DNA of 37,493 bases, from NCBI GenBank assembly GCA_048938385.1, contig JBHLMG010000022.1, forward strand, positions 1 through 37,493, given 5' to 3'. The DNA comes from Promethearchaeota archaeon. GTDB lineage: Archaea; Asgardarchaeota; Hermodarchaeia; Hermodarchaeales; Hermodarchaeaceae. Positions 1 to 37,493 of this stretch are shown here, piece by piece (the first letter of the stretch is position 1; every line of letters begins with the position of its first letter). A model generated the notes under the pieces. The model ran no database searches and had not been told where the DNA came from. It worked only from the letters and a program-made list of their open reading frames with translations. Made by a program: the position numbers and the translations under genes.

Positions 1-424
1 GGTGTCGAAATTCGACAGCAAATTCCCATTCATTCGGAAGCGTTTCAAGGAACGCTTCAAGGCTTTCGATCTGGCTGAACTCAAAAGATGGAGGAAGCTG
101 GAGTAGTAACGGGCCTAACCGGTGAGCTACTTTTAGAGGTGTCATTAGTTTAAGGTATTCTCGCATGCGGTCATCAGCCCCTTGGTTTATGTCTAGGCGT
201 AGTTTGTGAGTGATATCTTGGGGGACCTTGGCAGTGAAAATAAAATCCTCAGGCGCTCGGGACCAACCCGCCACGACTTTTTGGCTTGGAAAGGCATAGA
301 AGGTCGAATTGATTTCAGCTGTTTGAAAGATTTTACTAAAATAGAGGAAATGGTGTTTCTTTGAAGGGTAGAAGCTACCAATCCAATCTTCATATTTCCA
401 ACCTGAGGTGCCCATCCGAATCAA
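1..424 (-). CDS. DUF72 (YecE-like) family protein, 3' end runs off the window
   Basis: Not in the ORF track; translated by hand from TTG at 424 (ATG at 415): LIRMGTSGWKYEDWIGSFYP...AEINSTFYAFP...FIFTAKVPQDITH...LGPLLLQLPPSF...AVEFRH, which are the DUF72 signature motifs. Confidence 0.93.
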   Translation of the reverse strand, partial: MIRMGTSGWKYEDWIGSFYPSKKHHFLYFSKIFQTAEINSTFYAFPSQKVVAGWSRAPEDFIFTAKVPQDITHKLRLDINQGADDRMREYLKLMTPLKVAHRLGPLLLQLPPSFEFSQIESLEAFLETLPNEWEFAVEFRH

Positions 425-529
425 GAGATTACCCTACTACATCACGAAGATGGCATTTAATAGATATTTGCCTCTTCAATCAAAGTGAATAAGCAGAGTC
501 AATCTAGGGACAGTACAAAAAGACTGGTT

Positions 530-576
530 AAAAAAAGAGTTCACCAGCGGGCCACAACAATGGAGGCCCGCCGATG
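530..576 (-). terminator. Stem-loop followed by a U-tract, downstream of the 103-aa gene
   Basis: Minus strand reads CATCGGCGGGCC-11 nt loop-GGCCCGCTGGTG, a 12-bp stem whose two G.U pairs work only on this strand, followed by T7 (A7 at 530-536). Confidence 0.6.
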
Positions 577-614
577 TAAGGGGCTTCCTCATAGGCGCTT
601 TCTGTTAACCCGAA

Positions 615-926
615 CTAATGTGTAACCGTTAGTGTCGATAGGGCTTTGGCAACCTCTTCTTTTGCCATAATGCCACCGAGTACGTCGCCGATGATGTCGA
701 GGGTCTTCACCGGTTCGGCTCGTAGGCCACAGGTGAAGAGAGTTTCCAAACCCATATCGGTGGCTAGTAAGTCACGCATCATCAGGTGCAGAATCATCTT
801 CGCCTCTCGGGCTGGAACATTATTGGCGGCTTTAGTTTTGAGGAGTAGGTCTAATAGCGCCGTTGAGACAGTTTCTCGATGGTCTTTGGGGATGAGCCCC
901 ACGACCTTTTGGATTCCTTCACTCAT
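615..926 (-). CDS. Small all-helical hypothetical protein (103 aa)
   Basis: ORF track 615..941; likely start MSEGIQ at 926, preceded by a GGTGA SD; amphipathic helical pattern; own terminator hairpin downstream. Confidence 0.8.
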   Translation of the reverse strand: MSEGIQKVVGLIPKDHRETVSTALLDLLLKTKAANNVPAREAKMILHLMMRDLLATDMGLETLFTCGLRAEPVKTLDIIGDVLGGIMAKEEVAKALSTLTVTH

Positions 927-1141
927 AGTGATCCTCACCAAAGGGCGTATATTTGTGATACAGCCCTTACTGTATTATATATACAATAGATATATATAAA
1001 CTTTTAATGGTTGCCAACAATTTATTTTACATATGTAAAGGTCTTTCAACATATAATGTTAATATGGCATATAAGGCGGGGACAAAAAGCCAAGCTACAC
1101 TCAATGTGCAGAGCAACTTTCCAAGTAGTGAGAGAAGTGAG

Positions 1142-2314
1142 TCACTCAGAGTTCTTCTTTGGTGAACTGCGCGTTTTAGGTTTGGATTTCCTTCTCTTCT
1201 TTGGTGAGGGTTTTTCCCTCGACTGAGGTGTTATGGATGGTAGACGGTAAGTTTCCAGAGAACGCCAGATAGCACGTTCAGCAATGGTTGCTGCTGCAAC
1301 AGCGATCTGGCTGTTGCTTTGAAATACTTGTTCGAGCACGATGAGTCCTATTTGCCGTGGACCGAATAAGGCGCAGGATTCTGGTGTGAGATTAGGAAGC
1401 ATTTCTTCACAAATTTTGACAAGGTGCTGTTCCATTAAGCGTTCTGCTTGTTGTCGCATTGGTGGGCAAGTGCCCCCTTTATTTATCACCTCGTTAGCAA
1501 GTGTATCATTGCTAGTGAGATAAGCTTTCGAAGCGTCTTCGAGTAAACGGGTTGCGAATTGCCCATTTCGGAGTGCTAGTTTGAGAATATCCGATGGGCA
1601 GTCATGGTCTCCTAAAGCCAACACAGCGTTGGCAGTAGCCTTCGCGGCTTCAGCGGCGGTGTGGATCGCATGGAGAATGATGGCGTAATTAACTGCATCT
1701 ATAGCTGTTATATGGATACGACTCATTACATTAGGGTCTAGGAGTGCTCGGCGAATTTGTTTATTAACTAGATAGTAAAATTGGACTACATCTTCTTCAA
1801 GGCCAATAACGGTACGAGCCATGTTTGGGTCACGATTTTGCAGGGATTTCAGAGCATCCTTAATCATGGAGACGGCTATCGTGTGGGCTCGGTAGAGCGC
1901 GCGTTCCATATCCACTTCAGCAACTCGCGCCACATTGAGTAACAGTAGATGTGAAGTGCTAGATTCCATGATTTGATACCCCGTTAATAGACGGAGGTAT
2001 CTTCGAAGTCTATTGCGTTGATCAGAGGAAATAACCCCTTCTGATTTGATGAGGATTTCATCATAGTCGGTTAGATAGGCCGCTACCATTTGTCGCTCGA
2101 GTAGTCCTGGAGCCGTGTCAGGTTTAGTAGTTAGAGTGATGGTGCGGGGCTTTTCTTGAGGAATTGATTGAGGATATAGGGCGAGACTACCATCTGGTTG
2201 GGGGATTAACACAAGTCGACTTTCTTGATCAAGTTCGTACTTGTCTGCCCATTCTTTAGGAACTGAAACGACTAACGAGGTAGTTCCTAGTCGCATTACT
2301 TTTCGTATTTCCAT
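1142..2314 (-). CDS. Archaeal phosphate-uptake regulator (AbrB/MazE-like N-terminus plus PhoU domains) with a basic C-terminal tail
   Basis: N-terminal MEIRKVMRLGTTSLVVSVPKEW (RKVQ-x-G-x-S-x-x-x-S-LPK-x-W type), AAYL-x-x-YD-x-I motif and helical PhoU repeats. Confidence 0.88.
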   Translation of the reverse strand: MEIRKVMRLGTTSLVVSVPKEWADKYELDQESRLVLIPQPDGSLALYPQSIPQEKPRTITLTTKPDTAPGLLERQMVAAYLTDYDEILIKSEGVISSDQRNRLRRYLRLLTGYQIMESSTSHLLLLNVARVAEVDMERALYRAHTIAVSMIKDALKSLQNRDPNMARTVIGLEEDVVQFYYLVNKQIRRALLDPNVMSRIHITAIDAVNYAIILHAIHTAAEAAKATANAVLALGDHDCPSDILKLALRNGQFATRLLEDASKAYLTSNDTLANEVINKGGTCPPMRQQAERLMEQHLVKICEEMLPNLTPESCALFGPRQIGLIVLEQVFQSNSQIAVAAATIAERAIWRSLETYRLPSITPQSREKPSPKKRRKSKPKTRSSPKKNSE

Positions 2315-2452
2315 CGTTTTTTTCGCTCCTCGAACAACTATTAGGCATTAAAAGCAGAAGGTTCTTTTCCTTCAAAAACGCTCTGAAAGTTGAATAATCT
2401 CAGTAATACTTGAATGCTATTATCGATGAATGTTCCTGAGCCTTATGATTAA

Positions 2453-3115
2453 ATGAGATGGGTGAAAGGTATGGTGGCACCGTATAAGGATCGAGCAGAT
2501 GCGGGACTGGTGCTTGCGACCCAACTACAAGCCTTAGGGTTCGAATCCACTCCGCTCATCTTAACGATTCCTAATGGTGGTGTTGCTGTTGGGGTTCCCA
2601 TTGCGGGTGTTCTCAAAGCAGATTTGGACATCATTATTGTGCGGAAGCTCCAAATACCTCACAATCCAGAAGCAGGATTTGGTGCTATTACCTCGCTTGG
2701 ATCCGTGATACTAAATCAATTCCTAATTGCTAGGATTGGATTAACCCAGGTTCAAATTGATTCGGTTATTCATCAAACCCGGCAACAAATCAAAAGACGA
2801 CAGCAAGTCTATGCAAGCGTAGTGAAAAATTTGTCTCCTAATAGACGAATAGTCATTTTAATCGATGATGGGCTTGCCTCAGGGTATACAATGTTAGCTG
2901 CAATTGAATCTGTCCGAAGGTTTTCTCCTAGAAGGATTGTTGTGGCTGTACCCACTGCTTCAATGGAGGCTGCAGCCAAAGTTAAACAAGTTGTTGACGA
3001 CTTCATCTGCCCGCATATGCCATCAGGATTTATTTTTGCTGTTGCTAACGCTTATCAGCACTGGTATGATGTACCAGATGAGGAGGTTTTACACCTCCTA
3101 AATGAAACTTTGTAA
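2453..3115 (+). CDS. Phosphoribosyltransferase family protein (start may be ATG 2471)
   Basis: YKDRADAG...IPNGGV...VRKLQIP.NPE.GFGA and PRPP-binding loop VILIDDGLASGYTM, then VVAVP. Confidence 0.93.
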   Translation: MRWVKGMVAPYKDRADAGLVLATQLQALGFESTPLILTIPNGGVAVGVPIAGVLKADLDIIIVRKLQIPHNPEAGFGAITSLGSVILNQFLIARIGLTQVQIDSVIHQTRQQIKRRQQVYASVVKNLSPNRRIVILIDDGLASGYTMLAAIESVRRFSPRRIVVAVPTASMEAAAKVKQVVDDFICPHMPSGFIFAVANAYQHWYDVPDEEVLHLLNETL

Positions 3116-3132
3116 GGAAATGATGGCTTGCG

Positions 3133-3579
3133 CTAATAGGTGACCTTGATTTCCATATCATGGCTGGTGATATCAGGTCTTCCCTTGATTGCGATGACAC
3201 CTTTCAGCATCCAGGTTGTTCGTGCATTTTGGCTTTGGTAGGTTGGTGGAATCCCTGGGGGCAAATGGACCTGAAAGGGAATATCTTGAGACATTCCATC
3301 TGTGAAATCCATTTGTCCATGGACAGCATATTTACTCTGATGAAGTTGCTTATTCTGTTGAGCCGTGACGGTGATTGTTTGTTCGCCTTGTTTTTTCTGC
3401 TCCGTAGCCTGAGTCCATTCATTGACCCAAATTTCTAAACGGATTTCTTCAGCTTCAAATTCCTCAGAGGCTGATACATTCAGTGAACCATTAAGGCCTT
3501 CTCTGAGGCTTTGATATTCCTTATCAAAATTCACAGTTACGGTACCCTTTGGTTTCTTCAAACGGTCAAGAAAACCCAT
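3133..3579 (-). CDS. Single arrestin-N/Spo0M/Vps26-like beta-sandwich protein (148 aa)
   Basis: Beta-rich; the motif IPFQVHLPPGIPPTYQS...WMLKGVIAIKGRPD matches the arrestin-N F-x-F-x-LP-x-x-LP-x-S/T...Y/W-x-L-K pattern; likely start MGFLDRL at 3579. Confidence 0.75.
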   Translation of the reverse strand: MGFLDRLKKPKGTVTVNFDKEYQSLREGLNGSLNVSASEEFEAEEIRLEIWVNEWTQATEQKKQGEQTITVTAQQNKQLHQSKYAVHGQMDFTDGMSQDIPFQVHLPPGIPPTYQSQNARTTWMLKGVIAIKGRPDITSHDMEIKVTY

Positions 3580-3709
3580 AATTGGTATCCCCGTTAGCTT
3601 TGGTGTAGGCAAAGCCTAAGAATGCCTTTGAAAAATCAAGATAAAAAGCTAATTGTTTCCTTTATTGTACTAAAATGAGATTGCGATTTAGCGTAAAGTT
3701 AGTTACTGA

Positions 3710-4612
3710 TTATTTTGCAAATTGCATTAGAATACTTTCAGCGATTTGTTCACTGGCTGAATCTAGGGGGACAAGTTTGATGTCATGCAAAGAAGATGCG
3801 CCAAGACCTAACTCAATAGCCCGGGCTAATTGAGCTAATTCGAAAATTGAACCCCGCTCAACCTCATTTGTAGTTCCAAAGTGACGCAGGATTGCCACGC
3901 CGACAGCGTCTATAGCCACACGATCTTTACTAGCCAGTAGGATATTGGGTGTCACTTCACGGCCCATGGCAGGCCCACCCTTGACGAAGGCTTTACTTCC
4001 ATCCATTAAGATTAGATCTGGTTCGTAGGCAGTGTTAATTTCTGCAATCATCTCTCGTTGGGTTGGTGATCCATGAAGTTCGCCCATGTAATCGTATCCA
4101 TCCTGTGGATTGTATCGAGCAACCATGCCCACGCTATTTTTCAGAGAGAGAGTGAAGTGACCACCAAATTGGTGTGTCTTAAGGCAACAGGTTTGCACAA
4201 CTATCTCGGCATCGATGAATATGCGAGCCATAAGAAACCCCCGACTCCAATGGGAGTCTTCAACATCACAATGCACCCATCCGGCAACTGGTAAGTCATC
4301 GAGATTCTGAATTTTAAATTTCATTTTTTGAGCTAGTTCAGTGACCCCGCTCTTCGCTAGCACGAAACTGGTCTTACCCATGCCACTACGATCTCCTAAA
4401 ATGAGGTCGGAGACCCCGGCGGTTTGGAGTTCATTGATAAGGCAACGCAAGGTTTCAGGGTGAGTTTGAGCAGGAAAGGGATCAGCGCTGTTGTAATTCG
4501 GTTTCAATGCAACCTGTTTCTTGGCAAAGGCTTCCACTTTGAATTGTGCAAGTAAATCATGGATAGCTTGGCTACGATTATCTCCCTGCTTTAGAAATAC
4601 TTCAGATGGCAA
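3710..4612 (-). CDS. DUF362 family protein
   Basis: VALKPN, THPE, LKTH-x-x-G-x-FTLSLKNSVG, DLILMDG and ASKDRVAID motifs; TTG start. Confidence 0.9.
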   Translation of the reverse strand: MPSEVFLKQGDNRSQAIHDLLAQFKVEAFAKKQVALKPNYNSADPFPAQTHPETLRCLINELQTAGVSDLILGDRSGMGKTSFVLAKSGVTELAQKMKFKIQNLDDLPVAGWVHCDVEDSHWSRGFLMARIFIDAEIVVQTCCLKTHQFGGHFTLSLKNSVGMVARYNPQDGYDYMGELHGSPTQREMIAEINTAYEPDLILMDGSKAFVKGGPAMGREVTPNILLASKDRVAIDAVGVAILRHFGTTNEVERGSIFELAQLARAIELGLGASSLHDIKLVPLDSASEQIAESILMQFAK

Positions 4613-4704
4613 AATTACTACCGCCTTATTGGAATACCCTCGATGATTCCCACCATTCCTGATACACCCTCATAAAAAAGACTTGTGATTTTCGTTTATA
4701 ATTC

Positions 4705-5535
4705 CTAGTCAGCTGTCGGCGTTACTCCAAGCATTTCTAACAAAGTTTCTTCGCTGAGTAATCCAATACGCTTGGCAATTTTCTCCACGGCTTGGAGCGA
4801 TGGATTGGATTGCGGTAATTCGAGTAGTGATTTTCCTTGGAGGTTGTAATCAATTATTTGGTCATCAGAAGGAACAATGCCAGCTAATTCAAGCCCAGCG
4901 TCATTCAGGCGGCGTTCAAGTTCAGTTGCAGTTTGTTCGATTAGGTTAGGTGGAAACCGATTAGCAATAACCCAAATGCGCTTGAAGTTGATATGAACTT
5001 CTTTGGCAAGGTCTCTGATACGAATAGCTGCATCTAAGGCCATTTTCGAAGTATCAATAACGATAATGAGTACATCGACATTTCGATCAGTGCGCCGACT
5101 TAAATGCTCCAATCCTGCACTCATGTCTAACAAGGTGATGTCGTAATTCGCCGTAATTGTATCTAGGATCTGAGTTAGTACTCGGTTGACAAAGCAATAA
5201 CAACCCTCCCCCTCGGTTCGGCCCATGGCTAAGAAATCAAATCTATCCCCTTCAATTAGAGCATCGTAAACCTCGCCTTCTAGCCGGTCTTGTTTTGAAC
5301 TGCTAGCCGGAATGGCTCCCTCATCGATATCTTGGCGTAATTTGTTGGCGGCTTCTCCGACTGTGGTTTCAATTGGGACACCAAGCATGGCATGGAGATT
5401 CATAACCGGATCTGCATCAACCACCAGTAAGGCGTGTTTCGTATGATCCAGAAGCGTTCGTAGTAATAGTGTTGTGATTGTGGTTTTGCCGACTCCACCT
5501 TTTCCGGAGACTGATACAACGAGTTTTTGTCTCAT
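4705..5535 (-). CDS. cooC: CooC/AcsF-type nickel-insertion ATPase (CODH/ACS maturation)
   Basis: Deviant Walker A SGKGGVGKTT, DADP, Ni-binding GCYC and DMSAGLEHLSR. Confidence 0.9.
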   Translation of the reverse strand: MRQKLVVSVSGKGGVGKTTITTLLLRTLLDHTKHALLVVDADPVMNLHAMLGVPIETTVGEAANKLRQDIDEGAIPASSSKQDRLEGEVYDALIEGDRFDFLAMGRTEGEGCYCFVNRVLTQILDTITANYDITLLDMSAGLEHLSRRTDRNVDVLIIVIDTSKMALDAAIRIRDLAKEVHINFKRIWVIANRFPPNLIEQTATELERRLNDAGLELAGIVPSDDQIIDYNLQGKSLLELPQSNPSLQAVEKIAKRIGLLSEETLLEMLGVTPTAD

Positions 5536-5692
5536 TGGGGGTTCTCGCCTATTCTGACTGGTTTTGATACTTTGAAGAACTTAATGGTTTTGCATTACTT
5601 AGCGCTTTGGTTGAGTCTCAAAAGTATTAAGCGTGAATTATGTAGGTATTTGCCAGAAGGGTCCAATCTTATTCCCTTAAAGGTGACCATTT

Positions 5693-8611
5693 TTGGTTGA
5701 ATACGGACAACGACGGATTATTCGAATCGGCGGTCGACGACAACGATTTCTCATTGGATCTATCATTTTAATTGTCATCATACTTGTCGTCGTTGCCGGT
5801 ATATTTGGTATCCAAAACATGTTCCTTGATTGGAAAATGCTGGATGCAATGTATTTGAATAAAGCTGGTGTCTCATGGTGGGCCACCTATTCTCTGAATG
5901 GATTGCTATTCTTTGTTGGCGTTCCTGCCGCTCTCATTATCACACTAGCTGGAATGCCCCACGAATCCAAGGTTCTTAACCTAATTTGGATGAATGAACG
6001 AATTAGTAGTCGACGCTATCCTAAATGGTATATCGTTGTTGGATACAAATTCCTCCTCTTCATTCTCTCCTATGTTTTATTCACATTCGTTTTCATCGAG
6101 AACGCTCGCTATCTAGCCCTTCTCTTTCAATCTTCTGCATCTGGAGTTGGAAACTGGGGACAAATTGGAGATGCTCTAACCTTAATCTTCAATCCAATGG
6201 TTTCTGTGGATGTCGTCGCGAACTTGGTTGCCACCATCGAGGTTCAGTATTCAATCTTCCTGATCTATATGTCATTGATGTTACTTGTTATTGGAATACG
6301 AGTTGTTTTGGATTTAGTTCATTATTTTGCCCGAATTGGCCCATCTACCCGACGCCCTGAAGTCCGAGTGATTGCATCCATTTCGTTCCTAGCAGTACTC
6401 GTTCTTCTCTGGTTCCTCCTAACCGTACCCTATATGCGTGTAGATGTAGGTACTCAATTCTATGTGTTCCAACTACTCATACTCTTCATCTTTTCATCTG
6501 CTGTGTGTGTAATCACCTTTGGCTTGACTATAATTGGTCGCTTTGGTCGAGCTGGTGAAGTTCCACGAGTCAATAGGCGAGTTTTAGCAGGATTAGGAAT
6601 AATAACGGCTATTCTCATCATACTCCCCGCTGTATTCACAGGCTATCTTGTGGCTGGTCCAATTCAAGGGCAGATGTGGGAGCCTTGGCATTGGGATCCT
6701 CTCGTGACTAAGGAGATTGAATTTACTAATTGGGCGGGTGGTCCCAACATCAGTGAGATCCCCTACCAATCACTGGTGAATAATACGGGGGTCTCTGATG
6801 GACAAGTGCTTGGACATGCACGACTCTGGGATTTAACAGCTAGTCGTAATAAAATGCGAAGCCAGACAATAGCTAATTGGATGGCCCTTGCGGATAGTGA
6901 TGTTGTCTATCTCGGTGGGCGTGAATACTGGATTGCTCCATATTCTCTCGCACCACCAACCCGTGAAGATTTCCATAATCGCTACCTACTATACACTCAT
7001 GCAGAAGGCGCCACAGTCTTGGATGCTAGCAGCGCCACAGGGGAATTCCTCACTCCCTCCCAGGTTCAAAGCATTTTCAGCGTTGAAGCCAACTTCCCGA
7101 TCTACTATGGCGAATCACCACCTGAATACTTCAATGATGGCTTTGAAGGCTTCGTTCTAGTTGATACAAACATTGCACCAGAAACGGGGACTCATTCCTT
7201 CGAGGGTGAACCAGACTACATACTATCAGGAGCAGAACTCGCTCTGAAGAAATTGATATGGAGTATCGAAGATCTAAGCTTTGCATGGCTATCCTTTAAT
7301 GAACCAGTAGCCAAAGTGTTAATGTTACGTAATGCCGAAGAACGGGTCCAATCTATCCTTTTACCCTTCATGTACACTGACTGGGATCCCTATCTTGTCT
7401 TTGATCGTGCCAATCGAGAAGCCTACTACTGTGTACCTGTCTACAGCGCCTATCCCCTCCAACTCCAATACGCACAATCACCATACCTTCGACTGTTAGG
7501 GTTTGCTTTAGTGCATTGTGAGAACGGTGACATTACTTGGGTACGAAATCCAAACGCTAATCCAGCTGAATTCTTCATCGAATCGTTATACGAGAACTGG
7601 TATCCCTGGATAGATTCACCAGCATGGCTTATAGATCAGCTGCGATATCCTGAAGACCTTATCAATGCTCAACTTGCTGTGGACTTCTATTACCATGTTA
7701 CCCAACCATGGGTATGGCGTGCAAACGCTGATTTCTTCGAAAAGCCTGACAGCCAACCAAGTGTCCACTATGTCTTATATCCATACAATGGCAGCCTTCA
7801 TTGGGTCGGCTACCAAGCTGCCCGTTATGTCCGACATGAAGCCATGAAAATGGCAGGTTTCTACCTCTTCAAAAACGGACCTGAAGTCGGCACTGGAGTT
7901 TTTGCCCGTGCGGGAACGATTGATCCTGATACTGCAACACCTATCAGCCCAGTCTTCGGTGTCGATGCAGCAGTTGAAAGCTTCGAACAACAAGCACGAT
8001 CCGACCTGGTTCTTATTCAACCGTATCGAATTGGCAATAGACTACTCATGCCCCTCAGTGGTCGATTAGTGTACCTATTTCCAGTGTATGCAGAACAACC
8101 AGGCGACTCCTTAGTGGAAACGCTAACGTATGTGGGCATGGTGGATGCGGAAGACATCAACCAAGTTGCCTATGCTCCCACGGTCGCTGAAGCCTATGCT
8201 AAGTTCTTCTTTGGCTACAACCAAACGGTTACTGGAGTTGACTTCATCGAAACGAGTTTGAATCCCTTTGACATCGATGTAGGGGACTTTGCAGAAATTA
8301 GCTACTTAGTTAAGAATGGTAACACAACAAGCAGCGATGTCTCTATTCAACTTGCTATGCATACATCGAACTTTGATGTCTACTTCCACAGTTCTAATGT
8401 TACACCAATAATTCAGGGTGGCTTGAATGTATACAATATAAGCCAACTGCTCATGTATCCTCAAGATGTGAGCGGTGGCACTATTACTGTTCATGCCAAA
8501 GCCTTGGATGCAGGGATGCTCTTAGCGACTTACATTATCGAACTTCGGATCCTTGTTAACAATGTACACACTCAAACAGAGTACTTCTACCTGACAGTTC
8601 GTTCAACCTGA
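5693..8611 (+). CDS. UPF0182 family integral membrane protein with a C-terminal beta-rich extension
   Basis: About 7 N-terminal TM helices, then RLWD, LYTHAEG, IYYGE, DPYLV and LRYPEDL motifs typical of UPF0182; TTG start with AGGTGA SD. Confidence 0.88.
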   Translation: MVEYGQRRIIRIGGRRQRFLIGSIILIVIILVVVAGIFGIQNMFLDWKMLDAMYLNKAGVSWWATYSLNGLLFFVGVPAALIITLAGMPHESKVLNLIWMNERISSRRYPKWYIVVGYKFLLFILSYVLFTFVFIENARYLALLFQSSASGVGNWGQIGDALTLIFNPMVSVDVVANLVATIEVQYSIFLIYMSLMLLVIGIRVVLDLVHYFARIGPSTRRPEVRVIASISFLAVLVLLWFLLTVPYMRVDVGTQFYVFQLLILFIFSSAVCVITFGLTIIGRFGRAGEVPRVNRRVLAGLGIITAILIILPAVFTGYLVAGPIQGQMWEPWHWDPLVTKEIEFTNWAGGPNISEIPYQSLVNNTGVSDGQVLGHARLWDLTASRNKMRSQTIANWMALADSDVVYLGGREYWIAPYSLAPPTREDFHNRYLLYTHAEGATVLDASSATGEFLTPSQVQSIFSVEANFPIYYGESPPEYFNDGFEGFVLVDTNIAPETGTHSFEGEPDYILSGAELALKKLIWSIEDLSFAWLSFNEPVAKVLMLRNAEERVQSILLPFMYTDWDPYLVFDRANREAYYCVPVYSAYPLQLQYAQSPYLRLLGFALVHCENGDITWVRNPNANPAEFFIESLYENWYPWIDSPAWLIDQLRYPEDLINAQLAVDFYYHVTQPWVWRANADFFEKPDSQPSVHYVLYPYNGSLHWVGYQAARYVRHEAMKMAGFYLFKNGPEVGTGVFARAGTIDPDTATPISPVFGVDAAVESFEQQARSDLVLIQPYRIGNRLLMPLSGRLVYLFPVYAEQPGDSLVETLTYVGMVDAEDINQVAYAPTVAEAYAKFFFGYNQTVTGVDFIETSLNPFDIDVGDFAEISYLVKNGNTTSSDVSIQLAMHTSNFDVYFHSSNVTPIIQGGLNVYNISQLLMYPQDVSGGTITVHAKALDAGMLLATYIIELRILVNNVHTQTEYFYLTVRST

Positions 8612-8637
8612 ACCTTATTGCATATTCAGAAAAACTC

Positions 8638-8652
8638 TATCCGTTTCGGATA
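8638..8652. promoter_or_regulatory. Perfect inverted repeat TATCCG-TTT-CGGATA, candidate operator
   Basis: Read directly; about 80 bp upstream of the 8730 ORF. Confidence 0.4.
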
Positions 8653-8729
8653 TTTATCGGAATTCGTAAAGGTAAAATACAAGGTGTGAGAGGGCTAAAC
8701 AATTCACTAAAACTCCATTCTTTGGCAAA

Positions 8730-9572
8730 ATGACATCACCTTCTTGGGATGATGCCTGTCTCACATCTGAGGTGTTAGCGGAGCGAGGGCAGCCCGAACC
8801 GAGATTATTGAGGGGCTTTTCAGCTTACCTCGTTGCTAAAAACAAGCGAATCAGTACCATTTTGAAAGAAGATCCCAACTTGATTCAGCTTAAACGAGGG
8901 CTATTTGCTCGAAATCGTTCTAATAACGGAAAAGCATGGATGTCCTATGTTAACACTTCGGGCATTTTACTACTTATTCCGCGACGAGACATTACAAAAC
9001 TTAGTGTAACCGCACAAGATGAATTAGGAGGAATGCGAAGACGCTTCGTCCTCATAATTCATAATTCATTACAAACGGAGCTACTTCGCAAGCAGTTCTC
9101 TCGCATCCTCGAGCGGACACCCGTCATTCGCGTTCGACCAGGACTGCTTCTGGCTCCTCAAATTCCAACTTCACGATATCGAAAGTATGAAGGTGTCCTT
9201 CAACGTCCTAGTAAACTCCTCACTAAGCTCGCTAGTTTAGGGTCACCCGTATGGTATGTTCCTCGTGTTGAGATTATACACCCGAAAGCCCATGAAGTAA
9301 TCGAAGGGTTCATGAGAACCACAATTGAACATCGAGCTCGCCGAATCGTTCAAATGTGTAAAAAACTATACATTGACCTGAAACAACCTCCTGAAGGGCT
9401 TACTCATCCTACTGTTGTCCAGAAGCGATTGAACAGGATTAAACGCCATCTTCGTTATCTTCGATGGCAATCTAGGTTTTTCAAGGAAGAACTCGGTATG
9501 GATCTTCAAATGCTTGTTAATCGTGCCCTTTCTGCAGCAAGTCGCGTCCAAAAACAAGTGAAAAAAATGTGA
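8730..9572 (+). CDS. Basic protein with a PaaX/ChrB-N-like (Cas2-type ferredoxin fold) central domain; possible regulator
   Basis: RFVLIIH...LRKQFSRILE..PVIRVRPGLLLAP followed by a helical hairpin ending ..RL.RIKR.L......FF, resembling ChrB-N/PaaX patterns; strongly Arg/Lys-rich. Confidence 0.55.
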   Translation: MTSPSWDDACLTSEVLAERGQPEPRLLRGFSAYLVAKNKRISTILKEDPNLIQLKRGLFARNRSNNGKAWMSYVNTSGILLLIPRRDITKLSVTAQDELGGMRRRFVLIIHNSLQTELLRKQFSRILERTPVIRVRPGLLLAPQIPTSRYRKYEGVLQRPSKLLTKLASLGSPVWYVPRVEIIHPKAHEVIEGFMRTTIEHRARRIVQMCKKLYIDLKQPPEGLTHPTVVQKRLNRIKRHLRYLRWQSRFFKEELGMDLQMLVNRALSAASRVQKQVKKM

Positions 9573-9780
9573 CGGTTCACAAAGCCGATTCTTTCTCCTC
9601 TTTCTTGATATTTACCCAGATTATAACTTCATTTATCAAAAATGACAATACTTATCCTATTTTTAGGAAACAGGGGAATTATGAAATTCAAAAGGTCAAT
9701 TTAACCTTCATTATCACCTTTTTCATTATGAAATATATTGAATTAGAAGATATACTCTGGCAAAATTTAGGGTGATTTCC

Positions 9781-9852
9781 ATGGCTAAAAAGAAGTCAGG
9801 AAAGAAGAGTAAGAAGAGTAAGACAGCCACTGAAAAGAAAGGTAAGAAATAA
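9781..9852 (+). CDS. Lys-rich micro-protein MAKKKSGKKSKKSKTATEKKGKK (23 aa)
   Basis: Hand-translated; GGGTGA SD just upstream; AT-rich promoter-like region before it; 12 of 23 residues are Lys. Confidence 0.7.
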   Translation: MAKKKSGKKSKKSKTATEKKGKK

Positions 9853-9993
9853 CGCTTGCTAATCTTTTCAATGACTACTCATTCCCTATATCTTTACCCG
9901 GACTCAGGATGGTCACAAACCCTCTTGGGAACGGGTATTGATTGATTTTGGAACTGTCACAAAGTTCCTTCCACTCAAAGGAGTTGAAACAAC

Positions 9994-10074
9994 ATGATCG
10001 ACTACAGGTATCAACCTGAAGACGATGACGAAGAATGGGAAGAAGATTGGGAAGAAGACGAGGAGGATTGGTAA
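9994..10074 (+). CDS. Acidic Trp-rich micro-protein MIDYRYQPEDDDEEWEEDWEEDEEDW (26 aa)
   Basis: Hand-translated; AAAGGAG SD upstream; in-frame TGA at 9985-9987 fixes the start; T-tract downstream; 16 of 26 residues are Asp/Glu. Confidence 0.75.
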   Translation: MIDYRYQPEDDDEEWEEDWEEDEEDW

Positions 10075-10114
10075 AAACCTTCTCGTCTCCCCTGTTTTTT
10101 TTACCAATTGATTT

Positions 10115-10609
10115 TTATCCAAACCATTCAGTTGCTAAGAATAACCCTCCTGGAGCCTTTTGACCTCGAGGATATTCGAGGGGTTGGTTTAGCTGGTTTT
10201 CAAGAACTAGGAGAAGCTGGTTAAGGGTTCGTTCGTTTAACCAGACAGTAACTGCCTTGTTTCGCAATTTAAAAATTCGTTTATCCTCAGCATTAGTGCG
10301 CATGCGGATGATAAGCCAGATCTGCCATTCGATCTCGACTTTGTACTCCTCAGCATATCGAACTACATCTAAATCATCCGGTGGATTGCACAAGAACTTC
10401 CGTGTGCTCTGACCACGCGTGTCATATTCTTCAGGCATGGTTTTCAAGGCATCTCGCATAGCCAACAGGGCTTTATCGGAACCCATGAAGAAGATTTCAG
10501 GACGCCATTCTTCTTGCTGGGAATGACGGATTCGCCAAACATAGAACGCTAAATCGGTAAACACCTGGGATTCTTGAGTTGACAAAAGGAGTCTTCTCCA
10601 CTTGTGCAT
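10115..10609 (-). CDS. Hypothetical alpha/beta protein (about 155-164 aa)
   Basis: ORF track; globular composition; converges on the acidic micro-ORF. Confidence 0.75.
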   Translation of the reverse strand: MHKWRRLLLSTQESQVFTDLAFYVWRIRHSQQEEWRPEIFFMGSDKALLAMRDALKTMPEEYDTRGQSTRKFLCNPPDDLDVVRYAEEYKVEIEWQIWLIIRMRTNAEDKRIFKLRNKAVTVWLNERTLNQLLLVLENQLNQPLEYPRGQKAPGGLFLATEWFG

Positions 10610-10781
10610 TGAAGCGCCTATAATCAGGTAACTAGATGATAAAAGAACAGATGGTTGTTGTCGAGCAAGAGCTTAGTTTTTGTTATTCAAGATTGATTAC
10701 TAAGGCAGGTTTGATAGCGCAATTTTTTTGTGTGCAGGTGTCTCATGTAGTGCACACGCAACCAAACAGGGGCCGTTCATT

Positions 10782-10850
10782 ATGCGAAAAAAATGGAAGA
10801 AGAAACGAGCCCGAAAAATTAGAAGAAAGCGTCGTAAGAAGCAGAAGTAA
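10782..10850 (+). CDS. rpl41e: Ribosomal protein eL41 (L41e, also called eS32), MRKKWKKKRARKIRRKRRKKQK
   Basis: Hand-translated 22 aa; aligns without gaps to eukaryotic eL41 [25 protein letters not shown] (MR-x-KW-x-KKR-x-R...RKRRK); T-tract follows the stop. Confidence 0.9.
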   Translation: MRKKWKKKRARKIRRKRRKKQK

Positions 10851-11163
10851 TTTTTCTTTATTCGTCGGCTGCTTAGCTTGTTTTAGGAATTTAAAGTAAC
10901 TAAGCATCTTAGTAGAAGGTTCTGTGATCTCTGCATTAATAGAATGCAACATTTTGAAGAAAATCTAATACACAAGTCTATTCCGGTTCATAAAGCCCAA
11001 CAAGAGGAATTCAACTTATTATTACCTCTAGTGATTTAGCATACAGCCTGTTCTTTGCGATGTAATAGGTGAAAAAAAAGTTCGCCCAGATTAACCGTAG
11101 CCTTAATAGGCGTGTTTTTTGAGAGTCCAGGATAACAACCAGCTTGCAAAGGAATGAGATAAC

Positions 11164-11799
11164 ATGGGACGTAAATTAATCGGATTGTCCGTAGGCTTCC
11201 TCCTCACTATGGCATTGGCGTATTTCCTCTTCCCCATTTCGTATGCGGGAATTATCCACTGGTTTGCTCCCTACTTAGGCCCTTGGCTTCGCTTCTTCTT
11301 CATGTACTTGTTCATCATCTTCGCACATCCCCTAACCTTTCCAACAATTATTGCGATCTGGGTTGGTATCGGTTTAGTCACTGGTCTTTTTATCCGCACC
11401 ATTGGTGGCACGATCGGTATCAGCATTGTCATCTTCGGACTCACTTTTCTTATGCTAATCTTTGGACTTCTGGCAATGATCTTTCCCTTAGTCCTTGAGG
11501 GTTCTATTGGGTCACTCGACTTCTTGGCTATTCTCTCCAATATCCCTCCGGATGTATCGCTCTTTGATGTTATTCAAGCCCCTGTGATTGGTCCGATAAT
11601 CGAATCTATTACTGGCGGACTCGGTGGCCTATTCGGCGGTGGAACTACAGATCCATCAGCACTACTCGGATTACTTCAATCTACTGTGATTAATAGTATC
11701 GTGATTCCTCCAATCGCGAATTTCGTTATTTTTGTAATCGCTGGAGTGATTGGGGCAATCATCGGACGGATGATTCTTCCCCCTCATAGAAATCTATAG
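11164..11799 (+). CDS. Polytopic membrane protein (about 5 TM)
   Basis: Hydrophobic segments throughout; 12 nt before the next gene, so likely co-transcribed. Confidence 0.85.
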   Translation: MGRKLIGLSVGFLLTMALAYFLFPISYAGIIHWFAPYLGPWLRFFFMYLFIIFAHPLTFPTIIAIWVGIGLVTGLFIRTIGGTIGISIVIFGLTFLMLIFGLLAMIFPLVLEGSIGSLDFLAILSNIPPDVSLFDVIQAPVIGPIIESITGGLGGLFGGGTTDPSALLGLLQSTVINSIVIPPIANFVIFVIAGVIGAIIGRMILPPHRNL

Positions 11800-11811
11800 G
11801 AGAAAAGAAAA

Positions 11812-13656
11812 ATGAAACGAACAAAACTCATAACTTTAACAATTCTCACAGCAACACTTGGCATCCTATTGGTTCTCAGCAGCTTCCTTCCTCTCTTAAT
11901 TCAACGACCACCAATTTACGAAACTTCTGATGAATACATTCCCTACCAACAAGAATCTGCTCCTCCACAGTTGAATTTAGCCCCAATACAGAACTTTACC
12001 TTTGAGGGTGAGGCAGACATGACTACCTTTATTGTTGGATCGGACGGGTCCATGACCAGCACGATCATAGCGGCTGGTGATATAGGTGATATCGACCCCA
12101 CACAATCCCATTACGCTGAATGCGCACTTGCGCTCAGCCTCTTTCGCTGGGGTGACTACCTCGATGTATTCACAAGTCTTATGGCCTTTCTCACCAACGA
12201 TTCAGGCGGTGGAGGGGGTTCAGAGCTGGATATGCTCTTTGGCTTATTGGACTTGCTCCCCCCGAATGCCCTATTTATGATCTTCATTGGCGGTAGTCAA
12301 GCAGAGATTCAAGGGTGGGGATATCAAATTAGTCAAGACTTCACATCCACTATAGGTATCTCCTTTACTCGAATTTTCGGAATGGTTGTCCCCCTTTCTC
12401 CAACGGAAACCTTTGGCATCGAGGCATACGGATATTATGGTGAAAGCAGCCCTGATCCCGTGGATATCCAGGGTCGTGACGCTTTCCAAAATTACATGGA
12501 ATATCTTGGGTCCAGCCGCAACGGAGGTAGTGAACTCGTAACGCCTACCCTTGCAGATGATTCTGTAGGTGGCGTTGGACTAGCGGGCTTCATTAACTTT
12601 GCAGCCCTTGGAGGTATGGGCTCACCTGCACCTCTACCCATCAAAGCTCCAATGCAAACGAACGAGAGCATCACCATTGCTGCCTGGGCAAGTCGACACG
12701 AAGACAAATTCTTTGGTCGTACTGAACAGACCTTTGATGTCAACGACTTCACTGGTCGTTCTGAAAATATCACCATCGGATCTTTGGATATCTTCGAATT
12801 CATGATGATGTTTCCAAGTGATGTCAACATAACCTCCTATGTACCCACTGACATGGTAAACAGCACCACACCTGAATTTGTCATGGTCTTACGATCCACA
12901 ACCCATTGGATCAATAACGCCAGCTCCGTAGAAAATATCATTGTTAATTTTGAAGGCGACTTCCCACCAGGTCTTACTATCCAAAAAACGCTGACCTCCA
13001 GCCGAATCCCAGTAGGTGGCACGACCACAGTCACAATTACACTAACTAACATCGATCCAACAATAACTGTAACCAATGTTCAAGTTGACGATACACACAG
13101 CTGGGACGCTTACTTAGCCTTAACTTCAAGCCATGTTATTTTCACCGGCTCCATGTCTGCTAATTGGGCAAGCATTGCACCCGGTCAAAGTGTCTCCTTA
13201 ACTTACCAAATCACCATTACTGGTGAAGGAGGGTATGTTTCTCAACGCACGAATGTTACATACGAGGATGACTTGGCACGAACATGGGAGAAATCCAGTA
13301 ACCAGGTCTATCTCACCGTAGCTTATGCCTCTATCTTTGATTTTCTCCTAACGATCCTTCGAGATATTCCATGGTCTATACCCGTGCTAATCGTTGTCGC
13401 CTTAATGGTACTCTATGTAATTATCTGGCTAATCCAAACCATTCTTGGCATCTTCAGAGGGTCAAAAACGGCTACATCCAAACCCCCGCCACCTCCCACT
13501 ACTCCGACTGCTCCGACACCTAAACCTCCCCCTCCCCCAGAGTTTGAATCGCTAGACAAAGAGTATGGTGAGGCCGTCTGTTCTTACTGTGGAGGACTCA
13601 TACCTCCAGGCGTTAGCTTTTGTCCAGCCTGTGGCTCAAAAGTCTCTGAGATTTAA
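11812..13656 (+). CDS. Cell-surface protein: signal/anchor, Ig-like (DUF11/CARDB-type) domain, TM helix, poly-Pro linker, C-terminal zinc ribbon
   Basis: N-terminal hydrophobic segment; LTIQKTL...VTITLTN...NVQVDD...IAPGQSVSLTYQI; TM; KPPPPPTTPTAPTPKPPPPP; CSYCGG...FCPACG. Confidence 0.85.
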   Translation: MKRTKLITLTILTATLGILLVLSSFLPLLIQRPPIYETSDEYIPYQQESAPPQLNLAPIQNFTFEGEADMTTFIVGSDGSMTSTIIAAGDIGDIDPTQSHYAECALALSLFRWGDYLDVFTSLMAFLTNDSGGGGGSELDMLFGLLDLLPPNALFMIFIGGSQAEIQGWGYQISQDFTSTIGISFTRIFGMVVPLSPTETFGIEAYGYYGESSPDPVDIQGRDAFQNYMEYLGSSRNGGSELVTPTLADDSVGGVGLAGFINFAALGGMGSPAPLPIKAPMQTNESITIAAWASRHEDKFFGRTEQTFDVNDFTGRSENITIGSLDIFEFMMMFPSDVNITSYVPTDMVNSTTPEFVMVLRSTTHWINNASSVENIIVNFEGDFPPGLTIQKTLTSSRIPVGGTTTVTITLTNIDPTITVTNVQVDDTHSWDAYLALTSSHVIFTGSMSANWASIAPGQSVSLTYQITITGEGGYVSQRTNVTYEDDLARTWEKSSNQVYLTVAYASIFDFLLTILRDIPWSIPVLIVVALMVLYVIIWLIQTILGIFRGSKTATSKPPPPPTTPTAPTPKPPPPPEFESLDKEYGEAVCSYCGGLIPPGVSFCPACGSKVSEI

Positions 13657-13663
13657 CCTAAAC

Positions 13664-13700
13664 GCCCCTTCATTTGTGAAGGGGCTCTTCACTCTTTTTC
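13664..13700 (+). terminator. Hairpin GCCCCTTCA-TTTG-TGAAGGGGC followed by a pyrimidine/T-rich tail
   Basis: Perfect 9-bp stem 7 nt after the stop codon, then TCTTCACTCTTTTTC. Confidence 0.65.
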
Positions 13701-13777
13701 TTAATCTCTTGAAGAGAAATCCTTTTACCATCCGTTTAGAGTATCTCTATCAAGGTTTCGTGTGAGGGTCATTCTTA

Positions 13778-14500
13778 ATGCAATTACGCAAGACCGGAAT
13801 TCAAGGGCTAGATAAACTTCTAAACGGTGGTCTTCCTACAGATGGTTTCACCTTAGTCGTGGGTGATGCAGGCACTGGTAAAAGCCTCTTTGCCCGCCAA
13901 TTCCTCTGGGAGGGCATGCACAAGGAAGAACACAGTATCTTCATTTTAACAGAAACCCATCGCCAGGCCCTGAATCGGTTCCTCTTGGACTTTAACTGGG
14001 ACTTCACACCTTATGAGGGCAAGAACCTCCGCCTTATTGAGGGCTTCACCCTCAGCTACCCCGACGCGTTGATGAAACACGAAGAGGATGAACACGAGTT
14101 TACCCTAGATGCTTTGAACCTAGACAAGCTCACCCACCTACTTACCACGGCCACAATCCAACTCGGTAATGACGGACGTTGCATCCTCGATAGCGTCAGC
14201 GACCTTTTCATTCTTTTAGGCGACGATCGCAAAGTCCTTCGCTTCCTTCGACGCGCTAAAGTTTACCTTGCAGGGGAAAGCTACAGCACGGTCATGACCC
14301 TCGACCCACACACTCAAGGAACAATCGCTACGCGTGCAGCCATGCATATTGCTGACGGCATTATCGAAATCCAACTTCGCGAAGATCCTGAAGGGGAAGG
14401 GCTTCTCCGAGAAATTCGTGTTCGTGCCATGCCTCAAGGGCATGATAGTGCTTGGCACCCTCTAACAATCACACCAAAGGGATTAATCGTTGGTGATTAA
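13778..14500 (+). CDS. Single-domain KaiC/RAD55/GvpD family RecA-like ATPase
   Basis: KTGIQGLDKLLNGGLP, Walker A GDAGTGKS, Walker B RCILDS and HIADGIIE. Confidence 0.92.
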   Translation: MQLRKTGIQGLDKLLNGGLPTDGFTLVVGDAGTGKSLFARQFLWEGMHKEEHSIFILTETHRQALNRFLLDFNWDFTPYEGKNLRLIEGFTLSYPDALMKHEEDEHEFTLDALNLDKLTHLLTTATIQLGNDGRCILDSVSDLFILLGDDRKVLRFLRRAKVYLAGESYSTVMTLDPHTQGTIATRAAMHIADGIIEIQLREDPEGEGLLREIRVRAMPQGHDSAWHPLTITPKGLIVGD

Positions 14501-14992
14501 TCGATCTGCTTTTTCATAGGTATATAATTTTAATTGAAGCTTCTTTAGCAAATCGCTTAGCCTGTTGTTGTGAAGTGTTTGCTTTTCTTTACTTCTATTA
14601 GTTTAGTATATTATTTGTTATTTTAAATTATTATTGTTGACTAAAAGGGCACTCACAAATTTTCTGTGGGGCGAAATACTACTTTATATTTCTATACTTT
14701 TCATAAAACTTTTGACCTATATTTTATTAATCATACACTATAACTAATAATAGTTTATCAAACCTAAATGGCCTCACTCACTTTCTTGAAATCGAAAAAC
14801 ATATATGTTCTTTGATATGTTCAAACTACGGCAATAGGTTTTGTTTCACATAGAAAATCTCGAGAATGGATTTAATAGAACTCACGCTCTAGCCTTGTAA
14901 AGGGTGTTTTTAACCCTCGGGAAGAAGATCGCTAGTACCTTTCATATTGATTAACATGTGGCCAACGAATTAGGGGGTGGGGCGGTCTGGTT

Positions 14993-15391
14993 TTAAGTAT
15001 CGCCACCAGCTAGCCGGGCGAGGGCAACTTTAATGGCGTGGCGGACGATTAGTTCGGGTTCGATTTTAAGGCGTTCCTGCAAGAACTCTTCTGCCCGCAT
15101 CTCGCCAAGCTCACCCAAGGCAGAAGCTGCAGCTTGGCGAACATACAAGTCAGCATCTTCTAACCGTTGGAGTATGGGGTCGACGGCTTTCCAGTCGCCT
15201 AAAACCGCTAACGCTTCAACAGCGGCTTTTCGGACATAGAGGTTCTCATCTGCAAGGGCCGTGATGAGGGGGTCAACAGCGTCTCGATCACCAAGCTTCC
15301 CGAGATTGTGGGCTGCGAGTACCTGTTCTTTTGGATCATCGCCCTCTAAGAGCGCTTTAATGAGCTTCTGAAGAGATTCACCGTTGGTCAT
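14993..15391 (-). CDS. PBS-lyase HEAT-repeat protein
   Basis: Tandem repeats AVDPLITALADENLYVRKAAVEAL and AVDPILQRLEDADLYVRQAAASALG. Confidence 0.92.
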   Translation of the reverse strand: MTNGESLQKLIKALLEGDDPKEQVLAAHNLGKLGDRDAVDPLITALADENLYVRKAAVEALAVLGDWKAVDPILQRLEDADLYVRQAAASALGELGEMRAEEFLQERLKIEPELIVRHAIKVALARLAGGDT

Positions 15392-15676
15392 TTCTTTTCA
15401 CATTAAATGCGTTCGTAAGGATACGTTTCTTGAGAGGCATAAACGTTACGATATTCCTGCCATCAGGCTCACATGTTTTCTATACATCGAATTTAGCATG
15501 ATTGCTTCTATATTTTTAACTAAACGGTTTATTATATATAGGTGTTATGCTTGATTAATTGTATAGGCTTAGTTTTAATCTAATGTTGCCGTCTCTTATT
15601 TTCTACAGGACGAAATCTTCAAATATATCGTGTATTTAATAATAAAAATACTATACTTATTTCACTTACAACTCCA

Positions 15677-15731
15677 CTTACCTCCCTGAATTCAGGAAAG
15701 TAAGAGAGGGCCAGGATAAACCCTAGCCCTC
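15677..15731 (-). other. Two back-to-back stem-loops in the xerA 3' UTR
   Basis: Minus strand GAGGGCTAGG-GTTTAT-CCTGGCCCTC and CTTACTTTCCTG-AATT-CAGGGAGGTAAG; both stems are fully paired only on the minus strand, using G.U pairs. Confidence 0.55.
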
Positions 15732-15749
15732 CAAGTCATTGTTGACTTA

Positions 15750-16694
15750 TCAAGCCGGTTCTGGTTCAGTCTCAGCCAAGGGATGAGTGCGTTGGAACAC
15801 AGCGCGTTCGTGGGTTAAGGATACATGTGTGTAGATCTGCGTCGTCGCAAGATTGGCGTGTCCCAGGAGTTCTTGTAGCACTCTGACATCTGCGCCGCGT
15901 TCTAACATATGGGTAGCAAATGAGTGGCGTAAAACATGGGGTGTAACCTTTGAAATGAGTCCTGCTCTGGTGGCAACCTCACGAACAGCTCGTTGAACAG
16001 TTAAAGGGGAGATTCGTTTGTTGCGACGACTTAAAAAGAGTGGACCTTCAGCTGGTCGAAACTTGATGTATTCGACGATTGCATTCATGGCTGGGGGCGT
16101 CAGCAAAACGATGCGTTCCTTTTCGCCTTTTCCTCGTACCCGAATGCTAGCATCAGCAAAGTCGATATCTTCGATGTTCATGTCACAGAGTTCAGATACC
16201 CGGATTCCCGTACTGTAGAGAACCTGTAGTATTGTATAAGTTCGAAGAGGGTATTTCTCCATGTTCTGAGCTGCCCAGAGGAGCTGTTTAACTTCTTCTG
16301 GTGATGCAGATCGTGGGAGGCTCTGTCCTAGCTTAGGCGTGATTAATGTCGTGGTTGGATCTTCAGAGATCAAGTGTTCTCGTTTGAGGAATCTGAAGAA
16401 TGATCGTAAACAAGCGAGTTTTCGGCGTAGAGAGCTGTTAGCATACTCTTTCTCAGTTTTTAGGTGGTTGAGGAACATTCGGATGTGGTGTGATTTTACT
16501 TGGGTGGGGACGGTACCTACATAGTTGAAGAACATCTCAAGATCGTAGCGATAAACGCGAGAGGTTTGGAGGCTCCCACCTCGTTCGATGGTGATGTGTT
16601 CCATAAATCGATCAATGCCTTCACTAACTGTAATAGTGGTGGAGTTGTAGGGAGTATCAAATGGGGGACTTACGGTATTCATCAATAGGGTCAC
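15750..16694 (-). CDS. xerA: XerC/D-like tyrosine recombinase (XerA type); start may be ATG 16682
   Basis: N-terminal SAM-like domain and a complete catalytic set: TGIRVSEL (R), GKGEKER (K), HVLRHSFATH (H-x-x-R), LGHA (H), TTQIY (Y). Confidence 0.88.
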   Translation of the reverse strand: MTLLMNTVSPPFDTPYNSTTITVSEGIDRFMEHITIERGGSLQTSRVYRYDLEMFFNYVGTVPTQVKSHHIRMFLNHLKTEKEYANSSLRRKLACLRSFFRFLKREHLISEDPTTTLITPKLGQSLPRSASPEEVKQLLWAAQNMEKYPLRTYTILQVLYSTGIRVSELCDMNIEDIDFADASIRVRGKGEKERIVLLTPPAMNAIVEYIKFRPAEGPLFLSRRNKRISPLTVQRAVREVATRAGLISKVTPHVLRHSFATHMLERGADVRVLQELLGHANLATTQIYTHVSLTHERAVFQRTHPLAETEPEPA

Positions 16695-17020
16695 CTAGTC
16701 GTATTCTTACTCATTCTTTGATTCTTGATTGCGATATAACGGCTGGTAATACCCTTGCACTTTGATTAGTCGGGGGTATTCCAATCCTTTTCTGAGTCTT
16801 CTAAGCATTTAGAAGCGCGTTAAAGCACCAATGAGGTAAAAACAAACTCCGATTCCTCTCTACCGTAACAGGATGTGGGTTTCTTCGTCATAAACTCACT
16901 TTGTTATGATTTTTGGAATCTGCATGGCTAGCAGCTATAAATACTGAGTAATACCAGCTTTCTTAGGGGATTTGATAGAAATTCATTGTTGCTTAAATCA
17001 CTTCCCAGCGGGGTGAAGCG

Positions 17021-17203
17021 ATGAGTTCAGAAGCTGAAGACAACACACTCCTCGATGGAATTGCTGAATTAATGCTACTACCCTTAAAGAATGGTCAGTG
17101 CAAAAAGGTTGAAGCCCAAATCACAGTTGAAATCGATGAAAAAGATGGAAGAATGAAGCTCAGCGCCTTGATAAATAGTCCTCAGGAAGATAAGCGTAAA
17201 TAA
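17021..17203 (+). CDS. Small hypothetical protein (60 aa), divergent from xerA
   Basis: Strong GGGGTGA SD; helix plus beta-hairpin pattern. Confidence 0.6.
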   Translation: MSSEAEDNTLLDGIAELMLLPLKNGQCKKVEAQITVEIDEKDGRMKLSALINSPQEDKRK

Positions 17204-17563
17204 CCAGTCATCTCCCTATTTGTTATCACTCGTTCTATACCTTACTCACTGAGCTACTTACCATTATTTTTGTTGACTTTGCTTAAGAGCTGTTTTAACA
17301 AGGAACAATGAGCAATCCACGCTAGTATTACTAATCCAGTGATCCGAAAACTCTTGCATTTCTTAATAGTGGTACTTGTTGGGTTAGGGGCGTTACAATT
17401 TTTGCGAGCTTGTTTATCATAGAGATTGATCGGCTTCTACTCGTTGGTTTTTTCTATTTACTCGCCCCGCAAACTCGTTTTCCTCTTCGGCTCATAGGTT
17501 CTTGAACAGGTCTAGGAAAATATCTCAACCTACTTCAAATGGGCAAAGTGACCCCTAAGTGAT

Positions 17564-18232
17564 TTATCTTGCACCCATAGGGCAGGCTTGCATGCAAATA
17601 CCGCAGACTGGGGCTCCCAAGTCCGCCTTGTGCATGTCAATGAAATCAGAGCATTTATCTACATCTAACAGCGTTGCTCGCTTTTGACCTGGAGTCCAAT
17701 TATTTCCTAAGATAGCTCCTACTGGACAAGCTTTCACACATTCTTCACATTTACCGCATTGACTTTCGTTCACTGGGCGCCCCGTTCTAAGTGGGGCATC
17801 AGTCAGAACAGTAACCAACCGTACACGAGGTCCAAACTTTTTCGTCACTAATAATGTGTTTTTCCCTATCCATCCTAACCCTGCTTGGGTAGCTACCATC
17901 TTGTGGGATAGATGGGCCATGTGCGATTTCCAATCTACGGTCATTGAGGCAGGAATAGGCAGCGCTTGATACTTTCGCTTTTGTAAATAGTTCATCACAT
18001 GTAGGGCGAGGTCATTGAGGTACTTGTTCACAGCATGGTAATGGTAAGCGTACAGCTGGTTGGGTCCTGAATGAAGGGAGTCCACGATGGAGTCTGATAA
18101 ACGCACTCCAATGCTAATTCCGTACGGTTGCTCTACATACTCTTCAGGCAACAGATCCTGCATTTTGGCAAACCCGACAAAAGATGCGTTGAACTGCTGA
18201 AGTAATAGTTCCCGTATGTGAATAACTGACAT
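17564..18232 (-). CDS. Epoxyqueuosine reductase (QueG)/RdhA-related protein with two [4Fe-4S] clusters
   Basis: SHK..A..AGLGWIGKN, FGPRVRL..VLT, CGKCEECVKACP and C...CGICMQACP. Confidence 0.88.
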   Translation of the reverse strand: MSVIHIRELLLQQFNASFVGFAKMQDLLPEEYVEQPYGISIGVRLSDSIVDSLHSGPNQLYAYHYHAVNKYLNDLALHVMNYLQKRKYQALPIPASMTVDWKSHMAHLSHKMVATQAGLGWIGKNTLLVTKKFGPRVRLVTVLTDAPLRTGRPVNESQCGKCEECVKACPVGAILGNNWTPGQKRATLLDVDKCSDFIDMHKADLGAPVCGICMQACPMGAR

Positions 18233-18443
18233 ACTCTGTCGTTTTGTATTTGGTGGTTAGACCCTATTAGTATGCTGAATTCCCGCTGAAAGTAGTGATG
18301 TGAAATGCCTATTTTACTTCACAGGACTCGCCAAAGGTCAATCTGCAGTGTATTTTGAGCTTCTGAAGGCTCAAATTCCTGATTGTGTACATCTGCAACT
18401 GTGAAGGCAAAAATCCATAAACACCAAATCATCAATAGCTTGC

Positions 18444-18992
18444 ATGCAATTCTATCCTGAAGATGCGGCTGTTCCCAACGAATTGAGAACCGAGGAATTC
18501 CATATACGTCCTCTTAGAGTGAGCGATGCAGAGATTGACTACGCAGCAGTGATGGATAGTAAATCCATGCTACGCATGATGAGTCAAAGTACATGGCCAT
18601 CAGATGATTTCACCTTAGAGATGAACAGAAAAGACCTAGAGAGACACGAACGAGAACACGATGAACGCATTGCATTCACCTACACAGTTCTGGATCCAAC
18701 CGAACGCATTTGCTTAGGGTGTGCGTATATCCATCACTTGAAGGAAGGCCCGATGAAAGGCGACCATGTGGCTCAGCTTCGTTTTTGGATCCGTCAGCCG
18801 TACCTAAATCAAGATTTCGATAGACTGTTGTTAAAGTATCTCATTGACTGGTTTAAAAACGACTGGGCTTTCTCACATGTTATCATCAGTGTTTGTGACA
18901 TTGATAAAAGACAAGTTCAGCTTGCAACTGAGTTAGGTCTTCCACTTGTCCATAAATACGAGAATATATGGTTAGAATATCTCATCAAATGA
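18444..18992 (+). CDS. GNAT (RimJ/RimL-like) acetyltransferase-fold protein
   Basis: LRTEEFHIRPL..SDAE.DY.AV, DL..H..E....AF.YTV, CLGCAYI. Confidence 0.8.
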   Translation: MQFYPEDAAVPNELRTEEFHIRPLRVSDAEIDYAAVMDSKSMLRMMSQSTWPSDDFTLEMNRKDLERHEREHDERIAFTYTVLDPTERICLGCAYIHHLKEGPMKGDHVAQLRFWIRQPYLNQDFDRLLLKYLIDWFKNDWAFSHVIISVCDIDKRQVQLATELGLPLVHKYENIWLEYLIK

Positions 18993-19060
18993 CTATTCCT
19001 GGTTACTCACCCCTTCTGTATCTTGGTGTACCAAGGTATCTCCTCAAACCAGGTACCTTT

Positions 19061-19996
19061 TCATTGCGTTTTAAGGAGATAACCCACAAAAGCCGAAAAG
19101 GCTACTACCCACAGCATTAAGAGAATTGGAGTTATGAGGAACTCACACACGAAAAGGAGATCCCAAAGAAGGAAAGCTCCAACCAATACTATCACAACTG
19201 TTAGCAAGCTATTAGCAAAACGAAACCTATTACTACGGAGCGGTTTAACAACAACTGTAAGTCCCCATACGACAAGAATCAAATTACACAACAAAAACAT
19301 GGCAAACATCACCAATATGGGAATTTGAAAGAACTTGGAGAGGGACATAATCATTAGAGGCATCCATGGATCGGTTATAGGTAACCATGGATAGAGTATG
19401 AAGGGGGATAAAGACTGAACATGAGATAGGAGTAATATGAACAAAACACTGAGGATACCACTGATACTCACCAAGATCTTCAGCCCGATCGAATTACGAG
19501 GTTTAATGTAATCGTAAATTGTCAAAGTGATAAGAAATGACCCCAACACCACTTGGAGAAGGGCTGAAGATACGAGACCGATGATAAACCTGCTCGATGC
19601 GACTCCAGAGGGGTAGGGGTAATAATAGTAAACGATCAACCCTTCGACCTTTGGAAAAAGGTGTATAAATGGCCTCCATATCCACCCACACCATAATCCT
19701 ACGAAGATAATTGCCGCCCCAATAGGAATCGTCCAGCCACGAACAGGACCCTGCCTAACCAGTCCTCCATATATAAGAACGAGATAGACCCCAAAACCGA
19801 TCTCGATTATGGCGATAAACGATGTTCCCGTATAAACCAGTAATTGGAGCATTGATAGAAGGGGAGCCACAATATAATCTGTGATTGGCAACTGGAACTG
19901 TATCCAACTAAAGAAGAATGTGCCAATCAACAAGATCCCCCAACCCTGGAGAATACGCTCTAAATATTCACGCAAACCCTTCCAACCTCTGTTCAC
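19061..19996 (-). CDS. Polytopic membrane protein (about 8 TM)
   Basis: Long uninterrupted hydrophobic ORF; GTG start. Confidence 0.8.
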   Translation of the reverse strand: MNRGWKGLREYLERILQGWGILLIGTFFFSWIQFQLPITDYIVAPLLSMLQLLVYTGTSFIAIIEIGFGVYLVLIYGGLVRQGPVRGWTIPIGAAIIFVGLWCGWIWRPFIHLFPKVEGLIVYYYYPYPSGVASSRFIIGLVSSALLQVVLGSFLITLTIYDYIKPRNSIGLKILVSISGILSVLFILLLSHVQSLSPFILYPWLPITDPWMPLMIMSLSKFFQIPILVMFAMFLLCNLILVVWGLTVVVKPLRSNRFRFANSLLTVVIVLVGAFLLWDLLFVCEFLITPILLMLWVVAFSAFVGYLLKTQ

Positions 19997-20110
19997 TCAT
20001 TGAGACATCACTGTAATAAATCTTGACTCACGGATCACTTCTTGGGCTATGTTAGCGGAGTGCAAGTTAGCGGTGTATAACAAATTTTCCTGGGTAAAAC
20101 ATCCAGTTAT

Positions 20111-21685
20111 CTACTTAATCTGCAACCAAAACTGGGCTAAATCATCTGCAAGGCGGGTTGACATAAGCCCTCGAAGGGAGAGCTCCTGAACTCCTTGAAG
20201 GAATCGGTCCACACGTCTCTTATGTTTTAACTCATTATTTCTCGTCGCCTGTTTGTCAAGACTTTCTCTGAATCTGGGTTTAGAAACCATCTCAAGGCGT
20301 AAATGTTCTTGTAGTGTTAGACAAAACTGGTCATCAAAAAGCTGAACATTGAAGGCTTTCACAGGTGGAACATTCTTTGTACCTTTCCAATGAATCGGAG
20401 ATGGTGGTTGTTGAAATCTTAATGGCGGAATAATTGCGTATCGAGTGGGATCGAGTGTTTTGATAATAAAAATTGGAATTAAAACCTCTACGAAAAGGTG
20501 TTCACCAAGGAAATCATTAGTTTTAGCAGATATATCTAAGCACCGATTGTATTGTTCTTCTAATTTTGAACTAATGTCATGAAGTGTTTGAATGAGTGTG
20601 GGATAGCTACCGAGAATCCGTTCGCGCAGACTTACCAAGATACTCAATTGTGATTGAGCCTGTACACCAACGCTTTTTCTTGGAGAATGCAGTGAGCGAT
20701 ATTCAGGTACAGAGCTGACTAACATGTCCTGTTGATGTCCTATTTTCTCTTGCTCGTAAAGAGACAACCAGCGACGTTCTACTTCTTCAAGTTGGGAAGA
20801 CGCCACATCAAGCTCAATTGAGGTCTGTTGAAGTGATTGCCGGAAATCATGCGCAAGGATCTGGGGTTGAATCAGATCTTCAGGATTATCCCGAAAAATT
20901 AAATCCGTCTTTGTTGGGCTTGAATCCATTTGAAGGATAAATTGGCGGCATTGGTGTGTGGCAAATTTCAGTATACCTTCCAAATGATTTAGCAGCTGTG
21001 ACATATCCAATTCAGCAGCTGTGCTCTGATGAATTTTCAATCTCTCTTCGTTAATGTAATTTAATTGACGCTCGATATACTTGTTAATGGTATCCATCAT
21101 GTGCATCAAATGCTTATGACAGAGAGTAAGTCGTGTTATTTCCTCGCGCAAATTAGATTCAAGATCCTGTGCATCTATCTTGCCAAATGCCGGTTCGATA
21201 CATCGTTTCTTAGATGGCGGAGGTAATGATGGTTCTATGAGTCGACGAATTGGGTCCAGCATCGAAGGTTTCATCGGTTTCGGGAGCGTGATACTTGTTG
21301 GATGCAGATTCCTTACAAGCTTCTCTAAATTGACCACTAGGCTCGGAACCTGTTGGGTTTGTTCAACATGGCTTAGCAGGTTTTCAAGGGCCTCTGGTGG
21401 CAAAACTGTGATGTTCTTGAGTGTAATAGAGGAATTTCCTACCCCGCAAACAATGAGGCTATGTTCAGGATTTACTCTAATAAGATAGATGGGCAAATAG
21501 AGCTTCGAAATATAGGATAATCGTAATGATGAACGGGATTGCATACGCAAATATGTAACGGCGGCAACTAGGTCTGACTCTGGAGTGAAACCAAGCTTTC
21601 CTTTTTTACTTTCCCATACCCACTGTGCTTTTGGTTGCTCCCTGATGGGCGAACGAAAAAATGCAGCAACCTTTGTCTCGGTCAC
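20111..21685 (-). CDS. Hypothetical protein with a long central coiled coil between globular N- and C-terminal regions
   Basis: 524 aa; Q/E/L heptad-rich middle; GTGA overlap with the upstream gene (21682-21685). Confidence 0.85.
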   Translation of the reverse strand: MTETKVAAFFRSPIREQPKAQWVWESKKGKLGFTPESDLVAAVTYLRMQSRSSLRLSYISKLYLPIYLIRVNPEHSLIVCGVGNSSITLKNITVLPPEALENLLSHVEQTQQVPSLVVNLEKLVRNLHPTSITLPKPMKPSMLDPIRRLIEPSLPPPSKKRCIEPAFGKIDAQDLESNLREEITRLTLCHKHLMHMMDTINKYIERQLNYINEERLKIHQSTAAELDMSQLLNHLEGILKFATHQCRQFILQMDSSPTKTDLIFRDNPEDLIQPQILAHDFRQSLQQTSIELDVASSQLEEVERRWLSLYEQEKIGHQQDMLVSSVPEYRSLHSPRKSVGVQAQSQLSILVSLRERILGSYPTLIQTLHDISSKLEEQYNRCLDISAKTNDFLGEHLFVEVLIPIFIIKTLDPTRYAIIPPLRFQQPPSPIHWKGTKNVPPVKAFNVQLFDDQFCLTLQEHLRLEMVSKPRFRESLDKQATRNNELKHKRRVDRFLQGVQELSLRGLMSTRLADDLAQFWLQIK

Positions 21686-22260
21686 TGGGCTGTCACTCCG
21701 TCAAGAGGTGGATACGAGATTACAAGATCACTTTCTAGATCAAAAAAAAGAAGGGCCTTGTCTCCACCATTCACTTTATGGACGAAGTTATCTGGGAATG
21801 CATAGCCTGAATGTGGCACACAGCAAGTGATTTCGTGTTCCCAATATTCATGGCAGCACGGACAGCTCGTATCTCCTACCCATTCGAACTTGTATTTACC
21901 TGGTATCATGTGAGGTATCAGTATTTGTCCGTTCTTGTCAGTCTGAAGACTATAGATTTCAATATATCTTCCTTCTAGTTCCGTGCAGTTCCAGTAGTAC
22001 ACTGTGATCCATTCTTCGCATAATGGATATACGCCAGCAGGCCATTCGGCTGGAACATCCCAGAAGAAGCTCTTCGTCAAGTCACATTTAGTGGGTGGAG
22101 ACCGGCATTTGGAAACGGATTCAGGTGAATTTTGGGGATTCGAATTAGGCTGTGTAAAGGTATGAGTGGGGAATGGGGTGTTTGGTGAAAGGTAAAGCGC
22201 TATGATGATAAGCGCGTAGGTAGAGACAAGGATAGCAATGTGGATCTTGTTTCTCTCCAT
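21682..22260 (-). CDS. Membrane-anchored Cys-rich protein with a CnaB/SpaA (prealbumin-like) domain
   Basis: N-terminal TM; Pro/Ser/Asn linker; TDKNGQILIPHMIPGKY motif; 9 Cys including CPCC and CC. Confidence 0.75.
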   Translation of the reverse strand: MERNKIHIAILVSTYALIIIALYLSPNTPFPTHTFTQPNSNPQNSPESVSKCRSPPTKCDLTKSFFWDVPAEWPAGVYPLCEEWITVYYWNCTELEGRYIEIYSLQTDKNGQILIPHMIPGKYKFEWVGDTSCPCCHEYWEHEITCCVPHSGYAFPDNFVHKVNGGDKALLFFDLESDLVISYPPLDGVTAQ

Positions 22261-22384
22261 TTATTTTTTCCATTTAGCCGGGTTTTTATTTATGGTGGAG
22301 ATTATGTTGGCTTTTAGCCTCCTCCCTACTCCACTGGTGAGGTCTTTGTTCCGCTGCCCGTTGTCGTCGCCTAGAATTCTTCTC

Positions 22385-22398
22385 GAAACCAGTACCTC
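22385..22398 (+). repeat. Direct repeat GAAACCAGTACCTC, copy 1
   Basis: Exact 14-mer repeated at 22944-22957. Confidence 0.85.
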
Positions 22399-22450
22399 AG
22401 CGCATATTGGGGCAGAAATTCGACAAAAAGATTTTGGTTATCTGGAACTC

Positions 22451-22880
22451 TAGTTTATAATGTAATAATGTTAAAGATTTGCGTTTTCTTTTGATTAAGG
22501 TGGTTTGTGACTTATTTTACAATAGCCTATTAGTTCTGCTGTATTTAAAAAGTAAATAACAATGAAATTTTTTGATTTAATTCTATAATTTTTGAATATG
22601 GTATATTAAATATACTAATTTTAAATATTATTATAAAGCTTTACAGGTTTTTATTGTAGTATTAGTGATTATAAATCGTTATGTTTTTAATATTTTTAGT
22701 ATAATTATTATCTTACAAAAATTTTTATCGCATGAGAATTAAATAGGCTTTAGTAATAATAATTTTTATTAATATTATAAGAACAAATTTTTAGATTTTT
22801 ACTAAAATTAACCACTAAGTAATAAATTTTTGCTAAAAAAGGAAGATTTTTACACTATCAATAGTGAATCCTAGTATAAG
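22451..22880. other. Extremely AT-rich non-coding spacer, probably carrying divergent promoters
   Basis: Visibly much more AT-rich than the rest of the window; TATA-like TTATAAAC (minus strand, 22453-22460) and TATAAG (plus strand, 22875-22880) at its edges. Confidence 0.6.
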
Positions 22881-22897
22881 TACAATCCATCGGATAG

Positions 22898-23037
22898 GAC
22901 GCTAAGCTCTGAGGTCGCGAATGATCTGGCACTTCAAACGTTGGAAACCAGTACCTCTCCCCTGAAAAGGGGATGTGTTTTCAGAAGAGTCAAATCCGCG
23001 GAAACCTCGGACACTTCCTGAGACAATCATCTGGCGT
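22898..23037 (+). ncRNA. Candidate structured ncRNA (about 140 nt), family not recognised
   Basis: Closing helix ACGCTA/TGGCGT; GAGGT/ACCTC helix enclosing CTGG/CCAG; TCCCCT-GAAA-AGGGGA hairpin; long hairpin around TCCGCGGAAACCTCGGA; TATA-like box about 20 nt upstream; no credible CDS. Confidence 0.4.
22944..22957 (+). repeat. Direct repeat GAAACCAGTACCTC, copy 2
   Basis: Exact 14-mer also found at 22385-22398. Confidence 0.85.
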
Positions 23038-23048
23038 ATACATCTTCT

Positions 23049-23501
23049 TCAGTCTAACGGGATTTGAAGTTTTAGAGAATCAGTTTGGCTTGAAATCCGT
23101 TTTTTTCCATTTTGGGCAACAATCTGATATTCCAGATTCAATGAGTAGGGGGATGGAATAGCACGACTTGGAAGAAACAGGGCTGAGAATTTGTATTGCT
23201 TCGTTTGGCCGCTGGGAATTTCGTGTTTTAGATTTTGAGTTAAGACATTATCCATTTTTGTGATGCGGTTTCGTCCTATCATTTTGTAGATCCGTTTACG
23301 AAATAAGAACCTGTTTGAGTGAGAGGTAATTATGACTTTGACACGAATAGGAAAATCGAAGCCATTCAATATTGCGAATATTAACTGATAGGGGATCGTT
23401 CCAGGTCTGGGCGATGCCTTTAGGTTCTTTTCCAGGGTAATCTTCCATCTGAGGTTAGTGGTTCTTGACTCTTCAAGGGTAGGGTTATTCCTTTTTGGCA
23501 T
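23049..23501 (-). CDS. Basic beta-sandwich (Ig-like) hypothetical protein
   Basis: Alternating beta pattern, N-x-x-D-x-P-I and I-P-S-G-Q-T-K-x-Y-x-F motifs; no signal peptide. Confidence 0.7.
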   Translation of the reverse strand: MPKRNNPTLEESRTTNLRWKITLEKNLKASPRPGTIPYQLIFAILNGFDFPIRVKVIITSHSNRFLFRKRIYKMIGRNRITKMDNVLTQNLKHEIPSGQTKQYKFSALFLPSRAIPSPYSLNLEYQIVAQNGKKRISSQTDSLKLQIPLD

Positions 23502-23741
23502 TTTGATCCATTCGGATTAGTCTTTCTGGATTTCACTCTATTCAGTAAGATATAACCATTCTGAGGTTGAACCAGTCGAAGAAAATTCCCTAATTAAAGA
23601 ATTTTAGCCTTTAATTTCTTCAAGAATGTATGGGGCTCACCTTATGATTTTACTTCACAAGCTTTGGATGGCTCTTCATTTGGCGCTAAGGCTCTAAGAA
23701 AACATGGGGTTTTCAAGTGTTAATGAATTCTTTTTTCTCAG

Positions 23742-24053
23742 TTACAAATCTGAAAGGTCTAACGCTGACCCTTGAGTGCAATAGTACTCCCAGCGAAGAC
23801 TCATCGTTTTCGTAACCGGGCATGTTGAACACAAACATCCTTTTTGTGTTTGGATGGATTCACTTTTTTTAGTAGAGCAAAAGCCAACCGTGGTTTCCCT
23901 GCTCCTGATGTAAGTCGGACATCTGTTGCAAAGGCACATGTAGTTTACTTGTTCTACGCCTCGCTTTTGCTCTGCTTCAGACATACTCGTCATCATCGCT
24001 TTGTATTTCTCTTCGAAAGTCGCTGTTTTCCACCGTTCTTCAATATCTGACAT
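23742..24053 (-). CDS. DUF2769 family Cys-rich protein
   Basis: CLCNRCPTY...FC...GCLCSTCPV...YYC..G (8 Cys); likely start MSDIEE at 24053. Confidence 0.88.
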   Translation of the reverse strand: MSDIEERWKTATFEEKYKAMMTSMSEAEQKRGVEQVNYMCLCNRCPTYIRSRETTVGFCSTKKSESIQTQKGCLCSTCPVTKTMSLRWEYYCTQGSALDLSDL

Positions 24054-24211
24054 AGAATACACCAATGATTCAACCATGAACCTAGTAATGCACAATGAAT
24101 CGCGGCTTAAGGCCTTAAGCTTCGCTTGGAGCCTTTAACTATTTAGCAAGCTTTGTTGTTTCAAGAAAAAAGGTAGAAAAAAAGATGAGGAGGGGGAGGA
24201 CCCCTCTTCAC

Positions 24212-24550
24212 TTAGACGATCGTAAGGATGGCCCCGATGATTACGAGAACAGCGCCAATGCCACCGCCAAAGATTAGCAGTATAATTCCGAGGATGAGGA
24301 GCATGATCCAGTTCTTCTCTAGTTTCCAGGGGAACTTGATGACACCAGATGTGGCAAGGGTAATCAGCGAAAAGATGATCAGAAGGATGCCTAGTATGAT
24401 TCCAATACCGGGGATGACACTACCGATACTCCATAAATCCAAGCCAAAGGTTCCAATGCTTAAAATCTCAAGGATTCCGAAGATCAAGGCAACGATTGCT
24501 CCAATGAGGACAAGTAGTTCTCCAATCTTTTGCAGTTGAGATTTTGCCAA
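24212..24550 (-). CDS. Small membrane protein (about 4 TM, 112 aa)
   Basis: Hydrophobic Gly-rich helices; likely TTG start at 24550 (the ORF track extends to 24667). Confidence 0.8.
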   Translation of the reverse strand: MAKSQLQKIGELLVLIGAIVALIFGILEILSIGTFGLDLWSIGSVIPGIGIILGILLIIFSLITLATSGVIKFPWKLEKNWIMLLILGIILLIFGGGIGAVLVIIGAILTIV

Positions 24551-24776
24551 AGTTTGTAACTTCCTAGCTGTGTTTCGTTTTACCCGTCCATAGACAGGTT
24601 CGGTCCTCTTGAGCAGGTATGCGATAAAAGGCTTGTTCTTTTGGTGTTTCGGCGAGGGAAAATGCAAGTTACGCTTATTATCGGGTTTTTTCCTTTAGTA
24701 TGTGCTGTTTGTGGATGGAAATTGCATTTCATTGTGAATCTTTAAATAGGCGGTTAAGGCAAGCCAAAAATATCTG

Positions 24777-25310
24777 GTGACTTTCATGGCACACGAACAG
24801 GAACATGTTGCTGGTGAAGCCCGGTACAACCATGCCATTCAAATCGGGCTGTTCCTTTTCTTCGTCGTTATCTGGGTCCTCGATTCCTTCATCTTCCGAT
24901 TTACCACCTATTTCTGGTCCATCCCCTTTTATGTTGCCTTAGCAATAGGGTTTTTTGACCTCACTTACACGCTGTCTTTCTTGATTCCGATTGTACTAGG
25001 TATTGTGATCATCATTTTAGGCCTCCGCTTGATGCAGCGGTCGCATGTCGTCTTTGAAGGAAAAGAATCTAAAGTCGTCGATCACGGCGTCTATGGCCGG
25101 GTACGCCATCCAATGTATTTGGGTTCAATTCTCCTGTATGTGGGGTTCTGGATCACAACCATCTCGTTGCTGACACTTATTCCGCTCCTCACAATTATCG
25201 TCGGTTACAATTACCTGGCTAATGTCGAAGAACGGATTCTCATTGAGAAATTCGGGGATCAATATCGTGACTACATGAAACGTGTTCCGAAGTGGTTCCC
25301 TCGCCAATAA
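24777..25310 (+). CDS. Isoprenylcysteine carboxyl methyltransferase (ICMT/PEMT) family membrane protein
   Basis: G-x-Y-x-x-VRHPMYLG and EE-x-x-L-x-x-x-FG-x-x-Y-x-x-Y-x-x-x-VP motifs. Confidence 0.92.
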   Translation: MTFMAHEQEHVAGEARYNHAIQIGLFLFFVVIWVLDSFIFRFTTYFWSIPFYVALAIGFFDLTYTLSFLIPIVLGIVIIILGLRLMQRSHVVFEGKESKVVDHGVYGRVRHPMYLGSILLYVGFWITTISLLTLIPLLTIIVGYNYLANVEERILIEKFGDQYRDYMKRVPKWFPRQ

Positions 25311-25343
25311 TGTTTCACATCACAAGTACTAACCTTTGGATCA

Positions 25344-25565
25344 TCAATACCTTCTTTTCTTTAGGTAGGCGAACAGGGTGGCAGCTATAACGCCTAGAAG
25401 GACTCCGAGGAAGAAAGAGATCCGTAGGTAATCGGGGTATCCGGTAGCCAGCCACAGGGGGACACCAATCAGCATGAAGCTGAGAATTCCGAGAATAGCA
25501 CCTAAAACCACGAAAAAGCAATCAAATTTTTCGACTGAGTGGTTACTTGATTCAGAGTAAGACAT
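25344..25565 (-). CDS. Small 2-TM membrane protein
   Basis: Two hydrophobic helices and a KKRR tail; 12 nt downstream of the GNAT gene. Confidence 0.7.
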   Translation of the reverse strand: MSYSESSNHSVEKFDCFFVVLGAILGILSFMLIGVPLWLATGYPDYLRISFFLGVLLGVIAATLFAYLKKRRY

Positions 25566-25577
25566 CTTCAGTACGCT

Positions 25578-26123
25578 CTATTTCACAACATACGGTAACA
25601 CCTTTGGACCCTTCCATTCTTCACGGAGAATACTGTAAATGGTACAATCTTGGGCGCCACCCATTGAATACATGATCATTCGGAGCACTCCTTCTTTTTT
25701 GAACCCGTTCTTCTCTAACACCCGTTTTGAGCCGATGTTCTCTTCTTCGATGACTGCTTGAATTCGTTGCCATTCTTTGCCTAAAAAGAGATAATCCAAC
25801 ATGATTGCAACTGATTCAGTAGCAAATCCTTTCTTCCGATGGTCAGGAGCCAACATGTATCCGATTTCCTTCGTCGTCATATATCCTCCAAACCGCGTCA
25901 TGAAATGGGCGATCCAGCCAGCGGGAGTGCCATCTTTTGCTTCAATAATGAAAACTGCGCTATCAGGTGATGGTTCACTGAAATATTTTTCATACGAAGT
26001 GACGGGTCGAATCATCGGAATGAAGAATTCCCCTACAAAATCGGGATCGTTCATCCATTTGGCATACATCGGTAGGTCTTCCCGTTCCAGGGCTCGCAGA
26101 TTGGTTTTGTTACCTATGAGCAT
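25578..26123 (-). CDS. RimJ/RimL family GNAT acetyltransferase
   Basis: LRALEREDL, EIGY.L.P..RKKGFATE, N.GS.RVLEKNGF..EG.LR; start at 26123 after an AGGAG SD. Confidence 0.92.
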   Translation of the reverse strand: MLIGNKTNLRALEREDLPMYAKWMNDPDFVGEFFIPMIRPVTSYEKYFSEPSPDSAVFIIEAKDGTPAGWIAHFMTRFGGYMTTKEIGYMLAPDHRKKGFATESVAIMLDYLFLGKEWQRIQAVIEEENIGSKRVLEKNGFKKEGVLRMIMYSMGGAQDCTIYSILREEWKGPKVLPYVVK

Positions 26124-26223
26124 GTAATCTCTCCTGCAGGATGCCATTGTGTTTGTTCTTCATAAAAATCCGGTGAAAGCGGCTTGAAAACGGGGCTTTA
26201 AGGCGTCTATGATGTAAAACAGG

Positions 26224-26518
26224 GGTTTCACATCATAACTTTGACTCCTAGATGGCCTGCAATACATCATATGATGGTGGGGCGGTGTTTACATTTTTTT
26301 TACCTTCGAAGATCCGTTTACATGTTAATTTTTTTCGCACCATCGAAAACATTAAAAGTATAGCTATAGTTTTGTTATTTCAAATACTTTAATGTCCTTT
26401 ATAATTTATCGTAGTATGTTTGTTTTAATTAATGACGATAATATTAGGTCATATGCTAATCTAAATGGCTAACCCTCAGTTTTCGACCCATCGAAAATAA
26501 AATGGTTTCACATCATAA
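26224..26518. promoter_or_regulatory. Divergent regulatory region with two GGTTTCACATCATAA copies (26224, 26504), two TTTTCG-N6-CGAAAA sites (26332, 26480) and the palindrome CATCATATGATG (26265)
   Basis: Repeats read directly from the sequence. Confidence 0.6.
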
Positions 26519-26614
26519 GAAAAGTGCAAGTAACCCCTCTTGAGCTCAAAAAGGCTAGATTTTTACTCATTGAAGGCGATTACTGGTTACTTAACAGATT
26601 GGAGAAATGGCTAC

Positions 26615-29068
26615 ATGACTCTTCGTTCATCACGTTTAGTGTCAGCAATATTCATTGTAACATTGTTGACTATGATGTTTTGTACTCCCATGGGCTTTTT
26701 TTCACCATTGGGCGGTACTTATGCTAGCGGTCCTCCTGTAAAAGGTTTGGATAACTTTGTGGAGGATTTCGCTACCACGACTTACCGAGATGGTGTTACC
26801 ACCGCTTCGGGCTGGGGCACTGGCGCGATTTCGAATCCCCGCGTCAGTGTAATCACTCAGCTTGATTTCTTCAGCACTGCTGATCCGGTTATGGATGTGG
26901 ATGTACAAGGACGAAAAGCCTACTTCACCATGAAAACTTCGGGTCCCGATTCACTTCAGATCGTGGATCTTTCAAATCCAGAGCAGATTACACTGATGGA
27001 TACTAGAAACGCTGCAGGTGACTTGATTTCCATTGAAGTAGTGGGTGATATTGCTTATGTTGGAACTGGTGCAGCTGGTGGCACCTGGATGGCTGCTTAC
27101 AATGTAAGCAATCCCTACAGTATTCCCTTTCCTGAATGGGACTCAAACATTGGAAGTGACGCTATTACCGACCTCACTGTCCAGGGACACCACCTTTACG
27201 CCGCCTTATATGGTGTTTTTGGTGCGTTTCGCATTTACGATGTGGAAGACCCAGCAAACATCATCCAAGTGTTTGACCAAACCTGGAACAATCTCACGGC
27301 AATAGATGTGAAAGGGCAGTTATCCTACATGGCGCATGGTGAATGGGGATTTAATGTCCGTAATGTGTCTAATCCCTATGCCCCAGTTTCGGTGGGCTCA
27401 GTAGATACACCAGGGAACGCCTCAGCCGTATTGGTTGAGGGCACTTTAGCCTATGTGGCTGATTGGGAAAGTGGTGTGCAAATCATAGATGTCAGCACTC
27501 CTGATACTCCAACAATCGTTGGTACTTTTGATACAACAGGTCAAGCTCAGAATCTGGCACTTCAAGGGAAAACCCTCTTCGTAGCTGATGGTGATGGGGG
27601 ACTAGTGTGTTTGGATGTTTCGAACCCTGCCTCACCTCAATATGTCTCATCTATTGGCACGGCTTACACCTACGATGTTGCCCTCTATGGGGGCGTCGTT
27701 GTTGTTGGTACAGCAAGTGGTCTCTATACCTTTCAGGTAGGGATCGGTCTTGCCGATTTACCGCTAGTTGGTGTCTTTGATGCAGGATATGAGGTATGGG
27801 ATGTCCGGGTCTGTGGAGATGTTGCCTATGTCGCCGCAGGACCTAATGGTTTCCTCACCATCGATGTTAGCGATGTGACAAACCCGGTTCTCCTTGATCA
27901 ATACAATGCCACCGCTGACCATTACCGAAAACTCGATGTCCAAGGACACTTGGCCTATGTGATCGATTCTTCCGTGTCTGGAGGAGAATTACGTATTTTC
28001 GATGTGAGTGATCCCAGCAACATTCAGTCAGTGTGGGTTGGGGTAGGAACCAATCTGATGGATGTCTTTGCCTTTGGTGAAGTCGTCTTCTACACCTACG
28101 CCACTGGTTTTGGGGCTCTGAATGTCTCTGACCCCTACAGCCCTAATATCATGTGGACACGTAGCACCGGAACGAACATGACCGCTTGTTGGGTGCAAGG
28201 CTATCATCTTTACATGGTGAGCCGAGTCACCTCAGGTGTTGGCTTCTTTATCTACGACATCACTGACCTGAATGCCCCGAATTCGATCTACACCTGGGGT
28301 GGAGTATCCACCAACCAGTATGATATCTTCGTGGAAGGTGATTCTGCCTACATAGTTGATGCAGCGGGTACTGCATATTCCGAACATTGGAATGTAATGA
28401 ACCCTTACAATCCTTACTACAGTGACTATGTGAATTCTCTCTCTGGAACTCCAATGGGCGTCTGGGCCTTTGGACCCTACATGGTAACCGCAAATTACAC
28501 TGGTGGCGTGTGTCTTTGGAACACCTCAGATATCAATGACATGCAATACCTTGCTGGTTATGCTGAGGCCAATCGCTCCGTTCAAATCACCGTAGCTGGT
28601 GACTACATCTATGTAGCGAACCGTACATCTCTAGTTATCCTGCGACTCTTCCACAGTGCTGGTAACACCTACATAACCAGTTCTTTAGCTCAATCAACTC
28701 AAGTAGACGCCACTGCACAACCCATTAGGAAGGCAACACTGACACGAACGGCAACTCTTCCCTCCGGAACCAGCATTGATTTCGAAATGTCTGCTGATGG
28801 AGGAACACACTGGGAAACCGTGACTGTAGGTGTAGAGCACACCTTCGCATTTCCGGGCAGTGATTTGCGATGGCTAGCCGCTTTCGCTAGCAGCTTTAAC
28901 CACCACACGCCAAGCTTGTCTCAAGTTACTATTGATTACGAGTACGACGATCCTCTCCCACCCTTTAACCCCTTACTGCTCATTGGTATTGCAGCGGCAA
29001 TCATCCTAGTCATCGTTGTGCTAGTGGTCTTTCTGTTTCTTCGTCAACGATCCCGGGGACCTAAATAG
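26615..29068 (+). CDS. LVIVD-repeat (beta-propeller) surface protein with a C-terminal TM anchor
   Basis: Many V-x-G-x-x-AYVAD...G-x-x-I-x-DVS-x-P repeats; signal peptide from MTLRSS (ATG 26615, GGAG upstream); C-terminal PLPP-TM-RQR. Confidence 0.92.
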   Translation: MTLRSSRLVSAIFIVTLLTMMFCTPMGFFSPLGGTYASGPPVKGLDNFVEDFATTTYRDGVTTASGWGTGAISNPRVSVITQLDFFSTADPVMDVDVQGRKAYFTMKTSGPDSLQIVDLSNPEQITLMDTRNAAGDLISIEVVGDIAYVGTGAAGGTWMAAYNVSNPYSIPFPEWDSNIGSDAITDLTVQGHHLYAALYGVFGAFRIYDVEDPANIIQVFDQTWNNLTAIDVKGQLSYMAHGEWGFNVRNVSNPYAPVSVGSVDTPGNASAVLVEGTLAYVADWESGVQIIDVSTPDTPTIVGTFDTTGQAQNLALQGKTLFVADGDGGLVCLDVSNPASPQYVSSIGTAYTYDVALYGGVVVVGTASGLYTFQVGIGLADLPLVGVFDAGYEVWDVRVCGDVAYVAAGPNGFLTIDVSDVTNPVLLDQYNATADHYRKLDVQGHLAYVIDSSVSGGELRIFDVSDPSNIQSVWVGVGTNLMDVFAFGEVVFYTYATGFGALNVSDPYSPNIMWTRSTGTNMTACWVQGYHLYMVSRVTSGVGFFIYDITDLNAPNSIYTWGGVSTNQYDIFVEGDSAYIVDAAGTAYSEHWNVMNPYNPYYSDYVNSLSGTPMGVWAFGPYMVTANYTGGVCLWNTSDINDMQYLAGYAEANRSVQITVAGDYIYVANRTSLVILRLFHSAGNTYITSSLAQSTQVDATAQPIRKATLTRTATLPSGTSIDFEMSADGGTHWETVTVGVEHTFAFPGSDLRWLAAFASSFNHHTPSLSQVTIDYEYDDPLPPFNPLLLIGIAAAIILVIVVLVVFLFLRQRSRGPK

Positions 29069-29132
29069 CGTCCCCTACTTCTCCTTTTTTTCTGCTTGAT
29101 GTTCTCTGTCGAGAACTTGTTTTGTTTTTTAG

Positions 29133-29150
29133 TTTTCCATCCATCGAAAA
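29133..29150. repeat. Third copy of the 18-bp pseudo-palindrome (TTTTCC-ATCCAT-CGAAAA)
   Basis: Matches the sites at 26332 and 26480; lies between convergent genes. Confidence 0.55.
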
Positions 29151-29220
29151 CAACTAAGTTTCAAATCTTAGGAAAAAGAGGGGAAGGCCCAGCAATATGC
29201 TGGGCAAGTGAGCTTCTGGA

Positions 29221-31794
29221 TTAACGCTGTCGGCGACGACGAAGTACCAAAATGACTCCTAAGGCTCCCACGAGGCCGATGATGAGGGCTTCAATCGGGA
29301 ATCCTGGAATCGGGGGAGGTGTAATTCCGTTACTAACGGTAATGGTTATCGAGTCAACGGCAGAGTTACCTGCATTGTCATAAGCCGTCGCGGTGATGGA
29401 GTAACTACCATCGGGAACAGTGGTGGAATCCCAAGCGTAAGTGTAGGGTGAGCTAGCGGAGGTATGTATCGGGGTGCCGTCGATAGCAAATTCCACATAA
29501 TCCATTCCGCTAATAGCGTCAGAGGCAGTGACATTGATGTTAACCGTGCCGCTGATGGTGGCACCATCATTGGGCGCATCAATAGCGATCAAGGGATCGT
29601 CTTGTTCGTCAACAGTGTACTGGAAGGGATTGGCGCCATCTTGTAACACTGTGATCATGCCCCAGGTGTCGTTAGCCTGGAAGTAATACTCGACGGAAGT
29701 CGCGTAAGGTTGTCCGGGGATGGTGGACCGATAAGTGTTGCCAGTCTGATGAGCCATTGTAAGGACATTCCAAGTACCTGCGTTGATGCGATATGTTAAC
29801 TGAACAGTGTCTAAGTCTTGGTCTTCAGCATCGATATCTACTTGGACTGCCCCATTATGGAGTGGAACGCTGGGCACTAGTTGATGGCTGTGTAGCCGAG
29901 GCGCAGGATCATCGTAGATGTAGACATCATCGTAGAGTATTTCGAGATTTGCGTTGTTGGTGTAAGCGTAGAAGGTAATTTCATGCATTTGTGTGGCGGG
30001 GAGGCTACCAAAGGCGGCTTCGTAGTCATGGACGAGGTCGCGGTGAAGTTGAATCCAAGAACCGATAGTTCCACTGCCAGTCGCATTGAAATAGCAGTAC
30101 TGGGAGTCGTTGAGTAAGCCGCCCCAATTGGATATCCCCAGAATGTAATACAGGACACGGTTATCCTCAAATTCAATGGAGAATAGGATTTGACCATCAG
30201 TGAAGTCTTCGATGCGCCACATGAGATCCAAGTAGGTTTCCCGTGTGCTATTGAATGGGCGTTTATGCAGGTTCTGAGTAACGAGAACACCCCCAAAAGG
30301 ATCTAATGAGCAATTTGCAGCTTTACCCCCACCATACCCTTGGTCAGATACGGTGAGATCATATGAGGTTTGGGTGCCCCAACCATAGATTAGTGAGCCT
30401 GGGGCTCGTTGATCTTCAAAATCGCCAACAGTGACAGTCCTAGACCGGAGGATGAAATCGTCTACGAGAAGTTCTATTCGGGAATTGGGGTTGATTGAAA
30501 AAGCGGTGATATAAATTGTATCAACGAAGGTGTCACTACCACCAAAGGCGGATGAGACTTCTTGCCATAGATTACGCTGGAAATATTGCCAAGTCCCTGT
30601 GGTGTTAAACCCGTCAATATGATAGTAGCGATCGAATGTGCCGTTACTGAATATCAAGGGTCCCCCATAACCCACGATGTAGTAGATTCTGTAATAATGA
30701 GTGAAATTGTGAAACTGGAAATTCATTGTGACATAATCGTAATAGCCTATATCGTACTGGTTGAGTTGCCACCAACAACTAAAGAAACCTGGATTATCGT
30801 TGCTTATTCGTATCTGAGGAATATCGAAAAGTTGAACGTAGCTAGCGTTACCCGTGGAAGCAGCTGTGAGGTTGCAGCTATATGTTCCGGTGTGGGCTGT
30901 AATGCTCTGAGATGCAAAGGCTTGATCTCTGTTGCCCGCAGAGGACCAGAAGTCGAATGTTCCCATTTCCAGGTTCCCATTACGCGTTGAACCTCCAATG
31001 AAGGTAATCGTTTCATTTTGTAGCTGGACATCATCGAAAAAGCTCTGCACCCATTGGAATGTGGAAGAACCGGTTTGAAGGTGGAAGTAAACATCTCGTA
31101 CTTCAAGCCCTGGAGAAATGGTTCCAGGAAAAAGGGGGAGTGCCAGATAATCCGCCGTTATGTTCCTATGGAATGCATTCCAGACACTTAATGGCCCCAA
31201 GATTTGGTAAATCCCGGTATTAGAATAGTTAGTTAGAGACAGTGTATTTCCGCCAGCAAGATAGTAGTACAGAAATCGACCATCAGTTAACCGAACATAC
31301 ATAGTAAAGAAATCATTGTTTGGGTCAGGCATGGGTCCTACATACCAGTCAAATGTTAAAGTGAGATTCTGCATGTCTGCAAATACATTTGATTGATACC
31401 AATGTGACCATCCAATTACGCCATTTCCGGAACGCGTTTGTTGAGCAGCTGAATAGGTACCCTCGCTGACTGGATAGGGCGGAGAGATCGCTAGCCATTG
31501 AAATCGGTCACAAGTCAGATAATAGCTCCAGTCAATAGGATAGTAAGGACTGTACCATAGCTCAAGACCAGGATTATCAAAATGATTGTGCGTCCAGTTA
31601 GTGATTCCAAGATCAGGTCCAGGAGCAATTAAAGGCGATCCTACAGAGCTGACTCGATTATTTGTGCTAGATTGAATTATTTGGGTTGGTTGGGTCATTT
31701 GCAATAGGTTCGCTGAGTTCAATGGAATGAGGGGAATCACTATCAGAAGCAAAAAAATGATTGAGGTCGGTGTAACGATCTTGTGTGTAGCCAA
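29221..31794 (-). CDS. Secreted surface glycoprotein: repeated jelly-roll/CBM-like modules, Ig-like (Big) domains and a PGF-CTERM-type sorting signal
   Basis: Signal peptide; three repeats with W-x-x-x-x-R-N/D...DD; VEYYFQAND; Y-x-WDSTTVPDG-x-Y-x-I-x-A-x-AYD-x-AGN; C-terminal PIPGFP-TM-RRRR; many N-x-S/T sequons. Confidence 0.88.
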   Translation of the reverse strand: MATHKIVTPTSIIFLLLIVIPLIPLNSANLLQMTQPTQIIQSSTNNRVSSVGSPLIAPGPDLGITNWTHNHFDNPGLELWYSPYYPIDWSYYLTCDRFQWLAISPPYPVSEGTYSAAQQTRSGNGVIGWSHWYQSNVFADMQNLTLTFDWYVGPMPDPNNDFFTMYVRLTDGRFLYYYLAGGNTLSLTNYSNTGIYQILGPLSVWNAFHRNITADYLALPLFPGTISPGLEVRDVYFHLQTGSSTFQWVQSFFDDVQLQNETITFIGGSTRNGNLEMGTFDFWSSAGNRDQAFASQSITAHTGTYSCNLTAASTGNASYVQLFDIPQIRISNDNPGFFSCWWQLNQYDIGYYDYVTMNFQFHNFTHYYRIYYIVGYGGPLIFSNGTFDRYYHIDGFNTTGTWQYFQRNLWQEVSSAFGGSDTFVDTIYITAFSINPNSRIELLVDDFILRSRTVTVGDFEDQRAPGSLIYGWGTQTSYDLTVSDQGYGGGKAANCSLDPFGGVLVTQNLHKRPFNSTRETYLDLMWRIEDFTDGQILFSIEFEDNRVLYYILGISNWGGLLNDSQYCYFNATGSGTIGSWIQLHRDLVHDYEAAFGSLPATQMHEITFYAYTNNANLEILYDDVYIYDDPAPRLHSHQLVPSVPLHNGAVQVDIDAEDQDLDTVQLTYRINAGTWNVLTMAHQTGNTYRSTIPGQPYATSVEYYFQANDTWGMITVLQDGANPFQYTVDEQDDPLIAIDAPNDGATISGTVNINVTASDAISGMDYVEFAIDGTPIHTSASSPYTYAWDSTTVPDGSYSITATAYDNAGNSAVDSITITVSNGITPPPIPGFPIEALIIGLVGALGVILVLRRRRQR

Positions 31795-31992
31795 TACCTA
31801 TCCCTCAAAAGGTTAGTATTGTTAGTGATTGGTTCAATCCTGCTTTTATGTGTTATATTTAAAGTGGTTTTTTTGAAACCCCTTTTCTACCAAAGCACTA
31901 ACCAAGAAAGAGTAGGAGATAACTCAGCGAATTAGATTCGAGCTGATGGTTATGACTAACAGTATAACAGAGCTACTTAGGCATTTTAGGCA

Positions 31993-32394
31993 TTATGCCA
32001 TGCGTTTCTCCATGTGACGTGCGGGAAGGCGTTCGAGTGCGCGCCATGCGGCTTGTCGAACCTGTTCGTTTTGGTCTTTGCGGGCTTGGAATAGAGCACC
32101 TAAGACACGGGGTTCGGATCGAATGTGGCTGAGGGCTTCTACGGCATACCGTCTTGCAAGGGGATCCTCGCTTTTGATGGTTTTAAGGAGTGGTTCGATG
32201 GCTGGTTTCCCAATGCGGCCCAAGGAGAGGGCGGCAAGTTTTCGGGCGTAGTCGTCTTCTTCATCTTGTAGTACTCGAACGAGTTGCATTACTGCTACTG
32301 CCCCTATTTCGGCTAAAGCGGTACTAGCCTGTAACCCTTCACGACCAGGTTTGTGTAATTCCTGAATGAGCTCTTTTATGCGCTCTTCCTTCAT
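31993..32394 (-). CDS. PBS-lyase HEAT-repeat protein
   Basis: ARKLAALSLGRIGKPAIEPL, ARRYAVEAL and VRQAAWRAL repeats; likely start MKEERI at 32394. Confidence 0.9.
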   Translation of the reverse strand: MKEERIKELIQELHKPGREGLQASTALAEIGAVAVMQLVRVLQDEEDDYARKLAALSLGRIGKPAIEPLLKTIKSEDPLARRYAVEALSHIRSEPRVLGALFQARKDQNEQVRQAAWRALERLPARHMEKRMA

Positions 32395-32508
32395 TGGGGT
32401 GAAATCCTCCAACGAGGGGATTATGGGTGTTCAGAGATTTTCAGTGTTTCGATTCCTGCTAACTATGTTCAAAGGCTCTAAAAAGGTGAAAAATGGTTGA
32501 AATGGTAT

Positions 32509-33294
32509 CTATTCTTGGGCGACGCGGTACCAATATGTGTAAGTTTCTTTAAATCCCAGAGTAGAATACAACGCCTTTGCCGGGTCATTATGCTCTTCAA
32601 CTTGAAGATAACCGTGGGATGCCCCGTGATTTAACGCCCAGGTTACAAGGTTTTGAGTGATCACAGTTGCAATACCTTCCCGGCGATGATTTTTATCAAC
32701 GATTAAGCCAAACAGGCCAAGCCAAATCCCATCGATGACGCCCAAACCTGTTCCCACAATCGAATCACCTATGACTGCTGTGGCAAAGGCTTTCTCCTGG
32801 GTGATTCGTTCCATTATGCCTTGTCGCACTTTCAGTGTCACCTTATCATATCCAGCAAACCGTCCATATGCCTGAAGCCAGTCACGGTTTAGGCTGCCAA
32901 AGATCACGATTCCTACTTGGGGCTCTTCGACAACTACAGAATTCAAGGGAGCCGTATGGACTTCTACACGCATGTCCATAATGAGGGCATTATTCTCCAA
33001 GGCTTCATCCAAGTTGGGTGGCTGACTAGTCGTGGTTAACTGAAAACGCATCGGTAATCGATATTGCTGGTAGAAAGTTTCAACGGTCTTCAACGCTTTG
33101 TCAAGCTGAGCCTCCGGAGGGTTCCTGAGAGGAAGGACGCTGTTGGCACGACGGGTCACTCCCTCAGTTGCCCGAAGAAGCCAACCTCCATACTGTTGTC
33201 GATGTTTTGCTGGCCAAGCACGACTTGCTACCTCTTCGATGGCTCGAATTCGCTCCGAGGATGCCATAGACTTCACCTGGGCTGGTCTATCCAT
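32509..33294 (-). CDS. GNAT family acetyltransferase (two-domain type)
   Basis: AWPA, GGWLLRA..G.TRRANSV, HRREGIA and YLQV...N..A..LY..LGF. Confidence 0.92.
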   Translation of the reverse strand: MDRPAQVKSMASSERIRAIEEVASRAWPAKHRQQYGGWLLRATEGVTRRANSVLPLRNPPEAQLDKALKTVETFYQQYRLPMRFQLTTTSQPPNLDEALENNALIMDMRVEVHTAPLNSVVVEEPQVGIVIFGSLNRDWLQAYGRFAGYDKVTLKVRQGIMERITQEKAFATAVIGDSIVGTGLGVIDGIWLGLFGLIVDKNHRREGIATVITQNLVTWALNHGASHGYLQVEEHNDPAKALYSTLGFKETYTYWYRVAQE

Positions 33295-33570
33295 GGCGTG
33301 AAGCCCAGTATTTATCCTTATGTCTCCGCCAACTTAGGTCTCGACTTAAACAGATTTATACTGATTTTGGATTTTTGTCGGGGGTAGACGGCGAAAGCAC
33401 TCATTAAACTCAATGAAATTATTGAGTTCTCCTTCAAGCCAAATGAAACCTTCGATTTAGTAATTCAAGAATCTATGAGCACCTGCAAGGTGGTTAGGGT
33501 ATACTTTTTTTGGGATTAACAACAGTACCGTAATAATCGAGTTCGGGATAGTGGAAGTAAAAACACTTAG

Positions 33571-34398
33571 GTGAATAAGATGGCCATTCACAGTTTCTAT
33601 GTCATTGCATGGGATTCGGGACATCCTCTCTATCACCGAACTTGGGTTGAAATCGCAGAGCACCCAACCCTTCTTGCAGGGCTCATCGCTAGTGTAGAAT
33701 TACTCGCTCTCAAACTAACCAAACAACATGTGAATGTGGTTACCCTTCGAGATTATCGCTTCTTCTTTAAAGTCGACGAAGAAAATGGCCTCCTGATGGT
33801 ATTTATCACCGACTTCGTTGCAGATCCCACTCGATTTAGCGATTATTTGGATATGCTCCATTCACGGTTCATTGAGACTTTTGATAATCCCTCTAGTCAC
33901 ATTCCAATCGACCAACGGGACCCCCGACGGGCAAAGGTCTTCGACGAATTAGTTGACAGCCTGGTCTCTCACTGGGAAACGGGAGAAGTCACGCTTCGTG
34001 CAGCGCAAGTGATGGATATTCTCGATGTCTTCACACAATTCTATAATATTACGCTCCAAAGAGTCCTAACTGAACGAACTCGCGAGATGTATCTTTCAGA
34101 TATTCAACGCATATTCAGCATCCATCTCCAAGCGGATCCGGCTCTTCGCCCTATGAAACTGAATGATCAGGGAATGGTAATCTACGATCAACTTGATCCC
34201 GCTCAGGTCAACCGAGACACCATCATTGATATTTTGAGCATCGTCTTAAAAGAACTCATTTCACTTGTCCGGCGTACACGGAGGCGACAAAGCTACGAAA
34301 CCCTTTTCTTTGAACACTACGCTCCACTCATAAAGGAAGAATATGGACGGCTCGAAGAGTACGGTCTCATGAAAAAATTGGTGATGGAACTTCTATGA
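33571..34398 (+). CDS. Longin-domain protein with a C-terminal helical domain (start probably ATG 33580)
   Basis: IHSFYVI..SG.PLY.R...LLAGLIASV..LA...beta3-5...D...L..L...F.E.F fits the longin beta-beta-alpha-beta-beta-beta-alpha-alpha pattern; ATGA overlap with the GTPase gene. Confidence 0.78.
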   Translation: MNKMAIHSFYVIAWDSGHPLYHRTWVEIAEHPTLLAGLIASVELLALKLTKQHVNVVTLRDYRFFFKVDEENGLLMVFITDFVADPTRFSDYLDMLHSRFIETFDNPSSHIPIDQRDPRRAKVFDELVDSLVSHWETGEVTLRAAQVMDILDVFTQFYNITLQRVLTERTREMYLSDIQRIFSIHLQADPALRPMKLNDQGMVIYDQLDPAQVNRDTIIDILSIVLKELISLVRRTRRRQSYETLFFEHYAPLIKEEYGRLEEYGLMKKLVMELL

Positions 34399-34967
34399 AC
34401 CACTATGCGTCCGACGATGATAAGAGACAGGACCATTCCTATACGCATCGAGCAAAAATCATTGTTGTAGGTGACGCGGCTGTCGGTAAAACCAGTCTGA
34501 TTGTTCGATATGTGAAAGGCGTCTTCAACCCTGGTTACATCATCACCTTAGGGGTGAATTTTTTTTCTCAAGATGTGACCATCCTCGATAAAACCTTGCG
34601 CTACATCATCTGGGATACAGCAGGCCAAGAACGCTTTGGACCTGTCCGCAAAAAATATTATCTTGGCGCTCGCGGCGCTCTTCTCGTCTTTGATCTCACG
34701 AATCTCCAAAGTTTTGAACACCTAGATTTTTGGGTCAAAGAAATAGAAGGGATATGTGGTGAAATTCCCGTTCTTTTAGTAGGAAATAAAGCTGATCTAA
34801 CACCTGTCGTGAAACAAAGTGCGATTCAAGAGTATGCAACCCTCCACAATATGACCTATGTTGAAACCAGCGCCAAAACAGGCATGAACAGCATTCGCCC
34901 ATTTTTCCTCCTCGCACCCCTTATCCTTGGGGAGCTCAACAGAGCAGGTAGGACACATCAGTTTTAG
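34395..34967 (+). CDS. Rab-like small GTPase (Ras superfamily)
   Basis: G1 GDAAVGKT, G2 T-LGVNF, G3 WDTAGQERF, G4 NKAD, G5 ETSAK and a YYLGA RabF-like motif; no C-terminal Cys. Confidence 0.95.
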   Translation: MNHYASDDDKRQDHSYTHRAKIIVVGDAAVGKTSLIVRYVKGVFNPGYIITLGVNFFSQDVTILDKTLRYIIWDTAGQERFGPVRKKYYLGARGALLVFDLTNLQSFEHLDFWVKEIEGICGEIPVLLVGNKADLTPVVKQSAIQEYATLHNMTYVETSAKTGMNSIRPFFLLAPLILGELNRAGRTHQF

Positions 34968-35080
34968 ATTGCGTTTTCCTGTAGGCTCATTTATTAATTG
35001 TTTACCAAGCTTAAGCTTTTTCAGGACCTCATAATCAAAGTCTGTCTCCTTAACTGAAAACCACTTGAGCTGACACTATC

Positions 35081-35920
35081 ATGCCCCGGCTAGCCTACTG
35101 GGATCAAGAAGATCATGACAAAGCCATGTTCCAAATTCGACAGCCCCGCCAAGTAGTACTCTCACTAAGTTTTGAAGCTAAGGGAGTCCCTTTCGCAAAG
35201 AAACGCGTGCGCGTCTATGTTGCCCGGAGCATGGTTGAAGGGTGCGATGAATTTCATGAATACATCCTTAACGATGAAGGCACCCTCGAGCTATCTCAAC
35301 ATTATGGAGAAAGCCTAATCGATGTGGAGCTTCATCAGGAAGCCCTTCCCCCCGATTGTGGAATTGATTACATCACCTTCCACTGGTATCATCCTGGCCA
35401 ATGGTTTGACCAATTGTCAATTCATCAGGACTTGACGAAATGGAGGGTAAACCCGCCCAACACCAAAAATGGCGATATTACCTTTGATGTTACCTTCGAC
35501 CCCGCCTTACGACCTACTTCCGCTCAGGTGAATTTTTCAAATCTTCTCGGATATATTTTTGAAGCTCCAGAAATGGGAAGTTATCCTGAAGCCACGGTGA
35601 AAATTAGGGGAAAAGGTCAAGCCACATTCATCATCCACATGCACAGGTTCTTTGAGAAATGGGCAAAAAATTATCAAACTCCCTTTCAGGCAGGAGACGA
35701 ATACCCCTTGGAACTCATCCTGACATTCGATACCGCATTTGATGTAAAACCTTCGTCGAAAAAAGATCCGGTCTTTGTCCCCAAATCCTATGATGGGAGA
35801 GTTGATCAGGCCGATGGTAACCCCTACCTGGGTGTTCCTTCAACCACCCCGGAACATTCTACTCAGTTAGTTATAAAGCCAAAAGTGACGCTTACTTCGC
35901 AAATGCTTCCAAAGCCTTAA
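35081..35920 (+). CDS. Hypothetical soluble beta-rich protein (279 aa)
   Basis: Long ORF with no TM or signal peptide and no recognised motif. Confidence 0.8.
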   Translation: MPRLAYWDQEDHDKAMFQIRQPRQVVLSLSFEAKGVPFAKKRVRVYVARSMVEGCDEFHEYILNDEGTLELSQHYGESLIDVELHQEALPPDCGIDYITFHWYHPGQWFDQLSIHQDLTKWRVNPPNTKNGDITFDVTFDPALRPTSAQVNFSNLLGYIFEAPEMGSYPEATVKIRGKGQATFIIHMHRFFEKWAKNYQTPFQAGDEYPLELILTFDTAFDVKPSSKKDPVFVPKSYDGRVDQADGNPYLGVPSTTPEHSTQLVIKPKVTLTSQMLPKP

Positions 35921-36001
35921 TCTGTGGGTGGTTGTAGCTAAGCTTCTTAAGTCAACACCAGCTTTCTTGTATGTCAACCATCTTCGTCTTCGTAAAACAA
36001 G

Positions 36002-37171
36002 GTGATTATAATGGTAATTCAGGAGCGCAATGAAACCCTCTTCAATTTTCTAACTCCCGCATTACTCATTATGGTGGGCTTACTCATACTTAACATCGGT
36101 GCAGTGGGTCTGATTCTAATCCACTTCTTCACACCAGTTCTTATCCCAGATGTAACTATGGCAAATATCCAAATTAACCTCGCTGGACAAATCGCCGGTA
36201 CAATTGCTACAATTTTTTTCTTCATCACTTTATTTCGCGTCAAAAAGGTAGAAACCCATAAACCAACTATAAAACGGCTAGTACTTGTCCTCGGCGTTTG
36301 TTGTTTTGGTCTCACAATAGCCACATTTGCATCCTTGATTCTCGTACTAGTCTTAAATGCCCTGGGACTTCCAGTTATTCATTCCTATGCCGGGATAATT
36401 CTAGGACCTGAACACCTTTCCAACCCTTGGAACCTCGTGCTTTTCTTTGCCACAGGAACTGTGGGAGCTGCTATCTTCGAGGAACTCATCTTTCGACGAA
36501 TGCTCATCCCCGCCTTAGAAGTTCGGGGAATGTCCCCTACTGCTGCCGTCATCACCTCTAGTCTCGGATTTGCTCTCATTCATGTTCCCAATGATGTCCT
36601 TAACGGCAGCTTTGGGTTCGTCATCACCCATTTCATATCCGCAGTGATCATCGGATTGGTCTTTGGCTTCGTGTATGTCTTCACCCGGAATATCATATAT
36701 CCAATCATCGTCCATGCATTCAACAACGCCTTTGCCTTTGGTGAAATCATTCTCCTTACCATCAATGAAACTAACCTACTTCTCATCTATGCCCTGGCAA
36801 TGTTGGTAGTCTGGTTCATTGCCATTCTTATTGCGGTATACGCTGGAATCAAGTACTTTTCCTCCGACCCTCCCCATTGGGTGAAAACTCTTAAACAAAA
36901 ATCCTCCACCAATATCCTCCCTGGACTAGCAGGATATTTGCTCATCGCCTTTGGTTTAGTTTCATTTCAAACAATAGTAGAACTGTTCCTTACCATCCCT
37001 GATATCATCTTACTCTTCACGGTGTTATTCCTCTTCTATCTAGGTTACCTAGCTATCCTACTATGGGTTGTAAAAACATCTCATTACATAACAAAAGAAC
37101 AACCAGAGGTTCCAACTAGAAAATTCTACGATAGAGCTGAGGATGTTACGCAGGAACCTCTCCCAGAATAA
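36002..37171 (+). CDS. CPBP (Abi/Rce1-like) intramembrane glutamic endopeptidase
   Basis: EELIFRR, FALIH and H-x-x-N-N motifs in a polytopic membrane protein. Confidence 0.92.
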   Translation: MIIMVIQERNETLFNFLTPALLIMVGLLILNIGAVGLILIHFFTPVLIPDVTMANIQINLAGQIAGTIATIFFFITLFRVKKVETHKPTIKRLVLVLGVCCFGLTIATFASLILVLVLNALGLPVIHSYAGIILGPEHLSNPWNLVLFFATGTVGAAIFEELIFRRMLIPALEVRGMSPTAAVITSSLGFALIHVPNDVLNGSFGFVITHFISAVIIGLVFGFVYVFTRNIIYPIIVHAFNNAFAFGEIILLTINETNLLLIYALAMLVVWFIAILIAVYAGIKYFSSDPPHWVKTLKQKSSTNILPGLAGYLLIAFGLVSFQTIVELFLTIPDIILLFTVLFLFYLGYLAILLWVVKTSHYITKEQPEVPTRKFYDRAEDVTQEPLPE

Positions 37172-37493
37172 GTGGTAAAGTTCGTTGGGTTTTTCCTCGA
37201 ACTATGCCAAGTTCCAGTCGACTCCTGACAGATCGCTTGCGTAGTTGTTCTTGTATCTCCCCCATGGAACGAATCCTCTTATTGTCAAAGGCGACAATTA
37301 CATCACCCTCCTGCAATCCTGCATGAGCAGCGGGGCTATGAGCCACAACTTGAGCTACAAGGACACCTTCATCAACGGTCAACCCATAGGCTCGGGTAAT
37401 CTGGGGGTTTACAGCTACCCCTAAAAACCCCATGTAGGATCGTCGGACATGGCCATGTTCGATGATTTCCTGAGCGATCTCTTTTACGGTATT
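37146..37493 (-). CDS. HtrA/DegP-family protease, C-terminal PDZ part (5' end off the window)
   Basis: The frame is open to the window edge: NTVKEIAQEIIEHGHVRRSYMG...GVLVAQV...SPAAHAGLQEGDVIVAFD...RG. Confidence 0.88.
   Translation of the reverse strand, partial: NTVKEIAQEIIEHGHVRRSYMGFLGVAVNPQITRAYGLTVDEGVLVAQVVAHSPAAHAGLQEGDVIVAFDNKRIRSMGEIQEQLRKRSVRSRLELGIVRGKTQRTLPLILGEVPA

Follow-up and report, generated by a model that had tools for sequence, protein, structure and literature searches.

We find that two neighboring micro-genes in the genome of an Asgard archaeon, one predicted to encode a lysine-rich peptide and the other an acidic peptide ending in tryptophan, belong to a real, conserved and undescribed micro-protein module, whose function we infer from sequence. 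The best explanation of the data is that the lysine-rich frame (the Lys ORF), a spacer with a probable hairpin and the acidic frame (the acidic ORF) make up one transcription unit within a three-gene module, the core of which is the acidic peptide together with an adjacent, arginine-rich protein of 280 residues (the basic protein). Judged by gene order across genomes, the constant neighbor of the acidic gene is this upstream basic protein rather than the Lys gene. New here are codon evidence from across the genus, the finding that the Lys gene has decayed in some relatives, the spacer hairpin, a phylum-wide pattern census and a zinc-ribbon form of the acidic protein in Bathyarchaeia.

The window, by which we mean the whole stretch of 37,493 nucleotides that was analyzed, belongs to an archaeal genome of 2.48 Mb that is 90% complete. 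The features of the locus are as follows.

8730-9572, + strand: gene for the very basic 280-residue protein (net charge +31, pI 11.0, arginine-rich).
9734-9747, + strand: T-rich motif, candidate archaeal TATA/BRE promoter, about 35-47 nt 5' of the Lys ORF.
9770-9776, + strand: Shine-Dalgarno-like motif of the Lys ORF, GGGTGAT.
9781-9852, + strand: Lys-rich micro-protein gene (23 codons; 12 Lys, 1 Glu).
9890-9942, + strand: probable conserved hairpin of the spacer, from folding and covariation.
9979-9983, + strand: Shine-Dalgarno-like motif of the acidic ORF, AGGAG.
9994-10074, + strand: acidic, Trp-ended micro-protein gene (26 codons; 16 Asp/Glu, 1 Arg, 3 Trp).
10078-10102, + strand: CCTTCTC box and T8 run, probable transcript end.
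10115-10609, - strand: convergent gene for a 164-residue protein, with no Pfam match.

The two ORFs have the same orientation and are separated by 141 nt, and the computed net charges of their products are +11 (Lys peptide) and -15 (acidic peptide), which confirms the coordinates, compositions and charges given in a preliminary description of this DNA. The whole genome was scanned in six frames for ATG-started frames of 15 to 70 codons with at least 50% Asp/Glu or at least 40% Lys. The acidic ORF was the only frame of the first kind, and three frames of the second kind were returned: the Lys ORF, an eL41-like frame at 10782-10850 and one on contig C17. As these compositions are rare genome-wide, the observation is not a chance product of composition. 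The Lys-rich frame on C17 had a DNA match in 1 relative only. The eL41-like ORF, which has 22 codons and is the single such frame in the genome, matched PF05162 with an E-value of 0.029 and 14.8 bits, under the 22.3-bit cut-off. A scan of the window for Rfam families and tRNAs found none, and the public sequencing runs listed with this stretch are of sediment DNA only, with no RNA. Proteins of the closest relatives carry the NCBI labels "Candidatus Odinarchaeota archaeon" and "Promethearchaeota archaeon" (Asgard), and those of remoter relatives are labeled Thorarchaeota, Borrarchaeum and Bathyarchaeia.

Both frames very probably encode peptides. In a DNA search of 40 relatives, they were found at about 80% nucleotide identity and always 3' of a homolog of the basic protein gene. 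Length differences among the relatives are multiples of three only, and pS has already reached 0.6-0.7 for both frames while uncorrected pN/pS is 0.28 for the Lys frame and 0.33 for the acidic frame. Mean pairwise diversity at codon positions 1, 2 and 3 is 0.17, 0.27 and 0.49 in the former and 0.18, 0.19 and 0.45 in the latter, a signature of purifying selection. A Shine-Dalgarno-like (SD) motif precedes every start of both frames, the relatives included. For the Lys ORF it reads GGTGAT, CTGTGAT or TCGTGAT and lies 5-11 nt 5' of the ATG (13 of 13 relatives with the ORF); for the acidic ORF it reads AGGAG or AGGTGA and lies 7-12 nt 5' of the start (14 of 14 relatives). The preliminary description had placed each ORF behind an SD motif and had proposed frame conservation and synonymous bias in relatives as a check; the motifs stand, and both signatures were found. 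It is on this in-frame conservation, the third-position bias and the SD motifs that we judge the frames to be protein-coding. Shifted and antisense frames are also open, yet without a conserved start; with GA-rich codons, such openness arises as a by-product.

Of the 15 genomes of the genus, 14 have an intact acidic ORF, and the contig of the fifteenth breaks at that point; two relatives use a TTG start. Its product keeps an aromatic residue near position 4-6, a P-E-D motif, an internal Trp or Tyr and a C-terminal EEDW, the last directly before the stop in 11 of 13 genus sequences. Of the Lys ORF, the same 15 genomes hold 12 complete copies, one partial copy at a contig end and two short, decayed remnants, and the features kept are the N-terminal MAKKK and a C-terminal KKxKK. 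The Lys frame is decayed in genomes G001 and G008 and missing in G017, and the acidic frame is retained in all three. In addition, none of the nine loci read in the Thorarchaeota-type family (f6) that carry an acidic ORF has a Lys ORF adjoining it. On this distribution the Lys gene is dispensable and is not a constant member of the module.

A profile HMM of the acidic peptide detected one copy per genome, and when run phylum-wide it recovered the genus alone. This HMM is too composition-biased to reach further, so a DNA pattern search was used instead (see below). The window's acidic peptide and two longer relatives matched no Pfam family at E-values up to 10, a comparison in which composition filters may mask weak matches, and the micro-peptides had no match among PDB sequences. 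Of nine micro-proteins that we looked up, eight, all of 39 residues or fewer, do not occur in a set of 15 billion predicted proteins; a 55-residue form of the acidic protein from family f15 is annotated only as "hypothetical protein". Genes of such size escape the limits of gene callers.

The surrounding sequence is consistent with a single transcript. Variants of TTTGAWTTRGAA lie at a constant distance from the Lys start codon in most genomes of the genus, and this T-rich motif is the putative promoter of the micro-gene unit. Throughout the genus, the acidic ORF is followed by CCTTCTC and then a T-rich run (T4 to T8), an arrangement not found in genus g2, while most genus genomes have no comparable T-run 3' of the Lys ORF. 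From this we infer one bicistronic transcript, in which the Lys and acidic ORFs would be co-transcribed and which would end at the T-run. The convergent gene that follows holds the same position in eight relatives (45-54% identity by tblastn) and is a possible member of the module.

Across the genus the two ORFs are separated by a spacer of 140-145 nt, which measures 107 nt in the sister genus. A hairpin of 55-60 nt was found at the same place within it in 11 of 12 genomes checked, with a sequence that varies between subclades. In a trimmed alignment (A7), 76% of cells pair in the 16-pair structure. Slid controls reach 33-43%, and they score 0.08-0.17 for covariation where the structure scores 0.326, a value that 1 of 500 shuffles attains; eight pairs change on both sides. 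On the other hand, RNAalifold returned no consensus structure for the full spacer alignment, a covariance model built from one subclade failed to reach the other subclades and gave the window's hairpin an E-value of 5.4, and the hairpin had no match in Rfam. We therefore hold with moderate confidence that the spacer contains a conserved RNA hairpin; processing, stability or protein binding are possible roles for it.

The basic protein belongs to a small and uniformly basic family. Among the long ORFs of the genome it ranks in the top 0.5% by charge density, and its relatives share 34-55% protein identity with it and have net charges of +24 to +37. Among 1.8 billion proteins the family forms 68 clusters at 50% identity. 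Every one of the 68 representatives is strongly basic (net +12 to +41) and lacks a fused acidic tail, and all named members that were looked up are annotated "hypothetical". The window's protein had no sequence match in Pfam or NCBIfam, and PF20229 and PF20803 gave none at E-values up to 1 in 15 members (this protein and 14 close relatives). Faint precomputed PaaX_M matches are on record for three distant homologs.

The predicted model of the basic protein (pLDDT 83, pTM 0.80) combines a Cas2-like, ferredoxin-type beta-alpha-beta unit with a three-helix bundle and, at the N-terminal end, a part rich in beta structure. The closest shapes are clusters from Thorarchaeota and Bathyarchaeota without names (TM 0.63-0.75), and the next, over residues 101-280, are clusters with ChrB_N/PaaX_M (TM 0.43-0.49). 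By Foldseek the best PDB match is PaaX, and it is weak (E = 6.9e-3). A wide VIA-align search was dominated by generic three-helix bundles and gave no useful information. We presume that the basic protein binds nucleic acid.

To what extent the acidic gene follows the basic protein gene can be seen across the phylum. Homologs of the basic protein occur in 80 of 400 genomes sampled: in 16 of 18 genomes of the window's own family (f1), in 59 of 89 of f6, and also in f15, f12 and f31. The large families f9 (0 of 135), f4 (0 of 31) and f19 (0 of 22) have none. At 12 of 13 distant homolog loci an acidic micro-ORF lies within about 1 kb, usually bearing Trp and often divergent. The layout is usually divergent in f6, tandem in f15, and divergent with a Lys ORF behind in f31.

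The DNA pattern search gave a similar distribution. The pattern, five Asp/Glu codons followed by Trp and a stop, misses many genuine acidic ORFs; it occurred about 100 times in the 400 genomes as compared to 5 times for the reversed control. Matches were concentrated in f1, f6 and f15, which hold the basic protein family, and f9, f4 and f19 had none; most of the scattered matches elsewhere are the C-termini of larger proteins. Outside the genus, 29 of 91 matches lie no more than 1 kb from a homolog, in 28 of the 63 homolog-bearing genomes. By these counts, in which related genomes are not independent, the link between the acidic gene and the basic protein gene spans five Asgard families and Bathyarchaeia in varied orientations. 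The module is single copy in each genome and keeps its syntenic position genus-wide, rather than being mobile, patchy or multi-copy, and we therefore rejected a toxin-antitoxin module as an identity for it.

Twelve further representatives of the basic protein family come from metagenome assemblies. Five of them have an acidic ORF adjoining and one has a Lys-rich ORF where the contig ends; the other six lack both kinds of ORF, four of these on contigs shorter than 2.8 kb. In Bathyarchaeia (L102/L103), the order is a 61-residue protein, a 36-codon Lys/Arg-rich ORF and a homolog of the basic protein, a block situated between S24e/S27ae and aIF5B and, on a second contig, beside S6e. In the 61-residue protein, a CxxC...CxxC ribbon precedes a Glu run that ends in Trp. 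A second lineage has a ribbon protein of 63 residues whose acidic end carries a terminal Phe, then a basic ORF, then the homolog. LysW is the best match of these two ribbon proteins, with E-values of 3.6e-5 and 1.1e-3 for Pfam PF21344, 9.3e-7 and 2.7e-4 for NCBIfam LysW/ArgW and 3.9e-4 for PDB 5k2m_E, the LysW-type scores all being below the curated cut-offs. In another lineage (L113/L114) a homolog, a 29-residue acidic Trp peptide and ABCE1 follow one another, and in yet another a 39-residue peptide, basic in its N-terminal half and acidic with Trp in its C-terminal half, lies just 5' of the homolog. Position and composition suggest that the Asgard acidic micro-proteins are tail-only counterparts of a LysW-like acidic adaptor; homology of these peptides to the LysW-like tail is not provable, as the sequences are of low complexity.

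How might such a module work? Our main reading, to which we give a probability of roughly 45%, is that the acidic peptide, an aromatic-studded tail, would dock on a basic surface of the 280-residue protein. Docking would mask or escort the face of that protein that is presumed to bind nucleic acid, and the Lys peptide, as a lineage-specific accessory, may compete for or buffer the acidic peptide. Docking is favored by the extreme charge and fixed aromatic residues of the peptide, by the exceptional basicity of its ferredoxin-fold partner, and by the precedents of LysW and eIF3j discussed below. Complex prediction was run with proteins of genus g2, a 279-residue homolog and a 32-residue acidic peptide, because the window's peptide is shorter than 30 residues; the score was 0.00, which gives no verdict either way. 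A wider version, in which this would be a regulatory module of Asgard archaea and Bathyarchaeia, with a LysW-tail-like peptide, pared down in Asgard lineages to the tail, switching a Cas2-fold RNA- or DNA-binding protein, poly-Lys as the counter-ligand and translation, in view of the recurring neighbors aIF5B, ABCE1 and ribosomal proteins, as the process acted upon, is distinctly unlikely in our estimate.

The preliminary description had instead taken the two peptides as each other's main partners, a disordered polyelectrolyte pair in which the basic peptide acts on chromatin, ribosomes or condensates and the acidic one chaperones or neutralizes it. Part of this proposal has held up. The lengths are similar and the charges opposite; the ORFs are adjacent in relatives and lie side by side in three lineages besides the window's own (thus f1, f15, f31 and Bathyarchaeia), with gene orders that differ; and in f15 and at locus L120 a single peptide combines a basic with an acidic stretch. 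What does not fit is the loss or decay of the Lys ORF beside an intact acidic ORF in three relatives and its absence from all nine f6 loci. In addition, pure charge pairing has no need of fixed aromatic positions or of a terminal EEDW. We consider it rather unlikely that the two peptides are chiefly partners of one another.

Another possibility is that the basic protein is a PaaX-like regulator of the micro-genes and that the peptides have their targets elsewhere. The translation apparatus would be the most plausible one, where they might, for instance, mimic acidic tails with a hydrophobic tip such as the ribosomal stalk C-terminus. Conserved adjacency, especially when divergent, is equally consistent with a regulator and its targets; f6 has exactly this divergent arrangement, and the weak Foldseek match is to PaaX. 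The C-terminus of the ribosomal stalk recruits aIF5B, aEF2 and ABCE1. In archaea this tail is acidic with a hydrophobic tip, and it binds ABCE1 (PMC6125642). Translation genes do recur beside the module, in a neighbor sample that is not systematic: the eL41-like ORF here, uL2 at L057, the S24e/S27ae/S6e/aIF5B genes of the Bathyarchaeial loci, and the ABCE1 gene mentioned above. However, no winged-helix DNA-binding domain was recognized in the secondary structure of the model, and the neighbors are unrelated at many loci. The eL41 adjacency, from which it had been suggested that eL41 could be a client of the peptides, is found in the source genome only and is not kept even within the genus, so that this suggestion falls. 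A regulator with its targets is, on balance, an unlikely account of the locus.

Poly-Lys and acidic nascent chains perturb ribosomes, and it could be speculated that the frames serve in cis as leaders or sensors, in which runs of Lys or Asp/Glu codons stall or destabilize ribosomes and so regulate a gene nearby while the peptides themselves are functionless. The conserved hairpin between the ORFs would suit such a scheme. This is very improbable, as there is no co-directional downstream gene for a leader to act on, the acidic ORF being followed by the T-run and the convergent gene; as specific residues (the aromatics, the terminal Trp and MAKKK) are kept beyond codon classes; and as in Bathyarchaeia the acidic partner takes the form of a folded protein with a zinc ribbon. 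That the frames are chance ORFs within a conserved, non-coding, purine-rich element is scarcely credible: GA-rich DNA is indeed open in several frames, the antisense included, but third-position bias, indels in threes, starts, SD motifs and stops kept genus-wide and beyond, and the lack of conserved starts in the alternative frames all argue against it.

That the module is under selection in several Asgard lineages and in Bathyarchaeia suggests that present annotation overlooks some basic function of the cell, and Asgard archaea are the closest archaeal relatives of eukaryotes. A full-text search of the literature returned nothing on DSS1-like proteins of Asgard archaea, on micro-protein pairs of this kind or on the 280-residue family.

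Known systems resemble parts of the module. The predicted shape of the basic protein resembles the Cas2-like central domain of ChrB and PaaX, a likeness that is structural only and has TM below 0.5. The N-terminal winged helix of PaaX was not recognized in the secondary structure of the model, the C-terminal domain of ChrB is missing, and the family is far more basic than ChrB_N/PaaX_M proteins. Prothymosin-alpha and histone H1 are, as had been proposed for the two peptides, disordered chains of extreme and opposite charge; however, they are large, eukaryotic and genetically unlinked, whereas here the Lys partner is dispensable and a folded basic protein is constant.

DSS1 (Sem1) is small, disordered and rich in Asp/Glu with conserved Trp residues; basic grooves are its binding sites, it is able to act as a mimic of nucleic acid, and its known partners are the proteasome lid, BRCA2 and TREX-2. 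The window's acidic peptide gave no match to the DSS1/Sem1 profile (PF05160) at E-values up to 10 and is less than half the length of DSS1. Another parallel is eIF3j (Hcr1), whose N-terminal acidic motif has a conserved Trp that inserts into a pocket of the eIF3b RRM (PMC2824034). An acidic Trp motif sits on a ferredoxin-type (RRM) domain there, and the partner here has a ferredoxin-type (Cas2-like) unit; against the 26 residues of the window's peptide, which has no Pfam match, eIF3j is far larger, eukaryotic and built of several domains. As a separate observation, the gene for ABCE1, with which eIF3j works, neighbors the module in one lineage.

In the LysW family, an acidic surface and tail dock on basic surfaces of partner enzymes. 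LysW and ArgW of Thermus, Sulfolobus and Thermococcus (PDB 5k2m, 3vpb, 3wwl) are small and very acidic, with a flexible C-terminal tail that contains E-D-W. They differ from the window's peptide in having an N-terminal zinc ribbon with two CxxC pairs (PF21344/NF041070), the peptide having neither Cys nor a globular domain. The tails also differ at their tips: the solved Thermococcus LysW ends in EEDWGE, the final Glu of EDWGE carrying the substrate, whereas the window's peptide stops at EEDW, without Gly-Glu. None of the LysW partners (the ATP-grasp enzymes LysX/ArgX, or LysZ/Y/J/K) is encoded in the window, and the partner gene is that for the Cas2-fold basic protein. We considered and rejected the idea that the peptide serves an ATP-grasp ligase as its carrier; the two RimK-type genes of the genome lie in unrelated contexts outside the window's contig, and the ORFs listed alongside them include neither a small zinc-ribbon one nor an acidic one. 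Taken together with the Bathyarchaeial form, the comparison raises the possibility that the module may show a folded, LysW-like acidic carrier shrinking to a bare interaction tail.

The gene directly upstream of the module encodes a UPF0182-family membrane protein, and it holds this position throughout the genus. On the other side, a 164-residue gene that converges on the acidic ORF keeps its place in 8 genus relatives at 45-54% identity; this gene had no match in Pfam. An eL41-like frame also lies beside the module. It is the sole frame of its type in the genome, its match to Ribosomal_L41 falls below the Pfam cut-off, and this arrangement was seen in the window's genome only, not in the loci of relatives.

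5693-8611, + strand: UPF0182-family gene, 972 residues
10115-10609, - strand: convergent 164-residue gene
10782-10850, + strand: eL41-like frame, 22 codons (E 0.029)

The lysine ORF has decayed in two relatives, G008 and G001, where only the final codons and the stop are left (2480-2545 of oriented loci L009 and L015, respectively). The start and the ribosome-binding site are both gone in these remnants. Downstream, these two loci retain an undamaged hairpin and acidic ORF. A second Lys-rich frame of 23 codons was found elsewhere in the window's genome, G000, flanked by a JAB/MPN-like gene on one side and a gene for an MTAP-like phosphorylase on the other; among relatives, it has a DNA-level match in G005 only.

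Contig C17:24211-24282 (locus L099), - strand: second Lys-rich frame (ribosome-binding site GGTGA)

In Thorarchaeota-type genomes, the acidic micro-ORF lies between genes for an MTAP-like PNP_UDP_1 phosphorylase and a CN_hydrolase (L060, L067, L090, L092, L094, and L096), including genomes in which no homologue of the 280-residue protein was detected. Both enzyme families touch on the metabolism of polyamines, a link that could be relevant to poly-ionic peptides or could mean nothing.

A search of G000 for LysW gave no match that exceeded the cut-off. Two RimK-type ATP-grasp genes are present there, and neither a small zinc-ribbon (LysW-like) ORF nor an acidic ORF was listed adjoining them.

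C33:50344-50904 (L118): RimK-type ATP-grasp gene
C51:63704-64252 (L119): RimK-type ATP-grasp gene

An ending of five acidic residues and Trp is also seen on larger proteins from other Asgard families, which suggests that this terminus may be a tail that can be reused. One of these proteins, of 256 residues, has a basic stretch and then a Cys-x-x-Cys motif at its N-terminus. Three micro-proteins, in which a Lys/Arg-rich N-terminal stretch is joined to an acidic, Trp-bearing C-terminal stretch, are natural fusions of both charge types.

L086:1501-2271, - strand: larger protein, acidic Trp end
L069:82-591, + strand: larger protein, acidic Trp end
L091:1501-2376, - strand: larger protein, acidic Trp end
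L065:537-644, - strand: fused micro-protein
L066:527-640, - strand: fused micro-protein
L120:1545-1664, + strand: fused micro-protein

Follow-up and report, generated by a model that had tools for sequence, protein, structure and literature searches.

Does a small RNA encoded in a gap between two genes of a Hermodarchaeota genome act on the mRNA leader of its divergent neighbour? The question arises from an exact 14-mer, GAAACCAGTACCTC, that occurs twice on the plus strand of the window (37,493 nt, the whole of contig C26 in an assembly of 51 contigs and 2.48 Mb). Copy 1 lies at 22385–22398 and copy 2 at 22944–22957, in a gap (22261–23048) flanked by two minus-strand ORFs. The word TGAGGTC stands upstream of each copy (22338–22344 and 22910–22916), and the tract between the copies (22401–22800) has 20% GC compared with approximately 44% in the surroundings. 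An earlier note, made from the letters alone, had described this arrangement as a divergent small RNA with a perfect antisense match to the neighbouring operon's leader. Its positions for the 14-mer and the TGAGGTC words, and its AT-rich tract, were all confirmed when the sequence of the window was checked.

A genome-wide count returned only these two exact copies and three further sites with one mismatch. The repeat by itself is not significant, because approximately 1.8 complements of 14 nt to a 112-nt RNA are expected by chance anywhere in the genome, and three sites of at least 14 nt were found. What is not explained by chance, when genomes are compared, is its position, 560 bp away in a neighbouring conserved leader, together with its conservation. 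The two copies are conserved together, the core CCAGTACCTC showing no variation in either element in six species. The same holds for the leader of a seventh species, whose contig stops before the small RNA, so that only the leader can be compared. The relatives in our genome collection belong to one family (f1) with two genera (g1 and g2), and a pattern scan of public genomes gave matches only in Hermodarchaeota and related Asgard MAGs. Separately, the part of the window from 21000 to 24000 was found only in sediment and mangrove DNA runs, and in none of the listed RNA data sets. The features discussed below are collected in Table 1.

Table 1. Features of the locus and related elements in the same genome (window coordinates unless a contig is given).
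Feature	Position	Strand	Remarks
311-aa polytopic membrane protein	19061–19996	-	
524-aa protein, no family	20111–21685	-	syntenic in 7 species
192-aa membrane-anchored Cys-rich protein	21682–22260	-	
Leader L1, structured 5' UTR of the operon	22261–22402	-	7 syntenic species, 85% mean column identity
Hairpin H2: GUGGAG - UAGGGAGGAGGC...GCC...CAUAAU - CUCCAC	22295–22334	-	(nearly) invariant, 15 leaders of both types
3' strands of the closing helices	22338–22352	-	H1, mRNA ACCUCA, 22338–22343; H1b, mRNA GGAAC, 22348–22352
Box copy 1, mRNA 5'-UGAGGUACUGGUUUC	22385–22399	-	5' strand of closing helices H1 and H1b
Predicted leader/operon promoter region	22403–22445	-	AACCAAAATnTTTTT (TATA-like, ~22424–22435) and non-conserved spacer
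AT-rich spacer between the divergent promoters	22446–22839	.	~20% GC, without conserved ORF
sRNA-1 promoter	22840–22853	+	BRE-like AGGAAGA, then TATA box TTTTTAC; block kept in 11 orthologues
sRNA-1, rod-like structured RNA	22904–23015	+	covariance-model match, 115.7 bits
Bulge-helix-bulge stem, 5' side	22910–22925	+	TGAGGT 22910–22915, CGCG 22916–22919, bulge AAT 22920–22922, GAT 22923–22925
Candidate seed of sRNA-1, CGTTGGAAACCAGTACCTC	22939–22957	+	contains copy 2 (22944–22957); complementary to L1 and L2
Bulge-helix-bulge stem, 3' side	22994–23009	+	ATC 22994–22996, CGCG 22997–23000, bulge GAA 23001–23003, ACCTCG 23004–23009
Sibling sRNAs	C1:20009–20120; C22:30406–30539; C22:62327–62440		covariance model

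A small RNA gene and its family

The stretch 22903–23020 is 76–86% identical to its counterparts in ten other g1 genomes, and its flanks are not conserved. An alignment of the 11 species (A1) was folded with RNAalifold and gave an unbranched rod of 33 pairs. In this fold, 96.7% of the alignment cells are paired, compared with 33–50% when the partners are slid by one to three columns. Compensatory changes are seen at eight pairs, and none of 500 shuffles matched the observed pairing or covariation score. The strand of the RNA is fixed as plus by its G·U pairs (25–96, 26–95, and 42–86), which become C·A on the opposite strand, and by the score of the covariance model, which is 115.7 bits on the plus strand and 11.6 bits on the minus strand. 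Upstream, the block A(C/G)AGAAnnTTTTTAC (22840–22853) is conserved in 11 of 11 orthologues and the stretch from this block to the RNA is variable, as expected of an archaeal promoter. The earlier note had proposed a plus-strand gene behind a TATA-like box, with copy 2 inside a foldable segment, and both proposals agree with the conserved box and the covarying rod.

The RNA, which we call sRNA-1, occurs in two different neighbourhoods. It lies beside the operon for the 524-aa and 192-aa proteins in six genomes, including this one (in a seventh genome, this operon is placed at a contig end). In five others, it is found downstream of a gene for a 158-aa protein with no such operon nearby. The two settings identify sRNA-1 as an independent gene. 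When the window and the sibling sRNAs described below were searched against Rfam 15, nothing reached the gathering threshold, and no family matched with an E-value up to 10. Judged by comparison between genomes, 22904–23015 on the plus strand is a real small RNA gene, one of Hermodarchaeota that has not been catalogued. We detected it only in genus g1 (11 of 15 genomes).

sRNA-1 is not alone. The covariance model built from its orthologues only (R1) found between one and four full-length matches in each of 19 family genomes, the siblings scoring 26–50 bits. A broader model (R2), built from 32 members of all types, recovered three to five copies per genome in most cases. It had matches in all 18 f1 relatives and in 0 of the 132 other Asgard genomes searched. 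R2 gave sRNA-1 a score of 102.6 bits, a value to be read with the orthologues of sRNA-1 being part of the training set. On this evidence, sRNA-1 is a diverged member of a multi-copy, Hermodarchaeota-specific family of approximately 112-nt RNAs. It shares with its siblings the covariance model, the length, the rod-like fold with a bulge-helix-bulge (BHB) lower stem, a C/U-rich upper segment, and a TATA box of its own. In the sibling genes, this box lies 24–27 nt before the start of the conserved RNA. A T-rich tail follows two of the three siblings in this genome.

sRNA-1 differs from the siblings in its restriction to g1, in its apical hairpin, and in its seed, where CCAGUACCUC replaces CCAUUCCCUC and GUUGGAAAC replaces CCUAGAAAC. 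Within sRNA-1, AAAC(C/T)AGTACCTCT is invariant across the 11 species. The siblings carry GAAACCATTCCCTC at the position of the seed. Over the 10-nt core, they depart from sRNA-1 at two positions, and these are precisely the ones through which sRNA-1 matches the leader without a mismatch. Among the members of the family, a conserved complementary partner has so far been identified only for sRNA-1. When exact complementary words of at least 13 nt were sought for the siblings, the AAUUGGAGGGGAG sites proved to be arms of G/C-rich hairpins, some of them terminator-like. A 19-nt complementary site for sibling s4 (C48:52573–52591) was not conserved in 14 other genomes.

The lower stem of these RNAs has a distinctive layout, present in 32 of 32 members. 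It consists of a 6-bp outer helix (TGAGGT/ACCTCG in sRNA-1), a central 4-bp helix (CGCG), and an inner helix (GAT/ATC), with two 3-nt bulges on opposite strands. The helices are 91–100% paired with compensatory changes in most pairs, in an alignment that had itself been fitted to the model. The TGAGGT of sRNA-1 pairs with the 3' end of the same RNA, and this helix covaries to GAAGGC/GCCTTC in other species. The genome has two genes for splicing-endonuclease subunits, on C23, and a gene for the ligase RtcB. Given the stem and these genes, excision of approximately 81 nt, possibly as a circle, is plausible. The tRNA-splicing endonuclease would probably cut out the upper part of sRNA-1 (about 22921–23002), and RtcB may then circularise the excised piece.

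Several other identities were considered for the family and rejected. The canonical 5S rRNA is encoded on C23. No TROVE/Ro domain was found in the genome, which argues against a Y RNA. The loops of the lower stem, compared by eye, fit none of the consensus patterns of C/D-box RNAs, H/ACA RNAs, or K-turns.

The structured leader of the divergent operon

Copy 1 lies in a region (22261–22445) that is conserved in seven syntenic genomes and precedes the operon of the 192-aa protein on the minus strand, as the earlier note had placed it. A 71-aa plus-strand ORF over the leader is broken by indels in relatives, and the region is therefore non-coding. Read as mRNA, UGAGGU (22399–22394) pairs with ACCUCA (22343–22338) and the next bases pair with GGAAC/GGACCA. 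The pairing in cis between copy 1 and the TGAGGT block at 22338, which had also been suggested, is thus supported on the mRNA strand, and helix H1 is 100% paired in the seven species. Three H1 pairs vary (UA/UG, GC/GU, and UA/UG). Their plus-strand equivalent would be a C·A mismatch, and the structure is assigned to the minus-strand mRNA because a G·U pair is possible only there. Variation in H1 is confined to the 3' partner, and the box side does not change. The longest invariant run of the leader is TGAGGTACTGG. Minimum-energy folds of single sequences recover H1/H1b in four of six species.

A second leader of this family, L2, is found at C36:81296–81455 and precedes the gene for a 151-aa paralogue of the 192-aa protein. 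It is the only other such leader in this genome, and hairpin H2 occurs here only in L1 and L2. An alignment of 15 leaders (A2) shows a common plan: a TATA-like block, a variable spacer of 23–24 nt, a box that begins GAGGUAC, and the invariant H2. Leaders were detected only in g1 (14 of 15 genomes).

Because the distance from the TATA-like element to the RNA equals that of the sRNA genes, we infer that the operon mRNA starts at approximately 22400, which would put the box at its very 5' end. The earlier note had expected a minus-strand transcript from approximately 22430. With an alternative TATA-like element, transcription would begin near 22427 and still include the box.

The 192-aa and 151-aa proteins are each anchored in the membrane at the N-terminus and contain a Cys-rich domain. 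Pfam matches to the operon proteins are all sub-threshold. Those to the 192-aa and 151-aa proteins are prealbumin-like/SdrD_B, and the 151-aa paralogue behind L2 has weak SdrD_B/SpaA/CarboxypepD_reg matches. The earlier note had compared the locus with bacterial type I systems such as tisB/IstR-1 and shoB/OhsC. This analogy fails on the product: the locus lacks a small toxin ORF, and the product of the first gene is a membrane-anchored protein. A type I toxin–antitoxin locus was rejected since the first ORF specifies 192 aa where a hydrophobic toxin of less than approximately 60 aa would be expected, and the leader has no conserved small ORF.

Complementarity between sRNA-1 and the leaders

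The segment 22939–22957 of sRNA-1 is complementary to L1 over 14 nt and to L2 over 12 nt plus 5 nt. Its first 12 nt (22939–22950, CGTTGGAAACCA) are the perfect complement of the 5' end of L2 (C36:81431–81442), and together with GAGGU they give a predicted duplex of −29.6 kcal mol−1. The extra CAACG/CGUUG pairing on L2 lay outside the original observation. In four other genomes (G002, G006, G011, and G013), leaders that were located through the hairpin are unlinked to sRNA-1. They begin with (U/C)GAGGUA(U/C)C(U/A)GGUUUC(C)(A/U)AC, and the sRNA-1 of the same genomes reads GUUG(G/A)AAACUAGUACCUC. The predicted duplexes reach 7 bp, a 1-nt bulge, and 11 bp, as in G002. The antisense match reported in the earlier note is thus conserved, and it extends to L2 and to unlinked loci in four species.

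In the six species with an invariant core in both elements, the perfect runs are 10–14 nt long. In 10 of 10 genomes that have both, a 24-nt segment of sRNA-1 forms a predicted duplex of −20 to −30 kcal mol−1 that begins at nucleotide 2 of the leader. When 3000 26-mers were drawn at random from this genome, at least 99.97% of them gave a weaker duplex. When partners were swapped between genomes, cognate pairs averaged −24.1 kcal mol−1 and non-cognate pairs −20.5 kcal mol−1. Variants of sRNA-1 with GUUG(G/A)AAAC sit in genomes with GUUUC(C)AAC leaders. The GUUGGAAAC-type sRNAs pair with GUUUCCAAC-type leaders at −25 to −33 kcal mol−1, compared with −15 to −21 kcal mol−1 for the CAGNGAAAAC-type sRNAs. 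This genome and G012 are sisters in the tree of the 524-aa protein (97/97 support), yet neither the sRNA segment nor the type of L2 is the same in the two. Such co-variation at the level of blocks reflects few events, and the genomes, being related, do not count as independent. Neither side of the core varies, and strict compensatory base changes are therefore absent from it. The earlier note had proposed compensatory changes between the two copies as a check; what is seen is co-variation of blocks, with none inside the core.

The same note had a plus-strand RNA matching the leader at two blocks, the second being the TGAGGT of sRNA-1. This word belongs to the outer helix of the BHB stem, where it covaries with the 3' end of the sRNA. 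The second match is probably coincidental, because that helix would be removed on processing.

From these observations, we lean slightly towards sRNA-1 being an antisense regulator that pairs with the 5' end of the leader family, with L1 and L2 as its targets. Residues 22939–22957 would be antisense to the first 14–22 nt of structured leaders, whose downstream genes encode beta-sandwich-like proteins that are membrane-anchored and Cys-rich. Two such targets are proposed here: L1 of the divergent neighbour (operon 22260–19061, minus strand) and L2, which is unlinked, on C36. When the leader is free, its 5'-terminal bases are predicted to form the closing helix H1/H1b of a 5' domain. An sRNA-1 duplex would take the place of the 3' strand in this helix and remodel the 5' end of the mRNA, which could alter its stability, its translation, or both.

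The principal alternative is that sRNA-1 and the leader are both real and their complementarity is not used. We regard this as a serious possibility that falls well short of probable. sRNA-1 would then act on other mRNAs or on a protein, through its C/U-rich, anti-Shine–Dalgarno-like loop. The match would reflect shared sequence habits (GAGGU/ACCUC helices and GAAACC), or a seed descended from a sequence that resembled the leader's own 3' strand. The seed is indeed close to the family consensus, the siblings carrying GAAACCAUUCCCUC, two positions off, and the GAGGU of the box is also accounted for by the leader's own helix. Other matches of 13–15 nt in this genome are no more frequent than chance predicts. 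Against this, the complementarity spans 14–22 bp, always from nucleotide 2 of the leader, in ten genomes and two paralogues, and stands above the genomic background. The 5-nt extension on L2 is evidence separate from the original observation, the blocks co-vary, and the box stays invariant while its cis partner drifts.

The energetics bear on the same choice. Both partners are largely paired in their own folds, and the net gain on cofolding is modest (−2.5 to −7.3 kcal mol−1). In three of six species, this gain is not clearly above that of scrambled-box controls, which suits unused complementarity. Full-length RNAduplex calculations of the sRNA against the leader returned long, unrealistic duplexes. 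When intergenic windows across the genome were scanned for duplexes with 44-nt cores, the leader windows ranked between 13th and 50th of 9118 for all four siblings, so that the scan did not discriminate. In constrained folds with the box blocked, the predicted accessibility of the start codon was unchanged, and for this reason the mechanism of any output is not evident. The co-occurrence of the two elements is also imperfect. sRNA-1 is conserved in G005, in which the leader was not detected. Three genomes (G003, G009, and G010) have GAGGUAC leaders with no detected sRNA-1. These counts come from MAGs that are approximately 72–88% complete.

A very improbable alternative, also raised in the earlier note, takes the boxes as DNA sites of a single protein on either side of an unwinding element, either an origin (ORB-like/DUE) or a shared operator. 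The tract of approximately 400 bp at 20% GC is suggestive. We looked for a conserved ORF in the spacer and found none. The distance from the box to the sRNA stem is held at 526–529 nt in six species although the spacer sequence itself is near saturation, and copy 1 overlaps the site at which operon transcription is predicted to begin. However, all three Orc1/Cdc6 genes (Cdc6_C matches) lie on another contig, C23. There are only two copies of the motif, direct rather than inverted, and it is absent elsewhere. Both copies fall within RNA elements: copy 2 belongs to a helix and loop of an RNA that covaries, and its conservation is just as strong in five species that have neither spacer nor operon beside the sRNA gene, and the variation near copy 1 obeys RNA pairing rules on one strand.

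Least probable of all is that the copies arose by duplication of one RNA motif and then diverged, the leader encoding a degenerate plus-strand sibling sRNA. TGAGGTC does precede both copies on the same strand, and the words CCTAGAA, GAAACCA, and CTCCAC are shared between the siblings and the plus strand of the leader. However, the family model scores only 3 bits on the leader region with filters off, and the G·U pairs put the leader structure on the minus strand. The plus strand also has no suitably spaced promoter, and the homologue of the leader, L2, stands before a paralogous gene.

The antisense reading of sRNA-1 thus keeps the outline that the earlier note had called an archaeal sRNA–leader switch. 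The gene, the leader, and the conserved complementarity stand; the toxin analogy does not, and the second pairing block and the transcription start probably do not. A fuller version of the reading combines the antisense action with the BHB stem. In this version, a stand-alone sRNA would be excised, and perhaps circularised, by the tRNA-splicing machinery, and would act in trans on the 5'-terminal helix of co-evolving leaders. We put this version forward tentatively and consider it unlikely as a whole.

Relation to known regulatory RNAs

Asgard archaea are the closest archaeal relatives of eukaryotes. To our knowledge, almost nothing is known of RNA-based regulation in them, and a literature search found no paper on sRNAs of Hermodarchaeota. 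If the antisense reading is true, sRNA-1 and its leaders would be the first sRNA–target pair defined in Asgard archaea. We also know of no description of BHB processing used for regulation by base-pairing sRNAs, and its use here, if true, would be novel. The locus offers a testable pair, with a conserved sRNA carrying a 19-nt seed and a leader complement that lies in a strand of the 5'-terminal helix. This complement is present in two paralogous copies per genome and varies in step between species. The locus further connects a candidate regulatory RNA with processing of the splice-site type. Since both elements are short, they could be assayed as synthetic RNAs, for which no culture of the organism is needed.

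The nearest bacterial parallels in arrangement are IstR-1/tisB and OhsC/shoB, divergent sRNA/mRNA pairs in which the sRNA has short perfect complementarity to the 5' UTR of its target. sRNA-1 resembles them in being divergent and non-overlapping, with a short perfect match to the leader of its putative target. It differs in its archaeal host, in matching an unlinked paralogous leader as well, and in belonging to a multi-copy sRNA family.

Among archaea, the sRNAs sRNA162, sRNA154, and sRNA41 of Methanosarcina mazei have their own promoters and pair with 5' UTRs or ribosome-binding regions, some of them through C-rich motifs. sRNA-1 is likewise archaeal, with its own promoter and predicted pairing to a 5' UTR. 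It has no similarity to the M. mazei sRNAs in sequence or model, and a BHB stem is present. Its pairing would target a structural helix at the very start of the mRNA, and not the ribosome-binding site. A further parallel is RoxS, a bacterial sRNA that pairs at the extreme 5' end of the yflS mRNA and blocks RNase J1. Archaea possess 5'–3' exonucleases of the RNase J/aCPSF2 type. The pairing site of sRNA-1 is similarly at the very 5' end of the predicted target, and an effect on decay would here be an analogy only.

The lower stem has its own set of precedents. Archaeal RNAs released through BHB motifs include tRNA introns, the box C/D sRNA of the pre-tRNA-Trp intron, and the products of rRNA processing stems. 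The stem of sRNA-1 agrees with these substrates in its two 3-nt bulges on opposite strands, the 4-bp helix between them, and the flanking helices, and the enzymes are encoded in the genome. Unlike them, sRNA-1 is a stand-alone sRNA gene without a tRNA or rRNA host and without C/D boxes, and its cleavage and circularisation are putative.

Spacing between the upstream box and the small RNA

The distance from box copy 1, the 14-mer in the leader (L1) of the divergent operon, to the stem of the predicted small RNA, sRNA-1, is 526–529 nt in all six species in which sRNA-1 lies beside this operon. The AT-rich spacer between them is close to saturation in sequence, with a column identity of 0.45–0.7 across the six species, and its invariant parts are small islands only, such as TTTTTAAA. 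No conserved ORF was found in the spacer in these species. The length of the spacer is thus constrained despite its sequence drift.

Features discussed in this part (G000 is the genome of the window)
Feature	Location	Strand	Remarks
AT-rich spacer	window 22446-22840
150-aa ORF	window 23049-23501	-	convergent with sRNA-1; 150-162 aa across syntenic genomes
sRNA-1 complement	window 27552-27565		antisense, within LVIVD-repeat gene
Sibling sRNA s4	G000 C22:62327-62440
s4 complement	G000 C48:52573-52591
Leader L2	G000 C36:81296-81455 (locus L077 997-1193)	-	same family as L1
Zinc-ribbon proteins	G000 C1:20163-20636; C22:29864-30328

Further complementary sites

Another exact 14-nt complement of sRNA-1 occurs in the window. 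It matches positions 21–34 of the sRNA, in the lower stem, which are base-paired within the molecule. With approximately 1.8 such matches expected genome-wide, this site is consistent with chance. The sibling s4 has a perfect 19-nt complement inside a 409-codon open frame, ten codons ahead of the stop (chance expectation approximately 0.002). This site was absent from all 14 other genomes of the genus that were searched, and it is thus recent or accidental.

Neighboring genes and the second leader

In the other five syntenic genomes (L030–L034), the two genes after the 150–162-aa ORF are one for a small GTPase of the Rab/Ras-like kind and one of 272 aa. In the window, a DUF2769 gene and one encoding a membrane protein stand there instead. 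Small zinc-ribbon proteins (CxxC...CxxC) adjoin two of the sibling sRNA genes. The gene downstream of L2 has a 151-aa product that is paralogous to the Cys-rich, membrane-anchored protein of 192 aa, and convergent to this locus is a 164-aa protein resembling the 150-aa ORF product. The two small proteins thus occur together at both loci.
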